NCBI GenBank assembly: GCA_028689545.1
Contig: JAQVCX010000007.1
Coordinates: 881-64,880 of the forward strand
Direction of reading: 5' to 3'
From: Parabacteroides sp.
Lineage (GTDB): Bacteria > Bacteroidota > Bacteroidia > Bacteroidales > Tannerellaceae
Length of the DNA: 64,000 nucleotides
Shown: piece after piece, positions 1 to 64,000 of the stretch
Layout: each line of letters opens with the position of its first letter
How positions within the stretch are numbered: the stretch's first letter is position 1
Program-made: the position numbers and the translations under genes
The notes under the pieces: model-generated
Seen by the model: the letters and a program-made list of their open reading frames with translations, nothing else
Told to the model about the DNA's origin: nothing
The model's database searches: none

Positions 1-833
1 ACGATCGTCGCACGGGCACCTTTTCCCCATTTAGCGCTGCTTCGGGTAGATATGTAAATCTCGGCGGTACGAGGGCCTTCTGGATCTTGGGCGCAATAGG
101 TATAATACATCGTGTTTCCATCGGGAGAGAAAGAGGGAGTCCCTTCGTCGTATTCCGTATTCACCTCGTCTTCGAGCTCTACGGGAGCTAGCCATGTCCC
201 TTTCTCGTCTTGCTTGACAAGGAAGAGGTTGTTGTTGTTTTGCCCGGTGATAGCGCTGACTTTCGCTTCCTTGTCTTTCGAGCGGGAAGAGGCGAAGTAT
301 AGTTGGTCGTATTTATCTCCGGCTAGCATCGGACTGAACTCTCCTCGGCGGGAATTGAATTTGTCCATGCGCCTTACCTCGTAGCGGGTAGGATTTTTTT
401 TCCATCCGGGAGCTAGCTCGCATCCTTGTATGCCATTGATGGCTAATAAATCGCTAGGGTCGTTTTTCATATAGATATCGTAGTTCTTGATCGCCTCCGG
501 ATAACGTCCGGTCTTCTGTAGCATCTGGCCCATGCGTAGGTAGACGGTACTATCCGGGTAATCATAGCGGATGGCGTTCATATAGGCGCTAGTCGCTTTC
601 CCCGTATTATTGATCAAGCGGTTACACTCGGCCATACGGTAAGCGATATAGCCGCGTAAATCCCTTTTCTTCGGGGATGTTTTCGTGTAGACCTTACGAT
701 AAATGGCGGCTGCCTCATAGTATTCTCCGATACGCTGCTTCTCCTCGGCATCGCTCAACTTCGCCGATCTGCAGGAATACAAGGAAGACACGATAAGCAA
801 AAATAAAACATATATAGTAAAATGTGCTTTCAT
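1..833 (-). CDS. Lipoprotein with TPR and PD40/WD40-like repeats (PorE-like/OmpA-family), N-terminal part; runs off the left edge
   Basis: Manually translated from ATG at 833: MKAHFTIYVLFLLIVSSLYSC (lipobox), TPR-like helices (EYYEAAAIYRKVY, GRYPEAIKNY), then PD40-like motifs (NSRRGEFSP, EYDEGTPSFSPDGNTMYYT). Not in the ORF track because no stop lies inside the window. Confidence 0.75.
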   Translation of the reverse strand, partial: MKAHFTIYVLFLLIVSSLYSCRSAKLSDAEEKQRIGEYYEAAAIYRKVYTKTSPKKRDLRGYIAYRMAECNRLINNTGKATSAYMNAIRYDYPDSTVYLRMGQMLQKTGRYPEAIKNYDIYMKNDPSDLLAINGIQGCELAPGWKKNPTRYEVRRMDKFNSRRGEFSPMLAGDKYDQLYFASSRSKDKEAKVSAITGQNNNNLFLVKQDEKGTWLAPVELEDEVNTEYDEGTPSFSPDGNTMYYTYCAQDPEGPRTAEIYISTRSSAKWGKGARATI

Positions 834-854
834 TCAATCTGGGATATATTCGTG

Positions 855-912
855 CAAATATAACGAATTGTATGGGATCTTATTGTATGTTGAAAGAAAA
901 CAGTTACCTTTG
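855..912. promoter_or_regulatory. Back-to-back Bacteroidetes -7 boxes
   Basis: TATATTTG on the minus strand (855-862) upstream of the lipoprotein gene; TACCTTTG on the plus strand (905-912), 21 nt before the antitoxin ATG. Both fit the TAnnTTTG consensus. Confidence 0.65.
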
Positions 913-933
913 TAGGAAACGAAACCTATTCAG

Positions 934-1122
934 ATGAATCTATTAAGTAAGTCAAAAGTTGCTATGGCTATGGAAGGATTACCGGAGCATTTTTCTATAG
1001 ACCAGCTTGTCGATAAAATGTCTTTTGTCGATAAGGTCTGTGTTGGAATAAAAGAATCAGAAGAAGGGAAAGTGCTAACCAAACGGGAATGCCGGAATAA
1101 ATTAGCGAAATGGTTGAAGTAA
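934..1122 (+). CDS. Putative antitoxin (62 aa) of a ParE/RelE module
   Basis: Small ORF overlapping the toxin start by 13 bp; C-terminal pattern '[12 protein letters not shown]...KLAKWLK' is typical of partners upstream of ParE/RelE genes. Confidence 0.65.
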
Positions 1123-1442
1123 AATGGACTGATTTCGCGATTCAAAACCTTAATGAAATCGGAGATTATATAGAGAAGGAGAGCTATACCTCGTATGCCT
1201 CCCGAGTTGTAAGTGGATTGTTTGCGGCGGTAGATGTCTTAGAACGTTTTCCTTTGGCCGGACGTATGGTTCCGGAGTTTCAAGATACGGCTATAAGAGA
1301 GCTTATCCGAATGAATCATTATCGGATTGTTTACAGAGTGGTTAATGAGAGCCGAATAGATATTTTAACTGTTCACCATTCGGCTCGTATTTTACATACA
1401 TCTATATTAACAATGAGCTATCCCCATAACTCAAGAACCTGA
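1110..1442 (+). CDS. ParE/RelE-family type II toxin
   Basis: '[18 protein letters not shown]...[13 protein letters not shown]...[16 protein letters not shown]...[11 protein letters not shown]' is a ParE-family pattern. Confidence 0.85.
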
Positions 1443-2616
1443 AATCATGATCTAAGGCATATTCATAGATGGATTTCCAGTTTCCTTTCACGAAAGCGGA
1501 GATCAGCAGAAGCAAGGTGCTCTTGGGCTGGTGGAAGTTGGTGACGATTCCTCTCACGATCTTGAACTCATAGCCTGGGGCGATGATGATCTGTGTAGCC
1601 GTTACCAATGCGTCCGCATGATGCTTATCCAGATAATCGAGGATGTTTTGAAGGGAACGCTCCGCTGTCAGCCGGTTGTTATCCGGGTCGTAAGGCATCC
1701 ATTGCTTTACGACAAGATCCTCGGAAGTCGCTTCCGGGTTGCTCTCAAGAATCACGCCCATGTAATAGAGACTTTCCAAGGTTCGTACGGAAGTCGTTCC
1801 TACGGCGATGATATTTCCAAGGTTGCTTTTGACGCGTTCGATGGAGCTACGGCGGACGGAGATAAATTCCGTGTGCATCTCGTGTCCCTCGATCGTGTCG
1901 CTTTTTACCGGCTTAAAGGTGCCCGCTCCGACATGTAAGGTGACTTCTTCCCGTCCGATGCCCCGAGCGTCTATATCAGCGAGTACCTCCGGCGTGAAAT
2001 GAAGTCCGGCGGTAGGTGCTGCTACCGATCCTTTTATCTTGGAATAGACTGTTTGATAGGTCTGGAGGTCGCTCTTTTCTGTCTCCCTATGCAAATAAGG
2101 AGGGATCGGCAAGACCCCGGCGGCATCCAAGATATCGGCGAACGTATAGGCCTCGTTATCCCAAGTGAACTCGATCAAATGCGTGTCGCCATGAGACTTC
2201 TTCTTATCCGCGGTCAGCACGACCGGTTGATCCTTGATAAGGATCGTTTTGGATAAAGTACCCTCTTTCCATTTCTTAAGGTTGCCAACCAAGCAAGTCC
2301 AGCTACAGCGCCGGGTCTCTTGAAAAATCAAGGCGTAATCATGCGGCTCGATAGGCTCCAAGCAGAAAATCTCGATGCGTGCGCCAGTTTCTTTCTGGAA
2401 AAGCAGGCGGGCTTGTATGACCCGGGTATTATTGAATACCATCAAGGCGTTCTGGGGGAGATAATCCGTGATATGCTTAAAGATACTTTCGCTTATTTCC
2501 CCGTTACGGTAGAGTAAGAGTTTAGACTCATCTCGTTTAGGTAAGGGGAATTTGGCTATTCGCTCATCGGGGAGCGAATAGTCATATTGGTCAATACGTA
2601 TGTCTCGTGGGTTCAT
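1402..2616 (-). CDS. queA: S-adenosylmethionine:tRNA ribosyltransferase-isomerase
   Basis: Motifs 'YDYSLPDERIAKFP', 'VFNNTRVIQARL', 'LPIPPYL', 'GSVAAPTAGLHFT', 'TLHVGAGTF', 'VTNFHQPKSTL', 'FRFLSYGD'. Confidence 0.97.
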   Translation of the reverse strand: MNPRDIRIDQYDYSLPDERIAKFPLPKRDESKLLLYRNGEISESIFKHITDYLPQNALMVFNNTRVIQARLLFQKETGARIEIFCLEPIEPHDYALIFQETRRCSWTCLVGNLKKWKEGTLSKTILIKDQPVVLTADKKKSHGDTHLIEFTWDNEAYTFADILDAAGVLPIPPYLHRETEKSDLQTYQTVYSKIKGSVAAPTAGLHFTPEVLADIDARGIGREEVTLHVGAGTFKPVKSDTIEGHEMHTEFISVRRSSIERVKSNLGNIIAVGTTSVRTLESLYYMGVILESNPEATSEDLVVKQWMPYDPDNNRLTAERSLQNILDYLDKHHADALVTATQIIIAPGYEFKIVRGIVTNFHQPKSTLLLLISAFVKGNWKSIYEYALDHDFRFLSYGDSSLLI

Positions 2617-2834
2617 TTACTACTTGTTTGCAACTAATTTGCGAGCAAATATAGGTAACGAGGTTGGATTCTTGGCAGGATTGGGGGAATTTAACTTTTA
2701 TTGGAATTGATACTCATTTTAAATGCGAGCCACTTTCTTGATCCGTATTGAGGCTCTAAGTCAAGTCATCTTAGACCTAAGATAATCGGTCGGCGACCTT
2801 ATGTGTTTTAGATCTAAGATGGGATGGGGAGATA

Positions 2835-3470
2835 TTAGCGGACGGGGGATTTTATGAGTGTCGCACTGTTATAGCCGATACTATCCCCATGTAGGCAGAC
2901 TTGTGTCAGTTGGATATCGCATGTGTTTCTATAGCGTAGGGCGAAGGTATCTACATCGTTGTTCGTCCACTCTACGACGATGGGTAGCCACAACTCCTTG
3001 ACGGGTATGACCACGGAATCTGCCACGCTGCTAACTGGGCGTTTGCCATAAAACCGAATGGAATCGCCGGTCTCCTCGAATTGATCCAAAAAATAGTGGA
3101 TCGTCTCCGGATAGATCGAGATGACTGAATTATCCGTGTTATATGCGAGCGTGAAAGTATTGCTGGTGTCGCTTTCCGTGTAGTTCACTTTCCGGATGGC
3201 AATATATCCTTCTTTCGGTGTGCCGGTCTCATCGTAGTCGCAATCAAGGATAGGGTTAGCATCCTTGTCGATCACGGATAGATACAGTTGTGGGGAGTGG
3301 TTTGCGCACTCGATCTCGAATATATCGGATAACGTGTCCTGTGGTTCTCTGGAAGGATCGGGTATTTCTTCCTGATCCGGATTTCTGGATACCGTGTCTA
3401 CATCCTTTTCGCCGCAAGCTATTAACTGGGCGAGGAAAATTACTAGCAATAAATTGAATACTTGTCTCAT
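2835..3470 (-). CDS. Hypothetical lipoprotein (211 aa), co-transcribed with the C10 protease
   Basis: Lipobox 'LIAC' followed by acidic 'GEKDVD'; starts 11 bp after the protease stop. No family recognised. Confidence 0.75.
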   Translation of the reverse strand: MRQVFNLLLVIFLAQLIACGEKDVDTVSRNPDQEEIPDPSREPQDTLSDIFEIECANHSPQLYLSVIDKDANPILDCDYDETGTPKEGYIAIRKVNYTESDTSNTFTLAYNTDNSVISIYPETIHYFLDQFEETGDSIRFYGKRPVSSVADSVVIPVKELWLPIVVEWTNNDVDTFALRYRNTCDIQLTQVCLHGDSIGYNSATLIKSPVR

Positions 3471-3481
3471 GGTATATGTGA

Positions 3482-4783
3482 TTAGTAGGGTTTAATATTC
3501 GTTATTGTCATCATACCTGATGTATATAAGAATGATCCGGAAGTATAGGCACTTGTCGTTGTGACTAAATAGTAGCCATTGCTTGATCCATTCCATCCTA
3601 AATTAAAATATAGATAATAATTTGTTCCCGTTTCCCCTGTATAACTTTCTTCCGTCGGGCTATTGGGGCACTCTCTAACCATTTTTTCCGCCCAATCTTT
3701 TGTTTGATATCCTTCGACGACCCATGCATGTCCAACTCCTCCTGTACGAATACCTCTCATATATACAGGTCTGTTTGAATCCAGATCTGTTTTTACCTTT
3801 GAGAAATTGTAAGAACTAATTAGCATATTTGTATTATATCCCATTAAGGTAAAGGCTTCATAAGCGGAATATATATTAGAGCCACTACCGTCACATCCAT
3901 AGGACATAGAGCATTTGTCTCCTATTTCTGCTAATAAGTTAGCGACTTGCGATCTATATGTATTGTTTGTTAAATTCCTTGCGTTGGCAACAGATTTTAT
4001 TCCTGTCCAATTGTAGGAGGTATTTCTTGTTTTCATGTTTACTGGATGTATGTAACTACCAGAAGTTGGTTTCTGATGATGTGCCATGATTTGTGCGATG
4101 GCGATAGCGACACATCCTGCAGGATCTTTTTGTGATGTGCTAACGCATGTAGGCAGGCTATCGTTATAAGGAGATGGGCTTTGTCCCCATGTAAGGTTCA
4201 TCGCACACTTTTTAGTGGTTGTTTTTATTATTTCATCGAAAAGTCCTGTATCGCAAGGGTCATCAGCCGCTGTCAAATCTGTTTGAAACTCGTTGATTGA
4301 CTTACTTATGAAATTGTCTGTTTGCTCGAAGAATATATGTTCGAATTCGGGTAAACCGGACATATCCCACATGCCGGAGTCGGAAAAAGCCAAGACTTTT
4401 CCTAAGGCTCTCCTATCTCCAACTTTGACAACAAAACCTTTCTTATCCCCTGTTTGGGTTTTGAAATTGATGATGTAAACAGGAATATTTTCAAAAGCCT
4501 CATTTGTGTTTAAGTAGGTAATTTGTTGTTGGTTTTGTATTGAGATTGGACGGTAAACAGTTTGAACCTCTGGAATAAGGCTGTCTGTTTGCGATTTCGT
4601 AATGGCAACTTGACCATTTAGGAATAACTTGGCGGATGTGATGGCTTCTTGCTCTCCGATTATGTTTTCGTTCATTTGTTCGTTTGCAAGGTTCTTGTTG
4701 TTCTCCCCGTGATTCATGTTATCGCAGGACATACCAAGCCCGCAAAACAGTACTACAGAAAGGAAAAGAATCTGTTTTTTCAT
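3482..4783 (-). CDS. C10-family (streptopain-like) cysteine protease, lipoprotein, with Spi/I69-like prodomain
   Basis: Lipobox 'GMSC'; prodomain 'VYIINF...GFVVKVGDRR...KVLAFSDSG'; 'TWGQ', catalytic Cys in 'PAGCVAIAIAQIM', His in 'GHAWVVEGY', and 'YFNLGWNG'. Confidence 0.92.
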   Translation of the reverse strand: MKKQILFLSVVLFCGLGMSCDNMNHGENNKNLANEQMNENIIGEQEAITSAKLFLNGQVAITKSQTDSLIPEVQTVYRPISIQNQQQITYLNTNEAFENIPVYIINFKTQTGDKKGFVVKVGDRRALGKVLAFSDSGMWDMSGLPEFEHIFFEQTDNFISKSINEFQTDLTAADDPCDTGLFDEIIKTTTKKCAMNLTWGQSPSPYNDSLPTCVSTSQKDPAGCVAIAIAQIMAHHQKPTSGSYIHPVNMKTRNTSYNWTGIKSVANARNLTNNTYRSQVANLLAEIGDKCSMSYGCDGSGSNIYSAYEAFTLMGYNTNMLISSYNFSKVKTDLDSNRPVYMRGIRTGGVGHAWVVEGYQTKDWAEKMVRECPNSPTEESYTGETGTNYYLYFNLGWNGSSNGYYLVTTTSAYTSGSFLYTSGMMTITNIKPY

Positions 4784-4811
4784 GATTGTTGATTTAAAAT
4801 TATAAACGTAA

Positions 4812-4819
4812 CAAATATA
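4812..4819 (-). promoter_or_regulatory. -7 box of the C10 protease operon
   Basis: TATATTTG on the minus strand, 28 nt upstream of ATG 4783 and 2 nt from the target duplication of the IS remnant. Confidence 0.6.
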
Positions 4820-4829
4820 TACATTTCTA

Positions 4830-5316
4830 GGCTCAGTTGTAAAAATCCGTGGATAAAATATCCAGTTTTAATGTTATTTAGCACGTAAGAGTCTTCTATG
4901 TGTCTATGGTTAATTTTTTTACGACATAGCAACAAAGAAATCCCTTTTTGATTATAAAACTCTGGCAGTAAATATACTGCCAGAAGGTATTCTTAAATGT
5001 TTTGATGTAACAAACGTTGAAGAAGACCATACCGGTATCCTCGAAGAAACCGGTCGTGAAAGAATCGTGCTCCACCTTTATCTGGATGAAAAGGATACCT
5101 GTGAGGTTAAATGGCACGATTAGCAACCCAACGGATTCACAGAGATCCGTTTGATAAATGAGTTCCCCATTCGTGATCGGAAGGCGAACGTCTAGCCGAG
5201 GGCCCAACTCAGAGGAATACAAGACTTGCTTTTCTTTATGTATAGATGCGCTATGATCTTTGGATAAGGAGGCATACAAGAAAGATGGATAATCCACGGA
5301 CTTTTATGACTGAGCC
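4830..5316 (+). mobile_element. Non-autonomous, internally deleted ISL3/ISAon1-like element (487 bp)
   Basis: 25-bp terminal inverted repeats with 22/25 identity (4830-4854 GGCTCAGTTGTAAAAATCCGTGGAT; 5292-5316 reverse complement GGCTCAGTCATAAAAGTCCGTGGAT). Exact 8-bp flanking direct repeat CATTTCTA (4822-4829 and 5317-5324). GGCTC ends with an 8-bp duplication fit the ISL3 family. Confidence 0.88.
4950..5266 (+). pseudogene. Fused relics of an ISAon1-type N-terminal ORF and a transposase C-terminus
   Basis: 4950-5192 reads DYKTLAVNILPEGILKCFDVTNVEE...LHLYLDEKD...*QPNGFTEIRLINEFPIRDRKA, with in-frame TAG at 5121 and 5193. 5199-5266 reads RAQLRGIQDL-(frameshift)-FFMYRCAMIFG*. Family assignment is from recalled Bacteroidetes ISL3-like sequences. 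Confidence 0.75.
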
Positions 5317-5415
5317 CATTTCTATTTGATGTTCTGATAAATTAAGGTGGATATTGTTGGATTTTTTTTTCTCTTACTTACCTTTGTCCTGTGAATGTAA
5401 ATAATAGTAAGGTAT

Positions 5416-6471
5416 ATGATGAAAATAGGTGATAAAGTTCGCTTCCTGAATAGTGTGGGAGGCGGTGTCGTACGTGGATTCCAAGGAAAGGATCAAGTGT
5501 TGGTTGAGGATGAGGATGGTTTTGAGGTGCCTGCCTTGATCAAGGAATGTGTCGTGGTGGGGGGGAACGATATGCAGGTGCATAGCTCGAACCGTCCGAA
5601 AGTGCAGGCTCCGGTAGAGACTCCTTCCCCGAGGAAGCCCGAGCCGAAAGAGGAGAAGATCGAGGAGACACCGGAAGGAGAGCGTCTGAATGTATATCTG
5701 GCTTATCTTCCGGTCGATCCGAAGGCGTTTCAGCAATGCGGCTATGAGACGTATTTCGTGAATGATAGCAATTACTATTTGTTCTTCAATTATATGAACC
5801 GGACGAATAATAGCTGGATGAGCCGTTACAACGGGATCATCGAGCCGAATACGAAAATATTCTTGGAGGAGTTTGGCAAGCCGGAGTTGAATGATCTGGA
5901 AAGGATCTGTGTGCAACTGATCGCTTTCAAGAAGGATAAGCCCTATTCATTGAAAAACGCCGTGTCGGTAGAGTTGCATTTAGATACGGTTAAATTCTAT
6001 AAGCTTCACTGCTTTATGGAGAATGATTTCTTCGAGGAGGATGCCTTGGTTTATTCGGTGGTCCGCAATGATTTGCCCGAAAAAGAATTATTGGTCTCCG
6101 CTGCGGAGTTGCAGGAGGCTATGCAGCAAAAGGTTCGTGAGGAGCGTAGGGTTCCCCAGCAAATCGTGAAGAAGAAGCCGACCAATAGCGCTATCCTTGA
6201 GGTAGACTTGCATATAACCGAGTTGCTGGATAACACGAATGGATTGACTAGCGCGGATATGCTGACTTACCAACTGGAGAAATTTCACGAGGTGCTGGCA
6301 CAATACGCTTCAAAGAAAGGGCAGAAGATCGTCTTTATCCACGGAAAAGGGGATGGCGTGCTGCGTAAGGCGATCGAGAAAGAATTGAAGACTCGCTATA
6401 AGCAATATTATTTCCAAGACGCTTCTTTCCGTGAATATGGCTTTGGTGCGACTATGGTAACGATAAAGTAG
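5416..6471 (+). CDS. DUF2027/Smr-domain protein
   Basis: N-terminal 'MKIGDKVRFLNSVGGG'; C-terminal Smr domain 'EVDLHI...IVFIHGKGDGVLRKAI...GFGATMV'. TACCTTTG box at 5379-5386. Confidence 0.88.
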   Translation: MMKIGDKVRFLNSVGGGVVRGFQGKDQVLVEDEDGFEVPALIKECVVVGGNDMQVHSSNRPKVQAPVETPSPRKPEPKEEKIEETPEGERLNVYLAYLPVDPKAFQQCGYETYFVNDSNYYLFFNYMNRTNNSWMSRYNGIIEPNTKIFLEEFGKPELNDLERICVQLIAFKKDKPYSLKNAVSVELHLDTVKFYKLHCFMENDFFEEDALVYSVVRNDLPEKELLVSAAELQEAMQQKVREERRVPQQIVKKKPTNSAILEVDLHITELLDNTNGLTSADMLTYQLEKFHEVLAQYASKKGQKIVFIHGKGDGVLRKAIEKELKTRYKQYYFQDASFREYGFGATMVTIK

Positions 6472-6497
6472 TAATCATACGTTTAAAGCCAGGACAT

Positions 6498-6971
6498 ATG
6501 GCCATAGAGATAGAACGGAAATTTCTGGTCTCCGGCGATTTCTTGCCGGAGACTACTAGCTCCACTCGTATCGTGCAGGGATATATTTGCTCACAGCCCG
6601 GGCGTACGGTTCGTATCCGTATCCGGGCAGAGGAGGGATTCCTTACCATCAAGGGCGCTTCGGATGAGAAAGGGTTGAGCCGTTATGAGTTCGAGCGAAA
6701 GATTCCATTGGAGGATGCCGAGCGATTGTTGGAGCTTTGCGAGCCGGGTGCGATCGACAAGGTTCGTTATCTGGTTCCCAAAGGTCGTCATACGTGGGAA
6801 GTCGATGTCTTCCACGGCGCGAATGAGGGATTGATCCTCGCGGAGATCGAGTTATCGTCTGAGGGCGAGCCTTTCGAGAAGCCGGCTTGGCTGGGTAAGG
6901 AGGTGAGTGGAGATCGCCGTTATTATAATTCAATGTTGACAAAACATCCTTTTAATAGTTCAAATACATGA
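6498..6971 (+). CDS. CYTH-domain protein (triphosphate tunnel fold)
   Basis: 'EIERKFLV', 'IVQGY', 'VRIRI', 'LTIKG', 'RYEFE', 'KVRY', 'WEVDVF', 'AEIEL'. Confidence 0.92.
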   Translation: MAIEIERKFLVSGDFLPETTSSTRIVQGYICSQPGRTVRIRIRAEEGFLTIKGASDEKGLSRYEFERKIPLEDAERLLELCEPGAIDKVRYLVPKGRHTWEVDVFHGANEGLILAEIELSSEGEPFEKPAWLGKEVSGDRRYYNSMLTKHPFNSSNT

Positions 6972-9127
6972 AGAAACTCTTTTTATCTGTAGCGGCCGCT
7001 ATATTGGCGTTTCCGGCCTTGGCCGATGAGGGCATGTGGCTGCTTCCTTTATTGAAGCAACAGAAGTTTGCGGAGATGCAAGCCCTTGGTCTGCGCTTAA
7101 GCGATCAGGAAGTGTATAGCGCCGAGGCTCCTTCCTTGAAAGATGCCGTGGTTCGTTTCGGAGGAGGCTGTACGGGCGAGATGATCTCTCCTGACGGGTT
7201 GGTGCTGACGAACCATCATTGTGGTTATGGTAGCATCCAACGGCATAGTACCTTGGAACATGATTATCTGACGGACGGCTTTTGGGCGATGTCTCGTGAT
7301 AAGGAGCTTCCGAATCCGGGATTGACAGTTACCTTTATCGATAAGATCGACGACGTGACGGATTATGTGAGGACGGAACTGAAAAAGATCTCGGATCCGA
7401 ACAGTATGGATTTCTTGTCCGCTAAGTACTTGAACGGCCTCGCTAAAGCGAAAGTGGGTGAGAAGTTCTTGCAGGATAACCCCGGTACGGAAGTCGAGAT
7501 CAAGGCTTTTTATGGAGGTAATAAATACTATATGTTTACCAAGAAGATCTATTCGGATATCCGTTTAGTCGGTGCCCCGCCTTCCTCTATCGGTAAGTTC
7601 GGCGCGGATACGGATAACTGGATGTGGCCTCGCCACACCGGAGACTTCTCTCTTTTCCGTGTGTATGCCGACGCTAACGGAAATCCGGCATCTTATTCGG
7701 AAACCAATGTCCCGCTTCATCCGAAGCGTTGGCTGAAGCTCTCGATAAAAGGTGTGGAGGAGAACGATTATGCCATGATCATGGGTTTCCCCGGCCGTAC
7801 CAATAAATACTATACCTCATGGGAGGTAGCCGAACGCCGGGATATAGATAATGCGGTGCGTATCAATATCCGTAATCTCCGTCAGGAGGCGATGCTGGAG
7901 GAAATGTTGAAAGATCCGCAAGTCCGGATTCAATACGCTAGTAAGTATGCGGGTTCTACGAACGCTTATAAGAATGCGATTGGTAGTGACTGGGCGATCA
8001 ACAAACGTAATTTTGAGCAGGTGAAGACTGATGAGCAGAATCGTTTGATCGCTTGGTCGAAGAAGATGTGTGAGCCTGCTTATCCGGAAGCGCTTCTTAC
8101 ATTGGAGCAGATCATTAATGATCGTAAGGATTTGCGCTTCCGTAGTTGGATGCTGGATGAGGCATTGAGCCGTGGCATCGAGTTCTCGAAAGTACCGACC
8201 GATATCGAGCCTGTATGTGAGGCTTTGGAGGGAAAAGATCGTGCCGAGCACCAAAAACAAGTCACTCAATTGGAGGGGGCTTTCCATCGTTTCGCCGATA
8301 AGGATTATGCGCCGATGGTTGATAAGAAGATAGCGAAAGTCTTGCTAAAGGAATATAGGCGGTTGGTCGCTCCGAAGTCACAGCCGGCTTATTTTTCCAT
8401 AATCGATAGTAAGTTTAAGGGGGATGTGGATAAATTCGTGGATTATCTGTTTGATAAATCGATCTATGGGAGCGAGAAGAACTTTAATAAGTTCAAGGAG
8501 CATCCGTCTGTCAAAACTTTGAGAGAGGATCCGATGATCCTGTTCGCCCAATCCGTAAAGGATGAGAAGAAGGCGTTGGATAAGGCCTTGGCTGATTTTG
8601 ATGCCGGATATGCGATCGCCCATCGTGCGTATGTGAAAGGACTTTTAGCGATGTACGGAGACTTGGCTAGTTTCCCGGACGCGAACTCTACGCTTCGTCT
8701 GGCTTATGGGCAGGTGAAAGGTTACAGTCCTCGTGATTGCGATTACTACGGTCATCAAACTACTTTAGACGGCGTGATGGAGAAGGAAGATTCCACGAAT
8801 TGGGAATTTGTGGTTCCCGCTCGTTTGAAAGAATTATATCAAGCGGGCGACTTTGGCCCTTATAAGATGCCGAACGGTAAGATGCCGGTTGCCTTCTGCG
8901 CTACGACCCATACAACGGGTGGAAACTCCGGAAGTCCGGTATTGAATGGACAAGGGGAGCTGATCGGTATCAACTTCGACCGTAATTGGGAAGGCGTAGG
9001 AGGAGATATCCAATATCTGCCCGACTATCAACGCAGTATTATCGTAGATATCCGTTATGTCCTATTCCTAATCGATAAATATGCCGGGGCCGGCTATTTA
9101 TTGGATGAGGTGGAATTCTCCAGATAG
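6968..9127 (+). CDS. dpp11: S46 dipeptidyl peptidase, DPP11-type (Asp/Glu-specific predicted)
   Basis: 'ADEGMWL', 'TNHHCG', 'DNWMWPRHTGDF', 'THTTGGNSGSPV', and 'FDRNWEGVGGDIQY' with Arg at the S1 position (DPP7 has FDGNWE). ATGA overlap with the CYTH gene. Confidence 0.85.
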   Translation: MKKLFLSVAAAILAFPALADEGMWLLPLLKQQKFAEMQALGLRLSDQEVYSAEAPSLKDAVVRFGGGCTGEMISPDGLVLTNHHCGYGSIQRHSTLEHDYLTDGFWAMSRDKELPNPGLTVTFIDKIDDVTDYVRTELKKISDPNSMDFLSAKYLNGLAKAKVGEKFLQDNPGTEVEIKAFYGGNKYYMFTKKIYSDIRLVGAPPSSIGKFGADTDNWMWPRHTGDFSLFRVYADANGNPASYSETNVPLHPKRWLKLSIKGVEENDYAMIMGFPGRTNKYYTSWEVAERRDIDNAVRINIRNLRQEAMLEEMLKDPQVRIQYASKYAGSTNAYKNAIGSDWAINKRNFEQVKTDEQNRLIAWSKKMCEPAYPEALLTLEQIINDRKDLRFRSWMLDEALSRGIEFSKVPTDIEPVCEALEGKDRAEHQKQVTQLEGAFHRFADKDYAPMVDKKIAKVLLKEYRRLVAPKSQPAYFSIIDSKFKGDVDKFVDYLFDKSIYGSEKNFNKFKEHPSVKTLREDPMILFAQSVKDEKKALDKALADFDAGYAIAHRAYVKGLLAMYGDLASFPDANSTLRLAYGQVKGYSPRDCDYYGHQTTLDGVMEKEDSTNWEFVVPARLKELYQAGDFGPYKMPNGKMPVAFCATTHTTGGNSGSPVLNGQGELIGINFDRNWEGVGGDIQYLPDYQRSIIVDIRYVLFLIDKYAGAGYLLDEVEFSR

Positions 9128-9134
9128 AAAGTAA

Positions 9135-9200
9135 GTTAACTTCATGGGCGAAGTATGTTAACTGAAATGGCGAAGTATGTTAACATACTTCGCCCATGAA
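9135..9200. repeat. Palindromic 22-bp-period GTTAAC repeat (REP-like)
   Basis: TTAAC at 9136, 9158 and 9180; perfect 21-bp inverted repeat 9141-9161/9180-9200; perfect 26-bp palindrome 9169-9194. Confidence 0.85.
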
Positions 9201-9225
9201 CCTAGGTTCCTTTTTCTATAAAGCC

Positions 9226-9268
9226 AAAAAGAGGAGGCGCATCTTTAAAAGATACGTCTCCTCTTTTT
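9226..9268. terminator. Bidirectional intrinsic terminator
   Basis: AAAAAGAGGAGGCGCATCTTT...AAAGATACGTCTCCTCTTTTT between convergent genes. Confidence 0.8.
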
Positions 9269-9287
9269 GTCTATGTATATCTATAAC

Positions 9288-9455
9288 TTAATAAATCTTA
9301 TCAAGATCAGCTGCTTTGACTCTGAAGATATGACCGTTACGAGAGAACACCAACTCGCCGTCTTCCTTCTTCTTCTGATTCACCAAACGCTGAAAAGCTA
9401 TATTCGCACCTTTTACTATATTCTCTTCGAATTCTCTAACCTCTTGCTCATTCAT
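9288..9455 (-). CDS. Small hypothetical protein (55 aa), partner of the upstream P-loop protein
   Basis: MNEQEVREFEENIVKGANIAFQRLVNQKKKEDGELVFSRNGHIFRVKAADLDKIY. Start trimmed to ATG 9455, which overlaps the upstream stop by 8 bp. Confidence 0.7.
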   Translation of the reverse strand: MNEQEVREFEENIVKGANIAFQRLVNQKKKEDGELVFSRNGHIFRVKAADLDKIY

Positions 9456-10023
9456 GATGTTCAAGTTTTGTAAAAATATCTTGATTATAAACTTCTTTTT
9501 TATCATTCTTGAATCCCTTGGCGATCACTTCCATAGGAGACATTGAATTATCTGTTATCATCCAATAGTCACTAATGGGCAGGTATAGCTCAAATAAATT
9601 GTGGATACCGGCCTCGTACCGACGCCGTATCGTTGCTTCCGGAATATTGTGACCTCCGGCGGCTACCCTCATTTTCACACGTTCCACTGCTAAATTCGGC
9701 GTATTTAGCCAGAAGTAAAGCAATGTAACATAATAACCTTCCCTTTGTGCTTCCCGTATCAAGTTCGCGACCGAACGGGTGGCCAGCGTAGTTTCCATAG
9801 CAAAAGTCTCACCAGCACTGATGAGTTCCTTTATTCGTTTATACATAATACGACTAGCTTCAACGGCGACGGCTATACTGTCTGCATTAAAAGGGGAAAG
9901 TCCCTTGGCTATCTCGTCCGAGTTAACAAACTCCCTGCATTTTAGCATTTCTGGTAAAATCGTAAAGGAGGCTGTTGTTTTTCCTGCTCCGTTGCAACCT
10001 GATATTATATACAAATATGGCAC
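9448..10023 (-). CDS. Zeta-toxin-like/COG4185-type P-loop ATPase/kinase
   Basis: 'YLYIISGCNGAGKTT', 'FVNSDEIA', 'FAMETTLA', 'RVKMRVAAGGHNIP...IRRRY'. The track start (TTG 10047) lies inside the TATATTTG box (10045-10052), so GTG 10023 is preferred. Confidence 0.85.
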   Translation of the reverse strand: MPYLYIISGCNGAGKTTASFTILPEMLKCREFVNSDEIAKGLSPFNADSIAVAVEASRIMYKRIKELISAGETFAMETTLATRSVANLIREAQREGYYVTLLYFWLNTPNLAVERVKMRVAAGGHNIPEATIRRRYEAGIHNLFELYLPISDYWMITDNSMSPMEVIAKGFKNDKKEVYNQDIFTKLEHHE

Positions 10024-10164
10024 TGTTTGCTGTTTTTGATGCTGCAAATATATGTAATAGTTTTTTAATATGCGTCGTTTTATTTCTCAAAAATCGTGAA
10101 AATGTGCAGAAGATGTACTTTTAACTAGCGGGTTTGTTTATAAAAGGGGCGGTTTTGTTAATTT

Positions 10165-11292
10165 TTATACCCAAAGTAGATCACTCATAATTCCGTCGGA
10201 AACGAAGATCCCGTCTTTGGATAAAATCAATTTGTCATTGGTTTGTAATAGGAGTCCTTGGTTGATATGGGGTCTGGCTTGCTTTAGGCAATATGAAAGA
10301 AGCTTTTCCCCAAATTTTGTCTGTATATCAGTGAAGGAGATTCCCCACATGGTACGAAGGCCTGTTATAATGAAGTCGTTGTACCGGGTGTATAGGTCTA
10401 AGTTCTCCGATTCGATAGCCGGAAGTCCATTTTCTATACCTTTTATATATATAGGAAGGGAGGATACATTCCATTCCCGGTCGATACCATTATAAGAATG
10501 GGCGGACGGTCCGAGCCCCAGATATTTTTCCCCGGTCCAATAGGAGCTGTTATGTCTGGATAAAAAGCCGGGACGGGCGAAATTAGATATTTCGTAATGC
10601 TGGTAGCCGGCTTCTACTAGCCGATCTATTAATGTGGAGAAAAAGGAGACGCTGAGTTCCTCATCTATAGGTCTCACTTTTCCCGCTTCCTTTAATTTGT
10701 ACAAGGCGGTTCCTTCCTCATATATTAAGTGGTAAGCAGAAAGATGGGGTACGTCAAGCCGAATGGCCATATCCAGATTCTCTTCCCATGCCTGCCGGGT
10801 TTGGTTGGGGAGGCCATATATCAAATCGATACTGATATTTGTAATTCCGTATTGTTTGCATAATTCGACGGCCCTTATCGCCTGTTCCCTGTCATGGCGG
10901 CGGTTAAGGAAGCGCAAGTCTTCAGGATGGAAACTTTGCACGCCCATACTAATCCGGTTGAAAGGGAATTTTCGGAGCATCGATATATATTCCGGATTCA
11001 TATCGTCCGGATTCGCCTCTAAGGTGATCTCCGCCTGGTCGGATACGTTGAAATGATGATAGATGGCCTTAAAGATTTTATGGAAGTCCTCTTCTCCTAA
11101 TTGAGAAGGAGTTCCTCCACCGAAGTAGATAGTCTCTAAGGTTTCGTTTCTAATATACGTTTTACGTAAAGCCATCTCATTACCGATCGCCTCCACATAC
11201 GCTTCCTTGTATCTCATCTCCGTGTTCGAGAAGAAATCGCAGTATAGGCACCGTTTGGTGCAAAAGGGGACATGAATGTATAGACCTGCCAT
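10165..11292 (-). CDS. hemW: Radical SAM heme chaperone (HemN-like)
   Basis: 'LYIHVPFC', CxxxCxxC 'CTKRCLYC', 'YFGGGTPS', 'EANP', 'YEISNFA', 'HNSSYW'. Confidence 0.92.
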   Translation of the reverse strand: MAGLYIHVPFCTKRCLYCDFFSNTEMRYKEAYVEAIGNEMALRKTYIRNETLETIYFGGGTPSQLGEEDFHKIFKAIYHHFNVSDQAEITLEANPDDMNPEYISMLRKFPFNRISMGVQSFHPEDLRFLNRRHDREQAIRAVELCKQYGITNISIDLIYGLPNQTRQAWEENLDMAIRLDVPHLSAYHLIYEEGTALYKLKEAGKVRPIDEELSVSFFSTLIDRLVEAGYQHYEISNFARPGFLSRHNSSYWTGEKYLGLGPSAHSYNGIDREWNVSSLPIYIKGIENGLPAIESENLDLYTRYNDFIITGLRTMWGISFTDIQTKFGEKLLSYCLKQARPHINQGLLLQTNDKLILSKDGIFVSDGIMSDLLWV

Positions 11293-11389
11293 ATTTATAA
11301 ATATATTTTTCGGGTCTTGATTTCAATTGCAGTCATATCAGTCATATATTTATTGATACAAAGGTATATAAAAACATTGGATTGGCACC

Positions 11390-11405
11390 CCTGCTGCATA
11401 ACATA
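11390..11405 (+). promoter_or_regulatory. Possible Cur (BT4338-type CRP) site upstream of EF-G2
   Basis: CCTGCTGCATAACATA has one perfect AACATA half-site of the recalled TATGTTnTAnAACATA consensus; the other half matches only 3/6. Confidence 0.3.
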
Positions 11406-11521
11406 GTTCTCAAACACCGGGCGATAATTGTTTTTCTCCTTAACTATCTCTAATTTGCGCCCTCGTGAAAGTGATTCATGTGAAATAAACGAATTGTTAA
11501 ACTCAAATAAATCCTGATATC

Positions 11522-13678
11522 ATGAAAGTATACCAAACAAATGAAATTAAGAACATCTCTATCTTGGGAAGTTCGGGCTCTGGGAAAACCACTCTCGCTG
11601 AAGCGATGCTTTACGAGGGTGGAGTTATAAAACGTCGTGGCTCCGTTGACGCGGGAAATACGGTGTCCGACTATTTCCCGGTTGAGAAAGAGTATGGATA
11701 CTCTGTGTTCTCAACCGCTTTTAGTGTGGAATGGCAAGATCGGAAGTTGAACTTCATTGATTGTCCGGGTTCGGATGATTTCGTGGGAGGAGCTGTTTCC
11801 GCGTTGAATGTCACGGATACGGCGCTGATGGTATTGAATGCCCAATACGGCGTAGAGGTTGGAACCGTAAACCAGTTCCGGTATACTGAACAATTCCATA
11901 AACCGGTCATTTTCGTGGTCAACCAGCTTGATAATGACAAGGCCGACTATGATGGAGCTATCGCCCAGCTGAAAGACCGTTGGGGCAGTAAGATCGTTCC
12001 TATCCAATATCCGATTAGCTGCGGCTCTTCTTTTAATGCCGTGGTGGATGTGCTAAAAATGAAGATGTATCGTTGGAAGCCGGAGGGTGGGGTTCCGGAT
12101 GTGTTGGAAATCCCCGCGGAGGAGATGGATAAGGCGATGGAGCTGCATCAAGCCTTGGTGGAGTCCGCCGCTGAGAACGATGATACTTTGATGGAGAAAT
12201 TCTTTGAGGAAGGAGCCTTGAGCGAGGACGATATGCGTGCCGGTATCCGTGCGGGCTTGGTTACTCGCGGTATGTTCCCGGTATTCTGCGTATGCGCCGG
12301 TCGTGATATGTGCGTTCGCCGTACGTTGGAGTTCTTGGGGAATGTGGTTCCTTGTACCGATAAGATGCCTCGTTTGATTACTACGGAAGGCGTAGAGGTG
12401 ACTCCGGACTCGAATGGCCCTACTAGCTTGTTCTTCTTCAAGACAACCATGGAGCCTCATATCGGTCAGGTGTCCTATTTTAAAGTGATATCAGGAAAAG
12501 TAAAAGAGGGTGACGACTTGATGAATGCCGATCGTGGCTCTAAGGAACGTATCGCGCAGTTATTCGCGGTAGCGGGACAAACGCGTACCCAGGTTACGGA
12601 AATGGTGGCGGGTGATATCGGGGCGACCGTTAAATTAAAAGATCTTCGCCGTGGTAATACATTGAACGGTAAGGGTTGTGATTATCGCTTCGACTTCATT
12701 AAATATCCGGATCCGAAGTATCGTCGTGCCATCAAGCCGGTGAATGAAGCGGATTCCGAGAAGATGATGGAGATCTTGATACGTATGCGTGAGGAAGATC
12801 CGACATGGGTAATCGAGCAGTCCAAGGAATTGAAGCAGACCATCATTTCCGGTCAGGGTGAGTTCCATCTTCGTACATTGAAATGGAGAATCGAGAATAA
12901 TGATAAGTTGCCGATCGAATACCTGGAGCCGAAGATCCCGTATCGTGAGACGATCACGAAAGCGGCCCGCGCGGATTATCGCCATAAGAAGCAATCCGGT
13001 GGCGCGGGGCAGTTCGGGGAGGTTCACTTGATTATCGAGCCTTATTATGAAGGTATGCCTGCTCCGGATACCTACCGTTTCGGCGGACAGGAATATAAGA
13101 TGAATGTTCGTGATACTCAAATAATAGATTTGGATTGGGGGGGCAAGGTCGTGTTCGTAAACTGTGTGGTTGGTGGCGCTATCGACACTCGTTTCTTACC
13201 GGCTATCCTGAAAGGTATTATGGCGCGCATGGAGCAAGGGCCGTTGACTGGCTCGTATGCTCGTGACGTACGTATCTGCGTGTACGATGGTAAGATGCAC
13301 CCGGTAGACAGCAATGAAATCTCGTTTATGCTGGCCGGACGTAATGCTTTCAGTACTTCCTTCAAGGAGGCTGGCCCTAAGATCTTGGAGCCTGTTTACG
13401 ATGTGGAGGTTTCCGTCCCCGCCGATTATCTGGGAGATGTGATGGGCGATTTGCAAGGACGCCGTGCCTTGATCATGGGTATGAATAGCGAGAAGGGCTT
13501 TGAGAAATTATTGGCGAAAGTTCCTTTGAAAGAGATGTCCAACTATTCTACTTCATTAAGTTCCATTACGGGCGGACGTGCTTCGTTTACGATGAAGTTC
13601 GCTAGTTACGAGTTAGTTCCGGCCGACGTGCAAGAGAAGTTGCTGAAGGCTTACGAGGCTACTCAATCAGAAGAATAG
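11522..13678 (+). CDS. fusA2: Elongation factor G paralog (EF-G2)
   Basis: Five-domain EF-G ('PYRETI', 'HKKQSGGAGQFG', 'YDGKMHPVDS', 'ILEP'); G1 GSSGSGKT, DCPGS in place of DTPGH, no RGITI, insertion in domain IV. Confidence 0.93.
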   Translation: MKVYQTNEIKNISILGSSGSGKTTLAEAMLYEGGVIKRRGSVDAGNTVSDYFPVEKEYGYSVFSTAFSVEWQDRKLNFIDCPGSDDFVGGAVSALNVTDTALMVLNAQYGVEVGTVNQFRYTEQFHKPVIFVVNQLDNDKADYDGAIAQLKDRWGSKIVPIQYPISCGSSFNAVVDVLKMKMYRWKPEGGVPDVLEIPAEEMDKAMELHQALVESAAENDDTLMEKFFEEGALSEDDMRAGIRAGLVTRGMFPVFCVCAGRDMCVRRTLEFLGNVVPCTDKMPRLITTEGVEVTPDSNGPTSLFFFKTTMEPHIGQVSYFKVISGKVKEGDDLMNADRGSKERIAQLFAVAGQTRTQVTEMVAGDIGATVKLKDLRRGNTLNGKGCDYRFDFIKYPDPKYRRAIKPVNEADSEKMMEILIRMREEDPTWVIEQSKELKQTIISGQGEFHLRTLKWRIENNDKLPIEYLEPKIPYRETITKAARADYRHKKQSGGAGQFGEVHLIIEPYYEGMPAPDTYRFGGQEYKMNVRDTQIIDLDWGGKVVFVNCVVGGAIDTRFLPAILKGIMARMEQGPLTGSYARDVRICVYDGKMHPVDSNEISFMLAGRNAFSTSFKEAGPKILEPVYDVEVSVPADYLGDVMGDLQGRRALIMGMNSEKGFEKLLAKVPLKEMSNYSTSLSSITGGRASFTMKFASYELVPADVQEKLLKAYEATQSEE

Positions 13679-13729
13679 GTGAAGAAAGATGTCATCATAA
13701 TTTTTTAATATTTTAAAGTTAAACGAGAG

Positions 13730-13760
13730 AAGGCCGGCTTTGTGAAAAGCTGGCCTTTTT
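13730..13760 (+). terminator. Intrinsic terminator after fusA2
   Basis: AAGGCCGGCTTT-GTGA-AAAGCTGGCCTT followed by a T run. Confidence 0.85.
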
Positions 13761-13873
13761 GTTATGTCTTTTTCACCGGGCTGTCGTGAACCTGTAATAT
13801 AGAAGGTGTTCTTTTGTATCATCTTAAACAAGGAAAAGATGATACAAAAGAAAGTACTATATGCGGATGCCGT

Positions 13874-15028
13874 ATGAGAATCCTATTTGTCATACAAGGT
13901 GAGGGACGTGGGCACTTGACCCAGGCGTTGTCCTTACGCCAGAAATTGATGGCCGAGGGGCATGAGGTCGTCGGGGTGCTGGTAGGGAAAAGCCCGGCCC
14001 GCCGTTTGCCGGATTTCTTCTTGAAGAAGATTGAGTCGCCGGTATATCCGTTTGAGAGCCCTAACTTCTTGCCGACGGCCAAGAATAAACAAGTGAATCT
14101 GGCGCGTAGCGTATTATATAATGTGGTGCGGCTGCGTAAATACATGGGGAGTATCCGTTATATCGACCGGATGATCCGGCGGACGGAGGCGGATGTCGTC
14201 GTGAATTTCTATGAGTTGCTGACGGGGCTGACGTACCTGCTTTTCCGCCCGAAAGCTACGATGGTGTGTATCGCCCATCAATATCTGTTCTTGCATCCGG
14301 ACTTCGCTTTCCCGAGGCAAAACACCTTGTCGCTGGCATCGCTGCGCTTTTTCACGCGATTGACGGCGATAGGCTCCGCCAAGAAATTGGCCTTGTCTTT
14401 CCGGAAGATGCGCGAGGTGCCGCAGGAAGGGATCGTAGTGGTTCCTCCTTTATTACGGCAAGAGGTATTGGACGCGGTTCCTTCGAATGGCGATTATTTG
14501 CATGGTTATTTATTGAATAGCGGGTTTAGCGAGGAGATCCGTTCTTGGCATTCCCTGCATCCAGAGGTCCCGATGCATTTCTTTTGGGATAAGAAGGATC
14601 AGCGGGCCGAGGTGAGAATAGACGATCGCCTTTCTTTCCATCAGCTGGATGATACGCTGTTTCTGCGTTATATGTCGGGGGCGAAGGCGTATGCCACGAC
14701 CGCCGGGTTCGAGTCTGTTTGTGAGGCGATGTATCTGAATAAGCCCGTATTGATGGTCCCTACGCATATCGAGCAAGCTTGCAACGCCTACGATGCCTCC
14801 TTGTCTGGCGCGGGCGTTGTCGCTGATTGTTTTGATCTGGACGCGCTAGTATCCATTTCGGAAAGTCACGCGGAGAATCCGATGTTCCGGCATTGGGTGA
14901 AGCAGGCGGATTGGCTTATCCTTCGTGATTTCCGCGAGGATTTGTTGCGTGAGGAGCATCCGGTAACGGGCCTCGGGAGGATTACGACGAATTGGGTGGC
15001 TCGTCTGGGGAGATTCCTGCCCATTTAA
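13874..15028 (+). CDS. Glycosyltransferase (GT-B fold, MJ1255-like)
   Basis: 'MRILFVIQGEGRGHLTQA', 'VVNFYE', 'TTAGFESVCEAMYLNKPVLMVP...EQACNA'. Start trimmed from TTG 13814 to ATG 13874. Confidence 0.85.
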   Translation: MRILFVIQGEGRGHLTQALSLRQKLMAEGHEVVGVLVGKSPARRLPDFFLKKIESPVYPFESPNFLPTAKNKQVNLARSVLYNVVRLRKYMGSIRYIDRMIRRTEADVVVNFYELLTGLTYLLFRPKATMVCIAHQYLFLHPDFAFPRQNTLSLASLRFFTRLTAIGSAKKLALSFRKMREVPQEGIVVVPPLLRQEVLDAVPSNGDYLHGYLLNSGFSEEIRSWHSLHPEVPMHFFWDKKDQRAEVRIDDRLSFHQLDDTLFLRYMSGAKAYATTAGFESVCEAMYLNKPVLMVPTHIEQACNAYDASLSGAGVVADCFDLDALVSISESHAENPMFRHWVKQADWLILRDFREDLLREEHPVTGLGRITTNWVARLGRFLPI

Positions 15029-15044
15029 TGCTTTCCAAATAGAT

Positions 15045-15260
15045 GGGAAACGCTCGGCGGGGGTCGCCGGGGGAGTTGGATCACGTCCAAAGTCCCCGGC
15101 GGCCCTCGCCGAGCGTTTCGAATCACTTCCAAAGTCCTTGGCGACCTCCGCCGAGTGTCTCGCGTCGCTTCTGACTCCCCCGGCGACCCCCGCCGAGGGT
15201 TTCCCATCACTTCCAACCCTTCCGGCGACCCCTAGCCGAGCGTTTCGCGTCGATTTGCCA
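15045..15260. repeat. 42-bp tandem GC-rich repeat x4 plus one inverted copy
   Basis: GCCGAG at 15108, 15150, 15192 and 15234 (exact 42-bp period); inverted copy at about 15045-15080; lies between convergent genes. Confidence 0.9.
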
Positions 15261-15310
15261 CGGCTGGCGTACTCCCGAAAGGGTTTTTACATCAAGGTAA
15301 GAAGCTGAAT

Positions 15311-16591
15311 TTATTGATTCAGCGCCTGCTCGATATCGGCGATGATATCACCGGCGTTCTCGATACCTACCGAGAAGCGGATCAAGTCCGGGGCCACGCC
15401 TGCCTCGATCAATTGCTCATCGCTCAGCTGGCGGTGCGTATGGCTGGCCGGGTGAAGCACGCAAGTGCGGGCATCCGCTACGTGGGTTACGATAGCCGCC
15501 AGTTTCAAGCTATCCATGAACTTGATCGCTACCTCGCGCCCTCCCTTCAATCCGAAGGAAAGCACGCCGCAAGAGCCGTTGGGCAGATATTTCTTGGCTA
15601 GCTCATGATATTTGTTGCCCTCCAGTTCCGGGTAATTTACCCAAGCTACCTTATCGCAATTCTGTAGCCAGCGCGCTACCGCCAAGGCGTTTTTGCAATG
15701 CTGCGGCACGCGGAGGTGCAAGGTCTCCAAGCCCAGATTCAAGAGGAACGCGTTTTGCGGGGATTGTATCGCCCCCAGGTCACGCATCAGCTGGCTGGTC
15801 GCTTTCGTGATGAAGGCCAATTTCCCGAAGGCCTTGCTGTAGGTCAGCCCGTGGTAAGAGAGGTCCGGCTGGCAAAGTCCCGGGAACTTCTCGGCATGCG
15901 CTTCCCAGTCGAAATTGCCGCTATCCACGATACAACCGCCTACGCTCGTGGCATGGCCATCCATATATTTGGTCGTGGAGTGCGTAACGATATCCGCTCC
16001 CCACTCGAACGGGCGGCAGTTGATAGGCGTGGCGAACGTATTGTCTACGATCAAGGGCACGCCATGCTTATGGGCGATGCGGGCGAACTTCTCCACATCC
16101 AATACCATGACACCCGGGTTGGAGATCATCTCGCCGAACATCGCTTTCGTGTTCGGGCGGAAAGCCTTGGAGATCTCTTCCTCGCTCGCGTCTTGATCGA
16201 TGAACGTGCATTCTATTCCCAGCTTCTTCAAGGTAACGGCCAACAGATTATAAGTGCCGCCGTAAATGCTGGTTGCGCTCACGATATGATCGCCCGCCTC
16301 GCAGATATTGAAGAAAGCGAAAAAGCTGGCGGCCTGCCCGGATGAGGTCAGCATGGCTGCCACGCCACCTTCCAGCGCCGCGATCTTGGCGGCTACGGCA
16401 TCGTTGGTCGGGTTCTGGAGGCGGGTATAGAAATAACCGCTCTCCTCCAGGTCGAACAATTTGGCCATCTGCTCACTTGTCTCATACTTGAATGTCGTGC
16501 TTTGATAGATCGGGAGTACACGGGGCTCTCCTTTCTTAGGTTGCCAACCGGCCTGTACGCACAGGGTTTCCGGTTTGAATTTGTTATCCAT
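15311..16591 (-). CDS. metY: O-acetylhomoserine aminocarboxypropyltransferase (sulfhydrylase)
   Basis: 'PIYQSTTF', 'YTRLQNPT', 'SSGQAA', 'VDNTFATP', PLP-Lys 'HSTTKYMDGH', 'HVADARTCVLHPASHTH', 'IRFSVGIE'. Confidence 0.9.
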   Translation of the reverse strand: MDNKFKPETLCVQAGWQPKKGEPRVLPIYQSTTFKYETSEQMAKLFDLEESGYFYTRLQNPTNDAVAAKIAALEGGVAAMLTSSGQAASFFAFFNICEAGDHIVSATSIYGGTYNLLAVTLKKLGIECTFIDQDASEEEISKAFRPNTKAMFGEMISNPGVMVLDVEKFARIAHKHGVPLIVDNTFATPINCRPFEWGADIVTHSTTKYMDGHATSVGGCIVDSGNFDWEAHAEKFPGLCQPDLSYHGLTYSKAFGKLAFITKATSQLMRDLGAIQSPQNAFLLNLGLETLHLRVPQHCKNALAVARWLQNCDKVAWVNYPELEGNKYHELAKKYLPNGSCGVLSFGLKGGREVAIKFMDSLKLAAIVTHVADARTCVLHPASHTHRQLSDEQLIEAGVAPDLIRFSVGIENAGDIIADIEQALNQ

Positions 16592-16660
16592 ATAGGTTGT
16601 TTTTTATTGAATGTCGTTTAGATCGCGAATGTACGGAAAATCGGTAAGAATAGTGTCCGC

Positions 16661-17989
16661 TTACAAGATCTTCTTCTGTAAGATGCTGAACCAGATGAAC
16701 GCGACAATCCCTTTTAGCATGCTGGAAACGCTGATCGCCCACCAGACACCCGTGATGCCCAGTCCCGCGGCCGCTAGCCCGATGGCCAAAGGTATGCGCA
16801 GGGTGTTGCACGAGATACTGATGATGGCCGGCGGAACGGTCCGGCCGGTACCGTAGAACATGCCTTGCGTGGTAATTTCCAGCATCATGAGGATCATCGA
16901 ATAGCCATCGATCCGGAGGAAGATACCGCCGGCCTCGTAAGCCGCCTGCTCCGGCACGATCAGCGAGAAGACCTCGCTACCGTAAAAGACGAATAGCAAG
17001 GTGCAGAGCACACCGATGATGGAAGTCATTTTAAGCGTCGTATGATAAGCGCTCAGGATACGTTCCTTCTTGTGTGCGGCGTAGTTCTGGGCGGTGAAAG
17101 TGGAGAGGGCCGTACTGAAGCCTTGCGAGGTGTTCCATGCGATCGCCTCCATTTGTCCGCCCGCCGTAAGCGTCATCACGCCGATATGCCCTCCGTAGGT
17201 AGAAGCCGTACGAGCCATGAAAAGATTGATGATCGCGAAGAACGTATTCAATAACGCCACCGGCAGGCCCAATTGGAAGATCCGCTTGGTGTACCGCTCT
17301 TTTAAACGGACAAAGAACGGGAATCCCCCGAACAATTTATTGCGGCATTTTAGCTGATAGACGAATAGTCCGCAAACCACCGCTTGGGAGATCCACGTAG
17401 CCCAAGCCGCGCCCGCCGTACCCAAATGGAAGCCGAGTATAAATAAAGGATCTAGCACCATATTCAGTAAAAGACCTGTCCCGCTGATATAAAATGGAAT
17501 CTTACTCAATCCCGAGGCATTATGAATCCCGGTAAACGCCGCCGATAGGAAGATAAACGGGAATGCGGAAGCGACGATTCGCAAATATTCCACGGCGTTC
17601 AGCGCGATCGGTTCCTCCAGCTTGTAGAAGCCGATGATCGGGTGCGCCAGCGCGAATAACAGGAATCCCCAGCAGAGCGAGAGGATCAAGGCGATCGTCA
17701 GGTTATGGGAGGCGAATCCCCGGGCATCTTCCTCGTTTTGCGCCCCGATACTTTGGGCTACGCTCACCTCCGAGCCTACCTTATTCAAGTAAGAGATAGA
17801 GTTCGTCATCCACGTGAGGATACCTACGGCACCGATAGCGGCCACGGCCTCGCTACCCAAGCGGCCCACCCAAGCCATGTCGGTGATGCTATAGGCCATT
17901 TGGATAAAGGAGGTGCCCATGATGGGCATAGCCAGGTTGAAGAGTTGCCGGGAGATGATCCCTTCGGTTAGATTTTTTGTTCCTTGCAT
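16661..17989 (-). CDS. MATE-family efflux transporter
   Basis: 'LTEGIISRQLFNLAMP', 'DMAWVGRLGSEAVAAIG', 'NMVLDPLFI...GAAWAT'. Start trimmed to ATG 17989; the track's extension reads through the heptamer repeat. Confidence 0.92.
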   Translation of the reverse strand: MQGTKNLTEGIISRQLFNLAMPIMGTSFIQMAYSITDMAWVGRLGSEAVAAIGAVGILTWMTNSISYLNKVGSEVSVAQSIGAQNEEDARGFASHNLTIALILSLCWGFLLFALAHPIIGFYKLEEPIALNAVEYLRIVASAFPFIFLSAAFTGIHNASGLSKIPFYISGTGLLLNMVLDPLFILGFHLGTAGAAWATWISQAVVCGLFVYQLKCRNKLFGGFPFFVRLKERYTKRIFQLGLPVALLNTFFAIINLFMARTASTYGGHIGVMTLTAGGQMEAIAWNTSQGFSTALSTFTAQNYAAHKKERILSAYHTTLKMTSIIGVLCTLLFVFYGSEVFSLIVPEQAAYEAGGIFLRIDGYSMILMMLEITTQGMFYGTGRTVPPAIISISCNTLRIPLAIGLAAAGLGITGVWWAISVSSMLKGIVAFIWFSILQKKIL

Positions 17990-18005
17990 GATCGTTTCTT
18001 GATAG

Positions 18006-18076
18006 GTTGATAGTTGACAGTTGACAGTTAATACTAGCGCGAAGCAACTGTCAACTGTCACTTGTCAACTGTCAAC
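18006..18076. repeat. Inverted heptamer array (TTGACAG)n...(CTGTCAA)n
   Basis: Seen directly between the glnA stop and the MATE start. Confidence 0.9.
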
Positions 18077-20269
18077 TCATCGGATAAATAGCAGTTCCCG
18101 ATACTTCGGCAACGGCCACATCTGGTTGTCTACCATCAGCTCCAAGTCGTCGATATGGTTACGGATCTCATCCAGATAAGGCGCTACCGAGTCATGGTAG
18201 GCGATCGCTTTCTCTCGCATATCCGTCAAGCGGTTCGCTTTCTTGCGGGCCTCTACCATCTCATCCACTTTCTTGGTCACGGCGCAGATATGTCCGGCTA
18301 TCTTACGAACCAACCGACGGGGCTCTTCCGACATATCGCGGTATTCCGGGTCTCCGCCGAATGTCTCTTTCAGCTTCGCTATATTATCCAGCAATACGCT
18401 TTGGTAGCGAACGGCCACCGGGATGATATGGTTCAAGGATAGATCCCCTAATACACGGGCCTCGATCTGTACCTTTTTAATATAGACCTCCCATTTCACC
18501 TCATTACGCGCCTCCAATTCTTTCTGGGTAAGTACGCCGGTAGCGGTGAACATCTCGATAGATTCCGGTTTTAGGTAAGCGTCGTATTGCAGGGGAACGC
18601 TATTCTGGCAATCCAGACCCCGCTTGGCGGCTTCCTCTTTCCATTCGTCGGAATAACCGTTGCCGTCGAAGCGGATCGGCTTGGATTCCTTGATATAGGC
18701 TTTCAGCACCTTGAAGATCGCTACTTCCTTGCTTTTACCTTCCGCTTGCAAAGCCTCTACGTCTTTCTTGAATTGTTTCAATTGATAAGCCACGGCGGAG
18801 TTCAACGCCAACATGGCCGATCCGCAGTTCACGGAAGAGCCCGGGGCACGAAACTCGAAACGGTTTCCGGTGAAGGCGAAAGGAGAGGTACGGTTACGAT
18901 CCGTATTGTCCAACAGCAGCTCGGGGATCTGCCCGAAGCCAAGGTGCAAGCCCTTTTTATCGTCCACCTCGATAGCGTCCTCGATAGAGCTATTCTCGAA
19001 CTTATCCAAGATCTCGCTGATTTGCGTCCCGAGGAAAGTGGAGATGATAGCGGGAGGCGCCTCGTTCGCCCCTAGGCGGTGCGCGTTGGTGGCGGAAGCG
19101 ATACTCGCTTTTAATAAAGCGTTGTATTTATAAACGGCCAGGATGGTGTTCACCACGAAAGTGATGAAGCGCAAGTTGTCCTCGCGGTCTTTCCCCGGCG
19201 AGAATAAGTTGATGCCCTTATCCGTTCCCATCGACCAGTTGCAGTGTTTACCGGAGCCGTTCACGCCGTTAAAAGGCTTCTCGTGTAGCAATACGCGGAA
19301 ATTATGACGGCCGGAGACACGTTTCATGACCGACATCAGCAACTGGTTATGGTCGTTCGCCAAGTTGCATTCCTCATAAATAGGGGCAAGCTCGAATTGG
19401 TTGGGGGCTACCTCGTTATGGCGGGTCTTTACCGGGATGCCTAGCTTGTAGCACTCGGTCTCCAGGTCTTTCATGAATTCTTGTACACGGGACGGGATGG
19501 CGCCGAAATAATGATCGTCCAGCTGCTGGTTCTTGGCGCTCTCATGTCCTAGCAACGTACGCTCGGTAAGCGATAGGTCTGGGCGTGCGGAGTACAAATC
19601 CTCGTCCACGAGGAAATATTCCTGTTCCCATCCGAGGTAAGTGATTATCTTATTGACATCCTCGTCGAAATATCGGTACACATCCTTGGCGGCTTTTCCT
19701 AATGCCTCGATAGAGCGTATCAGGGGAGTCTTGTAATCTAGCGCCTCACCGGTATAAGCGATGAAGACGGTCGGGATACAAAGGGTGTCATCTACGATAA
19801 AAGCGGGAGAGGAAGGATCCCAAGCCGAGTAGCCCCGGGCCTCGAAGGTATTGCGAAGGCCTCCGTTCGGGAAGCTGGAAGCGTCCGGCTCTTGCTGGGC
19901 GAGCAGCTTGCCGCTAAACTCCTCGATCATGCCACCGTTGCCATCGTGTTCCACGAAAGCGTCGTGCTTTTCGGCGGTACCATCGGTAAGCGGCTGGAAC
20001 CAGTGGGTGTAATGGGTGACTCCTTTTTCCAGTGCCCACATACGCATGCCGGCCGCCACATGATTGGCGATCTCCCGGTCGATAGGTGTGCCATTGTCAA
20101 TAGAGTGGGTTAAGGCTTTGTACGTTTCCTTGGAGAGATATTTCTGCATCGCCTTTCGGTTGAAGACATTCTCGCCATAGTACTCAGATACCTTGTGTTC
20201 GGGAGCGATAGCTTCCACGGCCTTTCGGTTGGACGCTTTCTCCACAGCGTTAAAGCGTGAGATTGACAT
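18077..20269 (-). CDS. glnA: Glutamine synthetase type III
   Basis: 730 aa; 'THYTHWFQPLT', 'EPDASSFPNGGLRNTFEARGY', 'GWEQEYF', 'HNEVAPNQFE', 'HEKPF', 'NGSGKH', 'DRNRTSPFAFTGNRFEFR'. Confidence 0.97.
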   Translation of the reverse strand: MSISRFNAVEKASNRKAVEAIAPEHKVSEYYGENVFNRKAMQKYLSKETYKALTHSIDNGTPIDREIANHVAAGMRMWALEKGVTHYTHWFQPLTDGTAEKHDAFVEHDGNGGMIEEFSGKLLAQQEPDASSFPNGGLRNTFEARGYSAWDPSSPAFIVDDTLCIPTVFIAYTGEALDYKTPLIRSIEALGKAAKDVYRYFDEDVNKIITYLGWEQEYFLVDEDLYSARPDLSLTERTLLGHESAKNQQLDDHYFGAIPSRVQEFMKDLETECYKLGIPVKTRHNEVAPNQFELAPIYEECNLANDHNQLLMSVMKRVSGRHNFRVLLHEKPFNGVNGSGKHCNWSMGTDKGINLFSPGKDREDNLRFITFVVNTILAVYKYNALLKASIASATNAHRLGANEAPPAIISTFLGTQISEILDKFENSSIEDAIEVDDKKGLHLGFGQIPELLLDNTDRNRTSPFAFTGNRFEFRAPGSSVNCGSAMLALNSAVAYQLKQFKKDVEALQAEGKSKEVAIFKVLKAYIKESKPIRFDGNGYSDEWKEEAAKRGLDCQNSVPLQYDAYLKPESIEMFTATGVLTQKELEARNEVKWEVYIKKVQIEARVLGDLSLNHIIPVAVRYQSVLLDNIAKLKETFGGDPEYRDMSEEPRRLVRKIAGHICAVTKKVDEMVEARKKANRLTDMREKAIAYHDSVAPYLDEIRNHIDDLELMVDNQMWPLPKYRELLFIR

Positions 20270-20320
20270 TGTTAAATTGTTTTATGTATTTACGGCGCGA
20301 AAATACAAAACAGTCTTCAA

Positions 20321-20431
20321 TAGTTGACAGTTGATAGTAAGCAGTTGACAGTTTTTAATAGTTAGTGATTGACAATTGACAATTATATAGTTTTCTCTAA
20401 CTATTAATTGTCAATTGTCAACTGTCAACTA
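20321..20431. repeat. Inverted heptamer array (TTGACAG/TTGACAA)n...(CTGTCAA/TTGTCAA)n
   Basis: Seen directly between the hppA stop (20432) and the glnA promoter region. Confidence 0.88.
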
Positions 20432-22636
20432 TTAGAACAAGCTCCAAGCCACCGTCAGCCCCGCCATCACGATCGCTACCATGCTCATTAGCTTGATAAG
20501 GATATTTAGGCTCGGGCCGGAAGTGTCCTTGAACGGATCGCCAACCGTATCGCCGACAACGGTCGCCTTATGCGCCTCGCTACCCTTGCCGCCGTAGTTT
20601 CCTTCCTCTACGAATTTCTTCGCGTTATCCCACGCGCCTCCGGCGTTCGCCATGAATACGGCTAATACGAAGCCCGTGCTTAATCCGCCGATCAATAGCC
20701 CGAGGACACCCGTCACGCCAAACAGGAGTCCGGCTAGGATGGGGGCGATAATGGCTAGTACGGAGGGTAGTATCATCTCATGTTGCGCCCCTTTCGTCGA
20801 GATCTCCACGCAACGGGCGTAATCCGGCTGTGCCTCTCCGGTAAGGATCCCCTCGATTTCCTTGAACTGACGGCGTACTTCCTCCACCATCTGCCCGGCC
20901 GCGCGTCCTACGGCATTCATCGTAAGGCCACAGAACATGAAGGCCATCATGGAGCCGAGGAACATCCCGGCCAGCACCTTCGGATTCATCAAGGTGACAT
21001 CATAATATACCATAAAGTCCGAGAAAGAGGCCTTGGATATGTCGATGCTCCTGCCGTCGGCGAAGTTCAGGGCGGTCTCTCCCAGGCGGAGCAAACCGAT
21101 CTTGATCTCTTCTACATAAGAGGCCAATAGGGCCAAGCCGGTTAACGCGGCGGAGCCGATAGCGAAGCCTTTACCCGTAGCGGCGGTCGTATTGCCCAAT
21201 GAGTCCAGCGCGTCCGTACGCTTGCGCACTTCTTCCCCGAGGTTGCACATCTCGGCGTTGCCCCCGGCGTTATCGGCGATGGGGCCGTAAGCGTCTGTGG
21301 CGAGCGTGATGCCTAAGGTGGAAAGCATGCCTACGGCCGCTATTCCGATCCCGTATAATCCCATGCCCACATTGGCGAAATCGAATCCGGAAGCGAACAA
21401 GAAAGAGCAAATGATACCAACCACTACGGCGAGTACCGGGATGGCGGTAGAGAGCATCCCCAGTCCGAGACCCGAGATAATAACCGTAGCCGGGCCGGTC
21501 AGCCCCGCCTCGGAAACCCGTCGGGTAGGCTTATAGGATTGCGAGGTGTAATATTCCGTGGCCTGCCCGATCACGATGCCTACCAGCAAGCCTACGATAA
21601 CCGAGCAACTGATCCAGAACCAGTTTTGCAAGCCTAATACATAAAGAATCCCGAAAGTGGATAGGGCGATTAATACGGAGCTGAGATTCGTTCCTATGGC
21701 CAACGCTTTCAGTAGTTGCTTGATCGTAGCGTTCTCGTTCGTACGTACGGCGAAGATGCCGATGATGGATAATACGATACCCACGGCCGCGATAAGCATC
21801 GGCGCTATTACGGCTTTATACTGTAGCTCCACGTTTCCGGAGGATACGAACGCCGCGGCTCCCAAGGCGGCGGTAGCTAGGATAGAGCCGCAATAAGACT
21901 CATAGAGGTCGGCCCCCATACCGGCTACGTCGCCTACATTGTCGCCTACGTTATCGGCGATTGTCGCCGGGTTGCGAGGATCGTCCTCCGGGATCCCGGC
22001 CTCGACCTTACCCACCAAATCCGCTCCTACATCGGCGGCCTTCGTATAGATTCCTCCTCCCACGCGTGCGAACAAGGCTTGCGTGGAAGCGCCCATTCCG
22101 AAGGTAAGCATGGTTGTCGTGATAATCGTTAGTTTGTGAGTGGGGTTTAATACCTCGTCCGGGATAAAGGCATTTAGCAGGATATACCAGAATGAGATAT
22201 CCAGCAATCCAAGCCCTACGACCACTAAACCCATGACCGCCCCGCTACGGAAAGCTACTTGTAAGCCTTTGTTCAAGGAGGTGCGGGCCGCGTTCGCCGT
22301 ACGTGCCGAGGCATAAGTAGCGGTCTTCATGCCCAGGAACCCCGCTAGCCCGGAAAAGAAACCACCCGTAAGGAAGGCGATCGGGACCCATTCGTTTTGC
22401 ACTTGGAAGCCATAAGCCATAATAGAGAATAAGATTACCAGGACCACAAAAACCGAGGCGACTACTTTGTATTGCTGTTTCAAATACGACATCGCCCCTT
22501 CACGCACAAAGGATGCGATCTTTTTCATCGACTCAGTTCCTTCACTCTCTTTCATCATTTGCCTGAAGAAGAACCAGGCGAATGCTAGCGCCAGGACAGA
22601 CGCTAACGGGATAATCCAGAAAATACTCGTAATCAT
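20432..22636 (-). CDS. hppA: Membrane-integral K+-dependent cation-pumping pyrophosphatase (Na+,H+-type signature)
   Basis: '[46 protein letters not shown]', '[12 protein letters not shown]', 'GNTTAA', '[14 protein letters not shown]'; T90, F94, D146 and M176 present by manual count. Confidence 0.95.
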
Positions 22637-22801
22637 AACATGGCAGATTTAATGTTATACGTAAGAAAGCAATGTGACAACACCTTTACTTCCCGTGTAA
22701 ATGTAGCAAAAATAAAAGAGGATGAAACTTTTTCCTTAATAATAATGTTTGTAATCAAAAAAAGAGGCATATTTGTTACCAGATTAAGAGACAAGAAATA
22801 A

Positions 22802-23638
22802 ATGACAGAAGAAACAAACCAGAAACCCTATAGGCTGGGCTTGGCGCTTAGCGGAGGCGGAGCGAAGGGTTTTGCGCATATCGGCGTATTTCGAATGATG
22901 GAAGAATGTGCGTTGAGACCGGATATCATAGTCGGTACCAGTGCGGGAGCCTTAATGGGTACTTTGTTTGCCGATGGCTATTCGGCGGCGGAGATCCAAG
23001 AGCTTTTTACCGGACGTGAGTTCTCCGAATTCGCCCAATTGCAGATCCCAAAGGCGGGTCTGTTCGATAGCAAGCGCTTTCGTTATTTCTTGAGGCGACA
23101 CTTGCGGACCAAGAACATCGAGGATTTGCAGATCCCGATGGTGATTGTCGCGACTGATTTGGATCATGGCGAAAGCCATGAGTTTAGGAGTGGTCCTATT
23201 GTCGAGGCGGTGGCGGCTTCTTGTAGCATCCCGATTATTTTCAGCCCTGTAGTCATCAATGGTGTTCATTATGTGGATGGAGGATTATTTCACAACTTTC
23301 CGGTCTCCATCATCCGTGAGGAATGCGAGCGTATTGTAGGGGTGAATGTAAGCCCATTGATCCCGCAAAAATACAAGCAGACCCTATTCCATATCGCCGA
23401 GCGCTCTTATCATTATATGTTCCGGGCAAATACGCTGGAGGATCGAGAGATGTGTGATGTCTTAATAGAGGCGGAGGAATTTGGCTTATATAAGACATTC
23501 GATCTGGATAATGTAGACGTGATTTGCAATATTGGCTATTCCGCCGCCGCCCGGTGCTTTGAGAAAGTATTGAATGAGAATAAATATGAAACTTTGGTGA
23601 AAGCGATCGCGGCAAGAAAGAAAGGTCTGATGCCATGA
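22802..23638 (+). CDS. Patatin-like phospholipase
   Basis: 'LALSGGGAKG', nucleophile elbow 'GTSAG', 'VDGG'. Confidence 0.93.
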   Translation: MTEETNQKPYRLGLALSGGGAKGFAHIGVFRMMEECALRPDIIVGTSAGALMGTLFADGYSAAEIQELFTGREFSEFAQLQIPKAGLFDSKRFRYFLRRHLRTKNIEDLQIPMVIVATDLDHGESHEFRSGPIVEAVAASCSIPIIFSPVVINGVHYVDGGLFHNFPVSIIREECERIVGVNVSPLIPQKYKQTLFHIAERSYHYMFRANTLEDREMCDVLIEAEEFGLYKTFDLDNVDVICNIGYSAAARCFEKVLNENKYETLVKAIAARKKGLMP

Positions 23639-23680
23639 TGGATTGTCTATCTGTGCTTTCACATAAAAACTTTATATACG

Positions 23681-25396
23681 ATGAACGCGATGGAACAAAA
23701 AAGCAAGATGGTGATTTATCAAGCATTCCCGCGCTGGTTCGGGAACCTGCGGCCATCTCCAGTGAAGAATGGTAGTTTAGCGGAAAATGGAGTGGGTAAG
23801 CTTTCTGCTTTCACGCCATTGGCTTTATCCAAAATCAAGGAATTAGGCATCACCCATGTATGGTATACAGGCGTGATAGAGCATGCCACGAAAACGGATT
23901 ATACGATGTTCGGCATCCGGAAGGACCATTCTTCGGTAGTGAAAGGTAGGGCCGGATCTCCTTATGCCATCAAAGATTATTATGATATCGACCCGGATCT
24001 GGCGGATAATATCCAGAATCGTATGAGCGAGTTTGAGGATTTGGTGGAACGTACGCATGAGGCTGGCATGAAAGTCATCATCGACTTTGTGCCGAACCAT
24101 GTGGCCCGGCAATATTTCTCGGATGCCCGGGAGCCTTTCGTGGAGGACTTGGGGCAGACGGATAACGTATCAAAGGCTTTTGACGTACATAATAATTTCT
24201 ATTACCTTCCGGGACAGACATTGACGCTTCACTTTGATCCGCAGCGTGAGGAGGATTTCGCATACAGTGAGTTTCCCGCCAAGGTGACCGGCAATGATCA
24301 TTTCGACGCTTATCCGAGCCAGAACGACTGGTATGAGACGGTGAAGCTGAATTATGGGGTGGATTATCTGAACGGCGGTGCTTGCCATTTCGATACGATA
24401 CCCAGTACTTGGGAGAAGATGCTTGAGATATTGATGTTCTGGGCCGGTAAGGGCGTGGATGGTTTCCGTTGCGATATGGCGGAGATGGTCCCGGTAGAGT
24501 TTTGGAACTGGGTGATCCCTTTGGTGAAGAAGGCGCACGACGTGATCTTCATCGCAGAGGTGTATAATCCGGATGAGTATAGGAATTTCATTTATACGGG
24601 GCACTTCGATTATTTGTATGACAAGGTGGGTCTTTATGATACGGTTCGCGCGGTGATGCGCGGGCAGGCTCCGGCTAGTAATATATCGCATTGCTGGCAA
24701 TCGCTGGAGGGTATCCAGCGGAATATGTTGAACTTCTTGGAGAATCATGATGAGCAGCGTGTCGCCTCTGATTTCTTCGCGGGGGATGCCCGTCCGGGTA
24801 TTCCGGGTATGATTGTCTCCGCTGCCATGAATACGAATCCGGTTATGATCTATAGCGGCCAGGAGCTGGGCGAAAGAGGAATGGATGAGGAAGGCTTCAG
24901 CGGACGTGATGGACGTACGACCATCTTCGATTATTGGAGCGTCGAAAGTTTGCGTAACTGGAATAATAACGGGTATTTTGACGGGGCTAAATTAACGCCG
25001 GCAGAGCGCTCGTTGCGTGAGACCTACGCTAAGTTATTAAACGTGGTACGATCCGAGCCGATCATTGCCGAGGGAACGTTTTATGATTTGATGTACGCTA
25101 ACTCAGGTAATCCCTATTTCAATCCGAACCGCCAGTATGCGTTCTTGCGTAAATGGAAGAACGAGGTGCTTCTGGTTGTCGTGAATTTCGACCGTGCCGA
25201 TCAATGTGTATGGGTAAACATCCCGGTCGAGGCATTCAAGGCTCTTGACTTTGAGGATAACAAACCGGCTGAGTTGACCGATTTGCTAATAACAGGCGAG
25301 ACAACGATCAGTACGTTGACGGACGCTTTCCCTTATCAAGTGAAGCTTCCCGCGTATTCCGGTAGGATGCTAAAGTTCTCTTTCCTCCATAAGTAA
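23681..25396 (+). CDS. GH13 alpha-amylase-family glycosidase (cytoplasmic)
   Basis: 'GSPYAIKDYY', 'IDFVPNHV', 'DGFRCDMAE', 'FIAEVY', 'FLENHDE'; no signal peptide. Confidence 0.92.
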   Translation: MNAMEQKSKMVIYQAFPRWFGNLRPSPVKNGSLAENGVGKLSAFTPLALSKIKELGITHVWYTGVIEHATKTDYTMFGIRKDHSSVVKGRAGSPYAIKDYYDIDPDLADNIQNRMSEFEDLVERTHEAGMKVIIDFVPNHVARQYFSDAREPFVEDLGQTDNVSKAFDVHNNFYYLPGQTLTLHFDPQREEDFAYSEFPAKVTGNDHFDAYPSQNDWYETVKLNYGVDYLNGGACHFDTIPSTWEKMLEILMFWAGKGVDGFRCDMAEMVPVEFWNWVIPLVKKAHDVIFIAEVYNPDEYRNFIYTGHFDYLYDKVGLYDTVRAVMRGQAPASNISHCWQSLEGIQRNMLNFLENHDEQRVASDFFAGDARPGIPGMIVSAAMNTNPVMIYSGQELGERGMDEEGFSGRDGRTTIFDYWSVESLRNWNNNGYFDGAKLTPAERSLRETYAKLLNVVRSEPIIAEGTFYDLMYANSGNPYFNPNRQYAFLRKWKNEVLLVVVNFDRADQCVWVNIPVEAFKALDFEDNKPAELTDLLITGETTISTLTDAFPYQVKLPAYSGRMLKFSFLHK

Positions 25397-25463
25397 GGAG
25401 TTCTCCTGAAAAGTTGGATTACCGTATGGATCCATTCGTTGATGAATTTAGGTCGATACGGAG

Positions 25464-25583
25464 CAGCCTGCTCCATCGGGCAATTCAGTTAACTGAGAGG
25501 CTCAATTCACTTAACTGAATAGCCCAAATGAGTTAACTGAATAGCTCAAATGAGTTAACTCATTTGCCCGATGAAGCAGGCTG
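25464..25583. repeat. 120-bp element: 20-bp terminal inverted repeats enclosing four 22-bp TTAAC-cored units
   Basis: TTAACT at 25489, 25511, 25533 and 25555; terminal arms CAGCCTGCTCCATCGGGCAA / TTGCCCGATGAAGCAGGCTG (19/20). Confidence 0.88.
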
Positions 25584-25620
25584 GTTATTATCTTGGATTT
25601 AATTCCTCCCTATCGAAGGG

Positions 25621-26268
25621 TTATCGCTGTTTCCGTGCTTTTAGTTTTGCCCGTACCCCCTCAATCGCGGCCGGAAGTATGGATATGAATATAATAGCGA
25701 TGATCAATGTCTTGAGGTTCTGCTGTACGAAAGGCAGATCCCCGAAGAAGTATCCCGCGTAACAAAAGAGCATGATCCAAAAAGCTCCGCCAATCAGGTT
25801 GTACATCATGAAATAGTAATAATGCATTTTCCCCATCCCCGCTACAAAGGGGGCAAGCGTACGTACGATAGGTACGAATCGGGCGATGATTATGGTTTTG
25901 CCTCCATATCTTTTATAAAACGCGTGCGTCTTATCCAGGTGGCTTTTCTTGAATATCTTGGAGTTTGGATTCTTGAAGAGCTTGCTGCCGAAGAAATGAC
26001 CGATCGTATAATTGCAGGAGTCTCCTAATACCGCCGCCACGAATAACACGAGAGCCAGGATGTTGATCTCTAAAGACATGCCTGGTAGCGCGGCGATCGC
26101 TCCCGCTACGAAAAGCAAGGAATCTCCGGGAAGGAAAGGCGTGACGACCAACCCGGTCTCACAAAAAATGATTATGAACAATATGACGTACGTCCATGTA
26201 TGGTATTCCTGTACGATATCGATCATGTATTGATCGATATGGAGGATGAAATCTAATAAAAATTCCAT
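25621..26268 (-). CDS. DedA-family membrane protein
   Basis: '[21 protein letters not shown]', 'AVLGDSCNY', '[21 protein letters not shown]'. Confidence 0.95.
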
Positions 26269-26468
26269 ATTCTATTGATGATTAAATAAATGTGTTTTTC
26301 GTGAGAGTCGGTATCGGTTTGGAGTACGTCGTGTTCGCTTCCTGTATCCTGCGAAAGATACGGGGCGTTGAATCTATTGTATTCTTGTTGGTTATTGGGC
26401 TCTGAGCAGAATCCCGATAGCAAGAATACGCTAGACAATATGAAGAAATAGAATAAGTACTTCACCAT
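26253..26468 (-). CDS. Possible small secreted/membrane protein (71 aa) overlapping the dedA start
   Basis: [28 protein letters not shown]...; ATG at 26468 is 8 nt downstream of a TATATTTG box (26477-26484); overlaps dedA by 16 bp. Confidence 0.4.
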
Positions 26469-26579
26469 TACAGTCGCAAATATAGAAAGTTTTCCAAATA
26501 TAAAGCGGTTATTGAAATAAGTTTTGTACTTTTGCGGCACAATTCAAATCTATTCACTTTAAGATAAATATTCGGAATA

Positions 26580-27521
26580 ATGAGTGCACAAACTCCTTTC
26601 TTGGTGTTTTCGGGAACGAACTCCCGGTATCTTGCAGAAAAAATTTGCAAAAGTCTAGGTTGTCCTCTGGGACAGATGAATATCCAGCACTTTGCCGATG
26701 GAGAGTTCTCTGTTTCATATGAAGAGTCTATCCGTGGTAAAGATGTATTCTTAGTACAATCCACATTCCCTAATTCAGACAATCTGATGGAATTGCTTCT
26801 GATGATTGATGCCGCTAAACGTGCTTCCGCACATTCTATTATCGCTGTAATCCCTTACTTCGGTTGGGCTCGTCAGGACAGAAAGGATAAACCTCGTGTT
26901 TCTATTGGCGCTAAACTGATCGCTGATATGTTGAGTACGGCGGGTATCAATCGTCTGATCACGATGGACCTTCACGCGGATCAGATCCAAGGGTTCTTTA
27001 ACGTGCCGGTAGACCACTTGTATGCTTCTTCCGTATTCTTGGATTATATCAAGTCGTCGTTGCCGATGGATAACTTGTGTATCGCTACTCCTGATGTGGG
27101 TGGTACGAAACGTGCCAGCAGCTATTCTAAGTATTTAGGTTTGCCGATGGTTATTTGCCACAAGTCTCGTCTGCGTGCCAATGAGGTAGCCGAGATGCGC
27201 ATCATCGGTGATGTGACGGGATTGGATGTCCTTTTGGTTGATGACATGGTGGATACGGCCGGAACAATCACGAAAGCCGCCAACTTGATGTTGGAGAATG
27301 GAGCGAAGTCGGTTCGTGCTATCGCCAGCCATGCCGTGATGTCCGACCCGGCCTCTACTCGTGTAGATCAGTCCGCTTTAACAGAGATGATCTTTACGGA
27401 TTCGATTCCTTACGCTAAGAAGTGCGAGAAAGTAAAGGTGTTATCTGTCGCTGAGATGTTTGGAGAGGCAATCCGTCGTGTATGTAGCGGTGAGTCTATC
27501 AGCTCTTTGTATGCTATTTGA
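26580..27521 (+). CDS. prs: Ribose-phosphate pyrophosphokinase
   Basis: 'FADGE', 'IPYFGWARQDRK', 'MDLHADQIQGFF', 'PDVGG', 'VDDMVDTAGT'. TACTTTTG box at 26527-26534. Confidence 0.98.
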   Translation: MSAQTPFLVFSGTNSRYLAEKICKSLGCPLGQMNIQHFADGEFSVSYEESIRGKDVFLVQSTFPNSDNLMELLLMIDAAKRASAHSIIAVIPYFGWARQDRKDKPRVSIGAKLIADMLSTAGINRLITMDLHADQIQGFFNVPVDHLYASSVFLDYIKSSLPMDNLCIATPDVGGTKRASSYSKYLGLPMVICHKSRLRANEVAEMRIIGDVTGLDVLLVDDMVDTAGTITKAANLMLENGAKSVRAIASHAVMSDPASTRVDQSALTEMIFTDSIPYAKKCEKVKVLSVAEMFGEAIRRVCSGESISSLYAI

Positions 27522-27540
27522 TAGAATAAGATAGAAAAAT

Positions 27541-27574
27541 AAAACGGTCGCTTCCTTTCGAGGCGACCGTTTTT
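27541..27574. terminator. Bidirectional terminator between prs and the YafQ toxin gene
   Basis: AAAACGGTCGC...GCGACCGTTTT. Confidence 0.85.
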
Positions 27575-27576
27575 AT

Positions 27577-27852
27577 TTAGAATAAATCAGAATGTGTTCC
27601 GGTGTCGGTGAACAAAAGAATAAGCTCCGTGTCATTTTGCTCCCAAATCAACAACCAATCAGTTTGAATATGGCATTCCCATAATCCATTATGCTTTCCT
27701 GATAATTTATGAGGATGGTATTCTTCGGGTAGTTCTCCCTTTTCGCATAATAAATCTACTGCCTTTTTTAATAGGCTCATGTTGCAGCCTCTTTTCTTAC
27801 AACGTTTAAAGTCTTTGTTGAATTTGTGAGTCGTGTTAGGGGCATATCTCAT
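27577..27852 (-). CDS. YafQ-family mRNA interferase toxin
   Basis: 'KFNKDFKRCKKRG', 'LPEEYHPHKLSG', 'WECHIQTDWLLIW', 'TGTHSDLF'. Start trimmed to ATG 27852 (ATGA overlap with the antitoxin). Confidence 0.92.
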   Translation of the reverse strand: MRYAPNTTHKFNKDFKRCKKRGCNMSLLKKAVDLLCEKGELPEEYHPHKLSGKHNGLWECHIQTDWLLIWEQNDTELILLFTDTGTHSDLF

Positions 27853-28058
27853 TTCATTAACTCCTCCCACATTTCATCAACGCTAGAGTATGAATGTACT
27901 CTTCCTGCCTTAATGTCCTCCAATGCCTCATCCAGCCCACATTTTTTCTTTGGGTGGATTTGAATCTTACCTCCTAAACCTTGGATAAGCTTACGTAAGG
28001 AAGAAACGTATTCGGAAGGAATCGTGACCTCTAGTGTTTTCAATGCTGTTGTTTCCAT
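27849..28058 (-). CDS. Putative antitoxin partner of YafQ
   Basis: 'CGLDEALEDIKAGRVHSYSSVDEMWEELMK' resembles DinJ/RelB C-termini; TATCTTCG box at 28082-28089 favours ATG 28058. Confidence 0.75.
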   Translation of the reverse strand: METTALKTLEVTIPSEYVSSLRKLIQGLGGKIQIHPKKKCGLDEALEDIKAGRVHSYSSVDEMWEELMK

Positions 28059-28110
28059 CTTTTCTTGTTTTTGGTTCATCGCGAAGATATGTATAATTAT
28101 TGAGAATCTA

Positions 28111-29187
28111 TTACTTAGTCTCGTCGATAATCATGCCGCTTCCCAGACATAAATGATGTTCCTTGTCATAAACCACGCTGTATTGACCGGGGGCTATGCC
28201 TTGTATCTTATCATCGGATTCTATGCGGTATAGATCCCCGATGCGGCGGATACGTCCGTGTGTGAATTCCGGCGTATGGCGGATCTTGAAGGTGATCTCT
28301 TTCTCATCCTCAAACTCTCCCCACGGATCTTCCGTGATAAAGTCGAAGCCTTGCATATTGATTGTCTTGCCATATTGTGTCTCCGGATCGTAACCGTTGG
28401 ATACGTAGATGATATTTCTTTTAATATCCTTCTTGATCACGAACCAAGGGCCACCGCTTAATCCTAGGCCTTTACGTTGGCCAATGGTGTGAAACCAATA
28501 TCCATTATGCTTGCCTATCACCGTGCCGGTTTCCATCTCGATGATCTTTCCCGTGCGTTTTCCTAAATAACGCTCGATAAAGTCGTTGTAGTTAATCTTA
28601 CCTAAGAAGCAGATGCCTTGGCTATCCTTACGTTTGGCGCTCGGCAGTTTCTGGGCCTCGGCGATGGCACGAACCTCGCTCTTCATTAAATGCCCGATCG
28701 GGAACATGAGTTTCTGTATCTGTAGGCGGGTGATTTGGCCTAAGAAATCCGTTTGGTCCTTTACCGGGTCCTTGGCGGTAGAAAGCCATGTCTTACCGTT
28801 TGTCTCCGTGGTCGTGGCGTAATGACCGGTAGCGATCTTATCGAAATCCTTGCCCCATTTTTCCTCGAAACAACCGAACTTGATATATTTATTACACATC
28901 ATGTCCGGGTTAGGGGTAAGGCCGCGTTTGACGGATTCGATCGTATAGCTTACCACCCGATCCCAATACTCGTCGTGTAAGGAGACGATCTCGAACCGGC
29001 ATCCATACTTGCGGGCGATATACGAGGTGATCTCGATATCCTCTTCCGCCGGACAATCGATATAGCCATCCTTGTCTTCCATGCCGATACGGATATAAAA
29101 GATGGTAGGGTCGTATCCCGCCTCTTTCAACTGATGCACTACGACCGAGCTGTCTACTCCTCCTGAAACTAATGCCGCTATTTCCAT
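28111..29187 (-). CDS. mnmA: tRNA 2-thiouridine(34) synthase
   Basis: 'SGGVDSS', '[15 protein letters not shown]', 'IATGHYA', 'KDQTDFL', 'KDSQGICF', 'TIGQRKGL', 'APGQ'. Confidence 0.97.
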
Positions 29188-29362
29188 TCTCTCGTTTTTT
29201 TGTCTTTGCTATTGAACTTGCAAAAGTAGAGAAAAAATCTCAAACCTTTGATATTGACTGTATATTCTCTATCTTTGCGGTTGGGCTTTATTGGTATATG
29301 GGCCCCTCCAGACGATGTACTTTAGATGTAATATATTATAGGAAAAGCAAAACGTAGTTAGT

Positions 29363-31423
29363 ATGAAAAATATAATGTTATCGCTTATGACAGCTATGGC
29401 TATGACGGCTTGTACAGGCCAAAAGTCGGATACGGCATCTCAAAATTCCGATAAGGAGTTCAATTATGTAGTGGATCAGTTCGCTGATCTGGAGATTCTT
29501 CGTTATAAAGTTCCGGGTTTCGAATCCCTGTCCTTGCGACAAAAGCAACTATTATATCATCTTTCAGAGGCGGCTTTGATGGGGCGTGATATACTCTTCG
29601 ATCAGAATGGACGCTATAATCTGGCGATCCGCAGGACGCTGGAGGTTATTTACGCTACTTATAAGGGAGATAGGGAAGACCCTCAATTCAAGGCTTTGGA
29701 AACCTATTTGAAACGGGTGTGGTTCTCCAGTGGTATCCATCATCATTATGCCTTGGATAAGTTTGCCCCGGGATTTTCACCGGAGTTCTTTATGGATTGT
29801 ATCCACCAAATCGACGCTAAGAAGTTGCCTCTTCGGGAGAATCAAAACGTGGATCAGTTCATGATCGAGATCGCCCCGGTGATCTTTGATCCGAGCGTTA
29901 TGCCAAAGCGTAGCGTACAAAGCGGCGACGATGATCTGATCAAGGCTTCTTCTAATAATTATTACGGGGGAGACATCAGCCAGAAAGAGGTAGAGGACTT
30001 CTATGCGCAAATGAAAATGGGAAAGGATACGATTTCCCCGGTCTCTTACGGTTTGAATAGCCGTTTGGTAAAAGAGAACGGTACGGTCGTTGAGAAGGTA
30101 TGGAAAGTAGGAGGACTTTATTCCGCCGCGATAGAGAAAATCGTAGATCAGTTGCGACGGGCCTTGCCTTTCGCCGAGAATGATACGCAGAAAGCGATCA
30201 TCGGGAAATTGATCGAATATTATCAAACGGGCGATTTGAAGACCTTTGACGCTTACTCGATCCTTTGGGTAGAGGATACGGCCTCGGAGGTGGATTTCGT
30301 GAATGGCTTTATCGAGACGTACGGAGATCCGTTAGGAATGAAAGCAAGCTGGGAGTCTACCGTGAATTTCACGAATAAGGAGGCGACAAAGCGTACGAAA
30401 ATCATCAGTGATAACGCGCAATGGTTTGAGGATCATTCCCCGGTAGATAAGCGTTTCAAGAAAGAGAAGGTGAAAGGGGTCAGCGCTAAGGTAATCACGG
30501 TATCTATGCTGGGAGGCGATTGTTATCCGGCTACCCCGATCGGTATCAATTTGCCAAATGCGGATTGGATCCGCAGGGATTATGGATCGAAGTCTGTCAC
30601 GATAGAGAATATCACGGAGGCTTATGATAAAGCCTCTCAAGGGAATGGCTTTGGCGAGGAGTTCGTTTGGAGCGACGCGGAGCGGAACGGCATGGAGCGG
30701 TATGGTTTCTTGACGGATAACTTGCATACGGACTTACATGAGTGCCTGGGGCATGGTTCCGGTAGATTGTTGGAAAATACGGACCCGGATGCCCTGAAAG
30801 CCTATAGCTCTACACTGGAGGAAACCCGTGCGGATTTGTTTGGTCTGTATTATTTGGCAGATCCGAAGCTGGTGGAACTGGGATTGCTTCCGGACGGCGA
30901 AGCTTATAAGTCGGAATACTATAAATATATAATGAATGGCTTGATGACCCAGTTGGTTCGTATCGAGCTAGGCAAGAATGTAGAGGAGGCGCATATGCGT
31001 AACCGTCAGCTGATCGCTAAGTGGGCTTACGAGAAAGGGAAGGAAGCGAATGTGATCGAACTGAAAAAACGGGAGGGAAAGACCTATGTGGTCGTGAATG
31101 ACTATCCGAGGTTGCGTGAACTGTTTGGAACATTGCTTGCTGAGATTCAACGTATCAAGAGTGAGGGCGACTATGCGGTCGGAAAGAATCTTGTTGAGGG
31201 ATACGGCGTGAAAGTAGACCCGGAGTTGCATGCGGAAGTCTTGGAGCGCTACGCTAAGTTGAACTTGGCTCCTTATAAAGGTTTTGTCAACCCTGTGATG
31301 AAAGAGGTAAAGAACTCCGGTGGTGAGGTTACTGATATTGTCTTAGACTACACGGAAGGTTATACGGATCAGATGCTTCGTTATGGCCGTGATTATTCTT
31401 TCTTACCCACTTATAATAATTAA
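29363..31423 (+). CDS. Dipeptidyl peptidase III (M49), lipoprotein
   Basis: Lipobox 'MTAC'; 'NGFIETYGDP', Zn motif 'HECLGH', 'EETRAD'. Confidence 0.95.
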   Translation: MKNIMLSLMTAMAMTACTGQKSDTASQNSDKEFNYVVDQFADLEILRYKVPGFESLSLRQKQLLYHLSEAALMGRDILFDQNGRYNLAIRRTLEVIYATYKGDREDPQFKALETYLKRVWFSSGIHHHYALDKFAPGFSPEFFMDCIHQIDAKKLPLRENQNVDQFMIEIAPVIFDPSVMPKRSVQSGDDDLIKASSNNYYGGDISQKEVEDFYAQMKMGKDTISPVSYGLNSRLVKENGTVVEKVWKVGGLYSAAIEKIVDQLRRALPFAENDTQKAIIGKLIEYYQTGDLKTFDAYSILWVEDTASEVDFVNGFIETYGDPLGMKASWESTVNFTNKEATKRTKIISDNAQWFEDHSPVDKRFKKEKVKGVSAKVITVSMLGGDCYPATPIGINLPNADWIRRDYGSKSVTIENITEAYDKASQGNGFGEEFVWSDAERNGMERYGFLTDNLHTDLHECLGHGSGRLLENTDPDALKAYSSTLEETRADLFGLYYLADPKLVELGLLPDGEAYKSEYYKYIMNGLMTQLVRIELGKNVEEAHMRNRQLIAKWAYEKGKEANVIELKKREGKTYVVVNDYPRLRELFGTLLAEIQRIKSEGDYAVGKNLVEGYGVKVDPELHAEVLERYAKLNLAPYKGFVNPVMKEVKNSGGEVTDIVLDYTEGYTDQMLRYGRDYSFLPTYNN

Positions 31424-31426
31424 TAG

Positions 31427-32119
31427 ATGGAAAGTTTGCAAGACGAGATAAGGGAGATTCGCAAGCAACTCCGTTTGGCGATGAACGGGGTGATTTCTAC
31501 GAGTATGCGTGAGAAAGGTATCGTATATAAGTTGAATTTCGGGGTTCCATACCCCGAAATAAAGGAAATCGCCCGCAAGCATAAACCGGATGGAGAGCTG
31601 GCGGCGGCTCTATGGAAAGAAGATATTCGTGAGTTTAAGATATTGGCTACATTTTTGTGGCCCGCCGATAGATTCCCGGTAGAGGAAGCGAGACGTTGGA
31701 TTAAGGAGATTCCTTATCAGGAGATAGCCGAACATTGTGCCCGAAACCTGTTTGCCCGTCTGCCTTATCGGGATAATCTAGCCATGGAATTTCTCTTCAA
31801 TAAGGAGGACTCATTTGCTCGCACGGTAGCTTTCTTGATCTTGACTGATCTTTTCAAGCGAAAGGAGGAGGTGTCAGTTCCGCTTCAGACGGCTTTCTTG
31901 GTGGAGTGTATGCGCTCGGTGGCGTGGAAGGAGTTTGATGCGGGTCTGGAGGAACGGTTCTCCGCGCTTCAAGCTATGAAATATTATGGTCGTCTGTCAG
32001 AGGCCAAAGTACAGACTCTATTTAAGGAAATAGAGGATTTTAAGGCTGCTTTTGGTGATTCTGCGGAATTACAAGAAATCTATAATGAATTAAAATTCGA
32101 GTTTGAATATTACCGGTAA
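31427..32119 (+). CDS. DNA alkylation repair (AlkD-like HEAT-repeat) protein
   Basis: 'MNGVISTSMREKG...NFGVPYPEIKEIA...LWKEDIREFKILA' pattern. Confidence 0.75.
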   Translation: MESLQDEIREIRKQLRLAMNGVISTSMREKGIVYKLNFGVPYPEIKEIARKHKPDGELAAALWKEDIREFKILATFLWPADRFPVEEARRWIKEIPYQEIAEHCARNLFARLPYRDNLAMEFLFNKEDSFARTVAFLILTDLFKRKEEVSVPLQTAFLVECMRSVAWKEFDAGLEERFSALQAMKYYGRLSEAKVQTLFKEIEDFKAAFGDSAELQEIYNELKFEFEYYR

Positions 32120-32174
32120 GGCTTTGCGTTTAAAATAAATGCGCTAACTTTGTCGTTTGTGCGGTCTTTAGGAG

Positions 32175-32645
32175 ATGGAAGCGAAAGTTTATACGGAAAT
32201 ACGTGCGTTGTTTACCGAATATCTAACGGAGAAGAAACTGCGGAAAACCGAGGAGAGATGTACTATATTCAAGGAGATATGTGCTTTTCCCGGGCATTTT
32301 GATATGTGTATGCTTTCGGATCGGTTAGAGCAACACAACTTCCATGTCAGTAAGGCAACACTCTATAATACGTTGGATGTACTGGTTGATGCCGGTTTGG
32401 TGGTGCGTCATCAGATAACCGTCCAGTCGGTGCAATATGAGTTGAGGATTTACGCCGATACGCATTTGCATTTGATCTGCACGAGATGCGGGGCCATTCG
32501 GGAGCTGCGAAACAGTACGTTGAATGCGGATATGAGAAACTTGAAAGTCTCTCGTTTTACGCCGGAGTATTATTGTTTGTACATTTATGGCCTGTGCAGT
32601 AAATGCAAGTTTAAGTTGCAAAGGCAAGGTAAACAAGAATATTAA
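32175..32645 (+). CDS. Fur-family transcriptional regulator
   Basis: 'LRKTEER', 'VSKATLYNTLDVL', 'HLHLICTRCG', 'YGLCSKC'. Confidence 0.9.
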   Translation: MEAKVYTEIRALFTEYLTEKKLRKTEERCTIFKEICAFPGHFDMCMLSDRLEQHNFHVSKATLYNTLDVLVDAGLVVRHQITVQSVQYELRIYADTHLHLICTRCGAIRELRNSTLNADMRNLKVSRFTPEYYCLYIYGLCSKCKFKLQRQGKQEY

Positions 32646-32669
32646 TAGCCTATAATAAATATAGAAAAG

Positions 32670-33941
32670 ATGAAAGTAGACGTTTTGTTAGGATTGCAAT
32701 GGGGCGACGAGGGCAAAGGCAAGGTTGTCGATGTGCTGACTCCGAATTACGATGTGGTAACTCGTTTTCAAGGAGGTCCCAATGCCGGACATACATTGGA
32801 GTTTAACGGGGAAAAGTATGTGTTACGTTCGATTCCTTCCGGTATTTTCCAAGGTGGAAAGATAAACGTAATCGGTAACGGGGTTGTTCTGGATCCGTTA
32901 TTGTTCAAGCAGGAAGCGGAATCATTGGCGGCGAGTGGTCACGATATCACCAAGCAGCTTTATATTTCTAAGAAAGCTCACCTGATTTTACCTACTCACC
33001 GGATCTTGGATGCCGCTTACGAAGCCTCTAAAGGTTCCGGAAAGATCGGTACGACAGGGAAAGGTATCGGCCCGACTTATACGGATAAGATCAGCCGTAA
33101 CGGTGTTCGTGTGGGCGATTTATTGCATAACTTCGAAGAGAAATATGCGGCCGCTAAAGCAAAACATGAAGCCATCCTGCGTTCATTGAACTATGAATAT
33201 GATATTACCGAGATGGAGGCTCAATGGATGGAGGCCTTGAACTACCTCAAGCAATTCAAGTTGATTGATAGCGAGCATGTCATCAATAGCTATTTGAAGG
33301 AAGGTAAGTCTGTCTTGGCGGAAGGCGCTCAAGGTACGATGCTGGATATAGACTTCGGTTCTTATCCATTCGTGACTTCCTCGAATACGATCTGTGCCGG
33401 ATGTTGTACGGGGCTGGGTGTCTCTCCCCGGAATATCGGCGAGGTATATGGTATCTTCAAGGCTTATTGTACACGTGTAGGTAGCGGTCCGTTCCCGACC
33501 GAGTTGTTTGATGAGGTAGGAGATCAGATCGGGCAATTAGGCCATGAGTTTGGTGCGGTTACGGGACGTAAACGTCGTTGTGGCTGGATTGATTTGGTAG
33601 CCTTGAAATATGCCGTGATGATCAACGGCGTAAGCAAATTGATTATGATGAAGAGTGACGTGTTGGATACCTTCGATTCGATCAAGGCTTGCGTAGCTTA
33701 TAAGATGAACGGTGTCGAGACGAATGAGTTCCCGTATGAGATCGATGATACGATCGAGCCTGTATATGTGGAATTACCGGGTTGGAAGACGGATATGACG
33801 AAAATGCAGAGCGAGGATGAGTTCCCTGAGGAATTCAACGCTTACCTTTCTTTCTTAGAGGAAGAACTGGGCGTGCCTGTGAAGATCGTTTCCGTAGGAC
33901 CGGATCGTGAGCAAACGATTGTCAGATATACAGAAGACTAA
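32670..33941 (+). CDS. purA: Adenylosuccinate synthetase
   Basis: 'QWGDEGKGK', 'GGPNAGHT', 'EGAQG', 'TGRKRRCGW'. Confidence 0.98.
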   Translation: MKVDVLLGLQWGDEGKGKVVDVLTPNYDVVTRFQGGPNAGHTLEFNGEKYVLRSIPSGIFQGGKINVIGNGVVLDPLLFKQEAESLAASGHDITKQLYISKKAHLILPTHRILDAAYEASKGSGKIGTTGKGIGPTYTDKISRNGVRVGDLLHNFEEKYAAAKAKHEAILRSLNYEYDITEMEAQWMEALNYLKQFKLIDSEHVINSYLKEGKSVLAEGAQGTMLDIDFGSYPFVTSSNTICAGCCTGLGVSPRNIGEVYGIFKAYCTRVGSGPFPTELFDEVGDQIGQLGHEFGAVTGRKRRCGWIDLVALKYAVMINGVSKLIMMKSDVLDTFDSIKACVAYKMNGVETNEFPYEIDDTIEPVYVELPGWKTDMTKMQSEDEFPEEFNAYLSFLEEELGVPVKIVSVGPDREQTIVRYTED

Positions 33942-33962
33942 AACGAAATAAGGTAGGAATTT

Positions 33963-34649
33963 ATGAGCATGTATTGGATTATCTTTATTGGATTTGCGCT
34001 ATTGAGTTGGCTGGTGTCATCCCGTCTAAAGGGCAAGTTCGAGAAGTATTCGAAAATCCCTATGCCGAATGGCATGACAGGAAAAGATGTAGCCGAGAAG
34101 ATGTTGCGTGACAATGGTATCAATGATGTAAAGGTGATCTCTACACCCGGACATTTGACGGACCATTATAATCCCGCTAACCAGACGGTGAACTTGAGTG
34201 AGTCGGTGTATTATAGTAATAGTATCGCCGCCGCCGCGGTTGCCGCCCATGAGTGCGGTCACGCTGTGCAGCATGCTACCGCTTACGCTCCGCTGCGAAT
34301 GCGTTCGGCCTTGGTTCCGGTAGTTAGTTTCGCCTCTAACATTATGACCTGGGTATTGCTGGGTGGTATGTTATTGTTGCATACGTTTCCTCAGCTATTG
34401 TTATTCGGGATAATCTTGTTCGCTACGACTACGCTGTTTAGCTTTATCACGCTTCCGGTCGAGATCAATGCCAGCCAGCGCGCGTTAGCGTGGTTGAGTA
34501 ATGCCGGTATAACAAATGCTTATACGCATGATAAGGCAGAGGATGCTTTACGTTCCGCCGCTTATACGTATGTGGTCGCCGCGTTAGGTTCGCTCGCTAC
34601 ATTATTATATTATATAATGATATTCTTGGGCGGAAGAAGCAGGGATTGA
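33963..34649 (+). CDS. Membrane zinc metallopeptidase (YugP-like)
   Basis: 'LTDHYNP', 'AAHECGHAVQH', 'TLPVEINAS', 'AAYTYV'. Confidence 0.92.
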   Translation: MSMYWIIFIGFALLSWLVSSRLKGKFEKYSKIPMPNGMTGKDVAEKMLRDNGINDVKVISTPGHLTDHYNPANQTVNLSESVYYSNSIAAAAVAAHECGHAVQHATAYAPLRMRSALVPVVSFASNIMTWVLLGGMLLLHTFPQLLLFGIILFATTTLFSFITLPVEINASQRALAWLSNAGITNAYTHDKAEDALRSAAYTYVVAALGSLATLLYYIMIFLGGRSRD

Positions 34650-34674
34650 TACGCCTCGGAGGAGGCTTCCCTTG

Positions 34675-34753
34675 AATGCCCATTCAGAGGATGTTAGAAT
34701 GCCCATTGTAAGCTGCTTATAACTGCGATTGTAAGCTCCTTACGGTGGGCATT
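34675..34753. repeat. Degenerate 23-bp-period repeat with terminal inversion
   Basis: AATGCCCA at 34675 and 34698; ATTGTAAGCT at 34705 and 34728; inverted TGGGCATT at 34746-34753. Confidence 0.65.
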
Positions 34754-34824
34754 GTTATTTTCTTATTTATTTCGAGCAAAAACATTACCTTTGCGGCCAG
34801 AATAATCATTTAAAACATAAGATC

Positions 34825-36180
34825 ATGCAAAAACCTTCCATACCCAAAGGTACCCGGGATTTTTCGCCGGAGGAAATGGCGAAACGTAATTATATATTCA
34901 ACACGATCCGTGAGGTGTTTCACTTGTACGGCTTCCAGCAAATAGAGACTCCTGCCATGGAGAACCTGTCTACATTGATGGGTAAATATGGCGAGGAAGG
35001 GGATAAGCTCCTTTTCAAGATATTGAATTCCGGTGATTGTTTCGCTGGCATCCCAGATGAGGAGTTGATAGAGAAGAACCCGTTGAGATTTGCGGCTAAG
35101 GCTTGCGAGAAAGGCTTGCGTTATGATTTGACGGTTCCGTTCGCCCGTTACGTGGTACAACATCGTAATGAGATCAGCTTCCCGTTCAAACGTTATCAGA
35201 TCCAACCGGTCTGGCGTGCCGATCGTCCGCAAAAGGGACGTTACCGCGAGTTTTATCAATGTGATGGGGATGTCGTAGGCTCCGACTCCTTAATCAACGA
35301 AGTGGAACTGATCCAGATCATGGATGAGGTGTTCCATCGTTTTGGCATTCGGGTGTGCATAAAAATGAACAATCGCAAGATCCTTTCCGGTATAGCCGAG
35401 ATCATTGGCGAGGCGGATAAGATCGTCGACATTACGGTAGCTATCGATAAGCTGGATAAGATTGGCCTGGACAACGTGAATGAGGAGCTTCGTTCCAAAG
35501 GCTTGCCCGAGGGGGCGATCGAGCGTTTGCAGCCGATCATTATGTTGCAGGGTTCCAATCAGGAAAAGATCGTTACCTTGAAAGAGGTATTGTCTGCGTC
35601 TGAGATCGGTCTGAAAGGTGTTGCCGAATTAGATTTTATCTTGGATCGTATCGCTCATACGCCAATCCGTGCGGAATTAGAGCTTGATTTAACGTTGGCT
35701 CGCGGCTTAAACTATTATACCGGAGCGATTTTCGAGGTGAAAGCCTTGGACGTGCAGATCGGTAGCATCACGGGGGGTGGTCGTTATGACAACCTGACAG
35801 GGGTGTTTGGCATGGAAGGCGTATCCGGTGTCGGTTTCTCTTTCGGCGCGGATCGTATCTTCGATGTATTGAATCAATTGGATTTGTATCCGGAAGGGTC
35901 TTTGAAGACTACGCAGCTTCTATTCGTGAACTTCGGTCAGCAGGAGGAGATTTATTTATTGCCACTGATCGCGAAGGTTCGCCAGGCGGGTATTCGTACG
36001 GAGCTATATCCTGAGTCTGCTAAGATGAAAAAGCAAATGGGATATGCGGACGCGAAGAAGATCCCGTTCGTCGCTATAGTCGGCGAGAATGAGATGGCCG
36101 AGAATAAAATCAACGTAAAGAATATGCTCACGGGCGAGCAAACCCTTGTGACTATCGAGGAGCTGATAGAACGCTTTTAG
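34825..36180 (+). CDS. hisS: Histidine--tRNA ligase
   Basis: 'PKGTRDF', '[12 protein letters not shown]', '[17 protein letters not shown]', 'RGLNYYTG', 'GGGRYD'. Confidence 0.98.
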
Positions 36181-36197
36181 GGAATAATGGATTATGG

Positions 36198-36283
36198 AAC
36201 ACGGGCTACACGGATGACACGGCAACGCACGGACTTGTTAGTGTTTATCCGTGTGTTGCCGTGTCATCCGTGTAGTCCGTGTT
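36198..36283. repeat. 36-bp-stem inverted repeat built of CACGG nonamers
   Basis: Arms 36198-36233 and 36248-36283 have two non-Watson-Crick positions, both G-U on the plus strand. Confidence 0.9.
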
Positions 36284-36318
36284 TAATGCTTCTAAACTTA
36301 TAAATTAATGAAACGACC

Positions 36319-37749
36319 ATGAAAATACCTGTTTTTATACTTTCAATCTCTTTATACTTTTCTTCCTGCTCTTTCACCCCTAGGGCCGAGTGGGTAACGA
36401 CAACCGAGAATACCTTTTGGGCTGAGCAGCCCGATTTGATATCCGCCCTTGCTGATACGATACCTACTATTGATATCACGATTCTGACAAAAAAGCCTCA
36501 ACAGCAAATCGATGGCTTTGGGGCCTGTTTTAATGAACTGGGGTGGCTTTCCTTGAGTAAGTTGGAGCCGAGTGTGCGCGAGGAAATCATGGAAGAGCTT
36601 TTTTTCCCCGGAGTGGGAGCCAACTTCACGATTTGCCGGATGCCCATAGGCGCGAATGATTTCTCTCGTGATTGGTATTCGTATGACGAGGTAGACGGTG
36701 ATTTCACGATGGAATATTTCACCATCGCCAATGACCAGCAAACCTTGATCCCCTTTATCAAGAACGCTCAGAAGTATCAGCCGCGCCTACGTTTGTGGGC
36801 TTCCCCATGGTGTCCTCCCTCTTGGATGAAATATAACAAGCACTATGCTTCTGCCTATACGGGCGAGAATTATGACGAGAAGTATCGGAATGGCTTGCCG
36901 GCGGATAAGATCGGTTATGAGGGCACGGATATGTTTATCCAAGACTCCCTTTATCTGAATGCCTATGCCCTCTATTTCTCTAAATTTATCGAGGCCTATA
37001 AGGATCAAGACATTCCTATCTTTGCCGTAATGCCTCAGAATGAGTTCAACTCGGCGCAAATATTCCCGAGTTGTTGTTGGACATCGGCTTCTTTGGCTAA
37101 TTTTATCGGTAATTATCTCGGTCCGGTCTTACAGGATCAAGGAGTGGAAATTATGTTTGGCACGATGGAACGTGCGAATGAGGCGCTTGTCGATACGATA
37201 TTGACGGACCCCGCTAGTGGTAAGTACGTGAAAGGTGTCGGTTTTCAATGGGCGGGTAAAGACGCTATCGCCGGGATCCACCAACGTTATCCCGGATTGA
37301 AGTTTTACCAAACCGAGCAAGAATGTGGAGATGGCAAGAACGATTGGAAGGGTGCTATGTATTCTTGGGGATTGATGCGACATTTCCTGGATAAGGGTGT
37401 TTCTGCCTATATGTATTGGAATATCTCTTTGGACAATGGAGGGATCAGTCGTTGGGGATGGGCGCAAAACTCATTGGTTGTCGTAGATCCGCAAACCAAG
37501 AGCTATCGATATACTCCGGAATACTACGTGATGAAACATGTCAGCCATTATGTCCAGCCCGGCGCATATAAATTGGAGACGGAAGGGGCCTATACGAACC
37601 TGCTTGCGTTCCGCAACCCGGATAACAGCATCGCCTTGATTATCGCCAATGAGACCAGTGAAGACCGTTCTCTTTCCATCCGTGTAGGTGATCGAGTCTA
37701 TACTCCAACCGTAAAAGCCCATTCCTTGAATACGCTGCTGATCGATTGA
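36319..37749 (+). CDS. GH30 glycoside hydrolase, lipoprotein
   Basis: Lipobox 'FSSC'; 'QQIDGFG', 'RMPIGANDFS', 'ASPWCPPSWMK', acid/base 'PQNEF', nucleophile 'YQTEQ'. Confidence 0.92.
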   Translation: MKIPVFILSISLYFSSCSFTPRAEWVTTTENTFWAEQPDLISALADTIPTIDITILTKKPQQQIDGFGACFNELGWLSLSKLEPSVREEIMEELFFPGVGANFTICRMPIGANDFSRDWYSYDEVDGDFTMEYFTIANDQQTLIPFIKNAQKYQPRLRLWASPWCPPSWMKYNKHYASAYTGENYDEKYRNGLPADKIGYEGTDMFIQDSLYLNAYALYFSKFIEAYKDQDIPIFAVMPQNEFNSAQIFPSCCWTSASLANFIGNYLGPVLQDQGVEIMFGTMERANEALVDTILTDPASGKYVKGVGFQWAGKDAIAGIHQRYPGLKFYQTEQECGDGKNDWKGAMYSWGLMRHFLDKGVSAYMYWNISLDNGGISRWGWAQNSLVVVDPQTKSYRYTPEYYVMKHVSHYVQPGAYKLETEGAYTNLLAFRNPDNSIALIIANETSEDRSLSIRVGDRVYTPTVKAHSLNTLLID

Positions 37750-37936
37750 TTATCCTTTTGAGAGATGTAAAAAGACAAGTTGTCAGTTATCTCTTCGGGT
37801 ATTTGTCCATTTCGTCCGAAATATTGTCAGTCGAACCTGGGTGAATCCGTTTGGCACACTATTCGCATAGGCTTAGGCGTGAACATAAAGTTCATAATTT
37901 AAAAAGTAATATTATTAACATTTAAATACCAAGAAA

Positions 37937-38206
37937 ATGAACATTAGACCATTAGCAGATCGCGTGCTGATTAAGCCGGCCGCTGCGGAAGAAAAGACAT
38001 TAGGTGGAATTATTATTCCGGACTCAGCGAAGGAAAAACCTTTAAAGGGTGAGATTGTAGCCGTAGGTAACGGAACGAAAGACGAGGAGATGGTTGTAAA
38101 GGTTGGTGATAACGTATTGTATGGTAAATATGCAGGTACGGAAATCGAACTAGACGGTGAGAAATACTTGATCATGCGCCAAGCAGACGTTTTAGCTATT
38201 ATCTAA
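37937..38206 (+). CDS. groES: Co-chaperonin GroES
   Basis: '[10 protein letters not shown]', '[13 protein letters not shown]', 'YGKYAGTE'. Confidence 0.99.
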
Positions 38207-38219
38207 TTCATTTTTATAA

Positions 38220-39887
<1,668 letters not shown>

Positions 39888-39912
39888 TCAGACTCCCGTG
39901 ATTAATGATATG

Positions 39913-39946
39913 AGCGGCTGTTCCGAAAGGGGCGGCCGCTTTTTTT
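39913..39946 (+). terminator. Intrinsic terminator after groEL
   Basis: AGCGGCTGTTCC-GAAA-GGGGCGGCCGCT followed by a T run. Confidence 0.88.
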
Positions 39947-40031
39947 ATTTCCATTTGCTTGCTAATTGGAAAAAACGATTACCTTTGTATGCGCAATGCC
40001 GATAGGTTGCGCTTCGTGATGATTTTAAAAA

Positions 40032-40115
40032 GCCCAGGTGGCGGAATTGGTAGACGCGCTCGTTTCAGGTGCGAGTGGTTTTGCGATCGTGCAGGTTCGA
40101 GTCCTGTTCTGGGCA
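40032..40115 (+). tRNA. tRNA-Leu(CAG)
   Basis: GCCCAGG/TCTGGGC acceptor stem, anticodon loop TTCAGGT, long variable arm, GGTTCGAGTCC T-arm; CCA not encoded. TACCTTTG box at 39980-39987. Confidence 0.96.
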
Positions 40116-40133
40116 CTTCCCAAAATAGAAAAA

Positions 40134-40685
40134 ATGCAATCCTATACAGAAGATGAAATTGTAGCGCAACTTCGGGACTCGGCCCGACAACGTGAGGCCT
40201 TCGCCAAGGTCGTGAGCCTGTATGGCGAGAAGTTGTATTGGCACATACGAAAGATGGTACTGGATCATGAGGATGCGAACGACTTGCTCCAAAATACTTT
40301 CTTGAAAGCTTGGATGAACATCGAGCTTTTTCGTGGTGAGGCCAAATTATCTACATGGCTTTATAAGATCGCGATCAACGAGTGCATCACTTTCTTGAAT
40401 AAACAGCGAAACATGAATAACGTATCTATCGACGATACGGATACCTTTTTGCTGGATCGTTTGAAAGGTGACGAATACTTCGACGGCGACGAGATACAGA
40501 TGAGATTGCAAAACGCTATCCTTACCTTGCCGGAGAAGCAACGCTTGGTCTTCAATATGAAGTATTACGAGGAGATGAAGTACGAGGAGATGTCCGAGAT
40601 ACTGGGTACCTCGGTCGGTGCTTTGAAGGCCTCGTATCATCATGCGGTGAAAAAAGTCGAGGAGTTTTTAACAAAAGGAGTTTAA
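40134..40685 (+). CDS. ECF-family RNA polymerase sigma factor
   Basis: 'DANDLLQNTFLKAW', 'STWLYKIAINE', 'LPEKQRLVF...YEEMSEILGTSVGALKASYH'. The track start (40038) is inside the tRNA; ATG 40134 is preferred. Confidence 0.93.
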   Translation: MQSYTEDEIVAQLRDSARQREAFAKVVSLYGEKLYWHIRKMVLDHEDANDLLQNTFLKAWMNIELFRGEAKLSTWLYKIAINECITFLNKQRNMNNVSIDDTDTFLLDRLKGDEYFDGDEIQMRLQNAILTLPEKQRLVFNMKYYEEMKYEEMSEILGTSVGALKASYHHAVKKVEEFLTKGV

Positions 40686-40733
40686 ACCTTTTGCCCGAAT
40701 CGCTGTCTAAGCAATATAAAAAGAGAAAAGAGT

Positions 40734-41126
40734 ATGAAAAAAGAAGAAAACAACCTAGATCGCTTGAAAGGGACTAACCCTTTTACTGTACCCGAGGGGT
40801 ATATGGAAGGACTTACGGAGCGGATCATGAGTCAGCTTCCCGAGAAGACGGAGGAGGAGACGAGGCGGATTTCCATGATGGACCGTGTTCGTCCGTGGTT
40901 GTACATGGCCGCGGTATTCGCTGGTCTTGGTTTGTTTTTCAAGGCTATCGTGGGAATAGGCGGTCCTGGTGGCGGTACCGTGTCTGATTCTTTACTCGTC
41001 CGGACGGAAGTCCCGGCAACGGCTTTGGATATTATCGAAGCGGAAGAAGACGAGGAGTATTTGGAGTATTTGGAAGCTCAATACGCTAATTATCTCTTGG
41101 ATGAGGAATTTCCCTATTCTGAATAA
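40734..41126 (+). CDS. Single-TM protein, probable anti-sigma factor
   Basis: 'NPFTVPEGYMEGL', one hydrophobic segment 'WLYMAAVFAGLGLFF', directly after the ECF gene. Confidence 0.65.
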   Translation: MKKEENNLDRLKGTNPFTVPEGYMEGLTERIMSQLPEKTEEETRRISMMDRVRPWLYMAAVFAGLGLFFKAIVGIGGPGGGTVSDSLLVRTEVPATALDIIEAEEDEEYLEYLEAQYANYLLDEEFPYSE

Positions 41127-41172
41127 AGTTTAAAATAGTAAGTTATCGAAGATTATTTGTAATAATACTTGT

Positions 41173-41637
41173 ATGAATAAAATATTTTTCATTACATTTG
41201 TAGCGATTTCGGTTTTACTCTCTTTTGATGCTACGGCACAAGAGAAAAAAGAGCAAAGACATTTTGATAGAGAAGCGTTCGAGGCAAGACGAAATGCTTT
41301 TATTACGGCTGAAGTCGGTCTTACACCCGAGGAGGCTGCGCAATTTATTCCTCTATGCAATGAGTTGCGGCAGCGGAAATTTGAGTTGGGGCGTGAATGT
41401 CGTAAGTTGTCAAAAGAAATTCGACATAAGGAGAATCCGGTGGATGCTGATTATAACCAAGCGATAGACAAATGTCTGGAGGTTGAGATAAAAGAGGCAC
41501 AGTTGGAAAAAGAGTATTTCGAGAAATTCAAGGAGATACTTTCTCCCGAAAAGGTCTATAAGTACCGAAATGCGGAATATAAGTTTGTCCGGAGTTTCAT
41601 GAAGAATGGTCGGGGCAATAAGAAGGATGGAGATTGA
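41173..41637 (+). CDS. Secreted helical protein (Spy/CpxP-like)
   Basis: Signal peptide; 'GLTPEEAAQF' and 'ILSPEKV' resemble LTxxQ motifs. Confidence 0.6.
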   Translation: MNKIFFITFVAISVLLSFDATAQEKKEQRHFDREAFEARRNAFITAEVGLTPEEAAQFIPLCNELRQRKFELGRECRKLSKEIRHKENPVDADYNQAIDKCLEVEIKEAQLEKEYFEKFKEILSPEKVYKYRNAEYKFVRSFMKNGRGNKKDGD

Positions 41638-41756
41638 ATAAATAAAATAATTATCATTATTTGTGTTTTTTGTTTAGATTTAGTTTTGGCGTTTAAGTTA
41701 AGGGAGGGGTGGCGACGTGATGTCGGTTCCCCTTTTGTTTTGCCCTTATCCTCGCT

Positions 41757-42542
41757 TTATAGGCCTTTGCCCTTGGCCTCATTCCATAGTTGATCCATTT
41801 CCTCCAATGTCATATCTTTCAAGGAACGACCTTCTTGGATCGTATGCTCCTCCAGATAATTAAAACGGCGGATAAACTTCTGGTTCGTGCGCTCCAACGC
41901 GTTGTCCGGATTTATCTTGTATAGGCGGGCGGCGTTGATCAGGCTAAAGAAGAGATCTCCGAACTCGGCTTCCATCTTGTCCGCGTCCATCTTATCGATC
42001 TCGGTTTTCAACTCGTTAAATTCCTCCTGTACCTTATCCCATACTTGGTCACGTTCTTCCCAGTCGAAGCCTACGTTGCGGGCCTTATCTTGGATACGAT
42101 GCGCTTTTACTACGGATGGGAGAGAGGCGGGAACACCTTCCAGCACGGTCTTATTGCCTCCTTTTTCTTTCAGTTTGAGCTGCTCCCAGCTTTGCTCTAC
42201 CTTTTGGGCGGTATCGGCGGAGGCATCTCCGAATACGTGTGGATGGCGGTAGATCAGTTTCTGGCAGAGGCTATCGCAAACGTCCTTGATATCGAAAGCT
42301 TCTTTTTCCTCGCCGATCTTGGAGTAAAAGACGATGTGCAATAACAAGTCTCCTAATTCTTTTTTTATGTTTATGTCATCCTCACGCATCAAGGCCTCGC
42401 ATAGCTCATAGGTTTCCTCGATCGTATTCGTGCGGAGGCTCTCGTTTGTCTGTTTACGATCCCAAGGACATTTTACCCGTAATTCGTCTAAGATATCGAG
42501 TAACTGCCCGAAGGCTTCCATCTTCTCTTCTCTAGTTGCCAT
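41757..42542 (-). CDS. mazG: Nucleoside triphosphate pyrophosphohydrolase
   Basis: 'CPWDRKQT', 'EETYEL', 'ELGDLLLH', 'KLIYRHPHVFG', 'EFGDLFFS'. Confidence 0.96.
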   Translation of the reverse strand: MATREEKMEAFGQLLDILDELRVKCPWDRKQTNESLRTNTIEETYELCEALMREDDINIKKELGDLLLHIVFYSKIGEEKEAFDIKDVCDSLCQKLIYRHPHVFGDASADTAQKVEQSWEQLKLKEKGGNKTVLEGVPASLPSVVKAHRIQDKARNVGFDWEERDQVWDKVQEEFNELKTEIDKMDADKMEAEFGDLFFSLINAARLYKINPDNALERTNQKFIRRFNYLEEHTIQEGRSLKDMTLEEMDQLWNEAKGKGL

Positions 42543-42555
42543 TTATTTGATGTTT

Positions 42556-42622
42556 GATTTATGATTTATAATTTATGATTTACGCGTCGATGAGAAATCA
42601 TAAATCATAAATCATAAATCAT
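42556..42622. repeat. Inverted heptamer array (ATTTATG)n...(CATAAAT)n
   Basis: Seen between the dsbD-like stop and the mazG start. Confidence 0.88.
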
Positions 42623-42629
42623 GAATGTT

Positions 42630-44717
42630 TTACTTTTCTTTCTTGAACTCTTTCAATCCGTTTTGAAGGAACTGGATGTATTTGGATACATCCTCGTCGA
42701 AAGCGTATGAAGGTCCGAGCGGCTGTCCCTCGTCATTCAGTAAGATGTAGAATGGCTGGGCGTTAGAGCCGAACTTGCTTCGTTGCAGGTAGCTCCATTT
42801 ATCGCCAATCGTCTTCAGCTTGCGGGTCTTACCGTTTTCCTGTATCTCGATGGGTCGCGGAAGCTTTGTCTTGTCATCTACCATCAGCGTGATCAATACG
42901 TAGTCGTTCTCCAAGTGTTGCTTCACTTTCGGATCCGTCCAAACGGAAGCCTCCATCTTACGGCAGTTTACGCAACCGAAGCCGGAGAAGTCGATCATGA
43001 CGGGTTTGTTTACCTTCTTGGCATAAGCCATGCCGGACTCATAATCGTCGAACGCGGCGTGTACCTCGTTTTTGTATAGATTGAAATCTTGTGTGTACAA
43101 CGGGGGAGCGAACGCGCTGATCGCCTTTAACGGCGCGCCCCAAAGCCCGGGAACCATGTAAACGGCGAAAGCGAAAGAGATAATCGCCATAAACAGCCGC
43201 GGTACAGATACATATTTCACTTCGCTATCATGGCTGAACTTGATCTTTCCTAATAGATAAGCGCCTAATAAGATGAAGATCACGATCCAAAGCACGACAA
43301 ACACCTCACGGTCTAGCAAGCGCCAGCCATACGCTAAGTCCGCTACGGAAAGGAACTTCAACGCCAACGCCAACTCCAGGAAGCCCAATACGACCTTCAC
43401 GGAATTTAGCCATCCGCCGGATTTCGGCATACTTTGCAGCATATTCGGGAAGATGGCGAAGACGCTGAACGGGATGGACAGCGCCAAGGCGAAACCGAAC
43501 ATACCGATAGCCGGCCCTACCGCCGTACCCATGGATGCGGCCTGTACCAACAAGGTCCCGATAATCGGTCCCGTACACGAGAATGATACCAATACCAACG
43601 TGAACGACATAAAGAAGATGCTCAATATACCGGTCGTAGAATCGGCCTTGCTATCCAACTTACTGGTCCACGACGCGGGCAATACCAGCTCGAAGGCTCC
43701 GAGGAAGGAGACCGCGAATACTACCAGCAACAAGAAGAATATGATATTGAAGATGGCGTTCGTCGATAAATCATTCAATGCGCTCGCCCCGAAGATACCG
43801 GTGATCAGCAAGCCCATCACCAGATAGATCACGATAATGGATAATCCATAGGTAACGGCGTCGCGAATCGCCTTCTTACGATCTTTCGTACGTTTCAGGA
43901 AGAAGCTAACCGTCATAGGGATCATCGGCCAAACGCAAGGAGTCAATAAGGCGATCAAACCACCCAAGAAACCCGCGAAGAAGATGAACAACCAGGATGT
44001 ATCGGCGGCGGATACCGTAGCGTCGCCAAACGATTTCAATGAGTCGATCACCGGAGACCATAAGTCTGGGCTATCGGTCAAGCTACCGGGCGCTTTAGGG
44101 GATGTCGTGGCCGATGTCTCTTTGGCCGCTAGGACTGGGCTCTCTGCCTCTTCACTCCCTTCTGCTCCGGCCTGCCCATTAGGCTGTTCGGCCGTAATCT
44201 CCTTTGTGTCTGCTTCCGTGGACGAAGACGCGCTGGCCGCCATAGCCGGGTCTACATGGATGCTTTTCTTATCGAAAGCGAAAGGTATTTGATCAGGGGG
44301 AAGGCACGTCTCATCATTGCAAGCCATAAATTCCACCTCGCCCTCAGCCTTGAACTTGGCGGGATCGGTCACTTTTAGTTTTTGGATGAACGATACCGTG
44401 CCCGGATACCAGCGAAGGTTCATGGCGAATTGCTCGTCGTAAACCGTGGTCGGCTTTACCGAAGGAACCGGTTGCCCAACCAGTTCAGCTCCATTCAATG
44501 TCTCGAATTTGAAAGATGTAGATACGGGACCTCCCTCGGGCAGGTTCATGTCATATAGGTGCCAGCCTTTGTCCGCCGTGGCGGTAAAGACGATCTCTTT
44601 CTCGGGCGCGCCGCCTTTGTCGTCTAGCTTGATTTTCCACTTGACAGGCGTGAGTATTTGCGCCTGCGCTACCAGCGCTATGAGCGCCAGCATGATCGAA
44701 CTGATGAGCTTCTTCAT
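42630..44717 (-). CDS. dsbD: DsbD-like protein-disulfide reductase
   Basis: N-terminal 'ACNDETC', TM Cys pair 'TPCVWP' and 'SCTGP', C-terminal thioredoxin 'GCVNC'. Confidence 0.88.
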   Translation of the reverse strand: MKKLISSIMLALIALVAQAQILTPVKWKIKLDDKGGAPEKEIVFTATADKGWHLYDMNLPEGGPVSTSFKFETLNGAELVGQPVPSVKPTTVYDEQFAMNLRWYPGTVSFIQKLKVTDPAKFKAEGEVEFMACNDETCLPPDQIPFAFDKKSIHVDPAMAASASSSTEADTKEITAEQPNGQAGAEGSEEAESPVLAAKETSATTSPKAPGSLTDSPDLWSPVIDSLKSFGDATVSAADTSWLFIFFAGFLGGLIALLTPCVWPMIPMTVSFFLKRTKDRKKAIRDAVTYGLSIIVIYLVMGLLITGIFGASALNDLSTNAIFNIIFFLLLVVFAVSFLGAFELVLPASWTSKLDSKADSTTGILSIFFMSFTLVLVSFSCTGPIIGTLLVQAASMGTAVGPAIGMFGFALALSIPFSVFAIFPNMLQSMPKSGGWLNSVKVVLGFLELALALKFLSVADLAYGWRLLDREVFVVLWIVIFILLGAYLLGKIKFSHDSEVKYVSVPRLFMAIISFAFAVYMVPGLWGAPLKAISAFAPPLYTQDFNLYKNEVHAAFDDYESGMAYAKKVNKPVMIDFSGFGCVNCRKMEASVWTDPKVKQHLENDYVLITLMVDDKTKLPRPIEIQENGKTRKLKTIGDKWSYLQRSKFGSNAQPFYILLNDEGQPLGPSYAFDEDVSKYIQFLQNGLKEFKKEK

Positions 44718-44736
44718 TTTTTCCTTTATTGATAGA

Positions 44737-45651
44737 TTACTTTGCTGTAGATGTGAACTTCTCCGGGATCCGTGTCTCGAAGCGCATCTCCTCGCCCGTT
44801 ACCGGATGGATGAAACAGAGCCTGCGGGCATGGAGCATCAAGCGTCCGGCGGGATTTGTCTCCGCGCCATATTTGGTGTCTCCGGCTATCGGATGGCCGA
44901 TGGATTGCATCTGCGCGCGGATCTGGTTCTTGCGTCCCGTCTCCAGGTCCAGCTCCAGCAGCGAGTAGCGTTCGTTCGTGTTCAGCAGGCGGTAGCGGGT
45001 GATCGCCTCCTTGCCGTCGCCTTCTTGTGTCACGTACACTTGCATATGCCTGTTCTCCACAAGGTTGGATACGATCAAGTCCGTGTCTTTCTCTGGGCGG
45101 CCCTCCACCACGGCCACGTAGGAGCGCTGCGTGATGACCTCGCTCCAGTTGGATTGCATTTGCTCCTTCACCCGCTGGTTCTTGGCGAACATCATGATGC
45201 CGGATGTATCGCGGTCCAGGCGGTGCAAGACGAATATCTTGTTGTTCGGGTCGCATTCTTTCAAGTAATCGCTCAGTATCCGGTAGGCCGTGCGCTCCTT
45301 GATGCGATCGGTCGATACGGATAGCAAGCCTTCCCGCTTGTTGATCACGATGAGGTCTTCGTCTTCCCATACGATTCTAAGTAGCGGATTGCTAAATTCC
45401 ACCTTCCCTCTTCCATAGTTCACCCCTACCGTATCGTTCGGGTTCAGCGGGGCGTCGAATTGCCGGGTGACTTTCCCGTTTACCGAGATCTGCCCCCTGC
45501 TCAATAAACCCTTCACGGATGAACGGCTTTGCTCTTTTAATAACTCGAACAGGAAAGGTAACAAAGTGTTACTCTCGGCCACTGTTACCTGTCGTTCTTT
45601 AGAGGGTTTACGTCTATTATCCCCTCCTTTATACTCGGATCGCTTTCTCAT
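44737..45651 (-). CDS. RluA/RluD-family pseudouridine synthase with S4-like N-terminus
   Basis: 'VINKREGLL', 'HRLDRDTSG', 'LETGRKNQIR', 'GDTKYG', 'LHARRL'. Confidence 0.93.
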   Translation of the reverse strand: MRKRSEYKGGDNRRKPSKERQVTVAESNTLLPFLFELLKEQSRSSVKGLLSRGQISVNGKVTRQFDAPLNPNDTVGVNYGRGKVEFSNPLLRIVWEDEDLIVINKREGLLSVSTDRIKERTAYRILSDYLKECDPNNKIFVLHRLDRDTSGIMMFAKNQRVKEQMQSNWSEVITQRSYVAVVEGRPEKDTDLIVSNLVENRHMQVYVTQEGDGKEAITRYRLLNTNERYSLLELDLETGRKNQIRAQMQSIGHPIAGDTKYGAETNPAGRLMLHARRLCFIHPVTGEEMRFETRIPEKFTSTAK

Positions 45652-45800
45652 ATCTATTTTTTATAGTTCGCGAAGATACAGGCATTTAGGCGAAACTGCA
45701 ATAGCGCGGAATAGAAAACCGCTATAAATAGTTCGCATGTGATAGGAATAAACCTTTAAATCCCCGGATGCAAAGATAATCGCCATTAGATCTATATTCA

Positions 45801-45890
45801 AAACCATGGCGTGGTCTGTACAAACCACGTCGTGATCTGTATAAACCACGCCATGATCTGTACAGACCACGTCGTGGTTTGTAGAATACT
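45801..45890. repeat. 21-bp palindromic tandem repeat (about four units)
   Basis: TGTA cores at 45817, 45838, 45859 and 45880; unit CGTGGTCTGTACAAACCACGT and variants. Confidence 0.9.
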
Positions 45891-45980
45891 GCCGTGTCCG
45901 AGAGGGAATACCTATTGCTGCGGGCGACTATAGTTATGGTTGTATGGAAGTTTACAGCCTGAATTATGATGCTTGGAACC

Positions 45981-46247
45981 TTATCTTACTACCACTAAAG
46001 ATTTCCCGAAAAAAGTAGAAAGCATACTTAGTGTACGGATGGTAAAGTTATGTTGTCCACTCAACCATTTGGTTACTTCGCTCGGCCGTTTGCCAATAGC
46101 CTGGGCTAATTCTTTCTTAGATAAGCCTTTTTCTTTCATCAAGGCATCCAGTTTATCTGCTATGGCGAAAGACAAGTCAACCTCATCCTTTACATTTGCC
46201 GGAACTTGGGCAGCCATATCCTTGAATTTGTTCTGAATCGTTCTCAT
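45981..46247 (-). CDS. XRE-family HTH protein (HigA-like)
   Basis: 'LMKEKGLSKKELAQAIGKRPSEVTKWLSGQHNFTIRTL'; ATGA overlap with the upstream gene. Confidence 0.88.
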   Translation of the reverse strand: MRTIQNKFKDMAAQVPANVKDEVDLSFAIADKLDALMKEKGLSKKELAQAIGKRPSEVTKWLSGQHNFTIRTLSMLSTFFGKSLVVVR

Positions 46248-46714
46248 AGATCAAATGTATTATCGGTTTCTATTGTATTTTCTGAAATGGCTACAGTGCC
46301 ATCTTTCACACATTCCTTTATCAGTTTCTCAAACTTTTGAAGGGTAAGCACATAACCTTTAAGCTTATCATTCTCATTATAAGTTTTAGTGTTTTTTACC
46401 CCACCATTGCCAAGTATAAGTATTTGATCGGATAATCGAAGACAGTATAAACGCAGTTTCGATTGAACGACAGGTAGCGCGCAAACGCCATCATTGTATT
46501 TACCTTCTGGACGGAAGAAACGTTCCAAAGCACCTCTATCCGCAATTTTATCAATAAATGACACAATACGCATCAAGTCGGGATTGTATGTTGCATCATC
46601 CTTGAACTTGTTATAGAAACGTTCAAACTCACTATCTGTTTCCGATAAAAACCGAATAGTATAAATGGTGCAGCTGTTGGTTTCGTTGACCAGTAAAAGT
46701 TCTACTTCGCTCAT
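46244..46714 (-). CDS. Hypothetical protein with a RelE/HigB-like C-terminal pattern
   Basis: 'KLRLYCLRLSDQILILGNGGVKNTKT' resembles HigB/Gp49-type strands; own TATTTTTG box at 46738-46745. Confidence 0.6.
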   Translation of the reverse strand: MSEVELLLVNETNSCTIYTIRFLSETDSEFERFYNKFKDDATYNPDLMRIVSFIDKIADRGALERFFRPEGKYNDGVCALPVVQSKLRLYCLRLSDQILILGNGGVKNTKTYNENDKLKGYVLTLQKFEKLIKECVKDGTVAISENTIETDNTFDL

Positions 46715-46958
46715 ACTTAACTTTCTTATTTAAGAGACAAAAATACGAATTATATTTCACTTAAAAGTAAAATAGAGAAAAACATTCTCTTTCCCTTTTG
46801 ATGATCCTGGAATCGTGCTGGGATGCGTCTTCCTTTTTTCCTATCGAATGGCGAACGATAATCCGATCCGTTATATCAAGGTAGAGTAGTTCTTTTGTCC
46901 ATATTTTTTGTACTTTCGCGCATCGAGAAAGATGTAAAGACTAATTAGTTATAAAAAT

Positions 46959-49580
46959 ATGGAAATCGCTAGTAAGTACAATCCCGCTGAAGTAGAGGGG
47001 AAGTGGTATCAGTATTGGTTGGATAACGGCTTCTTTAAGTCAAAGCCAGACGGCCGTGAGCCGTACACGATCGTAATCCCGCCCCCCAACGTCACCGGCG
47101 TATTGCACATGGGACATATGCTTAACAATACGATCCAAGATATCTTGGTTCGCCGTGCCCGTATGATGGGCAAGAACGCTTGCTGGGTGCCGGGTACGGA
47201 CCATGCCTCGATCGCTACGGAGGCGAAAGTGGTGAATCGCCTGGCCGGGCAAGGTATCAAGAAGACGGATCTGACTCGCGACGAGTTCTTGCGGCATGCC
47301 TGGGAATGGAAAGAGGAGCATGGCGGTATCATCTTGAAGCAACTTCGTAAGTTGGGCGCTTCCTGCGATTGGGATCGTACGGCGTTCACGATGGACGAGA
47401 AGCGTTCGGAGAGCGTGATCAAGGTCTTCGTCGATCTATACGAGAAAGGCTTGATCTACCGCGGCGTGCGTATGGTAAACTGGGACCCGAAGGCGCTGAC
47501 GGCCCTGTCCGACGAGGAGGTTATCTATAAGGAAGAGCATAGTAAGCTGTATTACCTTCGCTATAAGATCGTAGGCGAGGAGGGATATGCCGTCGTGGCC
47601 ACTACCCGTCCGGAGACGATCATGGGAGATACGGCGATGTGTATCAACCCGAACGACCCGAAGAACCAACATCTGAAAGGAAAGAAAGTGATCGTTCCGC
47701 TGGTAGGTCGCGAGATCCCGGTGATCGAGGATGATTACGTGGATATAGAGTTCGGTACGGGCTGCTTGAAAGTGACCCCGGCGCACGACGTGAACGACTA
47801 TATGCTGGGCGAGAAATATAACTTGCCTTCCATCGATATATTCAACGATAACGGTACGCTGAGCGAGGCCGCCGGCCTGTACGTGGGCATGGATCGCTTC
47901 GATGTACGCGAGCAAATAGAGGAAGACTTGCGTAACGCCGACCTTTTGGAGAAGGTAGAGGCCTACGAGAACAAGGTGGGCTTCTCGGAACGTACGAACG
48001 TGCCTATCGAGCCGAAATTGTCTATGCAATGGTTCTTGAAGATGGAGCATCTCGCCCAGATCGCCTTGGAGCCGGTCATGGAGGACGAGATCAAGTTCTA
48101 TCCGCCGAAGTTCAAGAACACCTATCGCCATTGGATGGAGAATATCAAGGACTGGTGTATCAGCCGCCAGCTTTGGTGGGGACACCGTATCCCGGCTTAC
48201 TTCTTGCCGGAGGGCGGTTACGTGGTAGCCGAGACGGCAGAGAAAGCCTTGGAACGGGCGAAAGAGAAATGCGGCAACCCGAATCTGACAATGGCCGACT
48301 TGCGCCAGGATGAGGACGTGTTGGATACTTGGTTCTCCTCTTGGTTGTGGCCGATCTCCCTGTTCGACGGTATCAATAACCCGGATAACGAGGAAATCAA
48401 TTATTACTACCCGACCAGCGACTTGGTGACCGGGCCGGATATCATCTTCTTCTGGGTAGCCCGTATGATTATGGCAGGCTATGAGTACAGGGGGAAGATG
48501 CCGTTCAAGAGCGTTTACTTTACGGGTATCGTTCGCGATAAGCAGGGACGTAAGATGTCTAAATCCTTGGGAAACTCTCCCGATCCGTTGCGCTTGATCG
48601 AGCAATACGGCGCGGACGGCGTGCGTATGGGCTTGATGCTAGCGGCTCCCGCCGGGAATGATATTCCTTTCGATGACGCGTTGTGCGAGCAAGGACGTAA
48701 CTTCAATAATAAGATATGGAACGCTTTCCGCTTGGTGAAGGGCTGGACGGTAGACGATACGATCGCCCAGCCGGAGGCTTCCGCCATCGCCGTGAAGTGG
48801 TTCAAGACGCAGTTGGACAAGACGATCGCCGAGGTAGACGACTCTTTCAGCAAATATCGGCTGAGCGAGGCGATGATGGCGGTGTATAAGTTGTTCTGGG
48901 ATGAGTTCTCCTCCTGGTATCTGGAGATGGCGAAACCGGGTTATCAGCAGCCCATCGACAAGGCTACTTACGAGGCTACGTTAGGCTTCTTCGACGCTTT
49001 GCTTCGCTTGCTGCATCCGTTCATGCCGTTTATTACCGAGGAATTATGGCAAGCCCTCGAGCCTCGTAAGGAAGGCGAGAGCTTGATGGTCGCCCAAATG
49101 CCGGAGGTAGCGGTTGCCGATAACGCTTATCTGGACGCTTTCGAGATCGTGAAAGAGATCGTGGGCGATGTCCGTACGATCCGTCTGCAGAAGAATATAC
49201 CGAACAAGGACGCATTGGAATTACAGATCGTAGGCGAGCACAACGAGGCGTTCAACGCCGTGATCGCTAAGATGTGCAACCTCTCTTCCATCTCCCAGGT
49301 AGAGGAGAAAGCCGCCGGCGCCGTATCGTTCTTGGTTCGCACGACCGAGTACGCGGTTCCTCTGGGCAATATGATCAATGTGGAAGAGGAGTTGGCCAAG
49401 CTTCAAGAAGAGTTGAAATACCAAAAAGGTTTCTTGACCTCTGTCCTGAAGAAATTAGGCAATGAGAACTTCGTAAGCAAGGCCCCGGCGAAAGTGATCG
49501 AGATGGAGAAGAAAAAGCAAGCCGATGCCGAGTCGAAGATTAAGTCTATCGAGGAAAGTATCGCCGCCTTGACAAAATAA
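46959..49580 (+). CDS. valS: Valine--tRNA ligase
   Basis: '[13 protein letters not shown]', 'GTDHASIAT', '[12 protein letters not shown]', 'KMSKS', C-terminal coiled coil. Confidence 0.99.
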
Positions 49581-49632
49581 GGGCAAAAGAGGAATTGAAC
49601 GGGCAATGAACGTATGCAGGAAGCCCGTATTC

Positions 49633-49675
49633 ACCGGACGTAGATGACACGCACTCTGTGTCATCCGCGTCCGGT
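49633..49675. repeat. 18-bp-arm hairpin of the GATGACAC nonamer family after valS
   Basis: ACCGGACGTAGATGACAC / GTGTCATCCGCGTCCGGT (16/18). Confidence 0.75.
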
Positions 49676-49812
49676 TTCTTAATTAGACACATCCTTTGGA
49701 TCGTATAAATTGAGAAAAGTGACATTAAACTTGTATATATTGTTTTTTCGTATTTAAATTTTTATTAACTTGCCGAGCCTAAACAGATGGATTGGATTCC
49801 TGGAAACTTTAA

Positions 49813-51801
49813 ATGCGAAAGATACTATTTGTTATATATTTATCCCTTTTACCAATGCTTGCTGGCTCGGTGTCTGCGGTTACAGTGGTAGATAGTTTGG
49901 AGCGAATCGTTGCCAATTTGCCATCCGACAGCAAGCTCGTGAGGCTGGATGAATTGGCTGGCGGCAAAGAGCAAGGGCTGAATTATAAGTTTTTCGCGGA
50001 TCGATTGCTTGAGGAAGCCGAGCGGCAAAAGAATGATACGTACAAAGGAAACGCCTTGTTTCAGATAATCAATTATTACTATTCCCGGAATATCGATAGC
50101 ATGTCTTTTTTCATGCGGAGAGCCGAGCCCATCTTCCTGCGGTATAAACGCTATGAGGATTTATTCCGGATGAAAGCCTGGTATATTTATGCTTTGTCGA
50201 AGAATGGAGAGAGCGACAGCGTGATTCCTGCTGTCGAGGCCCTAAAGGCGTTGTCTGTAAAGTTGGATTTCCCGGATGGCATTGATATGGCGAATCAGGC
50301 GTTGGCGAATTTTTATTTTACGACGGGGCTTACCCAGGAAGGCATCGCGCTATACGAGGAGGTCTTTCGGAATATGGAGGAGAGGAACGCCCCCTTGGCT
50401 AAAAGAATCGCGATCATCCGGCAATTGCAAAATAAAAACATCGATGAGACGAAGAGGCTTTTTTATTTAGAGAAATTGAAAGGTTATATAGACAAATGCG
50501 AGGAAGAAGGAATAGAGCTATTAACTATCGAAACCCCGTTGAGCTACGTTAAATACTTGTATCATCGAAGCTACGCGCTATTGGGCATTGATAAGAATGA
50601 TCTGGCAATGGCCGCTAAACATTTGGCGCAGGCGGAGAAGTTAGTGAAAGATTATAAAATAAGGAATGCGGATTTTGTGATCTCTAATATACGTCTACTC
50701 TATTATCGGACCGCGAAAGATTACGAGAGAGGAGTCGCTTTGGCTGATAATCTGATTGATAACTGCCTGCGCAGGAAGCGGGTAGTTGACGCGTTGGAGA
50801 TAATGAGAAATAAAGCGATCATTTGCTATGACGCGGGTCATGGCATGGAAGCGGCCGAGATCTATAGGGAATACATCTCGATGAAGGATTCGGTTTCCAA
50901 CGCTAAGTTCTACAAGGATCTGGCGGATTTGCGTACACGGCATGATATTGACAAGCTGGAGCTGGCGAATAAGAAAATGGAATTGGAGGCCGCCCATACG
51001 AGCGCTAAATTATTGGTCATGGGAGGTAGCCTCCTTTTGCTACTCTTGGTTTGCTGTACATTGGGGTATATCTCATATTCTCGTCATAAATATGGCCTGC
51101 AATTGGAGAAGGCGAAAGAAAAAGCGGAGGAGGCCGATCGTTTGAAATCAGCGTTCCTGGCGAATATGAACCATGAGATACGTACCCCGCTAAATGCCAT
51201 CGTGGGCTTCTCGCAAGTGTTGGTAGACGAGGAAGACAAGGAGGTCAAGCAAGAACTTGCCGATATCATACAGAGCAATAATGAATTGCTCCAACGCCTG
51301 ATTGGGGATGTGCTGGATCTCTCGAAGATAGAGTCCAATACGATGTCTCTTATCTATAAAGAACAGAATATCCCTTCTCTGATGAAAGAGATTTACAATG
51401 TGATCCTCTTGCGTATGCCCGATGGGGTGGAGCTTCTGTTGGAAGATTGCGAGGAGCTGGTGATGGAAACGGACCGGAATCGCTTGACGCAGATCTTGAC
51501 GAATCTGTTGACCAACGCGATCAAGCATACGCAGAAAGGATTTATTCGTTTCGGGTATAAAAAGATAAATAGATCGGTTGAGTTTTTCATACAAGATACC
51601 GGTGAGGGAATACCTCCGGATAAAGTGGATGCTATATTCAGCCGTTTCGTGAAGCTGGACGATTGGAGCAAAGGAGTAGGGCTGGGACTCGCTATCTGCA
51701 GGGGACTGGTTGAGCAAATGAATGGGGAGATAGGGGTTAGCTCGAAGCTTGGGGAAGGATCTGTCTTTTTCGTGAGGCTGCCTTTGGCTCATTTTTGTTG
51801 A
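49813..51801 (+). CDS. Sensor histidine kinase with a large periplasmic helical domain, no receiver domain
   Basis: Signal peptide, one TM segment, 'FLANMNHEIRTPLNAI', 'QILTNLLTNAIKHT', 'DTGEGI', 'GVGLGLAIC'. Confidence 0.93.
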   Translation: MRKILFVIYLSLLPMLAGSVSAVTVVDSLERIVANLPSDSKLVRLDELAGGKEQGLNYKFFADRLLEEAERQKNDTYKGNALFQIINYYYSRNIDSMSFFMRRAEPIFLRYKRYEDLFRMKAWYIYALSKNGESDSVIPAVEALKALSVKLDFPDGIDMANQALANFYFTTGLTQEGIALYEEVFRNMEERNAPLAKRIAIIRQLQNKNIDETKRLFYLEKLKGYIDKCEEEGIELLTIETPLSYVKYLYHRSYALLGIDKNDLAMAAKHLAQAEKLVKDYKIRNADFVISNIRLLYYRTAKDYERGVALADNLIDNCLRRKRVVDALEIMRNKAIICYDAGHGMEAAEIYREYISMKDSVSNAKFYKDLADLRTRHDIDKLELANKKMELEAAHTSAKLLVMGGSLLLLLLVCCTLGYISYSRHKYGLQLEKAKEKAEEADRLKSAFLANMNHEIRTPLNAIVGFSQVLVDEEDKEVKQELADIIQSNNELLQRLIGDVLDLSKIESNTMSLIYKEQNIPSLMKEIYNVILLRMPDGVELLLEDCEELVMETDRNRLTQILTNLLTNAIKHTQKGFIRFGYKKINRSVEFFIQDTGEGIPPDKVDAIFSRFVKLDDWSKGVGLGLAICRGLVEQMNGEIGVSSKLGEGSVFFVRLPLAHFC

Positions 51802-51968
51802 CGAATACTATCAAGCATACGAAAAAAGATTATATTTGCTTCGGATATGACGTGGCAGAGCCGTAAGTCCGTTCTTACGCGACGGATACAGGCGAGGGGT
51901 AGGCACTACCTATGGCGTTATTTCCGCGAGATAAACAGTATACATTATATATAATATAGTAATAGACC

Positions 51969-52820
51969 ATGAAACACTCAAGACGTGCATTTTTCAAACA
52001 AGGATTGGCGGGAGCCCTTTTACTAGGTGCCTCCACGATCGCCCGGGCCGCTTTGCCGGATCCCGTAAAGCCAAAGGCCCCGAAGGCCGTAAACCCGTTT
52101 CATCTGGGTATGGCGGGATATACTTTCGTTAATTTTGATTTAGATACGACGTTGAAGACGTTGGAACGATTAGATATCCATTATCTTTGCATCAAGGATT
52201 TCCATTTGCCGCTGAATAGTACGGACGAGCAGATCAGGGCTTTTCATGATAAATGCGCGGCCCATAAAGTGACGGGATATGCCGTAGGCCCTATTTATAT
52301 GAAGAGCGAGGAAGAGATAGACCGCGCGTTTGATTACGCGAAGCGGGTAGGCGTGAAGGTGATCGTCGGTGTCCCGAATTACGAGCTTTTACCCTACGTG
52401 GATAAGAAAGTGAAGGAATATGATTTCCATTACGCCATCCACTTGCACGGTCCCGATATCAAGACGTATCCCGATGCTACGGATGTTTGGGAGCATACGA
52501 AGGATTTAGATGCCCGTATCGGTATGTGCCTGGATGTAGGGCACGACTTGCGAAACGGCTGTGATCCTGTGGCCGACTTGAAGAAATACCATACCCGTGT
52601 GTTTGATATGCATATCAAGGACGTGACGGATGCTTCGAAGGCGGGAGTCGGGATCGAGATCGGCCGTGGAAAGATCGACTTCCCCGCGCTGATCCGTATG
52701 ATGCGGGAAGTAAATTACACGGGAATGTGCAGCTTGGAATACGAGAAAGACATGAAAGACCCCTTCTTGGGGATCGCGGAGTCTATCGGCTATTTCAAGG
52801 CTGTGAGTGATTTGACATAA
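51969..52820 (+). CDS. Tat-exported sugar phosphate isomerase/epimerase (TIM barrel)
   Basis: Tat motif 'SRRAFFK'; 'AIHLH', 'CLDVGH', 'MHIKD', 'SLEYE'. Confidence 0.85.
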   Translation: MKHSRRAFFKQGLAGALLLGASTIARAALPDPVKPKAPKAVNPFHLGMAGYTFVNFDLDTTLKTLERLDIHYLCIKDFHLPLNSTDEQIRAFHDKCAAHKVTGYAVGPIYMKSEEEIDRAFDYAKRVGVKVIVGVPNYELLPYVDKKVKEYDFHYAIHLHGPDIKTYPDATDVWEHTKDLDARIGMCLDVGHDLRNGCDPVADLKKYHTRVFDMHIKDVTDASKAGVGIEIGRGKIDFPALIRMMREVNYTGMCSLEYEKDMKDPFLGIAESIGYFKAVSDLT

Positions 52821-52855
52821 TGCGGGGGGCGTAAATCGCCCCTCCCTTTAAATAG

Positions 52856-53896
52856 ATGAAGATGAGAAGCTTTCTTTTTATAGGCATAGCGGGCTTGTTG
52901 TCCGCTTGTAGCACGATTAATTATGTGGGTATCGAGACGTATAATCCCGCGGAGGTGACGTTTCCCGGAAATGTCGCCAAGGTACTTATCGTGAACAATG
53001 CCGCCCCCCAGCCGGAGGACGCGGGTTACGAATATACCTTGCGGGGAGAAAAGCAGGATACTTGCAAGGCGAAAGCGGATAGTGCGCTGTTCGACGCTTG
53101 CCGTACTTTAGGGGAGGCTATCGTGGAGGCTTCTTATTTTAACGATGTATTGTTTTACCATGACGCGGTTCGAAAAGATGATCAGGCGTTTCTGGATACG
53201 AAACTAACCCAGGGGCAAGTAGCGTCGCTATGCGATGAGACCGGGGCGGATGCGGTTATCTCTATCGACCGCTTGCTGTTCGATATGAAGAAAAACGTAG
53301 GTACCTTGGGCGAAGGGTATGTGATGGGGATGATCGATGTGCGGATGGCTGGCGTGATACGCGGTTACATACCCGATCGTGAGGCTCCACTGGCGACGGT
53401 ACATATGAACGATAGCATCTATTGGGCGGAAAGCGCGGACTTTGTGCCGATCTTGGATAAGATATTGCCCTCTCCGGAAAACGCTTTGCGTGGGGCGGGT
53501 AAATATTTCGGGGCGAAGGTCTACGCTAATTTTGTCCCTCATTGGGAGAAGGAGACCCGTTGGTACTTTACCGGAATGGGAGCGCGTTGGAAAGAGGCTT
53601 CCGTTTATGCGGCCAACGAGAAATGGGATCTGGCGGAAGATCGTTGGTCCGGGCTTTACCGGGGTACGGAAAGCTGGAAAAGCCGGGCGAAGGCGGCCTC
53701 TAATCTGGCCCTATGCCATGAGATGAAAGGAGATTTAAAAGAGGCCTATGAGTGGGCTCATAAATCTTACGATTTGTTCAAGCGTAATAGCGGCGATAAT
53801 GATAAGAGTACCAAATTATTGGAACTCTATGTGCAGGCGCTGGCCGAGCGGATTCGTTCCGATAAGAAACTAAATGTGCAATTTGGCGAGGATTAA
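52856..53896 (+). CDS. Lipoprotein with C-terminal TPR-like helices (DUF6340-like)
   Basis: Lipobox 'LSAC'; 'NLALCHEMKGDLKEAYEWA'. Confidence 0.7.
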   Translation: MKMRSFLFIGIAGLLSACSTINYVGIETYNPAEVTFPGNVAKVLIVNNAAPQPEDAGYEYTLRGEKQDTCKAKADSALFDACRTLGEAIVEASYFNDVLFYHDAVRKDDQAFLDTKLTQGQVASLCDETGADAVISIDRLLFDMKKNVGTLGEGYVMGMIDVRMAGVIRGYIPDREAPLATVHMNDSIYWAESADFVPILDKILPSPENALRGAGKYFGAKVYANFVPHWEKETRWYFTGMGARWKEASVYAANEKWDLAEDRWSGLYRGTESWKSRAKAASNLALCHEMKGDLKEAYEWAHKSYDLFKRNSGDNDKSTKLLELYVQALAERIRSDKKLNVQFGED

Positions 53897-53958
53897 CGGC
53901 GTTATTCGCTGAATTATTATTACTTTTGACGCATATTCGAATAAAGGAGAATAAATAT

Positions 53959-54420
53959 ATGAACGCAAATATAGCAAAGGTTCAATCCCTCATCGAGAAC
54001 GCTTTTACGTCGGCTATCGAAAAGCTGACCAAGGATGAGTCCGGTAATTTTATAAGCGACTTATACGTGCAGGTCGATGCGGAAAGCGGAGAGCTGCAAA
54101 TCTATGATGACGAGGAAAAGCTGATCGAAAAGATCATTATCTTCGATTGGGTGAACTCGAACGAGGAGGAAGATGTATTCAATAAGCGGGTTGCCGCTTC
54201 GGTTAAGGCGGTTCTTACGATCTTATCCACCAAGAATGTTTTTGACGCTCCCCGGTTTATGAAACCTCTTTCCGTTAGCTTGACTGACGAGGATTTCGTT
54301 GTTATAGAAGAGCTTATCTTTATAGACGATGATATGCTTCGTTTGGACGATCCTCTATTGAATGATTTAGATGCAGATTTAGATGATTTTTTAGCGAATC
54401 TTCTTGCAGATGTCAAATAA
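53959..54420 (+). CDS. Conserved acidic hypothetical protein
   Basis: Open frame with an acidic C-terminus. The track's TTG (53926) is inside the TACTTTTG box (53921-53928); ATG 53959 is preferred. Confidence 0.7.
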   Translation: MNANIAKVQSLIENAFTSAIEKLTKDESGNFISDLYVQVDAESGELQIYDDEEKLIEKIIIFDWVNSNEEEDVFNKRVAASVKAVLTILSTKNVFDAPRFMKPLSVSLTDEDFVVIEELIFIDDDMLRLDDPLLNDLDADLDDFLANLLADVK

Positions 54421-54459
54421 ACCCTGTATCTTTGCGCCCGAAATAAAGGAACAAATGTT

Positions 54460-54532
<73 letters not shown>

Positions 54533-54538
54533 CACGAT

Positions 54539-54573
54539 AAAAGGCAGTTATCTAAAAGGTAGCTGCCTTTTTT
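54539..54573 (+). terminator. Terminator after tRNA-Thr
   Basis: AAAAGGCAGTTATCT...AGGTAGCTGCCTTTTTT. Confidence 0.85.
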
Positions 54574-54633
54574 GTTATTCTCCCAGCCCGAACGTATTCT
54601 AAACAAATAAAAAGTTCTTATTACTTGCACGAT

Positions 54634-54655
54634 ATACATATGTGTATTATATTTG
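54634..54655 (+). promoter_or_regulatory. Cassette promoter with a candidate operator
   Basis: TATATTTG at 54648-54655, immediately preceded by ATACA-N4-TGTAT (54634-54647). Confidence 0.55.
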
Positions 54656-54671
54656 TAGTGTCAGTTAAACA

Positions 54672-54851
54672 ATGATGAACCAAGAACAAGAGCTAAAGGC
54701 TCAGATAAAACAAGTGGACAGAAATCTATTGTTTTATTCTTCTTATTGGAATCTTTTGCAAGAACAGGGGATACGGAAAGAAGAACTCTTCAGAAGGTTA
54801 GATGTTTTGTTAGACAAGCGTTTATCTTTGACAAAAGAGTTGAAAGGTTAA
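54672..54851 (+). CDS. 59-aa hypothetical helical protein (absent from the ORF track)
   Basis: MMNQEQELKAQIKQVDRNLLFYSSYWNLLQEQGIRKEELFRRLDVLLDKRLSLTKELKG*; starts 16 nt after a consensus -7 box and fills the space before the next gene. Confidence 0.7.
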   Translation: MMNQEQELKAQIKQVDRNLLFYSSYWNLLQEQGIRKEELFRRLDVLLDKRLSLTKELKG

Positions 54852-54909
54852 TCAAGCTCCCCCTTAGTGGGGGAGCAAACTGACTAATTTTCATCAAAAA
54901 GGAGGTAAT

Positions 54910-55347
54910 ATGGCTGATTATGAGGAGTTGAAAAAAGAGTTTCTTTCACAACGGACAGAGTTTCGTCAATCTGAAGAGATTGACGAAAGTGCTTTCCAGG
55001 AACGTATAAGGCAATATTTGGCCACGAAAACGCCGGAAGAAGCTCAGATGTTAGCTGATATCATGCTGGAGTGCGTGAATGAAGATATTGAAAAGACAGA
55101 CGATTTAATCCATGAGGCTCGGTTAAGAAAGGTATTGTCAAAAGTTTATGATGCGGTTTCATGGTCTTATATTGCTAAGGCTTATTTTGGAAAAAGCCGT
55201 TCCTGGCTGAATCAGCGTTTGAATAGTTTTATTGTAAATGGGAAAGAGGCTCAATTTACTCAGGAGGAATTAAAGCAGTTACAAAGAGCTCTGCTGGACC
55301 TTAGTGGAGATATAAAGAATACCGCTCTTGAATTGGGCGTTCATTGA
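54910..55347 (+). CDS. DUF5053-like protein (C-terminal HTH-like domain)
   Basis: 'VSWSYIAKAYFGKSRSWLNQRLN...VNGKEAQFT.EEL' matches the DUF5053 pattern as I recall it; acidic N-terminus. Confidence 0.75.
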   Translation: MADYEELKKEFLSQRTEFRQSEEIDESAFQERIRQYLATKTPEEAQMLADIMLECVNEDIEKTDDLIHEARLRKVLSKVYDAVSWSYIAKAYFGKSRSWLNQRLNSFIVNGKEAQFTQEELKQLQRALLDLSGDIKNTALELGVH

Positions 55348-55370
55348 TAACTGACATTATCAAATCGGGG

Positions 55371-55402
55371 AAGGCTTGGCTGTTTGTCAAGCCTTTTCTT
55401 TG
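55371..55402 (+). terminator. Terminator of the two-gene cassette
   Basis: AAGGCTTGGC-TGTTT-GTCAAGCCTT followed by TTCTTTG. Confidence 0.8.
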
Positions 55403-55556
55403 TACGATATAGGCGGCTGACATTTCCAGTGATTTTATATCTATAAGGAAGCCGGACGGGGCCAAGGTGGTTTCCGACCCGGATTGATATGCTATAAAAT
55501 AACATAGGCGGCAACCCTTGCGGATTGTCGCCTAATTGTTTATTGTTGTTAATTCG

Positions 55557-55630
55557 TGGAGCATATCGGACTCGAACCGATCACCTACAGACTGCCAGTC
55601 TGTCGCTCTAGCCAGATGAGCTAATGCCCC
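55557..55630 (-). tRNA. tRNA-Ala(GGC)
   Basis: GGGGCAT/ATGCTCC acceptor stem with G3-U70, anticodon loop CTGGCAG, GGTTCGAGTCC. Confidence 0.97.
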
Positions 55631-55710
55631 TTTTGTTAATTCAAGTGCAAATATAAGGCTTTTCTTGATATATGCGTTATCTTTGTGTAAGAATTTTGAA
55701 GTAAAAGAAG

Positions 55711-56025
55711 ATGATTATTTATAATACGACTTTTCATATCCATAAGGATATCGTGGATGAATGCCTGGAATATCTGAAGAATAGTTATATACCGAAAGCC
55801 TCCGAGAGCGGTATCCTGTATAGCCCTTATTTGAGACGTATCTTGGATTCGCGGAATGAGGAAGGTGAAAGCTTCTCCGTGCAGTTCCATACGAGAGATA
55901 TCGACTCGCTGAACGAGTGGGTGCGCAAGGAGGGTGGAGCCTTGCAGCAAGATTTGGTAGGACGTTATAAAGAGAAGATCGCCGGATTCTCTACCCTGTT
56001 GGAAGATATAGAATTGCCTAAATGA
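55711..56025 (+). CDS. DUF4286-family protein
   Basis: '[10 protein letters not shown]...YIP...SFSVQF'; ATGA overlap with ruvC. Confidence 0.75.
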
Positions 56026-56579
56026 TAAAGGATCGCATTATATTAGGCATAGACCCCGGTACGATCGTGATGGGATACGGAATCTTGAGGATCGAGGGGA
56101 ATAAGCCGAAGCTGGAGGCTATGGGCATCCTGCAATTGAATAAATATGAGGATCATTACCTGCGTCTGCGTAAGATATTCGAACGGGTCTTGGCCTTGAT
56201 CGATCAATACCATCCGGACGAGTTGGCTATCGAGGCGCCTTTCTTCGGGAAAAACGTACAGAGTATGTTGAAACTCGGTAGGGCGCAAGGGGTAGCGATG
56301 GCGGCGGCCTTGGAGCGGGATATCCCGATCTTCGAGTACGCCCCGCTAAAGATCAAGCTCTCGATCACCGGGAATGGAAATGCGGCGAAAGAGCAAGTGG
56401 CCGGTATGCTGCAACGCTATCTGAAGATACCGGAAGAGTCCATGCTCCCGCAACTAGACGCTACGGATGGGTTGGCGGCGGCTGTTTGTCATTATTTCCA
56501 AACCAATAACCCAATCTCGGAAAAGAAGTATACGGGATGGAAGGATTTCATCGCGAAGAATCCGGGGAAAGTGAGATGA
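56022..56579 (+). CDS. ruvC: Holliday junction resolvase
   Basis: 'ILGIDPG', 'AIEAPF', 'KLGRAQG', 'EYAP', 'GNAAKEQV', 'DATDGLA'. Confidence 0.97.
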
Positions 56580-56671
56580 TTTGAGATTTATGATTTATGA
56601 ATTATGATTTATGATTTATAAGGATGGGAAAACATAGACATACCCTCAAAATAAATCATAAATCATAAATG
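56577..56671. repeat. Inverted heptamer array (ATTTATG)n...(CATAAAT)n
   Basis: Seen between the convergent ruvC and gdhA stops. Confidence 0.85.
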
Positions 56672-56692
56672 TAAGATTTTAACTTTAAAATC

Positions 56693-58027
56693 TTACACGA
56701 TTCCTTGTGCCATCATAGCTTTCGCTACTTTCATGAAGCCGGCGATATTCGCGCCTTTTACATAATTGATGTATTTGCCATCGTTGCCGTGAGTTACGCA
56801 TTGTTCGTGGATCGCGCTCATGATCTGATGTAATTTAGCGTCTACCTCGGCGGCGGTCCATGAGATATGCATAGCGTTCTGGGTCATCTCCAATCCGGAA
56901 GTAGCCACGCCACCCGCGTTGACAGCCTTACCCGGAGCGAATAATTGCTTATGCTCGATGAATACGTCCACAGCCTCTGCCGTACAACCCATGTTAGAAA
57001 CCTCCGCTACGCACAAGGTCTTATTCTCGATCAACTTACGAGCGTCAGCCTCGTTCAGCTCATTCTGGGTAGCGCATGGCAATGCTATATCTACTTTCTG
57101 CTCCCAAGGTTTCTTGCCAGGATAGAAGGTAGAGCCCGGGAATTTATCAGCGTAAGGAGCCGCTATATCATTTCCTGAGTTACGCAATTCCAACATATAA
57201 TCGATCTTCTCGCCGGAGATACCCGCCGGATCATAGATATAACCGTCAGGACCGGAGATCGTAACCACCTTCGCGCCTAACTCGGTTGCCTTTGTAGCGG
57301 CACCCCAAGCCACGTTGCCGAAGCCGGAGATAGCGACCGTCTTATCCTTTATATCGATTCCGTGAGTCTCCAACATTTGATGTACGAAGTAAAGGGCGCC
57401 GAAGCCGGTAGCTTCCGGACGAAGGATAGAACCTCCGAACTCCATACCCTTACCCGTGAACGTACCCGTGTTTTCGCGAGCCAATTTCTTGTACATACCG
57501 TACATATAACCTACCTCACGGCCACCTACGCCTATATCGCCTGCCGGAACGTCTCTGTCCGGACCTAAGTTACGCCATAATTCAAGAATAAACGCTTGGC
57601 AGAAACGCATGATCTCGGCATCGCTCTTTCCTCTCGGGGCGAAATCGGAACCACCTTTGCCACCACCCATCGGAAGGGTTGTCAAGGCGTTTTTAAATGT
57701 TTGCTCGAATCCTAAGAATTTCAAGATAGACAGGTTAACGGACGGGTGGAAACGAATACCTCCCTTGTACGGGCCGATTGCGTTGTTGAACTGAACTCGG
57801 TATCCCAAGTTAACTTGTATCTCTCCTTTATCATCCACCCAAGGCACACGGAAAGTGAAAATACGTTCCGGTTCAACTAGGCGTTCAATGATTTTCGCTT
57901 TCTCAAATTCCGGATGTTGGTTGTACACTTCCTCGATTGATAAAAGCACTTCTTTTACTGCTTGCAAATACTCCTTTTCACCCGGATGTTTTGCCTCTAG
58001 CGCTGATAAGATAACTTCAGTCTTCAT
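56693..58027 (-). CDS. gdhA: NAD(P)-dependent glutamate dehydrogenase, Bacteroides GdhA type
   Basis: 'GPYKGGIRFH', 'LPMGGGKGG', 'DVPAGDIGVG', 'GFGNVA', 'ISGPDG', 'EVSNMG'. Confidence 0.95.
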   Translation of the reverse strand: MKTEVILSALEAKHPGEKEYLQAVKEVLLSIEEVYNQHPEFEKAKIIERLVEPERIFTFRVPWVDDKGEIQVNLGYRVQFNNAIGPYKGGIRFHPSVNLSILKFLGFEQTFKNALTTLPMGGGKGGSDFAPRGKSDAEIMRFCQAFILELWRNLGPDRDVPAGDIGVGGREVGYMYGMYKKLARENTGTFTGKGMEFGGSILRPEATGFGALYFVHQMLETHGIDIKDKTVAISGFGNVAWGAATKATELGAKVVTISGPDGYIYDPAGISGEKIDYMLELRNSGNDIAAPYADKFPGSTFYPGKKPWEQKVDIALPCATQNELNEADARKLIENKTLCVAEVSNMGCTAEAVDVFIEHKQLFAPGKAVNAGGVATSGLEMTQNAMHISWTAAEVDAKLHQIMSAIHEQCVTHGNDGKYINYVKGANIAGFMKVAKAMMAQGIV

Positions 58028-58064
58028 AGCATTTATTTTCTTTAAAAGGATAACATTGTGTTGG

Positions 58065-58195
58065 CAAATGTAGGTAATTCTTTGAAATGACCAAGAGTTT
58101 TGCTTACTTTTTATCAGTGAAAACGTAAAAATCTTCAGTTAGAGTCAGAATGCGCATTTTCGTGTTTCAATAGTTATTATTTTTCCTTACATTTG
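58065..58195. promoter_or_regulatory. Divergent promoters for gdhA and the dikinase-like gene
   Basis: TACATTTG on the minus strand (58065-58072) and TACATTTG on the plus strand (58188-58195). Confidence 0.65.
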
Positions 58196-58222
58196 ACTCG
58201 TATAATTCTATCAGAATCTATT

Positions 58223-61177
58223 ATGAGCGGTATACCGAACTTGAAAGACTTGGTGTTTAGAGACACCCCGTTTGCCAACCTAATGAATAAGCGTATATAT
58301 AATGTATTGCTTATCGCGACGAAATATGATTCCTTCATGCTGGAAGATGACGGGCGTGTGGACGAGCAGATATTTAACGAATATACCTCCTTAAGCCTCC
58401 GTTATCCACCCCGGTTCATGCAGGTGACTACCGAGGAGGAGGCTTTGAATGAGTTGAAGAACCGGAACTTCGAATTGATCATTTGCATGCCGAATATGGA
58501 TAACCGGGATATATTCGCGGCGGCGAGCGAGATCAAGGTGCATTATCCGAATATCCCGATCGTCGTATTGACCCCTTTCTCGAAAGAGGTGTCTAAGCGG
58601 ATCGAGGGCGAGGATCTGAGCGCTATCGATTACGTGTTCAGCTGGTTGGGTAACTCGGAGTTGTTGCTGGCGATTATCAAACTGATCGAGGATAAGATGA
58701 ACGCTCCGGACGATACGGCCAGCGTGGGCGTACAGATCATCCTGTTGGTGGAGGATTCCATCCGTTTTTATTCGTCCGCTTTGCCGCATCTGTATAAGTT
58801 CGTCTTGGAGCAAAGCCAGATGTTCGCGAAGGAGGCGTTAAACGATCACCAGCGTACGTTGCGTATGCGGGGCCGTCCAAAGATCAAGTTGGCTCGGAAC
58901 TATGAGGAGGCGGTGCGTATCTTTAATCAGTATCGGGATAATATGTTGGGCATTATCTCGGATATGAGTTTTATGCACGATGGTGTGAAAGATCCGTATG
59001 CCGGTTATAAGTTCGGGCAGTATGTGCGGAAAACGGGTTTGATCATTCCTTTCGTGCTGGAATCCTCGGAGGCCAGCAATCATGTGTACGCGAAGGAGCT
59101 GCACGCCTCGTTTATCGATAAGAATTCCAAGAGCTACCCGCAGGATTTGAAAAAGAAGATCATGCAGCGTTTCGGCTTTGGCGATTTCGTGATCTTGAAT
59201 CCGCATACGAAGGAGGAGATCATGCGTATCAAGAATTTGAAAGATCTTCAAAAGAAAGTCTTCCAGATTCCCGACGATTCGTTGGTTTACCATCTCTCCC
59301 GGAACCATTTCTCCCGTTTCTTTTATTCGCGTGCCATGTTTCCGCCTGCCGAGGTGTTGAAGCATGTAGACGTGAGTGACTATAAGGATATGGATGAGGC
59401 CCGGAAATTGATTTTCGACTTGATCGTGCAATATCGCCGGATGAAGAACACCGGTGTCGTGGCGGTTTATCAGAAGGATCGTTTTGATGAGTATAGTAAT
59501 TTCGCCCGTATCGGCGACGGCTCGCTGGGAGGTAAGGGACGGGGTCTTGCCTTTATCGGCGCGATGGTGAAGCGATACCCTAAGCTGGAGAGTGATAATT
59601 TTGCCGTGAATATCCCGAAGACGGTCGTGATCTGTACCGATATCTTCGACGAGTTTATGGAGACGAACGAGTTGTATCCCGTAGCGCTGGGCGATGCGGA
59701 CGACGAGACGATCCTCCGCTATTTCTTGCGGGCCAGTCTGCCCGCCCGGCTCATCGAGGACTTGATGGCTTTCTTCGATGTGGTGAAAAGCCCGGTAGCC
59801 GTGCGTTCTTCCAGCTTGCTGGAAGATTCGCATTACCAGCCTTTCGCCGGGATCTATTCTACGTATATGGTGCCTAAGATCGAGGAGAAATACGATATGC
59901 TCCGTACGGTGAGCGACGCTATCAAGGCGGTGTATGCCTCTGTGTTTTACAAGGATAGTAAGGCGTATATGACGGCTACTTCCAACTTGATCGACCAAGA
60001 GAAGATGGCTGTCGTCTTGCAGGAGGTGGTGGGCTCCCGTTATAAGGATCATTTTTATCCGACGATGTCGGGCGTGGCTCGTTCCTTGAATTTCTATCCG
60101 ATCGGTAACGAGAAGGCGGAGGATGGGATCGCGAATATCGCCTTGGGATTGGGTAAATATATCGTCGATGGCGGGCAAACCTTGCGTTTCTCTCCCCGGC
60201 ATCCCCATAGCATCTTGCAGATGAGTACGATGGATTTCGCCCTCAGGGAGACGCAGACTCGTTTCTATGCCTTGGATTTGAAGAATATGGCGGAGGCTTT
60301 CTCGGTAAATGATGCCTTCAACTTGGTGAAACTGGGCTTGAAGGAGGCGGATGCCGAGGGTTCCTTGAAATATATTGTCTCTACCTACGATCCGTACGAT
60401 CAGATTATCCGTGACGGTTATTATCCGGGGGGTCGTAAGATCCTCTCTTTCGTGAATATCTTGCAGCACGACGTGTTCCCGCTGGCGGATACGCTGGATC
60501 AGATCTTACGGATCGGGCAGCAGGAGATGGGGCGTCCGGTCGAGATTGAGTTCGCGGTCAATATGGATCCGTCGGATCATACGCGGGCTACTTTCTATCT
60601 GTTGCAAATCCGTCCGATCGTGGATAATAAGGAGATCATGGACGAGGATCTGACCTTGGTGAGGAACGAGGAGACGATGCTTTCTTCTACCAGCGTCTTG
60701 GGGCATGGTATCATTGGCGACGTGCAGGATATTATATATGTAAAGACGGGCGCGTTTAATTCGTCCAATAATCAGTTGATCGCTTATGAGATCGAGAAGA
60801 TGAACCGCTCGTTTACCGACCAGGAGAAAGGATACGTATTGGTGGGTCCCGGCCGGTGGGGGAGTAGCGACTCTTGGTTAGGTATCCCGGTGAAATGGCC
60901 GCATATCAGTAACGCGCGGGTGATCGTGGAATGTGGCTTGGAGAGCTATCGGATAGACCCGAGCCAAGGTACGCATTTCTTCCAGAACCTGACCTCCTTC
61001 GGCGTGGGCTATTTTACGATCAATCCCTTCAAGGGGGATGGTTGGTTCGATGAGGCGTTCCTCAATGCGCTACCTGCTATGGAAGAGACGGAATACCTTC
61101 GCCATGTGCATTTTGATGCTCCGATCACCATCAAGATGGACGGGAAGCGAAGTCTGGGTGTGGTGCTGAAGCCTTGA
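58223..61177 (+). CDS. Receiver-like domains + PEP-synthase/PPDK ATP-grasp domain + His-swivel-like domain; function unknown
   Basis: 'LLVEDS...ISD...LES...FIDK' receiver; 'LGGKGRGL', 'VAVRSSSLLED', 'FAGIYST', 'EIEFAV', 'LLQIRP' ATP-grasp; C-terminal 'GPGRWGS' and 'SQGTHFF'. Start trimmed to ATG 58223. Confidence 0.85.
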   Translation: MSGIPNLKDLVFRDTPFANLMNKRIYNVLLIATKYDSFMLEDDGRVDEQIFNEYTSLSLRYPPRFMQVTTEEEALNELKNRNFELIICMPNMDNRDIFAAASEIKVHYPNIPIVVLTPFSKEVSKRIEGEDLSAIDYVFSWLGNSELLLAIIKLIEDKMNAPDDTASVGVQIILLVEDSIRFYSSALPHLYKFVLEQSQMFAKEALNDHQRTLRMRGRPKIKLARNYEEAVRIFNQYRDNMLGIISDMSFMHDGVKDPYAGYKFGQYVRKTGLIIPFVLESSEASNHVYAKELHASFIDKNSKSYPQDLKKKIMQRFGFGDFVILNPHTKEEIMRIKNLKDLQKKVFQIPDDSLVYHLSRNHFSRFFYSRAMFPPAEVLKHVDVSDYKDMDEARKLIFDLIVQYRRMKNTGVVAVYQKDRFDEYSNFARIGDGSLGGKGRGLAFIGAMVKRYPKLESDNFAVNIPKTVVICTDIFDEFMETNELYPVALGDADDETILRYFLRASLPARLIEDLMAFFDVVKSPVAVRSSSLLEDSHYQPFAGIYSTYMVPKIEEKYDMLRTVSDAIKAVYASVFYKDSKAYMTATSNLIDQEKMAVVLQEVVGSRYKDHFYPTMSGVARSLNFYPIGNEKAEDGIANIALGLGKYIVDGGQTLRFSPRHPHSILQMSTMDFALRETQTRFYALDLKNMAEAFSVNDAFNLVKLGLKEADAEGSLKYIVSTYDPYDQIIRDGYYPGGRKILSFVNILQHDVFPLADTLDQILRIGQQEMGRPVEIEFAVNMDPSDHTRATFYLLQIRPIVDNKEIMDEDLTLVRNEETMLSSTSVLGHGIIGDVQDIIYVKTGAFNSSNNQLIAYEIEKMNRSFTDQEKGYVLVGPGRWGSSDSWLGIPVKWPHISNARVIVECGLESYRIDPSQGTHFFQNLTSFGVGYFTINPFKGDGWFDEAFLNALPAMEETEYLRHVHFDAPITIKMDGKRSLGVVLKP

Positions 61178-61186
61178 TCGAACACA

Positions 61187-61234
61187 CAGACGGACCTCTG
61201 CGTCCGTCTGCGTGCTCTGCGTCATCTGCGTCCC
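61187..61234. repeat. TCTGCGT nonamer repeat with a 9-bp hairpin
   Basis: TCTGCGT at 61197, 61207, 61216 and 61225; CAGACGGAC/GTCCGTCTG stem. Confidence 0.75.
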
Positions 61235-61243
61235 ATTATATTC

Positions 61244-61978
61244 TTATAAAGTGTGCACCCATTCCTCGGCCAGTGCCAGTGTCTCCGGTTTGCCGATATC
61301 CAATAGCTTTAGGTTATCTGCCATATAAGCCCGGATATCGGTCTTGGCGCAAATGGCCAGGTAGAAGTTGATGATAGAGAACTTTCCGGTCCATTCTTCC
61401 ATCAACTCCAATATTCTGGGCGAGAGCACGTGGATTCCGCTAAAGGCGTACTCGTTGTATTGGTCCGGGTCGAAATAGGGATAATACGATTTCACCTCGC
61501 CGGTCTCATGATTTCGCCAACCGCACAGTCTGTTCTCCTTATCAAATAATAGATAACGCGAGGTGTTACGCTGGCTGACGAGCAGGGTAGCCAACGGGTT
61601 CGTTTGTACATGGGTATCGTATAGTTTCTTCAGGTCCACGTTCGATAAGATATCGACATTATGGATCAAGAAAGGTTCGTCTCCGCATAATAGAGAAGAG
61701 GCCTTCTTGATTCCTCCTCCCGTATCCAGCAGATAGTCGCTCTCGTCCGAGATCTCGATCTGGACACCGAAGTGGTTGTTCGCCTCCAGAAAATCCACGA
61801 TCTGGTTGCTTAAATGATGGATATTGATCACGATCTGGTCGAAACCGGCGGATTTCAGTTTCAGTATGACGTGTTCTAGCATCGGTTTACCCCCGATAGG
61901 TATAAGCGCTTTTGGCGTGTGATCGGTTAACGGCTTCAGTCTGGATCCAGTACCGGCCGCGAAAATCATAGCTTTCAT
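61244..61978 (-). CDS. Sugar-1-phosphate nucleotidyltransferase (MurU-like)
   Basis: 'MKAMIFAAGTGSRLKPLTDHTPKALI', 'LDTGGGI', 'HNVD', 'DIGKPE'; ATGA overlap with the upstream kinase gene. Confidence 0.85.
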   Translation of the reverse strand: MKAMIFAAGTGSRLKPLTDHTPKALIPIGGKPMLEHVILKLKSAGFDQIVINIHHLSNQIVDFLEANNHFGVQIEISDESDYLLDTGGGIKKASSLLCGDEPFLIHNVDILSNVDLKKLYDTHVQTNPLATLLVSQRNTSRYLLFDKENRLCGWRNHETGEVKSYYPYFDPDQYNEYAFSGIHVLSPRILELMEEWTGKFSIINFYLAICAKTDIRAYMADNLKLLDIGKPETLALAEEWVHTL

Positions 61979-63405
61979 AATGTAGGGTTAAAGAGTTGTT
62001 CTATATTTTGTTCTCTATGTACTAAGTGCACTTTTACTCCGAATTTGGTGTTCAGATGTTCCGCTAGATGCTGCGCGGAGTAGACCGAACGGTGCTGCCC
62101 TCCCGTACATCCGAAACAAATCATCAAATTGGTGAATCCTCGATCCATATATCGTTTTACCGAGGCGTCTACGATATGATAGACATGCTCAAGGAAGTTC
62201 GTGATCTCCCCGTCATCCTCCAAGAACTGGATGACCGGCTCATCCAAACCGGTGAAATGATTGTAACGCTCGTATTTACCGGGATTGTTTATCGCGCGGC
62301 AATCGAATACGAATCCGCCTCCGTTTCCGCTGGGATCGTTCGGGATTCCTTTTTTGTAGGCGAAGCTCATGACCTTTACTTCCAGCATATGTTTCTGGAT
62401 ATCGTCCGTGAATTGTTTCAGCCCGGTCAGCTCGCGAAGTACGGAGCATAGATAGGGGTATTCCGGATAGTCATTCTTCAATAACTGCCGCAGGTTCTCT
62501 ATCGCGAACGGGACGCTTTGGATGAAGTGGGGTTTTTTCTCGAAATATCCCCGGAAACCATAAGCCCCCAATACCTGCAAGGTCCTAAACAGGACGAAAT
62601 GGCGCAGTTGGCTATGGAAATAGGCCTCGTCTACCGGGATATACTTACGTAGGGCCGTGATATAATCCGATAGTAACTCGTTTCGCAAGTCCTCCGGATA
62701 TTTCGCTTTCGCCTGCCAAAGGAAGGAAGCCACGTCGTAGTAGACCGGCCCTTTCCGTCCTCCCTGGAAATCGATAAACCAAGGCTCCCCGTCCTTTATC
62801 ATAACGTTTCTCGACTGGAAATCGCGGTACAGGAACGTGGCGGAAGAGCTACGCAACAATACGTCGCTCATCTTCAAGAAATCATCCTCCAGGCGGTTTT
62901 CCTGAAACTCCATCCCGGTAGCCTTCAGGAAACAGTACTTGAAATAATTCAAGTCCCAAAGGATAGACCGTTGGTTGAACTCGGCTTGCGGATGGCAATA
63001 CGAGAAATCGAAACCGTCGGATCCCAAGAACTGGATGTCGGGGAGCCGGGTGATCGTCTTGTGTAACAAACGGCGTTCCTCCTCGTCGAATACGCTGCTT
63101 CTACGGCCTTTCTCGATGGCGTCGAAAAGAAGCGTATCTCCTAAATCCTCTTGGATATAAAAAGAATGGTCGTTCGAGCTGGCATACACCTGCGGTACGG
63201 GCAAGCCTTTCTCCCGGAAATGTTTTGACATATAGATAAAAGCCTCGTTCTCCTCGGTAGAAGTGCCACTCACTCCAATCAATGTCTCCGGGCCTTTTAT
63301 CCTGAAATACCGGCGGTTAGAGCCGGACGAAGGTAGCTCCGTTATTTCCTCTGCCGGTGATTCGGTGTATGATTGGTATAGCCTCCTTAGTTCTTCTGTT
63401 ATCAT
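61975..63405 (-). CDS. APH-family (AmgK-like) sugar kinase fused to a RapZ C-terminal domain
   Basis: 'GSNRRYFR', 'EDLGD', 'YRDFQSRN', 'IDFQG'; C-terminal 'SFAYKKGIP...FVFDCR...NPG...FGCTGGQHRSV'. Confidence 0.85.
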   Translation of the reverse strand: MITEELRRLYQSYTESPAEEITELPSSGSNRRYFRIKGPETLIGVSGTSTEENEAFIYMSKHFREKGLPVPQVYASSNDHSFYIQEDLGDTLLFDAIEKGRRSSVFDEEERRLLHKTITRLPDIQFLGSDGFDFSYCHPQAEFNQRSILWDLNYFKYCFLKATGMEFQENRLEDDFLKMSDVLLRSSSATFLYRDFQSRNVMIKDGEPWFIDFQGGRKGPVYYDVASFLWQAKAKYPEDLRNELLSDYITALRKYIPVDEAYFHSQLRHFVLFRTLQVLGAYGFRGYFEKKPHFIQSVPFAIENLRQLLKNDYPEYPYLCSVLRELTGLKQFTDDIQKHMLEVKVMSFAYKKGIPNDPSGNGGGFVFDCRAINNPGKYERYNHFTGLDEPVIQFLEDDGEITNFLEHVYHIVDASVKRYMDRGFTNLMICFGCTGGQHRSVYSAQHLAEHLNTKFGVKVHLVHREQNIEQLFNPTL

Positions 63406-63436
63406 ATTTCTTGATTTACGGCACTAAGATACGAAT

Positions 63437-63578
63437 AAGTTGACAGTTGACAAATGAGAGTTGATAGTTTAATTGTGCCGGTAAGCAAAAAGAGGCATAA
63501 CTCTTTATCGAATTATACCTCCTTTTTATGTGATCATTAATCTTTCTTCCTAACTGTCACCTGTCATCTGTCAACTTA
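63437..63578. repeat. Inverted heptamer arms (TTGACAG / CTGTCAA) enclosing a terminator
   Basis: Arms at 63439-63467 and 63552-63576; terminator-like hairpin at 63487-63527 between them. Confidence 0.8.

Positions 63579-64000
<422 letters not shown>

Follow-up and report, generated by a model that had tools for sequence, protein, structure and literature searches.

What is the compact two-gene unit that lies between a tRNA-Thr and a tRNA-Ala gene of Parabacteroides sp., and why is its leader complementary to the bases that directly follow its second stop codon? We analyzed this unit within a stretch of 64,000 nucleotides (hereafter the window), for which a sequence-only reading had proposed a toxin-antitoxin-like module made of an unlisted 59-aa ORF (ORF1) and a gene for a DUF5053 protein. 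On direct reading, every coordinate given for a feature of this cassette proved correct, and the cassette is indeed self-contained, with its own promoter box, two genes, and a terminator. Its features, in window coordinates, are as follows.

54460-54533, plus strand: tRNA-Thr, left flank of the cassette
54634-54647, unstranded: palindrome ATACA-N4-TGTAT, adjoining the -7 box; candidate operator
54648-54655, plus strand: -7 promoter box TATATTTG, of the Bacteroidota TAnnTTTG type
54656-54667, plus strand: leader TAGTGTCAGTTA, 5' arm of the end-to-end helix; probably transcribed over 54659-54667
54659-54661, plus strand: predicted transcription start, placed from the -7 box, 4-6 nt 3' of it
54670-54675, plus strand: CAATGA, 5' arm of helix 2, containing the ORF1 AUG; in the MFE and centroid folds
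54672-54851, plus strand: ORF1 (ATG at 54672), gene for the 59-aa helical-hairpin protein, conserved partner of DUF5053
54856-54863/54869-54876, plus strand: perfect 8-bp intercistronic GC hairpin with loop TTAGT and no T-run after it
54878-54884, plus strand: AACTGAC, intercistronic copy of the 3' arm; clade-specific
54901-54905, plus strand: GGAGG, 5 nt upstream of the DUF5053 ATG
54910-55347, plus strand: gene for the 145-aa DUF5053 protein (Pfam PF16476)
55341-55346, plus strand: TCATTG, 3' arm of helix 2, made of part of the penultimate codon, the last codon CAT, and the TG of the stop
55348-55359, plus strand: TAACTGACATTA, 3' arm of the end-to-end helix, flush with the DUF5053 stop codon
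55371-55401, plus strand: intrinsic terminator, an 8-bp stem AAGGCTTG/CAAGCCTT at 55371-55378/55388-55395 and then a T-run
55400-55476, unstranded: mosaic of phage-like fragments, with pieces common to G008:C37 and G000:C20
55556-55630, minus strand: tRNA-Ala, right flank of the cassette

The tRNA-Thr and tRNA-Ala genes of one congener (G001) are only about 55 bp apart, and a second congener (G008) carries the same cassette, 83% identical over window positions 54632-55362, between a glycosidase gene and a GNAT gene. For these two reasons we consider the cassette an insert. By this comparison it is a relic at the tRNA-Thr/tRNA-Ala site, and we read the mosaic at 55400-55476 as the relic of the element that brought it in. 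The same cassette occurs in two more Parabacteroides contexts (L027 and L029), and G000:C20 carries a paralogous DUF5053 cassette. An Rfam search of this region matched tRNAs only, with no match in the cassette. We also noted a very acidic ORF of 164 aa, without a Pfam match, directly upstream of tRNA-Thr (53926-54420), and a second TAnnTTTG match, TATCTTTG, at 54823-54830, inside the end of ORF1 and about 80 nt upstream of the DUF5053 ATG. This second box may be a chance match because it is kept in G008 but lost in L029, as judged from the protein sequence.

The product of the second gene matched Pfam PF16476 over residues 73-141 with 100.7 bits (E=3.7e-29; gathering cut-off 26.6). We compiled a set of 143 loci, 141 of them analyzable: 59 from genomes across Bacteroidota, 80 of the 208 on viral contigs, the window itself, and three more from the window's own genome and a related one. 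An ORF of 30-110 aa ends just before DUF5053 in 127/141 loci, and 14/141 have no candidate ORF of this size upstream. A profile of the small ORF matched in 120/141 loci, as a homologous ORF of 45-65 aa in Bacteroidota genomes and viral contigs, and all three DUF5053 genes of the window's own genome have an ORF of 56-59 aa directly upstream. The small ORF, compared among the window, G008, and L029, has a dN/dS of 0.06-0.15. The unlisted ORF is thus borne out as a gene, and its conservation marks it as a real, conserved partner gene of DUF5053. The closest relative of the window cassette, L027, has a 226-nt deletion between EELK-coding microhomologies (L027:2928-3488), which leaves only nine codons of the small ORF, those at its start, joined in frame to DUF5053; the deletion spares the promoter, the leader, and the 3' arm.

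AlphaFold models the 59-aa protein as a two-helix hairpin (pLDDT 95.6) whose structural neighbors are generic only. The protein is charged and hydrophilic, lacks a hydrophobic stretch, and is modelled as soluble. The DUF5053 protein was modelled with a pLDDT of 91.6. Neither protein has a significant relative in Foldseek searches of PDB and BFVD or in sequence and profile searches of PDB, neither has a meaningful match in PADLOC, NCBIfam, or PHROGs, and a full-text literature search found no paper on DUF5053. The label HTH-like given earlier to DUF5053 is weakly supported: its C-terminal ~60 residues have weak matches to XRE, CUT, and lambda-repressor-type domains, but a significant structural relative was not among the results. 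We suggest that DUF5053 is probably a DNA-binding protein that acts on the promoter palindrome. The small protein is a dedicated partner of DUF5053, and the analysis thereby defines an unnamed small-protein partner for this family.

How do the two ends of the predicted transcript relate to each other? TAGTGTCAGTTA and TAACTGACATTA form 11 Watson-Crick pairs and one G-U pair. This 12-nt complementarity, already pointed out from the sequence, is real (p=0.005 when the 35 nt downstream of the stop are shuffled 200 times) and is conserved family-wide, as described below. The 64-kb window contains the 9-mer TAACTGACA three times where 0.27 would be expected, two of these copies being the arms. The 7-mer alone is unremarkable in the 64-kb window (7 versus 4.3 expected), with 3/7 occurrences inside the 730-nt cassette unit. 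The predicted transcript (54659-55402) folds with z=-6.85, and its MFE and centroid structures are both closed by UGUCAGUUA/UAACUGACA. A second helix, overlooked in the sequence-only reading, joins CAAUGA (54670-54675) to UCAUUG (55341-55346) and thereby sets the ORF1 AUG against CAU, the final DUF5053 codon, with the UG of the stop also included. Helix 2 is retained in G008 (CGAUGA) and L029 (UAAUGA) through G-U and U-G wobbles, and in L030 the helix extends across the stop codon; the full-length MFE of G008 itself is not closed end to end. In the window's clade, the modelled leader/3' pairing also covers the first start codon.

We assembled 46 non-redundant cassettes with a recognizable -7 box and, in each of them, aligned the first 30 nt downstream of the box with the reverse-complemented stretch of 35 nt that follows the DUF5053 stop, using 200 shuffles. 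Complementarity reached p<=0.05 in 30/46 cassettes and p<=0.01 in 24-26/46, whereas each of five control windows gave only 1-2/46; these were the 3' window in the same sense, the final 35 nt of the CDS, positions +61 to +95 post-stop, a window inside the CDS, and the intergenic region. Restricted windows and positional controls were used since duplex energies over wide windows, compared across loci, are a poor control: GC-rich terminators pair with anything. Arm sequences differ widely among loci, for example, among L074 (16 perfect pairs), L128 (20 pairs, one mismatch), L050 (17 pairs, one G-U), L056, L100, and L030 (arms TGTGTTCA/TGAACACA). Covariation of leader and 3' end across collected DUF5053 loci, which the earlier reading had set as a test, was found: throughout the DUF5053 cassette family, the arms change in a compensatory fashion and keep their pairing.

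The 5' arm begins 1-5 nt after the -7 box (mode 4), and the 3' arm begins <=4 nt from the stop in about 25/30 helix loci. In Bacteroides thetaiotaomicron, dRNA-seq gave the -7 consensus TAnnTTTG, and the mapped start lies 4-6 nt after TTTG in 14/15 promoters that we read from the dRNA-seq table (PMC7366714). Given this spacing, the helix would begin at, or within 1-2 bases of, the predicted first nucleotide. The supplement of the same data set, searched for the promoter of a family member, contained none. About one third of the loci are without the helix, and these mostly lack their own terminator or have a 10-13-nt leader. Among the 46 loci, helix and own terminator occur together in 24, with 5 having the terminator only, 6 the helix only, and 11 neither.

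Conservation of the pairing with compensatory changes makes an RNA-level role very likely. One-sided arm changes on the sense strand are of the G-U type in 17 cases versus 9 of the A-C type, a modest wobble bias. In 24/28 loci, the duplex is more stable when formed by the sense strand than by the antisense strand (Wilcoxon p=0.0016, a value that, like the other family statistics, overstates independence because the loci are kin). Some helices have two parts with a one-sided bulge (L101 type). When full-length transcripts of about 700-770 nt were folded, at least 7 of the first 14 nt paired with the post-stop window in 26/46 MFE structures, versus 0/46 once the first 20 nt had been shuffled.

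The same arrangement recurs around other units. For every distinct TAnnTTTG leader of the fetched loci (761 in total), we searched 120-2600 nt downstream for an exact reverse complement of 11 nt or longer. Matches numbered 56, versus 12 for shuffled leaders; 21/56 belong to promoters of the cassette itself, and in about 18 more the complementarity begins at leader position 3-6 and stops directly before a terminator-like element. These clamped units, i.e., units bracketed in this way, include single-gene DUF5053 variants, other cassettes of 450-820 nt, and highly structured units of 190-270 nt. In L099 and L109, an 81-aa DUF5053-only gene has the same 5'-end/pre-terminator complementarity, and L100 (about 1512-2100) and L111 (about 3943-4500) carry reduced or different cargo with the same 5'-end clamp. 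Because unrelated and partly non-coding units are bracketed too, the clamp would be generic in RNA metabolism and not toxin-specific.

The structured units of 190-270 nt form a family found 1-2.5 kb from DUF5053 cassettes, each starting at a -7 box (L087:5471-5664, L093:5531-5730, L074:1145-1337, L067:4520-4785, L072:5517-5785, L107:4918-5142, L108:4301-4550, L134:5682-5870, L151:4944-5137, and L154:5473-5668). Their first bases pair with a segment ahead of a conserved GGCAGCCG, which closes each unit with a stem of 13-28 bp, and an internal GGCGGTTGCC pairs with the GGCAGCCG motif, with co-variation. Most contain short ORFs only, the longest being 13-60 aa. They had no match in Rfam, and MAFFT with RNAalifold did not align their variable closing stems. 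Separately, two segments about 1.7 kb upstream of DUF5053 cassettes, L087:1022-1093 and L093:1029-1100, have sub-threshold matches to the Bacteroidetes FopS sRNA (47.6-49.6 bits; gathering score 56).

At the promoter, the family is enriched for a palindrome that adjoins or overlaps the -7 box; its arm is at least 6 in 26/45 loci, p<=0.05 is reached in 15/45, and its inner positions co-vary. Relatives carry stronger palindromes than the window, e.g., TAATATAC-N4-GTATATTA. The earlier description of ATACA-N4-TGTAT as operator-like is supported at the level of the family but not by the window's own 5+5 copy, which is not significant alone (p=0.37); the enrichment fits a candidate operator. In a subfamily with GTCATTAAGAC leaders, we observed a perfect 8-nt palindrome between the predicted start and the small-ORF ATG, which reads AGAGCTCT in L003, L123, L072, L049, L043, and L132, and GAGATCTC in L115 and L070. 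Since its sequence changes yet stays palindromic, it may be a second operator or an RNA dimerization site.

Between the two genes, the hairpin has dG<=-8 in 37/43 family loci. It is followed by a T-run in 1 locus and by an A-run in 18 (of 43); with A-rich and not T-rich sequence after it, it does not qualify as a standard terminator. G008 and L029 have the same intercistronic AACTGAC; L030 instead has CTTCATGAAC, a different sequence that matches L030's own leader. The 7-nt site is thus present as described and recurs only within the window's clade (L008, L029, and L030), but leader/intergenic complementarity is at background family-wide (2/43 loci), and we rejected a general role for the intercistronic complement on that count.

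The DUF5053 cassette is common in Bacteroidota prophages and also stands alone between housekeeping genes. DUF5053 has 208 viral-contig matches, and prophages of P. gingivalis carry the gene near one end. Housekeeping neighbors include trpC and trpF (L039), transporters, and Ham1; phage and defense neighbors include amidoligase, antirepressor, integrase, KilA-N, Tad2-like, AbiC, HigB, and PIN genes. These neighborhoods and the L027 deletion are compatible with a selfish two-gene module. The L039 cassette (L039:2700-3450), between a trpC-like (IGPS) and a trpF-like (PRAI) gene, has neither its own terminator nor a 3' arm. In L002 (G000:C176), the paralogous cassette is flanked by a direct repeat of ~45 nt (620-690 and 1390-1440, minus strand), which consists of TTGACACC and a terminator hairpin; its upstream copy ends the preceding XRE-type gene.

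What might such an arrangement do? Complementarity of the ends, its fixed position, its conservation with changed sequences, the sense bias, the thermodynamic closure of the folds, and the co-occurrence with a terminator are all observed in silico. We favor, at a probability of roughly 60%, a transcript clamp, in which the mRNA of this autonomous two-gene cassette, a relic insert between tRNAs, closes end to end. The first transcribed bases would pair directly after the second stop codon, beside the terminator hairpin, so that the transcript of roughly 740 nt would close on itself. The clamp would bury the 5' end and might protect the mRNA from decay that starts there. In short-leader versions, including the window, it would bury the ORF1 start codon too, and translation of ORF1 from the finished mRNA would then be poor. 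The clamp would not yet have closed on nascent RNA, and ORF1 may be translated mainly from it. Ribosomes that terminate on DUF5053 would sit on the 3' arm, which might reopen the clamp and make ORF1 translatable. During ongoing transcription in the window's clade, the 5' end could be kept paired by the intercistronic 3'-arm copy. Where leaders are 40-49 nt long, the start codon lies beyond the helix, and translational control cannot be the general role for that reason. The earlier proposal that RNA folding controls the first ORF therefore agrees with the window, where helices 1 and 2 cover the AUG in the predicted fold, but does not extend to long-leader loci, where the start is uncovered. We read the modelled clamp as generic, hiding the 5' end and, in the window, the start codon, and not as a hok-like toxin switch.

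Could the arms instead act as DNA inverted repeats, either as binding sites of the cassette's own protein or as recombination sites of an inverton or terminal-repeat element? Invertible segments are used by Bacteroidales, the repeats enclose precisely the two genes of a cassette found at many sites, and a core TGTCA/TGACA is semi-conserved. However, copies at different sites stay homologous for 24-55 nt beyond the left repeat on its upstream side, where the promoter lies, and in L027 homology continues through the terminator; a flipped segment was seen in 0/69 distinct arrangements. Because homology passes the arms and no copy is flipped, the arms are neither element termini nor an inverton, and both forms were rejected. 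The repeat sequences are also too variable for one recombinase, bulged two-part helices of the L101 type occur, the sense strand pairs better, and the 3' arm goes together with a terminator, so that DNA repeats are a highly improbable explanation. A processing stem is a different matter, since stems of the RNase III type have parallels in rRNA precursors, phage T7 early RNA, and lambda sib. The leader-trailer helix would then trim or destroy the cassette RNA, especially under read-through from an upstream phage promoter. Helices of 12-20 bp do bracket the whole transcription unit, and the 5'/3' UTR duplex of icaR can be an RNase III substrate (PMC3868564; review, PMC7821165). Yet the helix starts at the predicted +1 and not within a longer leader, and many helices are only 9-12 bp, short for RNase III; we think it unlikely that processing is their role.

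The remaining alternative is the toxin-antitoxin module proposed from the sequence, with one toxic protein, DUF5053 as DNA-binding antitoxin and autorepressor, and a 5'/3' fold that silences the toxin mRNA as in hok and aapA1. It would account for a compact two-gene operon with its own promoter and terminator, for promoter palindromes, and for a patchy, selfish-looking spread that includes sites between trpC and trpF and beside defense and toxin-antitoxin genes. The presence of DUF5053 alone in 14/141 loci and the deleted small ORF of L027 fit an antitoxin that survives the loss of its toxin, and the window start codon is sequestered in the predicted fold. Against this, no toxin, antitoxin, or defense model in Pfam, PADLOC, or NCBIfam was matched, and the small protein is a charged, hydrophilic helical hairpin, not a membrane peptide. 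The minus strand of 54540-55560 has no TAnnTTTG box from which an antisense RNA could start. The clamp is also found on non-coding and unrelated units, and long-leader clamps leave the start codon uncovered. Among the defining features of toxin-antitoxin systems that we tested, the cassette has only the operon layout and the predicted RNA fold-back. This part of the sequence-only reading was not supported by our tests, and we regard a toxin-antitoxin module as doubtful.

We therefore return to an mRNA that closes end to end. A bolder extension, which we offer as a long shot, is that phages and mobile elements of Bacteroidota package accessory genes and small RNAs as clamped transcripts, with the +1 nucleotides paired just ahead of the terminator. 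In the coding versions, whose 3' arm directly follows the last stop codon, a ribosome terminating there would open the clamp next to the start codon of the first gene. If true, this would be a prokaryotic closed-loop mRNA, in which termination on the last gene is coupled to initiation on the first gene or to decay from it.

By the complementarity of its ends, the cassette fits, in silico, with mRNAs whose 5' and 3' UTRs interact (hbs, icaR, and RNAIII). In B. subtilis hbs, a 14-bp pairing between 5' UTR and 3' UTR within one mRNA shields the leader from RNase Y (PMC5737220). The helix is of similar length in both, and the 3' arm lies ahead of the terminator in both. However, hbs is one housekeeping gene whose 3' UTR is not conserved in close relatives (PMC7821165), whereas the cassette belongs to a phylum-wide mobile family with co-varying arms that span two genes, and its helix starts at the (predicted) first nucleotide and abuts the stop codon. 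In S. aureus icaR, a 3' UTR motif pairs with the mRNA's own initiation region, which blocks translation and creates an RNase III substrate (PMC3868564). There, the motif is an anti-SD UCCCC in a long 3' UTR, whereas the cassette pairs its very first bases, and only short-leader clades have the start codon covered as well.

The full-length mRNAs of hok and aapA1 are closed by a 5'-3' fold-back that conceals the initiation region (PMC9841398 and PMC6733600). The predicted fold-back of the window likewise covers the 5' end and the AUG, and the intercistronic copy recalls the metastable co-transcriptional partners of those mRNAs. The cassette differs in lacking a hydrophobic toxin, an antisense RNA, or a known 3' trimming step, and in that clamps of its type also surround non-toxin and non-coding units. 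Like phage morons, it is a promoter-gene-terminator unit in accessory regions of prophages, at varying positions, but the moron concept does not include an end-to-end RNA helix. Like acr-aca operons, it has a small gene, then a putative HTH autoregulator, and a promoter with a palindrome; unlike them, its small gene is one conserved family (120/141 loci) and not variable cargo.

A 2021 review of bacterial 3' UTRs discussed three within-mRNA 5'/3' pairings, those of RNAIII, icaR, and hbs; it called the generality of such pairing open and the 3' UTRs involved poorly conserved (PMC7821165). In comparison, the pairing of the DUF5053 cassette is conserved, with co-variation, across a phylum-wide mobile family, and it recurs around neighboring units. 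The family thus offers a natural series of compensatory variants with which to test how end-to-end closure affects the stability and translation of Bacteroidota mRNAs.

Follow-up and report, generated by a model that had tools for sequence, protein, structure and literature searches.

A tandem-receiver protein with a PPDK_N-type ATP-grasp domain, encoded between two glutamate dehydrogenase genes of Parabacteroides, is a candidate regulator of glutamate dehydrogenase

Introduction

The PPDK_N-type ATP-grasp domain is shared by PPDK, PEP synthase (PpsA) and their relatives, and every characterised member has a small molecule or a glycan as its substrate (pyruvate, rifampicin, phenol or acetovanillone, prodigiosin precursors and starch). 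To our knowledge, none of them phosphorylates a protein, the known acceptors being small molecules or starch. A different kind of control, covalent modification, is exerted by GlnE and GlnD on glutamine synthetase and PII, and we know of no system of this kind that is established for glutamate dehydrogenase (GDH).

Ammonia is assimilated chiefly through GDH, which also catalyses a key step in the fermentation of amino acids, both in the Bacteroidales, the dominant order in the human gut, and in the amino-acid-fermenting Cloacimonadota. The B. fragilis enzyme was reportedly found by Yamamoto et al. in 1987 to be reversibly inactivated in vivo, and Baggio and Morrison (1996) are said to have invoked "trans-acting gene(s)" in the regulation of Bacteroides GDH, placed downstream of gdhA.

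Here, we analyse a gene of Parabacteroides sp. that lies in a window of 64,000 nucleotides (contig JAQVCX010000007.1 of assembly GCA_028689545.1, positions 881 to 64,880) and encodes receiver domains followed by a PPDK_N-type ATP-grasp domain. A preliminary description, made from the letters of the window, knew of no characterised member of the family, and our literature search likewise found neither a characterised member nor a described link to GDH.

Results

The gene and its surroundings are summarized in Table 1. The 984-residue reading frame was recovered with the coordinates and length first reported, as were its position divergent from gdhA and between two gdh genes, and the motifs VEDS (residues 176-179), ISD (245-247), FIDK (297-300) and SQGTHFF (914-920), with D247 encoded at 58961-58963 and H918 at 60974-60976. 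The protein is 98% identical to a P. distasonis "PEP/pyruvate-binding domain-containing protein", and this mere annotation is what the family bears in the 135 of 151 sampled Bacteroidales genomes where it occurs. The second gdh lies 2.4 kb downstream of the gene, and a search of the own genome returned two ELFV genes only, namely those flanking the target on both sides. The same genome encodes a separate, genuine PPDK. In the divergent intergenic region, the TACATTTG boxes would be candidate promoters according to the published Bacteroides consensus. The AmgK/RapZ_C-MurU pair located between the target and the second gdh was considered as a part of the system and discarded, since it recurs in just 3 of 80 loci.

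Table 1. Features of the target locus, in positions of the window
Feature	Position	Strand	Description and evidence
Target gene	58223..61177	+	ORF translation of 984 aa plus stop; REC(pseudo)-REC-DUF5752-like-PPDK_N-His-domain protein
Receiver-like domain 1, degenerate, residues ~25-167	58295..58723	+	Pfam Response_reg below threshold, FleR alignment, AF2 secondary structure, PleD matches
Receiver domain 2, residues ~170-316	58730..59170	+	Catalytic set E177/D178, D247, S281, K300 complete
Helical linker domain, residues ~317-430, weakly DUF5752-like	59171..59512	+	Pfam DUF5752 E 0.013
PPDK/PEP-synthase-type ATP-grasp nucleotide-binding domain, residues ~431-812	59513..60658	+	Pfam PPDK_N, profile and Foldseek matches
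Family-specific C-terminal domain, residues ~813-984	60659..61174	+	Motifs GPGRWGSSDxWLGIPV and PSQG[ST]HFFQN; alignment, AF2
gdhA	56693..58027	-	444-aa family-I glutamate dehydrogenase, divergent from target; Pfam ELFV_dehydrog E 2e-82, ELFV_dehydrog_N E 3e-51
Divergent intergenic region gdhA/target	58028..58222		195 bp; read from sequence
Putative TACATTTG box (Bacteroidetes -7 type, TAnnTTTG)	58188-58195	+	Faces target
Putative TACATTTG box (Bacteroidetes -7 type, TAnnTTTG)	58065-58072	-	Faces gdhA
Second glutamate dehydrogenase gene, C-terminal part	63579..64000	-	Runs off the window; Pfam ELFV_dehydrog E 4e-49

The domain organization was analyzed on an AlphaFold model built from an alignment of 76 homologs (pLDDT 84.9, pTM 0.77), which superseded a single-sequence model with a pLDDT of 33. 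The model contains two (βα)5 units in the N-terminal part, followed by the ATP-grasp domain, and Foldseek relates the two units to the tandem receivers of PleD and of other REC-REC proteins (1w25, 2v0n, 9g85, 3luf and 3mf4; E values from 4e-6 to 4e-4). The first unit is detected by Pfam Response_reg at residues 65-148 with 28.9 bits against a cut-off of 30.2, and residues 60-166 match many receivers in the profile search. It is degenerate because Met89 occupies the acceptor position, opposite the acceptor Asp in the FleR alignment, and the conserved Lys is missing. The catalytic quintet, incomplete in this unit, is complete in the second one, where E177/D178, D247, S281 and K300 are located at the C-terminal ends of strands β1, β3, β4 and β5, respectively. 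In this second receiver, helix 1 is followed by an insertion of ~25 residues and strand 3 by a hairpin; the domain falls below Pfam Response_reg detection and gives no receiver match by sequence profile against the PDB. Neither H918 nor any of these five residues varies among 76 Bacteroidales orthologs or among 30 homologs of ~40% identity. Altogether, the model, the Foldseek matches and the conservation bear out the earlier assignment of a degenerate receiver followed by one that keeps its acidic pocket, Asp, Ser and Lys. The weak DUF5752 match of the linker that follows exceeds the Pfam cut-off in two relatives (P0200 and L099).

PPDK_N (PF01326) is matched at residues 434-810 with an E value of 2e-48 (score 165.7 bits, cut-off 27), covering model positions 3-320 of 328. 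The invariant ATP-grasp motifs are present, being GGKGRG (K438), VRSSSLLED (R528, E534, D535), VEIEFA (E774, E776) and LLQIRP (Q795, R797). Also, the family profile matches rifampin phosphotransferase and PEP synthase chains in the PDB, and Foldseek relates the domain to HpeI (E 6e-9). When this region was aligned by hhalign with PPDK N-termini, the GGKG stretch alone was aligned, and the mapping of target residues onto the catalytic residues of PPDK is based on motif recognition. Pfam and NCBIfam searches detected no PEP-utilizers domain, no PEP/pyruvate TIM barrel (PF02896) and no rifampicin-binding-like insert, in agreement with the barrel-less ATP-grasp domain noticed at the outset, and all scores of the NCBIfam PEP synthase and RPH models on the target are far under their cut-offs. 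No HisKA, HATPase_c or HPt match was obtained with Pfam.

H918 is the sole His invariant in 23 representatives with identities down to 31%, and in the model it is placed at the N-terminus of a helix, behind a low-confidence loop. The motifs of the C-terminal domain are kept in all paralog types, and, according to the alignment and the model, its strand and helix order around the invariant His is swivel-like. Nonetheless, the full-family profile gives PDB matches confined to the ATP-grasp domain and receiver 1, and neither the profile search against the PDB nor a permissive Pfam search with 30 C-terminal domains returned a match to this region. The swivel model PF00391 (GGxTSH motif) has no match to the domain in the own or related genomes, and hhalign against 21 swivel domains gives nothing significant (best P 0.05, probability 1%). 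Filing the domain as PEP-utilizers was consequently rejected. The conserved His of the preliminary description stands, whereas its label of phospho-His domain finds no Pfam or PDB profile match; the domain would be a new one, with no Pfam or PDB relative detected.

A comparison across genomes shows that the link to gdh is much stronger than could be seen from the single window. In Bacteroidales, 26 of 80 loci have a gdh gene close by, placed divergently upstream, upstream on the same strand or downstream on the same strand, and about two thirds of the loci have no gdh nearby. Even so, no other neighbor cluster comes close, gdh being found in 22 loci and any other cluster in at most 9. Further recurrent neighbors of the family are peptidases of the S9/DPP-IV and M28 types, a POT peptide transporter and alanine dehydrogenase. 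In other Bacteroidota classes, gdh is directly upstream in 21 of 24 loci, often in gdh-T-gdh-T-gdh arrays, where T denotes a member of the target family, and the type of the adjacent gdh agrees with the clade of the T paralog, with one change on the tree. Moreover, 6 of 7 loci of Candidatus Cloacimonadota present the order T-(T')-ELFV dehydrogenase. The synteny thus recurs in two phyla and several gene orders, and the tie of this family to genes of glutamate and other ELFV dehydrogenases is new. Based on it, we defined a GDH-associated PPDK_N/His-domain subfamily in the present analysis, and the target has its features: the ATP-grasp domain, the GxGRWG...SQG[ST]HFF domain and a location beside an ELFV dehydrogenase gene. 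Phyletic co-occurrence is uninformative because 148 of the 151 Bacteroidales genomes contain ELFV dehydrogenases. Genomes that lack the target family still have gdh, so the family is not needed for GDH function in general. This linkage indicates functional coupling and is not proof of GDH as the direct substrate.

The paralogs separate the modules of the protein. Receiver-less paralogs of 580 residues keep the ATP-grasp/His core with the same His motif, and paralogs of 1060 residues, also with this motif, consist of the core plus NTP_transf_2. Genes of both types immediately follow one for a third type of dehydrogenase (L115-L117 and 8 of 9 further loci). Since these receiver-less proteins also follow a dehydrogenase gene, it is the core, not the receiver, that is linked to the dehydrogenase. 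Two distant members (P0129 and P0215) have lost D178 and D247 and keep H918, which is lost in no member seen, and one paralog is fused to a PAS sensor. Regarding possible phosphodonors, no histidine kinase is conserved beside the target gene in 80 Bacteroidales loci and 24 loci of other classes; histidine kinase genes adjoin the family in 3 of 7 Cloacimonadota loci (L169, L170 and L174), one of them ending 10 bp upstream. The receiver-less paralogs, the losses of D247, the adjacent kinases and the PAS paralog suggest that the receiver is an input and that the His module acts on something other than its own receiver.

Discussion

The best reading of the sequence data, to which we give somewhat less than an even chance, is that the target would be a phosphotransfer enzyme devoted to GDH and controlled through its receivers. 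Its input would be the PleD-like tandem of a degenerate receiver and a complete one, in which the acceptor D247 would be phosphorylated, probably by an ordinary histidine kinase or by a small phosphodonor, and so turn the output on or off. The output would be the PPDK/PEP-synthase-type ATP-grasp domain, always paired with the C-terminal domain bearing H918; the former would load H918 from ATP in a dikinase-like way, and H918 would then hand the phosphate on to a target outside the protein. GDH itself, or something setting its activity, would be the most likely target because the ATP-grasp/His core is partnered in genomes specifically with amino-acid dehydrogenases of the ELFV family, and a control of GDH by ATP-driven phosphoryl transfer would be probable given that the family is encoded beside gdh genes in two phyla. 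Ammonia assimilation and amino-acid deamination would thereby come under post-translational control. The domain architecture, the conserved residues and the linkage to dehydrogenases are observed; the phosphorylation of H918, the identity of its target and the direction of regulation are what we infer here.

The preliminary description had proposed another route, in which the ATP-grasp domain phosphorylates H918, this residue passes the phosphate to D247 of the same protein with no GHKL histidine kinase, and the phosphorylated receiver acts on GDH or its expression. The invariance of D247 (together with D178, S281 and K300) and of H918 in the 76 orthologs and the 30 homologs at ~40% identity is in keeping with such a relay. 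Receivers are also chemically able to accept phosphate from phospho-His, a histidine kinase is not conserved nearby in the 80 Bacteroidales and 24 other-class loci, and a pTM as high as 0.77 implies that the domains pack into one compact assembly. However, the 580- and 1060-residue paralogs without receivers keep the His motif and the dehydrogenase linkage, so the core functions without a receiver in cis, and P0129 and P0215 lack D178 and D247 yet have H918. Moreover, kinase genes abut the family in the three Cloacimonadota loci, the PAS-bearing paralog indicates that other inputs exist, and the relay leaves the protein with no output domain. Hence, a self-contained transfer from His to its own Asp appears less likely than the receiver-controlled GDH enzyme, and we regard it as distinctly unlikely.

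The core could instead phosphorylate a dehydrogenase-linked metabolite held by the DUF5752-like or the C-terminal domain, the protein then being a dikinase or kinase of amino-acid catabolism that acts on small molecules under receiver control. This would accord with the acceptors of all characterised PPDK_N relatives, with rifampin phosphotransferase and HpeI as the nearest profile and fold matches, and with the peptidases, peptide transporter and alanine dehydrogenase among the neighbors. Nonetheless, no substrate-binding domain is recognisable, neither a TIM barrel nor a rifampicin-binding-like insert; the gene pairs one-to-one with ELFV dehydrogenase paralogs rather than with a pathway operon, and the NTP_transf_2 fusion of a paralog resembles nucleotidyltransferases that modify proteins, such as GlnE and GlnD, which makes this proposal unlikely, although it deserves somewhat more weight than the relay. 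The least probable explanation considered is a non-catalytic or ATP/AMP-sensing regulator, in which the ATP-grasp domain only binds nucleotide, H918 is structural or binds a ligand, GDH is controlled by binding and the receiver state is a second input. The tight one-to-one dehydrogenase pairing fits a stoichiometric partner, and searches with the C-terminal domain revealed no kinship with phospho-His domains. But K438, R528, E534/D535, E774/E776 and Q795/R797 are invariant over 31-100% identity, as expected for ATP-grasp catalysis, and the GxGRWG and SQG[ST]H loops are equally invariant, which is typical of active sites, not of scaffolds.

The receiver-controlled GDH enzyme can be extended to the whole family, in a form that is more doubtful. 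The family would then be a new class of protein-directed dikinase/phosphotransferase, in which a non-canonical phospho-His domain, charged by the ATP-grasp domain, covalently modifies GDH, or other ELFV dehydrogenases in the case of the paralogs, under the gating of a receiver, PAS or nucleotidyltransferase module. This class would also be the missing mechanism behind the reversible inactivation of GDH and the "trans-acting gene(s)" of Bacteroides. The target family may explain these old observations on GDH regulation, although the latter gene(s) were placed downstream of gdhA and the target described here is upstream and divergent. If true, dikinase-type His phosphotransfer would be extended to signaling or protein regulation. 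In any case, with a dehydrogenase partnership that holds across phyla and paralogs, a hitherto anonymous gene becomes a concrete and testable candidate for controlling nitrogen flux at the post-translational level.

Finally, the target combines features of several known systems. With PPDK, PpsA, RPH, HpeHI/phenylphosphate synthase and PigC/RedH, it shares the PPDK_N ATP-grasp domain with its GGKG, VRSS..ED, E-x-E and LQxR motifs. In all of them a small domain comes next, whose single invariant His stands at the start of a helix, behind a flexible Gly-rich loop. Unlike them, the target has no detectable PF00391 swivel, TIM barrel or rifampicin-binding domain, it is fused to two N-terminal receivers, and its gene is linked to dehydrogenases rather than to gluconeogenesis or antibiotic resistance. 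The tandem of one phosphorylatable and one degenerate receiver before an enzymatic output is that of PleD-type proteins; in the target, however, the order of the units is reversed, with the degenerate one first, the output is an ATP-grasp/His module instead of GGDEF, and the active receiver differs by its ~25-residue insertion, its hairpin and the absence of a Pfam Response_reg match. As in hybrid kinases, a conserved His and a receiver Asp coexist in one polypeptide, but HisKA, HATPase_c and HPt are absent and the ATP-binding fold is ATP-grasp, not GHKL. An analogy in function would be with GlnE and GlnD, since the target would likewise be signal-controlled and is encoded with its presumed substrate enzyme of ammonia assimilation. 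One paralog bears the NTP_transf_2 domain of the GlnE/GlnD superfamily; the target itself has no sequence relation to these enzymes, and its chemistry would be a His-mediated phosphoryl transfer onto GDH.

Linkage with dehydrogenase genes

The main new result is the linkage of the target (T), a 984-aa receiver/ATP-grasp protein, to glutamate dehydrogenase genes (gdh, ELFV dehydrogenase family) across genomic contexts. The gdh association, which the preliminary description had drawn from the two genes flanking the target, is borne out in counts among related, non-independent genomes: gdh lies near the target in 26 of 80 Bacteroidales loci (flanks up to 10 kb), an ELFV dehydrogenase is directly upstream on the same strand in 21 of 24 loci of other Bacteroidota classes, and the order T-(T′)-ELFV dehydrogenase, T′ being a second, adjacent paralog, occurs in 6 of 7 Cloacimonadota loci. 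At one to three ELFV genes in each genome, the expected chance adjacency is a fraction of a percent. When the four genes on each side of the target are clustered in the Bacteroidales loci, gdh is the commonest neighbor (22 loci), the next clusters reaching at most 9 loci. Other repeated neighbors of the family are S9/DPP-IV and M28 peptidases, a POT peptide transporter, and alanine dehydrogenase. Bacteroidales gdh genes are placed divergently upstream, upstream on the same strand, or downstream on the same strand. Because gene orders vary and two phyla are covered, we argue for selection on the linkage.

Among the loci of other Bacteroidota classes the order gdh-T-gdh-T-gdh is frequent, and on the T protein tree the type of the upstream gdh (about 62% versus about 55% identical to the window gdhA) needs a single change. 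Duplication involved the whole gdh-T pair, and the linkage persisted in each copy; the tree demonstrates this kept linkage, not co-evolution as such. Four arrays from these classes (L119, L120, L132, and L133) have two T paralogs interspersed among three ELFV paralogs on a single strand; the identities of the latter to the window gdhA are about 62%, 55%, and 31%.

By a search of its own genome, the source organism has only two ELFV dehydrogenase genes, gdhA and the second gdh. The MurU/AmgK-like pair sited between the target and the second gdh, which looks like a MurNAc recycling pair, adjoins the target in only 3 of the 80 loci, all from Parabacteroides or close relatives. The gene order DUF4286-RuvC-gdhA is also found at another locus, L035. 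The antisense frame inside the target is most likely a by-product of coding-strand composition and no gene.

Features of the window and of loci (L) carrying paralogs of the target
Feature	Position	Strand	Remarks
DUF6340/TPR, DUF5053, DUF4286, RuvC genes	52856-56579	+	gdhA side
gdhA	56693-58027	-	divergent from target across 195 bp
TACATTTG box	58065-58072	-	in divergent region, faces gdhA; putative promoter element
TACATTTG box	58188-58195	+	in divergent region, faces target; putative promoter element
Target	58223-61177	+	open frame of 984 codons
Antisense open frame	58838-60469	-	543 aa, wholly within target
MurU-like nucleotidyltransferase and APH/RapZ_C kinase	61244-63405	-	3′ of target; NTP_transferase gene (244 aa) overlaps APH-fold kinase/RapZ C-terminal domain fusion (476 aa)
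Second gdh	starts 63579	-	
PAS paralog	L099:6130-9945	+	N-terminal PAS and ~200 residues added to REC-REC-PPDK_N-His
NTP_transf_2 paralogs	L115:4805-7987	-	about 930-1060 aa
NTP_transf_2 paralogs	L116:5143-7938	+	about 930-1060 aa
NTP_transf_2 paralogs	L177-L184		about 930-1060 aa
Cloacimonadota kinase-T array	L169:1-5990	+	1570-aa multi-PAS protein, 638-aa REC-PAS-HisKA-HATPase_c hybrid kinase, then T-T′-gdh; hybrid kinase-T gap 10 bp

Architecture of the target

The target is 98% identical to a Parabacteroides distasonis "PEP/pyruvate-binding domain-containing protein", and the source genome also carries a separate, genuine PPDK. An alternative, longer frame would begin at TTG 58193. However, since this codon falls within a TACATTTG box of the Bacteroidetes -7 promoter type and homolog alignments begin only at residue ~6, ATG 58223 is the likely start. 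Both boxes are identical and match the -7 consensus TAnnTTTG.

Pfam assigns residues 434-810 to PPDK_N (E 2e-48) and, below threshold, residues 65-148 to Response_reg; it finds neither a PEP-utilizers domain nor the PEP/pyruvate barrel, whose absence had been noted from the sequence. Matches to the NCBIfam models of PEP synthase, PigC, and RPH extend over no more than ~150-190 residues and score far under the cut-offs. The AlphaFold model, built on an alignment of 76 orthologs (pLDDT 84.9, pTM 0.77), contains two (βα)5 units. In the first, Met89 stands at the end of strand 3, opposite the acceptor Asp in an alignment with FleR, and no Lys follows strand 5; in the second, E177/D178, D247, S281, and K300 lie at the ends of strands 1, 3, 4, and 5, with a long insertion after helix 1 and a hairpin following D247. 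In the PDB, Foldseek matches the model best to HpeI, an ATP-grasp subunit (E 6e-9), and to PleD, 3luf, and 3mf4, which are tandem-receiver proteins (E values from 4e-6 to 4e-4). From these Pfam, AlphaFold, and Foldseek results follows the order pseudo-receiver, receiver, helical DUF5752-like linker, ATP-grasp domain, and C-terminal domain. All motifs and codons reported earlier are correctly placed: VEDS at 176-179, ISD at 245-247 (D247, codon 58961), FIDK at 297-300, and SQGTHFF at 914-920 (H918, codon 60974). The ATP-grasp domain looks catalytic from its sequence, because the motifs GGKGRG, VRSSSLLED, VEIEFA, and LLQIRP, invariant in homolog alignments, correspond by motif recognition to the nucleotide- and Mg-binding residues of PPDK and PpsA.

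The C-terminal domain has two near-invariant loops, GxGRWGxxDxWLGIPV and PSQG[ST]HFFQN, and in the model H918 is at the N terminus of a helix, after a low-confidence loop (pLDDT below 50 at 914-916). Its order of strands and helices is, in our own reading, like that of a swivelling β/β/α phospho-His domain. A profile search against the PDB, permissive-threshold Pfam scans, and a PF00391 scan of the source genome and 40 other family-containing genomes gave no significant match to the domain, and hhalign against 21 swivel domains was not significant (best P 0.05). With every statistical test negative, we propose the phospho-His label as a hypothesis, which is supported by three points: all known PPDK_N domains work with a His carrier, H918 is the sole His invariant down to 31% identity, and every type of paralog pairs the domain with the ATP-grasp domain.

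Distribution and paralogs of the family

The full-length architecture is present in 135 of 151 Bacteroidales genomes sampled, and a second copy of 1150-1300 aa, with an N-terminal PAS domain in L099, is frequent in those bearing the family. This PAS-type paralog often stands in tandem with the ortholog and adjoins gdh, for example, in G330:C6, G256:C27, G255:C1, and G305:C62 (genome:contig). In a phylum-wide sample, 41 of 201 genomes match with E no higher than 1e-20; a single one belongs to another order of the same class, whereas the other Bacteroidota classes include several families in which all sampled genomes matched. With a 31%-identical representative as query, the family turns up throughout Candidatus Cloacimonadota; in a library of 50%-identity clusters, 1206 match with E no higher than 1e-30.

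Two relatives are receiver-less: one of 580 aa is the core (ATP-grasp and C-terminal His domain) alone, 42% identical over residues 412-983, and one of ~1060 aa is the core plus a C-terminal NTP_transf_2. A third type of dehydrogenase precedes both, in L115-L117 as well as in 8 of 9 additional loci. The NTP_transf_2 paralogs comprise an unannotated N-terminal ~345 aa, the core, and a Pol-beta-type nucleotidyltransferase; they come immediately 3′ of a divergent ELFV dehydrogenase gene, alone or behind the 580-aa paralog. The target belongs to an uncharacterised, widespread PPDK_N subfamily, for which we propose two defining traits: the C-terminal His domain and the partnership with ELFV dehydrogenases.

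Possible mechanism and relation to known systems

The preliminary description proposed that H918, charged by the ATP-grasp domain, gives its phosphate to D247 of the same protein. This is plausible chemistry, and both residues are conserved. However, the receiver-less core stays dehydrogenase-linked, two distant members are without D178 and D247 yet keep H918, and the loci L169, L170, and L174 have conventional histidine kinases next to the gene, one of which stops 10 bp before it. Moreover, one paralog carries a PAS sensor and another a nucleotidyltransferase. That proposal stands in its architecture, conservation, and gdh link, whereas these observations speak against the relay within one protein. 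They point to receivers that would be a regulatory input and to an ATP-grasp/His core that would be the output, acting on the dehydrogenase or its controller. In L169, the multi-PAS protein and the hybrid kinase are candidate cognate kinases of T.

We infer that the target may modify GDH directly. Nonetheless, PPDK_N enzymes are not known to phosphorylate proteins, so a core acting on a small-molecule substrate and a purely sensory role of the target are both live alternatives.

Full-text literature searches retrieved no characterised family member and no described GDH link. In 1987, Yamamoto et al. reportedly observed that B. fragilis GDH is reversibly inactivated in vivo. PMC4539542 describes two oppositely regulated GDHs in B. 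fragilis and cites Baggio and Morrison 1996, a paper whose title makes GdhA activity dependent on trans-acting gene(s) that lie downstream of gdhA. Because the target is upstream of gdhA, its correspondence to these gene(s) is only a lead. If the dehydrogenase protein is the substrate of the target, the system could be categorically new; its likeness is to response regulators with enzymatic output, on the one hand, and to dikinase-type ATP-grasp proteins, on the other.
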